Source of the DNA: an uncultured virus (IMG/VR IMGVR_UViG_3300030380_002570)
Lineage: Duplodnaviria > Heunggongvirae > Uroviricota > Caudoviricetes
IMG/VR virus record: IMGVR_UViG_3300030380_002570
Strand: one strand, 5' to 3'
DNA length: 20,000 nt
The translations under genes were made by a program, and so were the position numbers. The notes under the pieces were generated by a model. It ran no database searches, was not told the origin of the DNA, and saw only the letters and a program-made list of their open reading frames with translations. Below are positions 1-20,000 of the stretch, piece after piece. Position 1 is the stretch's first letter. Each line of letters opens with the position of its first letter.

Positions 1-2
1 TT

Positions 3-329
3 CCTGCTAGTACCCGTCGCAAATGCCGTGTTGAACGACGTTGTAGTGCTCTTACTAGTACCAAACGTAGTCGTAGTATTGAACGATGTAGTCGTTGAGT
101 TACTGGTGGACTGACTCGTTTCAGTTGCACGAGTCGTAGCCGTAGAGCGCGTTGTCGCGGTAGCTCTGGTCGTGTTGTATATAGCATTCCAGACCGTAGC
201 CAATGTACCGCCGTTATTAACGACGATAAAGTTCACCTGATGAAGCGTGTTGGCTGTAGCACGGACAGCAATCTGCGAGTCTGTGTCTAGCTCCTTCAGC
301 GTACCATTGTCGTTAATAAATATAGCCAC
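3..329 (-). CDS. Thr/Ser-rich putative tail/fibre-associated protein, N-terminal part (runs off the left edge; absent from the ORF track)
   Basis: Manual translation from GTG at 329, with AGGA at 337-340 upstream: MAIFINDNGTLKELDTDSQIAVRATANTLHQVNFIVVNNGGTLATVWNAIYNTTRATATTRSTATTRATETSQSTSNSTTTSFNTTTTFGTSKSTTTSFNTAFATGTSR. No stop before the window edge. Same strand as, and 9 nt after, the upstream gene. Confidence 0.85.
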   Translation of the reverse strand, partial: MAIFINDNGTLKELDTDSQIAVRATANTLHQVNFIVVNNGGTLATVWNAIYNTTRATATTRSTATTRATETSQSTSNSTTTSFNTTTTFGTSKSTTTSFNTAFATGTSR

Positions 330-338
330 TATTCGTTC

Positions 339-992
339 CTAGCTAATGACGTAAAACACATGCCCGTCTGGGAACCCAGAGGCAGATGTCGGATTCGAGC
401 TAACAATGGACTGTGTACCTACAGTTTTGCCATTAGACACAATATCAGTAAATGTACCAGCCGCTGCTGTACTGCCGCCTATGACCACGTTGTCAATCGT
501 TCCGCCGTTGATATCTGCGGTGGTCAGAGTTGCGCTTGCAATCGTAGCACTTGCAACATCGGCTAACTCTAGGTCTATCAGAGCATCTGTAACCGCTGCA
601 CCAGCGCCAGCACCATCTAGAAAAACAACTTTAACGTTACCGTTACCAATTGTTACTGTAGCGCCAGATCCTTGCTTGATGACGATGTTTTGCGACCCAC
701 TTGTTGCATTCTCTATGATGTGAACACGGGTCATTGTATTCGGCCCAATCGTGATAGTGCATTCCGAATCTAAGGTCCCCGTGTACTTAATGTACATTGC
801 ACGAGCAGGGTCAGTTGAACCATCCGCTACCGTAGACGTATGAGTGTCTGCATTGGTTGTAATTGCTTCAGTTCCAAAGCCTAAAGCCTCACCTATCAAC
901 TCAAGGTTAGTATTCGTACTGGTGCCCCATGTGCCTGACTCATCGCCATTGGCGATTTCTTTTAAGCGCAGGTCATTAACGTAAGTTGCCAT
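339..992 (-). CDS. Putative tail fibre/tail structural protein
   Basis: 217 aa. N-terminus LRLKEIANGDESGTWGTSTNTNL resembles phage fibre-anchor domains. Contains the fibre-like repeat INGGTIDNVVIGGSTAAAGTFT. Abuts the upstream gene. Confidence 0.7.
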   Translation of the reverse strand: MATYVNDLRLKEIANGDESGTWGTSTNTNLELIGEALGFGTEAITTNADTHTSTVADGSTDPARAMYIKYTGTLDSECTITIGPNTMTRVHIIENATSGSQNIVIKQGSGATVTIGNGNVKVVFLDGAGAGAAVTDALIDLELADVASATIASATLTTADINGGTIDNVVIGGSTAAAGTFTDIVSNGKTVGTQSIVSSNPTSASGFPDGHVFYVIS

Positions 993-1880
993 CTAAGCTA
1001 CCTCTGTCCAGTTTGGTGTCTGACTTGTATCAACAAGCCCCCATATGTTTATAGCAGTAACCGCCCCAGTTGCGCCAACTCCAGTGAGACTAAACACCGC
1101 TGTACCCGTCACCGTCACGTCGCCAGCACTACCCGTACCCGCTACACCCGTAAGAGTAGCAGAAGCTGCCGCAGTCGTTGTAACAGTAGTTACACCCCCT
1201 GTTGCAGAAACCCCTGTTACAGGCGCTGTAGCGCCCGCTGCGACGGCTGGGGCGGTAACCTGCCCTGTACTAGAAACCCCTATGATCGCAGCGTCTGGAT
1301 CAGCGTCAACCGTTCCAGCGGCACCTGTGCCCACAACACCCGTAACAGGAGCGTTGATGCTTAGAAGGACCGTAGGCGAACCTAGCGTTCCTGTTCCTTC
1401 AACACCTGTAACCGGCAGTGTGTTGTTACTTATCGTGGATACTGTGCCTACAGATCCAGTTCCTTCAACACCTGAAGGTGCGCCGGTTGCACCACCAGTT
1501 GCGGTGCCCGTGTTTGATGACCCAGTGCCTTCTACCCCAGTAACCCCTTGAACAATGCTCAAAGAGAAAGAGGGCGTCCCTATCTGCCCTGTACCCTCAA
1601 CACCTGTAACGGGGAGGGTATTGTTCGATATTGTGGATACAGAGCCGGTAGAACCAGTGGCTGATACTCCCGTGACAGGGACAGTTGCTCCTAACGCAAC
1701 AAAGACAGACCCTACAGATGCCGTCCCTTCAACACCCGTTACAGCTAAGGTGTTGTTTGTAACAGTGGTGGCGGCAGTGACTGCGCCTGTAGCAGACACA
1801 CCTGTGACTTCGACGGGCAGGGGTGTTCCCCACGCGCCTTCGCCCCAGCCACCTCTGGCCCAGCCGTTAATTGCCGCCAT
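993..1880 (-). CDS. Gly/Thr/Val-rich repetitive virion structural protein
   Basis: 295 aa. N-terminal GWARGGWGEGAWG, many ~19-aa VTGV(E/S)(G/A)TG repeats (VSTISNNTLPVTGVEGTG occurs twice), C-terminal WGLVDTSQTPNWTEV. Lies in the tail region. Confidence 0.7.
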   Translation of the reverse strand: MAAINGWARGGWGEGAWGTPLPVEVTGVSATGAVTAATTVTNNTLAVTGVEGTASVGSVFVALGATVPVTGVSATGSTGSVSTISNNTLPVTGVEGTGQIGTPSFSLSIVQGVTGVEGTGSSNTGTATGGATGAPSGVEGTGSVGTVSTISNNTLPVTGVEGTGTLGSPTVLLSINAPVTGVVGTGAAGTVDADPDAAIIGVSSTGQVTAPAVAAGATAPVTGVSATGGVTTVTTTAAASATLTGVAGTGSAGDVTVTGTAVFSLTGVGATGAVTAINIWGLVDTSQTPNWTEVA

Positions 1881-1890
1881 GTACTAAGTA

Positions 1891-2322
1891 CTAGGCTATT
1901 CGGATAATGGCGTTAGACGCATCCGCAGTAGGGAACTGAATAGTAAAGTCACCCGCTGTTGAAGTCTTGTCACCACCAAAATCCAATGCACAAACAGCAG
2001 GGTCGCCTGATGCGGAATCATTAAAAATGAGCGCACCCCTAGCCGTGACTGTCGCATTCGAGAACGTAAGATCGGCAAAGTCTGTCAGGGCAGTCGTGCC
2101 CGATGAAGACGGGTCTACGCGGGTTAAGGACGCGCCCTTTGCCGTGTAGTTTGTTCCAGACACTTCGTTAGATGTCGTGTATGCGGTAGTGCCTGCGCCC
2201 AAAGAAGCACTGCTTGTGTACAGTGCCAAGTTGAACGTGCTTCCGCCTGAGTTTAGAAAATTATGTTTTGCTTCCAAAAGCTCTTTCTTGAAAGACGTAC
2301 ACATTGCTGTCGTAATAGCCAT
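1891..2322 (-). CDS. Conserved phage tail-associated structural protein
   Basis: 143 aa with TSFKKELL, FNLALYTS, NEVSGTNYTAKG, ARGALIFN and LDFGGDKTST, a pattern typical of small beta-rich phage tail proteins. AGGAG RBS upstream. Confidence 0.75.
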   Translation of the reverse strand: MAITTAMCTSFKKELLEAKHNFLNSGGSTFNLALYTSSASLGAGTTAYTTSNEVSGTNYTAKGASLTRVDPSSSGTTALTDFADLTFSNATVTARGALIFNDSASGDPAVCALDFGGDKTSTAGDFTIQFPTADASNAIIRIA

Positions 2323-2615
2323 TATAGACTCCTTATGATGTTCGCCATATCAGCATGGCCTTGGTTTTCAAATTCAGCGGCAAGAGTAACCCTGTCACTA
2401 CGAATCGCCTCTTTGACGTAAAATAAAACTGTTGCCCTAACAGCCCTTTTGAATTCGTTTGCTTGTTCCGCAATCAAAGGATGACAGTTTCCGCCTACGC
2501 TAACAATCCTATCCGCCGCTGCATCAGACCAAAACTCTGGGTCATGGCCTTTGTGATCGGTGGTGGAGACTAAAACATTACCAACCTCAGATTGAGGCGC
2601 TTCAAAAAATGACAA
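2322..2615 (-). CDS. Hypothetical phage protein (TTG start)
   Basis: 97 aa that exactly fills the gap between neighbours. AAGGGG upstream of the TTG. Stop overlaps the next ATG (TAATG). Confidence 0.75.
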   Translation of the reverse strand: MSFFEAPQSEVGNVLVSTTDHKGHDPEFWSDAAADRIVSVGGNCHPLIAEQANEFKRAVRATVLFYVKEAIRSDRVTLAAEFENQGHADMANIIRSL

Positions 2616-2617
2616 CG

Positions 2618-3253
2618 TTAACCCCTTGCAATGTCGTATCGGTATTGATCTTGAGCGCCATATCCTTCACCCAAAGCTTTTAAGGATGCCACTGCCTGTG
2701 AAAAGCGTTGCTCGTATTGAGCCACCTCTTCTGGAACTTTTAAAAACGTAGCAGCTTCCGTCAATGTGCCGTACAGCAAAGCGTCCGGCGCGTTATCGGA
2801 TAGCCACGTAGTATCTGACCCGGAAGTTGTAGTTAAAGATGCGGGTCGATATTGATAGTGAAGCTCAAACGCATAGTCCGCAGCGGGAGTTGGAGACAAG
2901 ATAAAAGTGCTTTCATTAAACAAAGCATAATACCGCGTTTCTCCCGTCGTAGACGCATTAGGGGTAAACGCCCGAATAAACGAAGCTTGTTTTAACAAAG
3001 GGTAGCTGTATTCACCACTGACAATCAAAGCCAAGCTGTATGAGGCAAGAAAATCAGAAGGTGTGGATAGGTACGGGTTCCCGCTAGAAGCTTGCCCCGT
3101 AACATTTTTGCGGAACACTGGCAAAGTGACGTTTTTAAGTATTCGCTCTTCCGCCTCTTTTATAAAGGTATCCAGTTGCGAAACAAACGTAGACTCAGCG
3201 GTTTCGCAATAGTCTTGAACCGCCGATTTTAAGGTTGCTAGAGTAAAACTCAT
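2618..3253 (-). CDS. Putative head-tail adaptor / tail tubular protein A-like
   Basis: 211 aa. LKSAVQDYCE...FIKEAEERI N-terminal helices, LSPTPAADY and TWLSDNAPDALLYGTL match the adaptor-protein pattern. ATGA coupling with the upstream gene. Confidence 0.7.
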   Translation of the reverse strand: MSFTLATLKSAVQDYCETAESTFVSQLDTFIKEAEERILKNVTLPVFRKNVTGQASSGNPYLSTPSDFLASYSLALIVSGEYSYPLLKQASFIRAFTPNASTTGETRYYALFNESTFILSPTPAADYAFELHYQYRPASLTTTSGSDTTWLSDNAPDALLYGTLTEAATFLKVPEEVAQYEQRFSQAVASLKALGEGYGAQDQYRYDIARG

Positions 3254-3552
3254 GTTATCACCACAGTGGCTTCACCCACCTGTGTAAAACCAACAACAGG
3301 TAAAGTGTTTGGGTTATCAACGGTAGGCAATCCTACAGATATGACTAAAGGCTCAACCCGGTCTGGGCGAGGGTTTTGTAAAGCCTGCGGGTCACTCACC
3401 TGCGTGAGAGGCAGTAGTTGTGGTTGTTTTGGTTCAAATTCGTCAAACCCAACCAAACTACCATTCCATTCTTTCCGCATTTTACTTAGCTTGTACCGAA
3501 AACCTGATCGATCAGAAATGCCGTATGCGTTTTTTCCAGAGGCAAAAGCCAT
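3250..3552 (-). CDS. Conserved phage hypothetical protein (neck region)
   Basis: 100 aa: MAFASGKNAYGISDRSGFRY...EWNG...EPKQPQL...DPQALQNPRPD. Sits between two adaptor-like genes. Confidence 0.8.
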   Translation of the reverse strand: MAFASGKNAYGISDRSGFRYKLSKMRKEWNGSLVGFDEFEPKQPQLLPLTQVSDPQALQNPRPDRVEPLVISVGLPTVDNPNTLPVVGFTQVGEATVVIT

Positions 3553-3554
3553 AA

Positions 3555-4439
3555 TTACACCCCGTACTTGTACGCAGGCGGACTTATTTTAAAAGAAGCC
3601 CTGTCACGATCTTCTTCCATGGCTCTAATCATTTCCTCTTCGTAAACACTTTTAAGCATGCCCATCATCTGCGGATTTTTTTTCATAGATAAGTAGTACG
3701 CCAGCCCTGCTGCCAAACAAGGGTAAAAGCGAAAGGGAACATCTACCGTATTTGTGAAGTTATCTGCGTCTTCAATTCGAGTAAGACGATTAAACTTAAC
3801 TATATCCGTGTTGTTGTCTGGAACCGGCCAGATCTTTAAAACAGGGGTAATTTGACGGTCCAAGAAAAATTGACTTGGTCTGCCCGTTTGGGTTTTGGTA
3901 GGTATGTTTAAAAACTCAGATCGACTTAATCTGTCTATTTCAAAGTCTGTGCCATCGCGAGTCACAACAGTAGACAGAATGTCTATAGTTGACTGCACAT
4001 CGCTAAGATCTTGCGCAGCGGATACCGTAGTAGTCGCCCCGCTAGTGCCGCCAGTTATTGTCTCTCCGCTAGAAAAAGTCCCTGACGGGACCGTAGTTGC
4101 CACAGAAGTTGCTGTCGGCTTGCTAGTAATAGACGCCGTGGCTGAACTGCTTCCACCAGTGATTACCTCTCCAACAGAAAAACTTGCAGAAGATGCAACA
4201 GATAAAGTTAAAGTTCCGGCAGGATATTCACTGATGCCCGAAGCCAACGTGATAGAGGTTTGATCTATCGTCCACTGATTCAAGCCTCGGTTAGCCCAAT
4301 CAGCAAACAATAAATTTAGCGACCGTTTTGCAGTTTTTAGATCATAGCCCGTGCGAAGCTCTAAGCCACATCGCTCAAATGCTTCTTCAATGTATTCAGC
4401 TACATCAATCTCAAAATTTTTGCTGTTACTCGTTGTCAT
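3555..4439 (-). CDS. Putative head-tail connector/adaptor protein with an inserted beta-rich domain
   Basis: Probable start at MTTSNSKNF (4439), not 4460. Motifs IEEAFERCG, GYDLKTAKRSLNLLFADWANRGLNQWT, IWPVPD and PFRFYPCLAAGLAYYLS. Confidence 0.75.
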   Translation of the reverse strand: MTTSNSKNFEIDVAEYIEEAFERCGLELRTGYDLKTAKRSLNLLFADWANRGLNQWTIDQTSITLASGISEYPAGTLTLSVASSASFSVGEVITGGSSSATASITSKPTATSVATTVPSGTFSSGETITGGTSGATTTVSAAQDLSDVQSTIDILSTVVTRDGTDFEIDRLSRSEFLNIPTKTQTGRPSQFFLDRQITPVLKIWPVPDNNTDIVKFNRLTRIEDADNFTNTVDVPFRFYPCLAAGLAYYLSMKKNPQMMGMLKSVYEEEMIRAMEEDRDRASFKISPPAYKYGV

Positions 4440-5103
4440 TGTATAGGTTATCGAATACACGGTTCACATCAAGAACATAGTCTAAATCAGACTTCGAGTA
4501 ATGTATGTGAGCCGAAGGCTTAAAATCTGGAGCGCCTGTACCCGTTTCAAACCACGCGGGATGTGTTACACGAACCCGGTTGTTTGGTAATGCAACGATG
4601 TTACCTGTCCACTCCCCCGCATCTAATAGTTGCAGCACATGACTTTGCTTGTGTTGTGCTGGGTCGTCTGCAATTTCACTTTCAGTGTAGTCTACTGTGA
4701 AAAGGTACTTGGCGGGATACATTTCTCCGCCGATTTTTGCCATCCAAGGACATGGCGTTGCACGATCTAAAACATAAACAGCATGGTGGTGTGAAGAGCA
4801 ATCCCAAGGTTGCGCGTCATGGACTGCCATAGGTTCCGGCCATTCCTCTAAAGGAACGTCTGCAACCAAAGCCGTTATGGGCATTCTTGCCCACATCGCT
4901 CCGCCATGAACGGTATCTTCCTCTTCACCCTCTGCTTCAATACCCGTAAAAATCATCTGAAAACTCAGACATCTACACGGCATTGTAGTCACGGCTACGG
5001 CCATGGCGTGCAAAAACTCGCCATGGTAAGCCTCGTGGTTATGAGTAAATTCTTTTCTTACCCAGCACTTAAAATGCGGGATGTTGGACTGTAGGTAAGC
5101 CAT
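4426..5103 (-). CDS. Conserved phage protein of unknown function
   Basis: 225 aa, globular composition. Motifs HGEF, GAMWARMPITA, QPWDC, YLFTVD, QHKQSH and ALPNNRV. Confidence 0.85.
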   Translation of the reverse strand: MAYLQSNIPHFKCWVRKEFTHNHEAYHGEFLHAMAVAVTTMPCRCLSFQMIFTGIEAEGEEEDTVHGGAMWARMPITALVADVPLEEWPEPMAVHDAQPWDCSSHHHAVYVLDRATPCPWMAKIGGEMYPAKYLFTVDYTESEIADDPAQHKQSHVLQLLDAGEWTGNIVALPNNRVRVTHPAWFETGTGAPDFKPSAHIHYSKSDLDYVLDVNRVFDNLYNDNE

Positions 5104-5106
5104 ATT

Positions 5107-5358
5107 TTATTTGCTTACCTTCCCACCCCGGCGATAGCCCTTAGACTTCATTTTGGACACTTTGCCACCCGTCTTCATGCCTTTAGACTTTACAGCACCG
5201 CCCATCTTCATGCCTTTAGACTTTACGGCACCACCCATCTTCATGCCTTTGGACTTCATGGCACCGCCTTTCTTCATGCCTTTGGACTTCATGGCAGGCG
5301 CTTTCTTTTTCGCTGCTTTCTTTTTGGGGGCACCGTTGCCCAGATTTACTACTGACAT
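5107..5358 (-). CDS. Small Lys-rich repeat protein, possibly DNA-binding or internal virion protein
   Basis: 83 aa with no acidic residues. 11-aa repeat KSKGMKxGGA(V/M). GAGGT RBS upstream. Confidence 0.8.
   Translation of the reverse strand: MSVVNLGNGAPKKKAAKKKAPAMKSKGMKKGGAMKSKGMKMGGAVKSKGMKMGGAVKSKGMKTGGKVSKMKSKGYRRGGKVSK
5172..5296. repeat. 33-bp coding tandem repeat, about 3.8 copies
   Basis: Units beginning TCTTCATGCCTTT(A/G)GACTT start at 5172, 5205, 5238 and 5271 and encode the 11-aa repeat. Confidence 0.95.
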
Positions 5359-5365
5359 ATATACC

Positions 5366-5692
5366 TCACAGGTACTTGGTTACTTTTCTGCGGTTTTCTA
5401 ATACAGCCCCGCAGCCTCTCGCAATCTGTTGACGAACCTCGCCGCCAGTGCTCATGTTCCGAACGGTCGCCTTACGAGTGTTTTTTACAACCGTCTTGCC
5501 TTTTCCACCCGCCTTCTTCTTTTTACGCGCCGTGGCCGCTCGTTCTGACTTGCTTAAAGAACGAGCTTTTGACTCAGGTAAACAACGATCTGGGTTTTTC
5601 TTGTCCGGCGAAGTACCGCATTTGCCTACGATATTGCCTGCGCTATCAATACGAACCCAGTTCTGTTTTACCCACTTTTTTAAATCACCCAT
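5366..5692 (-). CDS. Small basic conserved phage protein (possibly DUF5872-like, from recall)
   Basis: 108 aa. LKKWVKQNWVRI...KCG...DRCLPESKA; C-terminal MSTGGEV...ARGCGAV...RRKVTKY. Confidence 0.8.
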   Translation of the reverse strand: MGDLKKWVKQNWVRIDSAGNIVGKCGTSPDKKNPDRCLPESKARSLSKSERAATARKKKKAGGKGKTVVKNTRKATVRNMSTGGEVRQQIARGCGAVLENRRKVTKYL

Positions 5693-5919
5693 CAGCGACC
5701 TTTCCGCTTACCGCCTTTTGATTTCTTGGCGTAGTTTGGGTCCTTACAGTATTTGCTCGCAGCAAGATTAGCGTAAGCAGACGGATACGTGTCGAAAGTA
5801 CGCTTTGCCCAAGCTTTACCTTCAGGGCATATTTTGCTGCCCTTACTTTTTTTAGACGCCGCACCGCCCTTACGATAATAGGTAAGTCCTTTTGGCATGT
5901 TTGCTCTAGTCATTACCAC
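5692..5919 (-). CDS. Small basic conserved phage protein
   Basis: 75 aa: KICPEGKAWAKRTFDTYPSAYANLAASKYCK. Stop overlaps the next start (TGATG). Confidence 0.8.
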   Translation of the reverse strand: MVMTRANMPKGLTYYRKGGAASKKSKGSKICPEGKAWAKRTFDTYPSAYANLAASKYCKDPNYAKKSKGGKRKGR

Positions 5920-6197
5920 GCTTTACAACTCCAATAGCGAGCAGAAAACTTGTCTTTAGCCGTATCACAGTTGTGTCTGGCACGAAAGTTAGACCGTCTT
6001 GCGGGCTGATCTTTCTTAATAGACATCTTAGGATCACCAAATCTAACTAACTTGATTTCAGTGCCCTTTTTAGCCAGCACCGCGCTTTTTTTAGATTTTC
6101 CCGGCGTGCGCTTGGGTTTGTTAAAACCAGCAAACGTTTCACCTCGGTACTTTATCCGACCGGAAGGAAGTCGTTGAACGTCCTTGGTTGTAGCCAT
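5913..6197 (-). CDS. Small basic conserved phage protein
   Basis: 94 aa: FNKPKRTP...VRFGDPKMSIKKDQPARRSNFRARHNCD...ARYWSCKAW. AAGGA RBS upstream. Confidence 0.85.
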   Translation of the reverse strand: MATTKDVQRLPSGRIKYRGETFAGFNKPKRTPGKSKKSAVLAKKGTEIKLVRFGDPKMSIKKDQPARRSNFRARHNCDTAKDKFSARYWSCKAW

Positions 6198-6209
6198 ATC
6201 AAGTCCTTA

Positions 6210-6614
6210 CTAGCTGAAGTTTTTCCTTAAATACAAAATTACGGTGTAGGTGTCGCCACTAGAATGCCCAACGGTCGTAAAGTTTACGTCGCCGGTTTTA
6301 CCGGAGCCTGCGTTATTAGACAGACCGCCAAACTTGGTGTAATCGTGATCACCGCTCTGGTTTTCACCTAGTTCAATACAAAACAAATCTGAGGACGCAT
6401 CCCACAAGATTTGCACTTTCATACCGATGCACTGCCACCAAATCCGTTCGATGGTGACGCCCGTACAGGTGTCACCGTCCGCGCTAGGCTGCAAGGCCGA
6501 AACATCTACCTTTGTGACGGCACTTTCACCAGAGCCGTCAGAAATGTTAGTCAGTTTCAAAACAGCGGTTTTCGGTCCATCCGCTAGCGTTTGTGAAGCT
6601 ACTGTATCAGCCAT
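6210..6614 (-). CDS. Putative virion structural (capsid-associated) protein
   Basis: 134 aa: MADTVASQTL...LTNISDGSGESAVTKVDVSAL...FGGL.NNAGSGKTGDV.FTT. AGGAGG RBS. Located downstream of the capsid genes. Confidence 0.7.
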   Translation of the reverse strand: MADTVASQTLADGPKTAVLKLTNISDGSGESAVTKVDVSALQPSADGDTCTGVTIERIWWQCIGMKVQILWDASSDLFCIELGENQSGDHDYTKFGGLSNNAGSGKTGDVNFTTVGHSSGDTYTVILYLRKNFS

Positions 6615-6626
6615 AATTGCCTCCTA

Positions 6627-7133
6627 TTACTGGTCAGCAAATTCAGGTGCAGTTGCGCTCGTAACATTGCCAAAGATTTGGTAGTTAGTGGTGTTCAAGC
6701 CAACAATAGTGACCTCGCAACCAGCAGGAACGTTCATCTTAAAGCTGCTGTTTGAGTTTCCATCAGAAAACACTGAGCTAACTTCGTTGTCGGTATCAAG
6801 GAATGTAACGCCGCCAATGTAAAAATTACTGTTGCCGGGAGTGAGAATGATCGCGTCTGTAGCATCAGCAGCGCCACCAGCATAAACAAACTTAAACACA
6901 GACCCTGCAACAGGCGCAGGAAGCGTGTAGGTGTTGTCTTGCCCGCCGTCTGGAATAAGAAGAACTCTTCCACTGTGCGTTGCGTTGGTTAGAGTTACGT
7001 CTCCGTCAGAAAGGCTTACCGGACCGTCACCCAAAGTGGCAACCTCGGTAAGTGCTCCGGTCGTAGCATTTTTGCTTACGGTTTTGAAGGTGCTTTCAGA
7101 TCGCACCGCACCTGAGAAAGTAGTAGTACCCAT
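6627..7133 (-). CDS. Putative capsid decoration / head fibre protein
   Basis: Start at MGTTTFSGAVRS (7133), with AGGAG at 7140-7144 giving 6-nt spacing. Contains the fibre-like segment TYTLPAPVAGSVFKFV. First gene after the major capsid gene. Confidence 0.65.
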   Translation of the reverse strand: MGTTTFSGAVRSESTFKTVSKNATTGALTEVATLGDGPVSLSDGDVTLTNATHSGRVLLIPDGGQDNTYTLPAPVAGSVFKFVYAGGAADATDAIILTPGNSNFYIGGVTFLDTDNEVSSVFSDGNSNSSFKMNVPAGCEVTIVGLNTTNYQIFGNVTSATAPEFADQ

Positions 7134-7139
7134 GTTCAT

Positions 7140-7183
7140 CTCCTGTCGTGGGTTATGTCAGCCACACCATGCGGCTGTCAGGG
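7140..7183 (-). promoter_or_regulatory. Candidate structured 5' leader overlapping the RBS
   Basis: Minus strand reads CCCTGA-CAGCCGC-ATGGT-GTGGCTG-ACATAACCCACGA-CAGGAG. There is a 7-bp inner stem with one G-U pair, and an outer CCTG/CAGG pairing that includes the RBS. Confidence 0.4.
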
Positions 7184-7200
7184 ATGCTTTTAGCATACAC

Positions 7201-7237
7201 AAAAAAGAAAGGGGCAACAATGTGCCCCTTCTTTTTT
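7201..7237. terminator. Intrinsic, probably bidirectional, terminator after the major capsid gene
   Basis: AAAAAAGAAA-GGGGCA-ACAATG-TGCCCC-TTCTTTTTT: a GC stem flanked by A and T tracts, 16 nt after the capsid stop codon. Confidence 0.9.
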
Positions 7238-7253
7238 ACAAGCTTTTACAAGC

Positions 7254-8159
7254 TTATGCACCGGGAGTGCCGATAACGGATCTCCAATCGGAAACACCGA
7301 ACGAGTATCGCTCTCGCGCTTTAAAGCGCATGTTTCCAGTGTCAAAGTCACCTTCCATCGCAGTTTTGATGGCGGTTCTTTGAAACAGTTTGAAGCCATT
7401 AGGGGCATCGGTTTTGACAAAGAACGCATCAGTGTCTGTCAGGAAGTGGTTTACCACTGCTCCCTCTGGAAGCATACCCATAGACTTGAGTGCGTTAGTG
7501 TCATTGTCGGCAGTGCCGGGACGCAGGTTAGAGTTCAACACTCGTTCTGCGATAAATTGCAGTTCCTTTGGAATGATTAGTTTCATTCCGCGAACAGCAA
7601 TCTTCAGGCCACGCTCGTCGGTAAAGCCTGCGATATCAATCAACATCTGCTCAAGAGACGTTTCGTTGAGATCAGAGGCAGTTGCCAGTACGTTCGACTG
7701 ATTACCCGAAATAGACGGGTGATCGGCTGCGCACAAGGCCGAGCCGTCTCCGATAGGGTTAGACGTGCTGAACGCATTGTTCAGTACGCTTGCCGCTCGG
7801 ATTTGCTTGGTTTGTGACATGGAACGTGCCAGCGCACGAGTGTAGCGTGCCGCCAACTTGTCATAGAGATTATCTTCGATAGCTTCCTCGGTGATCGAAA
7901 AAGCCAGCGCGATTGTCTCGTGCGAGTATCGTGCAGTGAAAGTTTCCTGCGCTTGGTCGAACGAGATAGCGCCGCCTTCTGATTTCACAGGGGCAGTACC
8001 GAAGCCAGAGAGCATTACTTCTTCTTCAAACGCTCGGTCCGAAGACTCCGTGTCAAAGATTTCTGCGTGCTCTTGGTCGTAACGATCATATTCTAAGCCG
8101 AACAAAGCATTTAGGCCGGGTTCAAGCTCTTTCGCCAATTGGGCGCGTGTAATAGCCAT
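7254..8159 (-). CDS. Major capsid protein (HK97 fold, Mu gpT-like family)
   Basis: 301 aa. MAITRAQLAKELEPGLNALFGLEY, SDRAFEEEV, FSITEEAIEDNLY, DFDTGNMRFKARERYSFG. GGGAGA RBS; followed by a terminator. Confidence 0.92.
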   Translation of the reverse strand: MAITRAQLAKELEPGLNALFGLEYDRYDQEHAEIFDTESSDRAFEEEVMLSGFGTAPVKSEGGAISFDQAQETFTARYSHETIALAFSITEEAIEDNLYDKLAARYTRALARSMSQTKQIRAASVLNNAFSTSNPIGDGSALCAADHPSISGNQSNVLATASDLNETSLEQMLIDIAGFTDERGLKIAVRGMKLIIPKELQFIAERVLNSNLRPGTADNDTNALKSMGMLPEGAVVNHFLTDTDAFFVKTDAPNGFKLFQRTAIKTAMEGDFDTGNMRFKARERYSFGVSDWRSVIGTPGA

Positions 8160-8172
8160 TTAGACTCTCCCG

Positions 8173-8823
8173 TTAAATGCCAGTTGTCGTGGCAGTGGTT
8201 TGTGAATCGAAACGCGCATTTGGAGAGTTGTAGTGTGAGTTAATTCGCACAACCAAGCCAATACCTGCGGCTGCGAAATCACTGTTGGCTTCGTCATCGA
8301 CGATACCCATGATTTTCAGCGGCAGAGTAGCCGTTGTAGCGATTGATGACACTGACAACGCTGAGTTAGAGCGTCCGGTATCCGTGCTGCCCGTTCGAGC
8401 AGACGTGCCAAGGCTAGCATTCGCAAAAACACCCGTTAGAGCAGTAGCTCTGTCGGTGATTGATGCGTCAGTAGCAACTTGGAAAGTTTGCATCGGGTTG
8501 TCTGCAACGAGAGCTTTGACGGGGTGATTTGTGTCAACGCTAACGCTAGCTGAACCGGGCCAGTAGTTTAAATAAACAGGCTTCTTACTTACTGAATCCA
8601 TGTACTGAATTCCCATCAACACACCCAGCGCAGCAGTTGTACCGCCCGCCGTGTCGCCTGCTTGATCAATAACACCAGCCGAAGTAGGAACTACGATGCT
8701 GTATTGAAAAATAGCGTTAGTGTTGTTAGAGGCAATTTCGTACTCAGTAATCCCTGTTGAATTTGCGGCTGCGCCGACAAGTCCAATAGGACGAAGCCCG
8801 TAAGCGGTTTCTTGATTTGCCAT
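8173..8823 (-). CDS. Putative minor capsid / cement protein
   Basis: 216 aa. MANQETAYGLRPIG...GVLMGIQY...TATLPLKIMG. AGGAG RBS. Directly upstream of the major capsid gene. Confidence 0.65.
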   Translation of the reverse strand: MANQETAYGLRPIGLVGAAANSTGITEYEIASNNTNAIFQYSIVVPTSAGVIDQAGDTAGGTTAALGVLMGIQYMDSVSKKPVYLNYWPGSASVSVDTNHPVKALVADNPMQTFQVATDASITDRATALTGVFANASLGTSARTGSTDTGRSNSALSVSSIATTATLPLKIMGIVDDEANSDFAAAGIGLVVRINSHYNSPNARFDSQTTATTTGI

Positions 8824-8840
8824 GTTTTGCTCCTAAAAGC

Positions 8841-9326
8841 TTACTTACGAGGACCACCAAAAGTTACACGGGATTGACGTTCTGGTTTGTCAATCACCAT
8901 AGTTGAGTGTGCATTCTCGCGAAGAACATCCGTTTCAATGGCTTCAGCTTGATCTGCGTTCTTTCTCTCGAAATACTCAGTTCTTTCTGCAACCGTTTCC
9001 AACGGGATTCTTGCCAGAAGCAACCCGCCAACACCAAACACGCCTTCATATTTCCCTGATTCTACAGTAGGTGCCTCAAAATCCGGGTACTCATCGCGTC
9101 GAACTAACTCGTAGCCCTCTCGCATACGAGATGAAATGTTTGTGCGGTCTTCAAAACCACGCACTTCAGCACGTATCCAACGATGTTTATACCCTTCCGG
9201 CGCAGGGGGCGCGTCTAATTTAGACGGTGGACTCCACGGTTTTCTTCTAACCTGTGTAGCCCGTGATGATTTAGCGCGGGAAGTTCTCTTGATAGCATCA
9301 ATTTCATCTTTTTGATTATCCGTCAT
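8841..9326 (-). CDS. Conserved phage head-module protein of unknown function
   Basis: 161 aa. WSPPSKLDAPPAPEGYKHRWIR, REGYELVR and VGGLLLARIP. ATGA coupling with the scaffold gene. Confidence 0.85.
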   Translation of the reverse strand: MTDNQKDEIDAIKRTSRAKSSRATQVRRKPWSPPSKLDAPPAPEGYKHRWIRAEVRGFEDRTNISSRMREGYELVRRDEYPDFEAPTVESGKYEGVFGVGGLLLARIPLETVAERTEYFERKNADQAEAIETDVLRENAHSTMVIDKPERQSRVTFGGPRK

Positions 9327-10252
9327 TGTCCTTCCTTCACGTATTTTGCGTACTCTTCGAGTGGCACTCCCAATCTTTTGGCAATTGTTACTTGGCTCGG
9401 GGAGAGACGAACCTTCTTGCCGCGTCCGGACGATTTGTTACGAGATACTCCCGCAACAGCTTGTCCTGAACGATTATTCTTTGGTGCATCTTCTACATCA
9501 GGAAACCTGTGTGGAAATGCATCCCTCATTCGAGAATCTAGCGCATCATAGTAATCATTGCTAGAGGGGTCAAACCCTTCATCTTGAACGAGTTTTTTGT
9601 GTAAACCGAAAGCCGCAAAGGTCATTGCGTCATCAGTTCCAAACCAATCATTCTTTTCTGCCCATTCTTCTGCTTTAGCGTCCGGGGCGGGTACTGACGG
9701 AGCAGGCTGGTATTGAGGCTGAACAAAATTCTGTTGTTCTTGTGCTTGAGCCTCTGCTTCTGCTTGCGCTTGTCTCTGAGCTTTAGCTTGAGCGTGCTTA
9801 TCTGCGGCTAGCGTAAGCTGCGCTATGCGTTCTTGCGCTGCCATCTGCCGCTCTACGTCGCCAGTTTCAATGGCAGTTTTTAGCTCTTCTTTGGCTCGGG
9901 TTTGCTCAGAAACTACCCTATTTCCGTACTCGGTTATGTAGTTTTGATCTAGAGATTGGAGTCTTTGCTTAACAGAGTTGTTCTCTGTTTGAACTGTTTG
10001 AGCGTAACGTAACGCTTCTTCTCGTTCTCTTTCAGCCTCTTTAGCCCGCTTTGTAAGCTGGTTTATGCGTTTTTGAACGCTTTGGCTGTATTTCTCGTGC
10101 TCATCTTCACTAGTTTCTTCTACCTCTACCTCTGGTTCCGCACTTGCTTCAGTGCTGGGGGTAGATTCAATCTCTACTTCTTGAGCTTCTTCCGTAAATT
10201 CTAGCTCTACTTGACCGTCATCGGCCTCGTGAGCAGGTTTTGCTTCACTCAT
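9323..10252 (-). CDS. Putative capsid scaffolding protein
   Basis: Acidic N-terminus, long coiled coil (YSQSVQKRINQLT), WAEKNDWFG, and C-terminal LSPSQVTIAKRLGVPLEEYAK. Start chosen at 10252 from AAGGGA spacing. Confidence 0.75.
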   Translation of the reverse strand: MSEAKPAHEADDGQVELEFTEEAQEVEIESTPSTEASAEPEVEVEETSEDEHEKYSQSVQKRINQLTKRAKEAEREREEALRYAQTVQTENNSVKQRLQSLDQNYITEYGNRVVSEQTRAKEELKTAIETGDVERQMAAQERIAQLTLAADKHAQAKAQRQAQAEAEAQAQEQQNFVQPQYQPAPSVPAPDAKAEEWAEKNDWFGTDDAMTFAAFGLHKKLVQDEGFDPSSNDYYDALDSRMRDAFPHRFPDVEDAPKNNRSGQAVAGVSRNKSSGRGKKVRLSPSQVTIAKRLGVPLEEYAKYVKEGQ

Positions 10253-10263
10253 TTGCATGTCCC

Positions 10264-10710
10264 TTAGTTATGGTGAATATCAGTAGGGTCAAGGATTGTG
10301 GCTAGGATCTCATCATCGTTCAAAATCCTAACCTCGCTGCCAAATCTAGCAGCGTCTTCTCCGTTTAAACGGAACCTAGATCCAGCGTAACGCGCAAAGA
10401 TCACCCATTGTCGCTCTTCGCACCAACCGCCTTGTGGGTATTTTTCGCTGTCTTTGTATGCATCAGGACCTAGACGAAGCACGTATCCAACGTTTGTTTG
10501 AATAGCGTCTTCTTCCAAAGTCTTGGTGTTTAGTAAGATACCCCCCTTACTTTTTCGAGAAGCACGGAAGGGCATAATCAATATGCGCCAACCCGTGGGC
10601 TGGGGTAGTCGTTCAATTGCAGATTTTTCAATCAGAGAAGGGTCTAGCACGCGTTCCTCTTCCGGAACGTATACCTTAGATAAATCCAAGGTTTCTTTAA
10701 CTTCAGACAT
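10264..10710 (-). CDS. groES: Phage-encoded GroES-like co-chaperonin (Cpn10)
   Basis: 148 aa. PTGWRILI, mobile loop KSKGGILL, GYVLRLGP, VIFARYAG and ILNDDEILA all match the Cpn10 pattern. Confidence 0.9.
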   Translation of the reverse strand: MSEVKETLDLSKVYVPEEERVLDPSLIEKSAIERLPQPTGWRILIMPFRASRKSKGGILLNTKTLEEDAIQTNVGYVLRLGPDAYKDSEKYPQGGWCEERQWVIFARYAGSRFRLNGEDAARFGSEVRILNDDEILATILDPTDIHHN

Positions 10711-10900
10711 CCATCATTTCCTGTTTGTCTAGCATTTCAGAAAGCTCTACGAGAACGTAATCGCATGCGCGAATTTCCCCCATACACTCCCTGTAATGTT
10801 CCATATCTTTAATCCCGCCTTCCGACATTAGCTCGGTAATTTGGGCCTTGCGATCCAGCAGCGTCTTTCGGACATACTGCACAATATCGATACCGTCCAA
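10703..10900 (-). CDS. Small conserved hypothetical protein (TTG start)
   Basis: 65 aa helical hairpin, GGIKDMEHYRECMGEI. AAGGA RBS. Overlaps the groES start. Confidence 0.8.
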   Translation of the reverse strand: MDGIDIVQYVRKTLLDRKAQITELMSEGGIKDMEHYRECMGEIRACDYVLVELSEMLDKQEMMDV

Positions 10901-10969
10901 TCTAAGTGTCCTTAATTATCCGACGATATCTCATATTCTCGCGTCTTTGGCACAGGAAATCAACGACCG

Positions 10970-13417
10970 TTATAGGTCACCTTGTGTATTTTGTTGCTTG
11001 AGCAACTCTCTTTGCATGCCCGCATCAATACGAGCCGCCGTCTGGTTTTCTTGGCTTTGTAGCCGTTGTTGGAACTGAGCCTCACGCTGCGCAAGCTTTT
11101 GGCGCTCTAGCTCAAGCTCTTGTTGCTCCATAGCCATGTCGTTTTGTTCTTGCTGCGACTTCAACTGAAGTTCTTGTTGTTTCAACTGAACAAGAGGATC
11201 TGGTCCTTGTTGCGGCTGTCCTGCTTGCTGTACTTGCTGACCAAGCTGCACTACTTGCTGCATGATCGTCGCAACGTTTTGAGCGACCAAAGATTGATAC
11301 TGCTCATTATTAGCAGGGTCAACTAGCGCAACGTTCGGGTTTTGCTGCATAAACGCCTGCTCCGCCTGCTCCTCTGCCATTAACTGAACGTGATTCAAAA
11401 TGTGCTTCTGTATGGCAGCAACTACTTGAGGCAGTGAGGACGCAATACCACCTGTAACAAAGATTAAGTGGGCTTGGATATGCGCCATGTGGTTCTGTCC
11501 CCGGAATGCCTGTAACGCCACGTTATTCAGCGCGTCCATGTTTTCCTGTGCGGGGTCCTTCGGAGAAATCTCGTTTGGCGTGTCCGCCCGCAAGATCATG
11601 TCAGAGTTCTTAACGCCCAACGCGTCGTACACTCGGCGATACACTTCGGGAATGTTATGTATCTCAGGAGCCTGCATAGCCATCTGTAACTCAGTCTGAG
11701 CCAAAGCAATTCGCTGACTTTGAGAAAAAATGTTCGGATCAGATACGGGAAGAACGTCTACCCTATCGTCAAAGTCCTTGGCCTTAACCGTAGACTCTGC
11801 GCCCGGCACCTCATACGGATAGACCGGAGGTAAACTTTCTTTCATCACACGAGCCAAGATCTTGAACTCAATCTTCATGGCGTAATGTAGTCGCTTATGG
11901 ACAGCACTCATTACACGAGTGCCCTGCTCAATCATAGCTATCGTAGTGCCGACAGCCGCGTTTGGATTAGCGTCACCAACTTTCATATCAGTGATGGTGG
12001 CGAAACGCTGCGCAGCGTCCACTACAAAGCCTAGTAGCTGGAAAAGCGTGCCATCCGGGCCTTTGAACGGTAGTGGCATCAAACTGTCTCTAATCTGCCC
12101 TCCGGGCGCGTCAACGTCCCTAAATTCACCCGGTTGTAGCGGCGAATCATCGTCCCTGATCCGCAGGCCGCGAGCCTTGAATCCAGCAGGGAGGTTAGAA
12201 AGCGTACCCGCATCAATCAATTGACGCAGTGCGGCAGTCGCGGTTCGCGATAAACCACCGATTGTGTGAATCAAACCAAGGCCGTAAAACCCAAATCCGG
12301 GCAAAAACTTGTAATGAACAAAGTATTGAATCTTTGTAGTTAAGGGATCTTCTTCCTCATAATTACGCCGAATAGCCAATATTTTGCTGTTTTCTTCGCT
12401 AATAGTGACGATATACGGCACTTTTATGCCTGTTTCTTCACCATCTTCATCTTTGTTTTCATAGCCGGGAAGATCTAAATCCGCATGAAACTCCAACAGA
12501 GTGCAGTCGTAATCGATGCTTGAAGCACTTACACCGTCAATATGATCGATTTCATCCGAAATACTGCTGCTGGATGCCTGCGACGGTAAAACAGGAACAT
12601 CGCGGTAAAAACCAGAGATCTGCTGCTTACGAAGATCATTCAAGGACGTGCGAACAACGTGTGTAATACACGGGCAGGTAGCCAGATCCGATGTTTCATA
12701 AGGCACAACCAAGTGCTCTGCCGGTACGAATTTACTGACAGGGCGTCCTAACGTGTCATCAAAGTAAACTTTCTTAAAAGTACTGCCCGCTAAAGGTAGG
12801 TTGAACAGCATTTGATCGAATTCAGGGGTGTATTCCTCCATCACGTTGGTGATGTAGTAATTCATAAAGTTTTTTACGCGAGTAGCCTGCTCAGACTTGG
12901 CGTGCGTTGTCGATCCAAGAACCGTGGTCCGTATAGGGCCTCCCGCAGGCAATAGCTCATTGAAAGCTTGTGCCTGAAATTGCACAGCAGCTTCGGCAAG
13001 TAGGGGATGTGTAACGCCTGTAGCGCCCCTAAAAGGCTCTGTACGCTCTTCGTAGTTGAACCCTAGTAGTTCTAGGCCGTTAGAATAAGCCTCCTCCCAA
13101 TCGTGCCTAGACGCTCTGTTAGCGTCGTATTGCTCCATCAGGTCGTTGGCTACCTCCGCCATCTCGGATTCCGACATAAATTCCGCTAGATTGTCGAAAA
13201 AATCGTCTTCACGGTCTTTGTTTCGCAGTGGATCAAAGTCAAAGGTGACACCGCCATCCTCGTCTTGTGTTACTTCTACACCTTCAACGCTCATCACACC
13301 GTTGGTATCAAGCCCGTTAGGAAGCGCCTCAACTTCTACGGAAAGAAGTTCTTCTTCAGAAAGGTCCATGCCCTCTCTGTCCATCAACGAAACGGGAGGT
13401 CTATCGCCATTTGCCAT
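10970..13417 (-). CDS. Portal protein (P22-like size with a Gln-rich C-terminal coiled coil)
   Basis: 815 aa. FFDNLAE, HPLLAEAAVQFQAQA, LPLAGSTFKKVY, FLPGFGFYGLGLIH and LRQLIDAGTLSNLPAGFKARG. Long Q-rich tail. Confidence 0.92.
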   Translation of the reverse strand: MANGDRPPVSLMDREGMDLSEEELLSVEVEALPNGLDTNGVMSVEGVEVTQDEDGGVTFDFDPLRNKDREDDFFDNLAEFMSESEMAEVANDLMEQYDANRASRHDWEEAYSNGLELLGFNYEERTEPFRGATGVTHPLLAEAAVQFQAQAFNELLPAGGPIRTTVLGSTTHAKSEQATRVKNFMNYYITNVMEEYTPEFDQMLFNLPLAGSTFKKVYFDDTLGRPVSKFVPAEHLVVPYETSDLATCPCITHVVRTSLNDLRKQQISGFYRDVPVLPSQASSSSISDEIDHIDGVSASSIDYDCTLLEFHADLDLPGYENKDEDGEETGIKVPYIVTISEENSKILAIRRNYEEEDPLTTKIQYFVHYKFLPGFGFYGLGLIHTIGGLSRTATAALRQLIDAGTLSNLPAGFKARGLRIRDDDSPLQPGEFRDVDAPGGQIRDSLMPLPFKGPDGTLFQLLGFVVDAAQRFATITDMKVGDANPNAAVGTTIAMIEQGTRVMSAVHKRLHYAMKIEFKILARVMKESLPPVYPYEVPGAESTVKAKDFDDRVDVLPVSDPNIFSQSQRIALAQTELQMAMQAPEIHNIPEVYRRVYDALGVKNSDMILRADTPNEISPKDPAQENMDALNNVALQAFRGQNHMAHIQAHLIFVTGGIASSLPQVVAAIQKHILNHVQLMAEEQAEQAFMQQNPNVALVDPANNEQYQSLVAQNVATIMQQVVQLGQQVQQAGQPQQGPDPLVQLKQQELQLKSQQEQNDMAMEQQELELERQKLAQREAQFQQRLQSQENQTAARIDAGMQRELLKQQNTQGDL

Positions 13418-13426
13418 AATTCTTTC

Positions 13427-16400
13427 CTACATTGAGCCGGGGTTTACGCTGATATCCGAAAACTGGTTCAACGCGCCAAGCGGCGGCAACCCTAGTTTTC
13501 TTCTATCTTCGTTTATTAGCCGTAACTGTTCTACGGTGTATCCCATAGAGTTAGCAACAGCTTCTTCGCCTTGTCGGCTTAGGTATACGTTTATAAAGTC
13601 GTTTTCCGCAGCTTCTTTCGCAGCGTAATAGTCCTCAACAGGGCCGTATTTCTGTTCCCAAACAAGTTTTTTGGCGTTATATGCAGTGATTGCGCCAATG
13701 CCTCCACCACTTCTCACCGGAGGCGGCTCGGGGTAAAAGTTTGTTCCGGACGATGTCCCCGTCAATGCAGACGCGCTGGGGGTATCATCCATAACCGCCT
13801 CTGTATCCGGGGCCTGATACTCCTCAACAGGGCCGTATTTTCTTTCCCAGTTGGCTAGCTCTTCTGCATAAACAGACCTGCCAAAGCTTCCTGTTGAATA
13901 CTGATCCGACCTTGGTGGCGGAGGAGGTTGGTCAGTCGCAGTTTCTGGCCGACCATAGCGAACGCTCAAGAAAGGCATTGACCCAGCCGCCACTTGCGGC
14001 TTGTAAATGGGCATCTGGTACTCACCCTCTACCGCATCAGCAAACGGGTCGCCTGTACGTGCAATGTTCATGTTACGACTTGTGGCATAACCTTCCGTTT
14101 GAGGCGTTATTTCATCTGAAATATCAAAATCAACGACGGCATCAGACAACATCCCCGGCTCAGGACGATCAGGGGTGTCTGCTATAGGCGGAGGCGTAAA
14201 CATCGGCTCCGTAGGCACCGTTACCTCAGTTGGTTGCGGCGGCTGATATACAGGCGGGGGTAAATCCGGGGCAGGTGCCAACATAGGCGGTATGGACACC
14301 GGGGGGCTTGGAGGTTGCACTACATCCACCGGATCGGGTTGCGGTATTCCGGCTTGGCTTGTGTAAGGGTCACCTGTGTCCATCACTTCTACCGCGCCCG
14401 GTGCGGGTCCGCCCGCAACAATTCCACTAGCCGGTCTAACGGCTTGTGAAGGTGAGGGTGAGGGTGAGGGCGAAGGCGAAGGCGAAGGCGTGAACGGAGC
14501 CGTTTGTTGTTGCGCGGGCGGCGGTGCGCTAACTATGGGGGCCGCAGAAGGTTCCACTGGAATTGATTGCGAAGCTGCTATAGCAGCACGAATGGCTTCC
14601 GGATCTATGCCAAAGCCCGGATTCATCATCGCAGGACCCATACCGGGCGTTTCCGACCTAACATAGTCTCCGCGATCAAACTGCGTGTAATCTGGTCTAC
14701 CGCCTCGGCTCATCTGTACAGGCATTGTTCCACGTGGAACATTTCCGGCACCTGCCAAGGGTCCAGAGGTGTTGTACTTGTTCAAAAGGTTGGTTAGACC
14801 TTGGGTTACTCTAGGTTTCATAGTGTTCACCATACCACCGTTGGCGTATAAGTTGTCAGTTGGGTAGCCCGCTTCTTGCCGCAAGCGAAAGATTCTTTGA
14901 TTGACCCGATTGAGTGACGCTTGAATTTCTGACCGTTTTCGGGAACCTAGATCGTCTTGTCGCAAAGCTCCCATCATGCCATCTCGCATGGAAAGAAGAT
15001 TTGCTGCCGGGTCCTCTGTCGGAACGGGCTTGGGTGGCCCCATGCCCGGTAAATCCATTTGCGGATCATTAGGGTCGTCAATAGAAAAAGACGGCTGGCC
15101 TTTACGGCCTTCGGCCAGCGAGTAAACAAGCCCGCCTTGAGGTAGCACCATCCCTTGCGTGACTTCAGGGTCGAGGGTTTGCATTCCTGCGGGAGGGACT
15201 TTGTCAGTAAACGGTCTTAACTCACCAGACGGATGGCGCAGATACTCGCCTTCTTCAATGCCTTCAAACCTTCTTTGCACGTTACGTGCTTCGACTTCAC
15301 CCGGATTACCGGCATACATCTCGTATGATCGACTGTTTATTTCGTCTATCTGTTCTTTTTCTTTGAGTATTGGTCGTAGCTTTTGTATCTGTTCGTCAAA
15401 AGCGTTACCGATTCTTTCGGCGACTTTTTCTGAGTTTTTGACTCCGGCTTTTTTAAGCTCATCAGCCAAATAAATCATTTCTCGGTCAGAACCCCCGTAT
15501 CGAAAAGCCTGACCCCGATACTCTGTTTCAACGTCGGCAATTTCGTCTTCCGATGCCCCAAGATCTCGCAGTTGTTGTTGACGACGTGCAATAGCGTCTT
15601 CGAGTTCACGCCGGGATCTCTCTCCGACAGTAAGCTCCCCCGCAGCAAGCTGTTCCTCCTCTTCTGCACGCGCTCTGAGATAACCGATGGTTGCGCGTTT
15701 TACAAACCGGACTCTTTCCTCGTCTGCGCCTGCTAATCCCGTCTGAGTGCGCGGCGGCAATGTCGGCGAAGACAATTCAAATATTTTCCCAAAAAGCCCT
15801 GTTTTTGGTTTTTTCAATGCGGGGTCATCAAGGGTCACCACCAGATTGTCTAAACTATCCCCAATTTCCTTGTCTACCTCTTTACGGGCATTTTGGTTTT
15901 TAGTTTGTCTTTCCGCAAAGCCCGTAGGTTCAAACATCCGGGTGTTGGCACCGCCGTACAAGCCTTCGATGTCTTGCACCGCATGCTGAACTTCATGTAA
16001 CAGCGTGCTCATCATTTCTTTGCGACCTTCTGCCGTATTCGGCACGGACGCGAGAGAAATCTCTTTCGTGTCGGGGTTGTAAGCACCTTTAAGAAAGAGT
16101 GCCAAAGAGGGGGTTGGTTTTATTTGTATCGAGCGTAACTGAGGGTATTCGTCAAAAAGTTCAGGAAAATCAACGATTTGCTCTAATACAGGAGCTGGGA
16201 ATTTTGTCAAACCATCCCTACCAACCTTAGAATCCAATTTCGTAAAGCCGTATTTATTTAATTGTGTTTCGTCTAGATCAGAAAACCCCGGCACGTGTAT
16301 GTATTCTTTATCGTTATATTTGTTTATGCGTATACGAAGACCTTGCATCGCCTCAAGACGCTGTTGATCTCTAGTCTCCGGGTCTAATAACTTACCCAAC

Positions 16401-17257
16401 TCGACATCGGGGTCCTCCGTCTCTCGAAACACCCCCCGAAACGCAACGTTGCTTGTCGGTATTTCGTAGCGAACCTTGCCATCCAAGCTGGAGCGGTATG
16501 CCTTATACGTGTTAGCGCCGTCTTGTCTTTCCCACCCTTCCGAAGGGTCAAGACCGGCTTCCTCCAACATGGCAACCGTATCTTCCGCCTGCTTACCAGA
16601 CTTGCCGCTACCACTGCCAAAAATACCAAAGCTGGCTCTGGGCACGTCGCTAACCGCACGCCCAACAGCCAAAGGCGTCGTAGCCGATAAGAAGGCGTCA
16701 TATGGGTTGCCGGACATGCCCGTATCTGGGTCAATAACACGCTCACCACGCAAACTAGCAATGCCAGAAAGCTTTGCCTGATCCGACAACATTTGTGGAA
16801 CGCCTTGTAGCGTTTCTATTGCCTGTGCTCGTTTCTCCGGAGAGGTAATCAAATCCCCAGCAAAATCAACAGCTTGCGAGAAACCACGGGCCAAGGGCAT
16901 GTTTTCGCGGGCCTGCGGGCCTCTGCCTTCTTCCGGACGCATAAACACGCCGGGACGGATCGTCTCATCCGCACGCGATTCAAACTCATTAGTAACCGGA
17001 TTGAAAAACTCAGTGGCCGCGCCTAGTTGAGTTTCCGCAGGCAGGACCACTTCACGGCGACTTGTATCAAAAAGATCCGCCGCGCCACGAGCCAGAGCCG
17101 TGGGCAGACCAACGCGGTCAGATTCCATAGAAGCAGGGTACGCCTGTATCGCGTCACCAGTAGCCAGCAATTCTCGTATCTCAGGATCAAAGATATACTC
17201 TTGTTGATCTTCCGGAACCGGAATTAGCTTGCCGTACTCGTACTCGCGTTCAGCCAT
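13427..17257 (-). CDS. Large multidomain protein with an LPD23-like zincin (HExxH) domain and Pro-rich disordered C-terminus
   Basis: 1276 aa. DGKVRYEIP, FPELFDEYPQL, LLHEVQHAVQDIEG..GGAN and GEVEARNVQRR fit the large-polyvalent-protein domain 23 pattern as I recall it. AGGAG RBS; overlaps the terminase stop. Confidence 0.8.
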   Translation of the reverse strand: MAEREYEYGKLIPVPEDQQEYIFDPEIRELLATGDAIQAYPASMESDRVGLPTALARGAADLFDTSRREVVLPAETQLGAATEFFNPVTNEFESRADETIRPGVFMRPEEGRGPQARENMPLARGFSQAVDFAGDLITSPEKRAQAIETLQGVPQMLSDQAKLSGIASLRGERVIDPDTGMSGNPYDAFLSATTPLAVGRAVSDVPRASFGIFGSGSGKSGKQAEDTVAMLEEAGLDPSEGWERQDGANTYKAYRSSLDGKVRYEIPTSNVAFRGVFRETEDPDVELGKLLDPETRDQQRLEAMQGLRIRINKYNDKEYIHVPGFSDLDETQLNKYGFTKLDSKVGRDGLTKFPAPVLEQIVDFPELFDEYPQLRSIQIKPTPSLALFLKGAYNPDTKEISLASVPNTAEGRKEMMSTLLHEVQHAVQDIEGLYGGANTRMFEPTGFAERQTKNQNARKEVDKEIGDSLDNLVVTLDDPALKKPKTGLFGKIFELSSPTLPPRTQTGLAGADEERVRFVKRATIGYLRARAEEEEQLAAGELTVGERSRRELEDAIARRQQQLRDLGASEDEIADVETEYRGQAFRYGGSDREMIYLADELKKAGVKNSEKVAERIGNAFDEQIQKLRPILKEKEQIDEINSRSYEMYAGNPGEVEARNVQRRFEGIEEGEYLRHPSGELRPFTDKVPPAGMQTLDPEVTQGMVLPQGGLVYSLAEGRKGQPSFSIDDPNDPQMDLPGMGPPKPVPTEDPAANLLSMRDGMMGALRQDDLGSRKRSEIQASLNRVNQRIFRLRQEAGYPTDNLYANGGMVNTMKPRVTQGLTNLLNKYNTSGPLAGAGNVPRGTMPVQMSRGGRPDYTQFDRGDYVRSETPGMGPAMMNPGFGIDPEAIRAAIAASQSIPVEPSAAPIVSAPPPAQQQTAPFTPSPSPSPSPSPSPSQAVRPASGIVAGGPAPGAVEVMDTGDPYTSQAGIPQPDPVDVVQPPSPPVSIPPMLAPAPDLPPPVYQPPQPTEVTVPTEPMFTPPPIADTPDRPEPGMLSDAVVDFDISDEITPQTEGYATSRNMNIARTGDPFADAVEGEYQMPIYKPQVAAGSMPFLSVRYGRPETATDQPPPPPRSDQYSTGSFGRSVYAEELANWERKYGPVEEYQAPDTEAVMDDTPSASALTGTSSGTNFYPEPPPVRSGGGIGAITAYNAKKLVWEQKYGPVEDYYAAKEAAENDFINVYLSRQGEEAVANSMGYTVEQLRLINEDRRKLGLPPLGALNQFSDISVNPGSM
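13632..13840. repeat. 20-bp perfect direct repeat, 189 bp apart (coding duplication)
   Basis: TCCTCAACAGGGCCGTATTT at 13632-13651 and 13821-13840. Encodes the core of WE(R/Q)KYGPVE(E/D)Y twice. Confidence 0.95.
14448..14489. repeat. Hexamer microsatellite encoding (Pro-Ser)7
   Basis: GAAGGT, GAGGGT x2, GAGGGC, GAAGGC x3. Confidence 0.95.
14726..14741. promoter_or_regulatory. parS: Perfect parS-type palindrome (putative ParB-binding site) embedded in a CDS
   Basis: TGTTCCACGTGGAACA is a perfect 16-bp palindrome matching the chromosomal parS consensus TGTTNCACGTGNAACA. It is read as NVPRGT in the protein. Confidence 0.8.
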
Positions 17258-18722
17258 AGTATGCTCCTGCTGTGATGCTTACCGACTCATCACCTTCTTC
17301 CCAATCATCACTAGGCAACTGAACAAAGTTACCCTGCCGATAGCGCATCAGCGCCTGTGTGGTGCTATCCACCAAATCATCGTGAGTCCCATTAGGAAAA
17401 GCAGCGCATTCTTCCACCACTTCTTGCGCCCATGACTCGTCCGGTGCCCAAATCATACCAGCTTCAAACAACGGAGATATACTGTGTACCCTAGATAGCT
17501 TGTCATTTCCACGGCTGGGCGTAAAATTTACCACCGGAATGCCCAGTTGACGCAATTCCTGCGTCAGAGGGGTCCCTGACGCCTTCGCTTCCACAATAAC
17601 CGTCTCTGGTTCCCAGTATTTGTACTGATCTAACGCAACTTCTTTCAATTCTGGGAAATCCCACCGCCCTTTTTTCGCATCAAGCAGTATTAAATGCGCC
17701 GGACCACCAATTTCTTCAGGGTAAAACACGCCCCACGTCGTAATCGCACTGTAGTCAGCCGTTTCTCGCTTACTAAACGCCGTATCGTAGCTCTGAATCA
17801 CGTAATGAAGGTTCGGAATGTGGTCTTTTTCCCAAACATTCCACCATTCACGCTTCAAAATAGCCAAAGTCTCAGAAGTAGGGTTCTGCTGGTACTGCGC
17901 ATTCCACTGGTACGACGGAATCGACGCCTTAACCGATTCTAACTCCTCTTTTTTCCAAAATTCCGGCCAACATGGCTCACCAGACTCAAAAATTGCAGGT
18001 AATTCAAGGACTTCCCACTGATCTGCAAACGGATCTTTGGTCATTTGACGCACCAAATTGCCCGTCATGTCCTTTTCTGACCACCGAGTCTGGACCAAAA
18101 CAATAGCCCCACCCGGCTGGAGACGTTGTCGGGGACCCGCCGTGTACCACTCCCACGCATTCTCAAAACCACTCGCGGACATCGCCGTCTGCTCCGAGTG
18201 AGGATCGTCAATAATGATCAAATCACCACCACGTCCCGCCAAGTTCGACCCCACGCCCACCGCGTAGTACATACCACCCGACTTTGTGTCCCACCGGCCA
18301 GACGCTTTACTGTCCGCAGACAGCTTCGTATCGTCAAAAATCTCTTTATATTCATCGGTTTCTAGAAGGTTCTTCACCTTACGACCGAAGTTTACCGCCA
18401 GTTCGGTGGTGTGCGTGGCCTGAATGATCTTCATCGACGGGTTTCGACCAATCATCCACGCCGGAAACAAATAAGAAGCAAACTCACTTTTCGTATGACG
18501 CGGCGGCATGTTGATGATCAATCGCTTCAACTTCCCAGAGGCGATCTGCTCCATCTTCTCCGCGATCAAATGGTGGTGCCGACCCGCAATGAACTCCGGC
18601 CACATAGAGCGTACAAATGGTAAAAATTCATTCTGGCAAGTTTCTACCTTCTCCAATTGCTTCAAACGAAGCTCTAAGCGAAGTTTCTGTACGTCTGCAT
18701 CAGTCTGAGTATCAAGGTTCAA
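17250..18722 (-). CDS. terL: Terminase large subunit
   Basis: 490 aa, TTG start. Walker A-like MPPRHTKSE, Walker B LIIIDDP, coupling motif VQTRW, and RNase H-like nuclease motifs SYDTA and HDDLVDS. Confidence 0.95.
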   Translation of the reverse strand: MNLDTQTDADVQKLRLELRLKQLEKVETCQNEFLPFVRSMWPEFIAGRHHHLIAEKMEQIASGKLKRLIINMPPRHTKSEFASYLFPAWMIGRNPSMKIIQATHTTELAVNFGRKVKNLLETDEYKEIFDDTKLSADSKASGRWDTKSGGMYYAVGVGSNLAGRGGDLIIIDDPHSEQTAMSASGFENAWEWYTAGPRQRLQPGGAIVLVQTRWSEKDMTGNLVRQMTKDPFADQWEVLELPAIFESGEPCWPEFWKKEELESVKASIPSYQWNAQYQQNPTSETLAILKREWWNVWEKDHIPNLHYVIQSYDTAFSKRETADYSAITTWGVFYPEEIGGPAHLILLDAKKGRWDFPELKEVALDQYKYWEPETVIVEAKASGTPLTQELRQLGIPVVNFTPSRGNDKLSRVHSISPLFEAGMIWAPDESWAQEVVEECAAFPNGTHDDLVDSTTQALMRYRQGNFVQLPSDDWEEGDESVSITAGAYYG

Positions 18723-19116
18723 GGGGGACCCTATAATTTTCTATGGTGGTAAGTAACTCTGCCCAGTTAATAGGCTTGGTAAACGAGCCGTGGGCCACGG
18801 TCCGCAGGCCGTCTTCAAAGACTTCTATCGCTTGATCCGCCCGGTACAAGTACACGGTGTCATCCTTTTTGACCGCGATCCACGAGTTAGCGCCCCTGTG
18901 CCGGGTAGCAAAAGACACCTGATGCGGACTAAGCAACACCTTGTTACCTTTCGCTACCTTTAGCTCTAACAAGTGAAAGTTTTTCTTACGGTCGAGTAAC
19001 AATAGATCCGGTACGCCCGGCGTGCTGCTGTTCTCAATCCGCGTGCAAACTACATCAGTGTTGGATAGCCCCGTCTTGACTTGCTTCCAAAAGCTCGACT
19101 CTGTCTGGTTCGACAT
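18712..19116 (-). CDS. PD-(D/E)XK nuclease (VRR-NUC / Holliday junction resolvase-like)
   Basis: 134 aa. ESSFW, RIEN..TPGVPDL, LELKV and LSPHQVSF. Confidence 0.85.
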   Translation of the reverse strand: MSNQTESSFWKQVKTGLSNTDVVCTRIENSSTPGVPDLLLLDRKKNFHLLELKVAKGNKVLLSPHQVSFATRHRGANSWIAVKKDDTVYLYRADQAIEVFEDGLRTVAHGSFTKPINWAELLTTIENYRVPLEP

Positions 19117-19609
19117 CTATCACCTTCTCGCCAAGCTGGCGTTTTAGCTCATCCAAAGCTTTTTTGACCTCGGCTTTGCTCATTTGATCAATAGATCCAT
19201 GGCGAACCTCAGACTTACTGACGTAAATATCTCCCTGCGCTAGGCCACGGGCCTTCTCCGCTTGGACCGCAGCAGAGTATGCGCCCGCAGCTATAGCTTC
19301 ATCGCGGATGTGTTGCAGGTCGCGTATGTGCCTTGCGTAGCTGACCTCGTACTTTTCAGCAAGTTCGGCCCTTCGCTCTTTAAGTGCTTTTACGATGTGG
19401 GGTGATTTTCTAGGGTTGAGCATCTCGTAGGCACGCGTATGCGCCCCGCTGACACTAAACCCGGCTTCGACGGCCAAATTTCGTAACGTGTCTTGTCCCT
19501 CACGTGTGGCGACCAGTTCGACAAACTTGAGTTGCTTTCCGGTCAGCCGAGTATTTTCAGAGAGCTTTGGCCTGCCCCGTGTTTCGACTTTTTTCTCCAC
19601 CTCTGCCAT
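19055..19609 (-). CDS. terS: Putative terminase small subunit
   Basis: Probable start at MAEVEKK (19609). LTGKQLKFV...AVEAGFS...AYEMLNP is an HTH-like segment typical of TerS, followed by AYSAAVQAEKARG. Lies upstream of terL. Confidence 0.75.
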   Translation of the reverse strand: MAEVEKKVETRGRPKLSENTRLTGKQLKFVELVATREGQDTLRNLAVEAGFSVSGAHTRAYEMLNPRKSPHIVKALKERRAELAEKYEVSYARHIRDLQHIRDEAIAAGAYSAAVQAEKARGLAQGDIYVSKSEVRHGSIDQMSKAEVKKALDELKRQLGEKVIDVEPDRVELLEASQDGAIQH

Positions 19610-19644
19610 GCGCGTAATCCCATAAATGCGGCTTATTTTTGCGA

Positions 19645-19653
19645 AATATAGCA
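19645..19653 (-). promoter_or_regulatory. Possible extended -10 promoter element for the packaging operon
   Basis: Minus strand TGCTATATT (TGn + TATATT) in an AT-rich patch 35 nt upstream of the terS start. No convincing -35 element. Confidence 0.4.
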
Positions 19654-19701
19654 CTTTTTTTATTCAGTTAAAGCCATTTGTTTCAGGAGTGGGTTGTTTG
19701 C

Positions 19702-19984
19702 GTGAAACATGCTCTTACAGGCGTTGCCAGCCCGCGCACGCGGGGCGCGGATCGTGCTCGAAGATCGGCGGCGTTTTGGCCGGTTTTAGCCTCAATTCGA
19801 CGGGGGACCCTAGGCCATGGCGCGGGGATCACGGCTCGCGGTTCGCGGATCGATGCGCAGTTGCTGCGCTGCGCGGAGCGCGGATCGGGGGCCATCAATA
19901 CCGGATCAGGGGCCATGGAGCGCGGATCGCGGGGCGCGGTACGTTTGGCGCGGCGAACGGAAGGCGGGGCGCGGCATGTTTCAC
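19702..19984. repeat. 11-bp perfect inverted repeat (each arm contains a parS half-site) flanking the GC-rich region
   Basis: GTGAAACATGC at 19702-19712 and its reverse complement GCATGTTTCAC at 19974-19984. Confidence 0.85.
19815..19940. repeat. GC-rich degenerate heptamer array (18 in-phase 7-mers, rough consensus (T/G/C)C(G/A)(C/T)GGN)
   Basis: ccatggc gcgggga tcacggc tcgcggt tcgcgga tcgatgc gcagttg ctgcgct gcgcgga gcgcgga tcggggg ccatcaa taccgga tcagggg ccatgga gcgcgga tcgcggg gcgcggt. Confidence 0.85.
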
Positions 19985-20000
19985 TTTTTAAAAGACACAA

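What the first reader, a model, noticed from the sequence alone, without database searches (positions are those of the whole stretch)
14726..14741. Perfect host-type centromere (parS) hidden inside a phage virion-module gene
Seen: the perfect palindrome TGTTCCACGTGGAACA lies in a low-complexity linker of the 1276-aa ORF and reads in frame as NVPRGT. Known: this matches the chromosomal parS consensus bound by CTP-dependent ParB clamps, which spread along DNA, engage ParA and load SMC. A match to a specified 16-mer is expected by chance roughly once per 10^5 windows of this size. No parA or parB gene is present in this window. Inference: the phage may borrow the host ParABS/SMC system in cis, to position or segregate its genome (carrier state or pseudolysogeny), coat its DNA as 'self', or titrate ParB away from the host origin. 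A weaker look-alike, GTTCCACTGGAA (one base deleted), lies nearby at 14551-14562.
Basis: partly seen in the sequence, partly recalled or inferred. Interest (0 to 1): 0.8.

Follow-up and report, generated by a model that had tools for sequence, protein, structure and literature searches.

The report
Host centromere site written into phage gene
A group of uncultured marine phages keeps an exact copy of the bacterial chromosome "centromere" word (parS) inside one of its own protein-coding genes, and the DNA word is conserved rather than the protein, so these phages most likely dock the host's ParB protein onto their own genome.

Summary
TGTTCCACGTGGAACA lies at 14726-14741, inside the 1276-aa ORF between the large terminase and portal genes, and reads NVPRGT.

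Conservation, not the single match, is the evidence.
- All 24 related IMG/VR loci that reach this codon position carry a parS there.
- The only changes are at the two free positions of the consensus (giving VSRET and VPRET), plus one outermost base.
- Synonymous variation is 1 of 100 codons at the site against 245 of 861 in the flanks.
- All 25 database homologues read V[P/S]R[G/E]T.

So the DNA word is under selection, not the peptide.

A second perfect copy lies in a conserved promoter leader about 11 kb upstream in 5 of 8 relatives.

Neither the window nor two long relatives (65% and 90% complete) encode ParB, ParA or an integrase.

The nearby look-alike (14551-14562) is chance.

The precedent is Bacillus phage phi29, which has five parS sites read by host Spo0J. 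This scan has already noted orphan parS sites on other lytic phages. I class this as a new variant of a known kind. What the site does for the phage is still open.

The parts
14726..14741 (.). Perfect 16-bp chromosomal-type parS palindrome TGTTCCACGTGGAACA, the conserved element.
   Evidence: It is kept at the same codon position in 24 of 24 covering relatives.
14711..14806 (-). Conserved 32-codon block (TQGLTNLLNKYNTSGPLAGAGNVPRGTMPVQM) that carries the site. It is an island between mosaic, variable N- and C-terminal parts of the protein.
   Evidence: translation; codon alignment: flanking codons vary synonymously, the site codons do not.
13427..17257 (-). 1276-aa ORF of unknown function (P0001) that hosts the site. 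It lies between the large terminase and portal genes and has an HEVQH motif near residue 421. In some relatives the gene is split or longer, yet the site is kept.
   Evidence: only phrog_13543, unknown function; no Pfam domain above cut-off; stop-to-stop ORFs of 428-1520 aa around the site in relatives.
17250..18722 (-). Large terminase subunit gene, directly upstream of the host ORF (context).
   Evidence: phrog_38, E 7e-111; Terminase_6C.
10970..13417 (-). Portal protein gene, directly downstream of the host ORF (context).
   Evidence: phrog_1216, E 9e-54.

Best explanation
The 16-mer is a working ParB-loading site (parS) that a clade of lytic-looking marine phages keeps by selection on the DNA itself, written through a tolerant stretch of a large virion-module gene.

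Shown: the DNA word is conserved rather than the peptide. The phages encode no detectable ParB, ParA or integrase.

Inferred: From established ParB biology, ParB dimers would bind the palindrome, close into CTP-dependent clamps and slide over neighbouring phage DNA. That would give the phage genome the properties of a host origin region, namely contact with ParA and, where present, SMC loading.

My best guess for the benefit (inferred, about 35-40% on its own): the non-integrated phage genome is positioned and passed to daughter cells when the lytic cycle is delayed in slow-growing hosts. This is the non-sporulating counterpart of phi29's Spo0J-dependent spore entrapment.

Many relatives add a second identical site in the leader of an operon about 11 kb upstream, so the two sites bracket the terminase genes and the genes just upstream of them.
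For: (1) Exact match to tGTTNCACGTGNAACa at 14726-14741.

(2) Every covering relative has a parS at the same codon position: 24 of 24 loci from two searches whose seed peptides did not include the site. Counting the window, there are 21 x TGTTCCACGTGGAACA, 2 x TGTTTCACGTGAAACA, 1 x TGTTCCACGTGAAACA and 1 x TGTTCCACGTGGAACG. Protein identity among these relatives runs from 95% down to 32-36%.

(3) All changes inside the 14-bp core fall on the two N positions. They change the peptide non-conservatively (P to S, G to E), while V and R each use a single codon in 20 distinct sequences.

(4) The 5' T is kept as the third base of five different codons: AAT, GGT, CGT, AGT and ACT.

(5) All 14 flanking columns with an invariant, degenerate amino acid use at least 2 codons. 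Synonymous non-majority codons are 1 of 100 at the site against 245 of 861 in the flanks (Fisher p = 1e-12, not corrected for phylogeny).

(6) 25 of 25 database homologues read V[PS]R[GE]T: VPRGT 20, VSRGT 4, VSRET 1.

(7) The same 16-mer recurs in non-coding DNA, in a conserved promoter leader 48 bp before an ATG. It is perfect in 5 of 8 contigs found by a leader motif that excludes the site. It lies 10.5 and 11.1 kb from the intragenic site in G002 and G007.

(8) ParB_N, HTH_ParB, AAA_31 (ParA-type) and Phage_integrase were all absent in six-frame searches of G002 (65% complete) and G007 (90% complete), while the controls matched. Pfam scans of 25, 33 and 41 ORFs found none either.

(9) Precedent: phi29 carries five parS sites, and host Spo0J helps move its genome into the prespore (PMC2731898, passages read).
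Against: No binding was tested and the host is unknown, so it is not shown that the host has a ParB. No relative of the 1276-aa ORF's protein was found in 185,579 species genomes.

The window's own full genome is not held, so a phage ParB outside the window cannot be excluded for this particular phage. About 10% of G007 is also missing.

The sequences are related, so the Fisher test overstates independence. The palindrome-keeping double change (VSRET) rests on one lineage (L014 and L015).

The protein search drew its words from the region that holds the site. Some of its proteins are probably encoded by the same phages as the loci. It is therefore neither unbiased nor independent.

The leader copy is dispensable: 1 of 8 is degenerate and 2 of 8 lack it. 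It was found upstream of only 2 of 47 homologues of the G002 downstream gene.

Of the four nearest isolated phages by terminase, two have no site within 2 mismatches. The trait therefore belongs to this clade and not to the wider group.
Confidence: 0.7

Rival explanations
1. The palindrome is read by a phage-encoded DNA-binding protein that is not a recognisable ParB, such as a regulator or a packaging-recognition protein. Its identity with parS would then be convergence or mimicry. The sites would act as operators or packaging landmarks, one in an operon leader and one just behind the terminase gene.
For: One copy sits in a promoter leader 48 bp upstream of a start codon. The two copies bracket the terminase genes. 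Many small ORFs have no family assignment. G007 encodes an unusual protein with RNA polymerase alpha-CTD and sigma region 4 domains.
Against: The site equals the universal chromosomal parS at all 14 specified positions and varies only where ParB tolerates variation. A private phage operator has no reason to do that. No ParB_N or HTH_ParB domain was found.
Confidence: 0.12
2. Host ParB does bind, but the benefit is damage to the host rather than phage segregation. Many replicating phage copies would soak up the limited ParB pool, dissolving the host's origin complexes and disturbing segregation, division-site placement or replication control.
For: This reading rests on the same sequence evidence as the main explanation. 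One or two sites per genome would be multiplied by phage replication. The effect needs no ParA or SMC action on phage DNA. This is inference from established ParB biology; no call bears on it directly.
Against: Nothing here separates it from the main reading. A sponge would gain from many sites, yet the clade keeps one universal site and at most two.
Confidence: 0.15
3. The conservation reflects the protein (a needed VPRGT-like motif), or an mRNA or DNA hairpin, and the parS match is coincidental.
For: The surrounding 32-residue block is conserved as protein too. The palindrome folds as a 6-7 bp RNA hairpin in the window (-14.8 kcal/mol, z -2.8) and in L014. The C-to-T plus G-to-A double change would also keep a hairpin pair.
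Against: Residues 2 and 4 of the motif change non-conservatively, while synonymous sites stay fixed: 1 of 100 against 28% in the flanks. The asymmetric variant in L216 is not predicted to form the hairpin (z -0.2), yet it still fits the parS consensus. The identical 16-mer recurs in non-coding leaders. Of 65,536 possible 16-bp palindromes, this is exactly the parS one.
Confidence: 0.03

Closest known systems
parS sites of the virulent Bacillus phages phi29 and Nf, read by host Spo0J (ParB). Source: PMC2731898, passages read, which cites Meijer et al. 2005 (not read).
   Same: A lytic-type phage with no partition genes of its own carries host-chromosome-type parS sites, so a host protein is brought onto phage DNA in cis.
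   Different: phi29 has five sites and the documented use is trapping the genome in the spore. Here there is one universal site, written inside a coding sequence, plus an optional leader copy. The phages are marine, about 50% G+C, about 55-60 kb, and nearest by terminase to uncultured marine phages and pelagiphages. A spore route is unlikely, but the host is unknown.
Chromosomal ParABS centromeres, with origin-proximal parS of consensus tGTTNCACGTGNAACa (consensus as given in the finding; Livny et al. 2007 recalled, seen only in a reference list).
   Same: The sequence is identical at all 14 specified positions, with variation only at the two free positions.
   Different: The site is not on a chromosome, not near an origin, and has no adjacent parAB operon.
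Plasmid-prophage partition systems (P1, N15 and actinobacteriophage parABS cassettes; recalled).
   Same: A phage genome carries a centromere-like site.
   Different: Those phages encode their own ParA and ParB and have private parS sequences. Here no ParB_N, HTH_ParB or ParA-type ATPase was found, and the site is the host chromosomal type.
Host regulator sites on lytic phages, such as Spo0A boxes on phi29 and CtrA sites on Alphaproteobacteria phages (PMC9437464; search listing and start of abstract only).
   Same: Phage genomes keep binding sites for a host cell-cycle DNA-binding protein.
   Different: Those are transcription-factor sites that time the lytic cycle. parS loads a sliding clamp linked to segregation.
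Orphan host-type parS sites on other lytic phages noted earlier in this scan (e1-6227716, e1-5926125, e1-6011049, e1-6010652, e1-5838710; unchecked AI notes).
   Same: Perfect or near-perfect chromosomal parS, no partition genes, conserved among relatives, often near packaging genes or early promoters.
   Different: On other DNA and other phage groups. As summarised, those sites lie between genes or in control regions. Here the site is inside a codon frame, which allows a direct test of DNA-level against protein-level selection.

Membership tests
Chromosomal-type parS (ParB binding site) | Match to the 16-bp consensus tGTTNCACGTGNAACa | tested here: met
   The match is exact at 14726-14741. 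Relatives differ only at the N positions or the outermost base.
Chromosomal-type parS (ParB binding site) | Maintained by selection on the DNA, beyond what the coding sequence requires | tested here: met
   24 of 24 covering loci keep it. Synonymous non-majority codons are 1 of 100 at the site against 245 of 861 in the flanks. The peptide changes only at the N positions.
Chromosomal-type parS (ParB binding site) | Specific binding and CTP-dependent loading of a ParB | not testable with these tools
   This needs EMSA, BLI or ChIP with ParB of the host, which is unknown.
Chromosomal-type parS (ParB binding site) | Origin-proximal position on a chromosome next to parAB | tested here: not met
   The site lies in a phage structural module between the terminase and portal genes, with no parAB in the window. 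It therefore works like a parS but is not a chromosomal centromere.
phi29-type host-read phage parS | Lytic-type phage without its own partition genes or integrase | tested here: met
   No ParB_N, HTH_ParB, AAA_31 or Phage_integrase in G002 or G007 by six-frame search, with controls positive. Nothing in the window's ORFs. No relative of the 1276-aa ORF's protein in 185,579 species genomes. The window's own whole genome could not be checked.
phi29-type host-read phage parS | Several parS sites spread over the genome (five in phi29) | tested here: not met
   One site in the 20-kb window. Two in G002 and two in G007.
phi29-type host-read phage parS | ParB (Spo0J)-dependent transfer of the phage genome into a spore or daughter cell | not testable with these tools
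   The host is unknown. A spore-forming host is unlikely for these marine phages, but that was not tested.
Plasmid-prophage ParABS cassette (P1/N15 type) | Phage-encoded ParA and ParB next to a private centromere | tested here: not met
   Searches found none.

The most novel reading that the evidence does not exclude
Docking host ParB would be a general, so far unrecognised strategy of abundant 'lytic' marine phages. A single host-type parS, kept even at the price of fixing five codons of a structural-module gene, would let the unintegrated genome ride the host's ParA/ParB/SMC machinery. In slow-growing ocean bacteria this would give heritable, integrase-free carriage, a third lifestyle between lysis and lysogeny. 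Alternatively, the two sites that bracket the terminase genes would organise phage DNA for packaging. The natural variants (VPRGT, VSRET, VPRET, VSRGT) would then be an evolutionary read-out of what ParB tolerates.
Probability: 0.3. Interest if true: 0.8.

Novelty: new variant of a known kind. Interest (0 to 1): 0.62.

Why it matters
If host ParB really loads on these phage genomes, a widespread group of marine phages uses the host's chromosome-segregation machinery without encoding any of it. That would bear on how 'lytic' phages persist in slow-growing ocean bacteria (carrier state or pseudolysogeny). It could also bear on how infection disturbs host cell-cycle control.

The case is unusually clean because the site is inside a reading frame. 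Codon evidence separates DNA-level from protein-level selection without any experiment, and it gives four natural site variants to test.

Together with the other orphan parS sites noted by this scan, it suggests that the phi29 case is one example of a broader phenomenon. In six full-text searches I found no paper describing this for any phage other than phi29 and Nf.

Tried and rejected
- **Weaker look-alike (14551-14562).** Rejected as chance. It is not conserved beyond near-identical relatives, and half-sites are not enriched.
- **Own genome.** It is not held. The nearest record, G001 (11.7 kb), does not cover the region and has no site.
- **Near-identical DNA in isolated phages.** None found. 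tblastn with the protein gave only a weak 9%-coverage hit to Xanthomonas phage DES1.
- **Enrichment across all viral contigs.** I did not run the control.
- **Leader copy as a conserved partner of one gene.** Rejected. Only 2 of 47 homologues of the G002 downstream gene have it. The leader precedes three unrelated first genes.
- **Homology of the 1276-aa protein to the proteins at the same position in pelagiphage HTVC027P and phage 023Pt_psg01.** None by tblastn at E <= 0.01.
- **What the host ORF is.** No Pfam domain above its cut-off. Only insignificant coiled-coil-like PDB matches, the best at E 0.008.
- **Host identification.** No relative of the 1276-aa protein in species genomes, and cluster members carry no useful names. 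G002 has a GTA-type holin, which is only a weak hint of an alphaproteobacterial host.
- **CACGTG frequency.** The hexamer is neither avoided nor enriched, so restriction-site statistics do not explain the site.
- **RNA hairpin reading.** Disfavoured by the L216 variant.
Full report
**1. Observation**

The perfect palindrome TGTTCCACGTGGAACA is at window 14726-14741. It is the only match in the window even when up to 3 mismatches are allowed; shuffles gave a mean of 0.07.

It lies in the minus-strand ORF 13427..17257 (1276 aa) and reads N839-VPRGT844 in frame.

PHROGs and Pfam place this ORF in a phage packaging and head module. The order is small terminase, a small Hjc-like ORF, large terminase (17250..18722), this ORF, portal (10970..13417), a GroES-like ORF, major capsid and SU10-type adaptors. 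The ORF itself has no assigned function.

By my arithmetic an exact 16-mer is expected about once per 2x10^5 windows, and the 14-base consensus about once per 1.3x10^4. In a scan of this size a lone hit is weak evidence, so I looked at relatives.

**2. Conservation of the intragenic site**

A search of IMG/VR with the protein returned 23 loci. Its seed peptides do not include the site.
- 20 of the 23 carry TGTTNCACGTGNAACA.
- The other three (L013, L018, L023) are cut by contig ends and do not reach residues 839-844.

A second search used an alignment restricted to the part upstream of the site. It added seven loci.
- Four reach the position, and all four have the site or 15 of its 16 bases: L212, L213, L216, L218.
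- Three end before it: L214, L215, L217.

So 24 of 24 covering loci have the site, at protein identities from 95% down to 32-36%.

With the window, the variants are as follows:

| Sequence | Count | Peptide |
|---|---|---|
| TGTTCCACGTGGAACA | 21 | VPRGT |
| TGTTTCACGTGAAACA (L014, L015) | 2 | VSRET |
| TGTTCCACGTGAAACA (L216) | 1 | VPRET |
| TGTTCCACGTGGAACG (L218) | 1 | VPRGT; a synonymous change at the outermost base |

**3. Selection acts on the DNA, not the peptide**

These results come from a codon alignment of 20 distinct sequences.
- GTT, CACGTG and AAC are invariant. The 6-base run is the longest invariant run in the segment.
- The only variable core positions are the two N positions of the consensus.
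- V and R each use one codon. T uses ACA 19 times and ACG once.
- All 14 flanking columns with an invariant, degenerate amino acid use 2-5 codons.
- The 5' T is preserved as the third base of AAT, GGT, CGT, AGT or ACT. In lineages that lack the Asn codon, the preceding Gly codon is GGT rather than GGA.

Synonymous non-majority codons are 1 of 100 at the site and 245 of 861 (28%) in the flanks. Fisher p is 1e-12, which is overstated because the sequences are related.

At the protein level, 25 of 25 database homologues read V[PS]R[GE]T: VPRGT 20, VSRGT 4, VSRET 1. That search drew its words from the region that holds the site, and it probably overlaps the loci, so it is supporting evidence only.

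The residues that change (P/S, G/E) do so non-conservatively. They change only by the single transitions that the parS consensus allows.

An mRNA hairpin is a poorer explanation. The asymmetric L216 variant is not predicted to fold (z -0.2), whereas the window version is (z -2.8). The same 16-mer also occurs in non-coding DNA (section 4).

The gene architecture around the site varies. Stop-to-stop ORFs run from 428 to 1520 aa, and in seven loci the site is about 107 codons into a shorter ORF. The segments on both sides are mosaic. The site persists through all of this.

**4. A second, optional copy**

G002 (36.7 kb, 65% complete) and G007 (50.9 kb, 90% complete) each have a second perfect copy, 10.5 and 11.1 kb upstream of the intragenic one.

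This copy lies in a non-coding leader with promoter-like hexamers, 48 bp before an ATG.

A scan with a 22-base leader motif that excludes the site found 8 contigs:
- 5 have the perfect site.
- 1 has a decayed version, TGTTCCACGCGGAGCA.
- 2 lack it.

Three unrelated genes follow this leader. Only 2 of 47 homologues of the G002 downstream gene have the site upstream. The leader copy is therefore facultative, while the intragenic one is universal.

The window ends before the place where a leader copy would lie, and it has no leader motif.

**5. Who reads the site**

The window's 25 ORFs have no ParA, ParB or integrase domain.

Six-frame searches of G002 and G007 found no ParB_N, HTH_ParB, AAA_31 (ParA-type) or Phage_integrase, while control genomes matched. 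Pfam scans of 33 and 41 of their ORFs agree.

G002 supplies the replication module: family A DNA polymerase, a primase and two helicases. G007 supplies nearly everything else. Together they cover most of the gene set of this phage type.

No relative of the 1276-aa ORF's protein was found in 185,579 species genomes, which fits a non-integrating phage.

The most economical reader is therefore the host's chromosomal ParB. This is an inference. The host is unknown, and the only hint is a GTA-type holin in G002.

By large terminase, the nearest isolated phages are as follows:

| Phage | Identity |
|---|---|
| 023Pt_psg01 | 68% |
| Pelagibacter phage HTVC027P | 64% |
| DSL-LC04 | 62% |
| Pelagibacter phage HTVC023P | 58% |

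The window's 44-55% G+C in 1-kb steps argues, from recalled knowledge of the low G+C of SAR11, for a different host.

The gene products at the same position in HTVC027P and 023Pt_psg01 are unrelated to this ORF.

HTVC027P has CGTTTCACGTGAAACA, a perfect 14-bp core, in an intergenic region near its small terminase gene. By my arithmetic about 0.009 such matches are expected per genome. 023Pt_psg01 and DSL-LC04 have nothing within 2 mismatches, and HTVC023P has only weaker matches.

**6. Mechanism**

Shown:
- A DNA word identical to parS is under purifying selection in a phage clade.
- That clade has no detectable partition genes.

From established ParB biology (recalled): ParB dimers nucleate at parS, close as CTP-dependent clamps and slide for kilobases. 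They stimulate ParA and load SMC. One parS can stabilise an otherwise unstable plasmid in B. subtilis in a Spo0J/Soj-dependent way.

Inferred: host ParB loads on the phage genome. The likeliest benefit is positioning and inheritance of unintegrated genomes during delayed infection. Titration of ParB, SMC-assisted organisation of the region around the terminase genes, or repression of the leader promoter remain possible. Nothing here separates these options.

**7. Comparison and novelty**

The closest known case is phi29 and Nf. phi29 has five parS sites, and host Spo0J helps move its genome into the prespore (PMC2731898, passages read).

I checked it in the paper.

The scan has noted orphan host-type parS sites on other lytic phages before, on other DNA. 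There are 16 such notes, of which 8 were shown.

Literature checks:
- Six full-text searches turned up no description of host-type parS on any lytic phage other than phi29 and Nf.
- The HTVC023P-type pelagiphage paper PMC9599517 contains neither 'parS' nor 'ParB'.
- Subscription journals are mostly outside the searched library.

I class this as a new variant of a known kind, for three reasons:
- It occurs in marine hosts that probably do not form spores.
- There is one universal site rather than five.

**8. Verdict**

| Claim | Confidence |
|---|---|
| The site is selected at the DNA level | about 0.95 |
| It is a ParB site read by the host protein | about 0.7 |
| Any one downstream purpose | at most 0.4 |

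Noticed in passing
L223:1319-2323 (minus strand; G007, a relative): A 334-aa phage ORF combines DUF6891, an RNA polymerase alpha C-terminal domain (E 7e-18) and sigma-70 region 4 (E 1e-5). This is an unusual fusion that looks like a device for redirecting host transcription.
   Followed up: no
L204, MN698241.1 positions 16412-16427 (Pelagibacter phage HTVC027P): A near-perfect parS (CGTTTCACGTGAAACA, with a perfect 14-bp core) lies between gp31 and gp32, near the small terminase gene of an isolated pelagiphage. This phage and its host can be cultured, so the idea could be tested there.
   Followed up: partly
window 10264-10710 (minus strand): A GroES/Cpn10-like ORF (Pfam E 3e-6; PHROG co-chaperonin) sits between the portal gene and the head genes, followed by a 259-bp gap without a listed ORF at 10711-10969.
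   Followed up: no
window 14446-14488: A 12-bp tandem repeat (3.6 copies) encodes the (Ser-Pro)n run of the 1276-aa ORF, part of its low-complexity C-terminal half.
   Followed up: no
window 13427-17257, and L006-L009, L012, L017, L022: The large ORF is strongly mosaic. At least four different sequence types lie upstream of the conserved block and several lie downstream. In seven relatives the block lies about 107 codons into a shorter ORF of 428-569 aa. The parS block may also mark a recombination joint.
   Followed up: partly
L029:291-698 and L029:14929-16319 (G002, a relative): G002 has a GTA-type three-helix holin (PF11351) and Pam3 gp33/gp34-like genes. The holin is a weak hint of an alphaproteobacterial host.
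   Followed up: no
Several contigs hold dense clusters, for example five sites within about 800 bp in L074 and three in L071 and L093. These could be phage-plasmids or chromosomal origin regions filed as viral.
   Followed up: no
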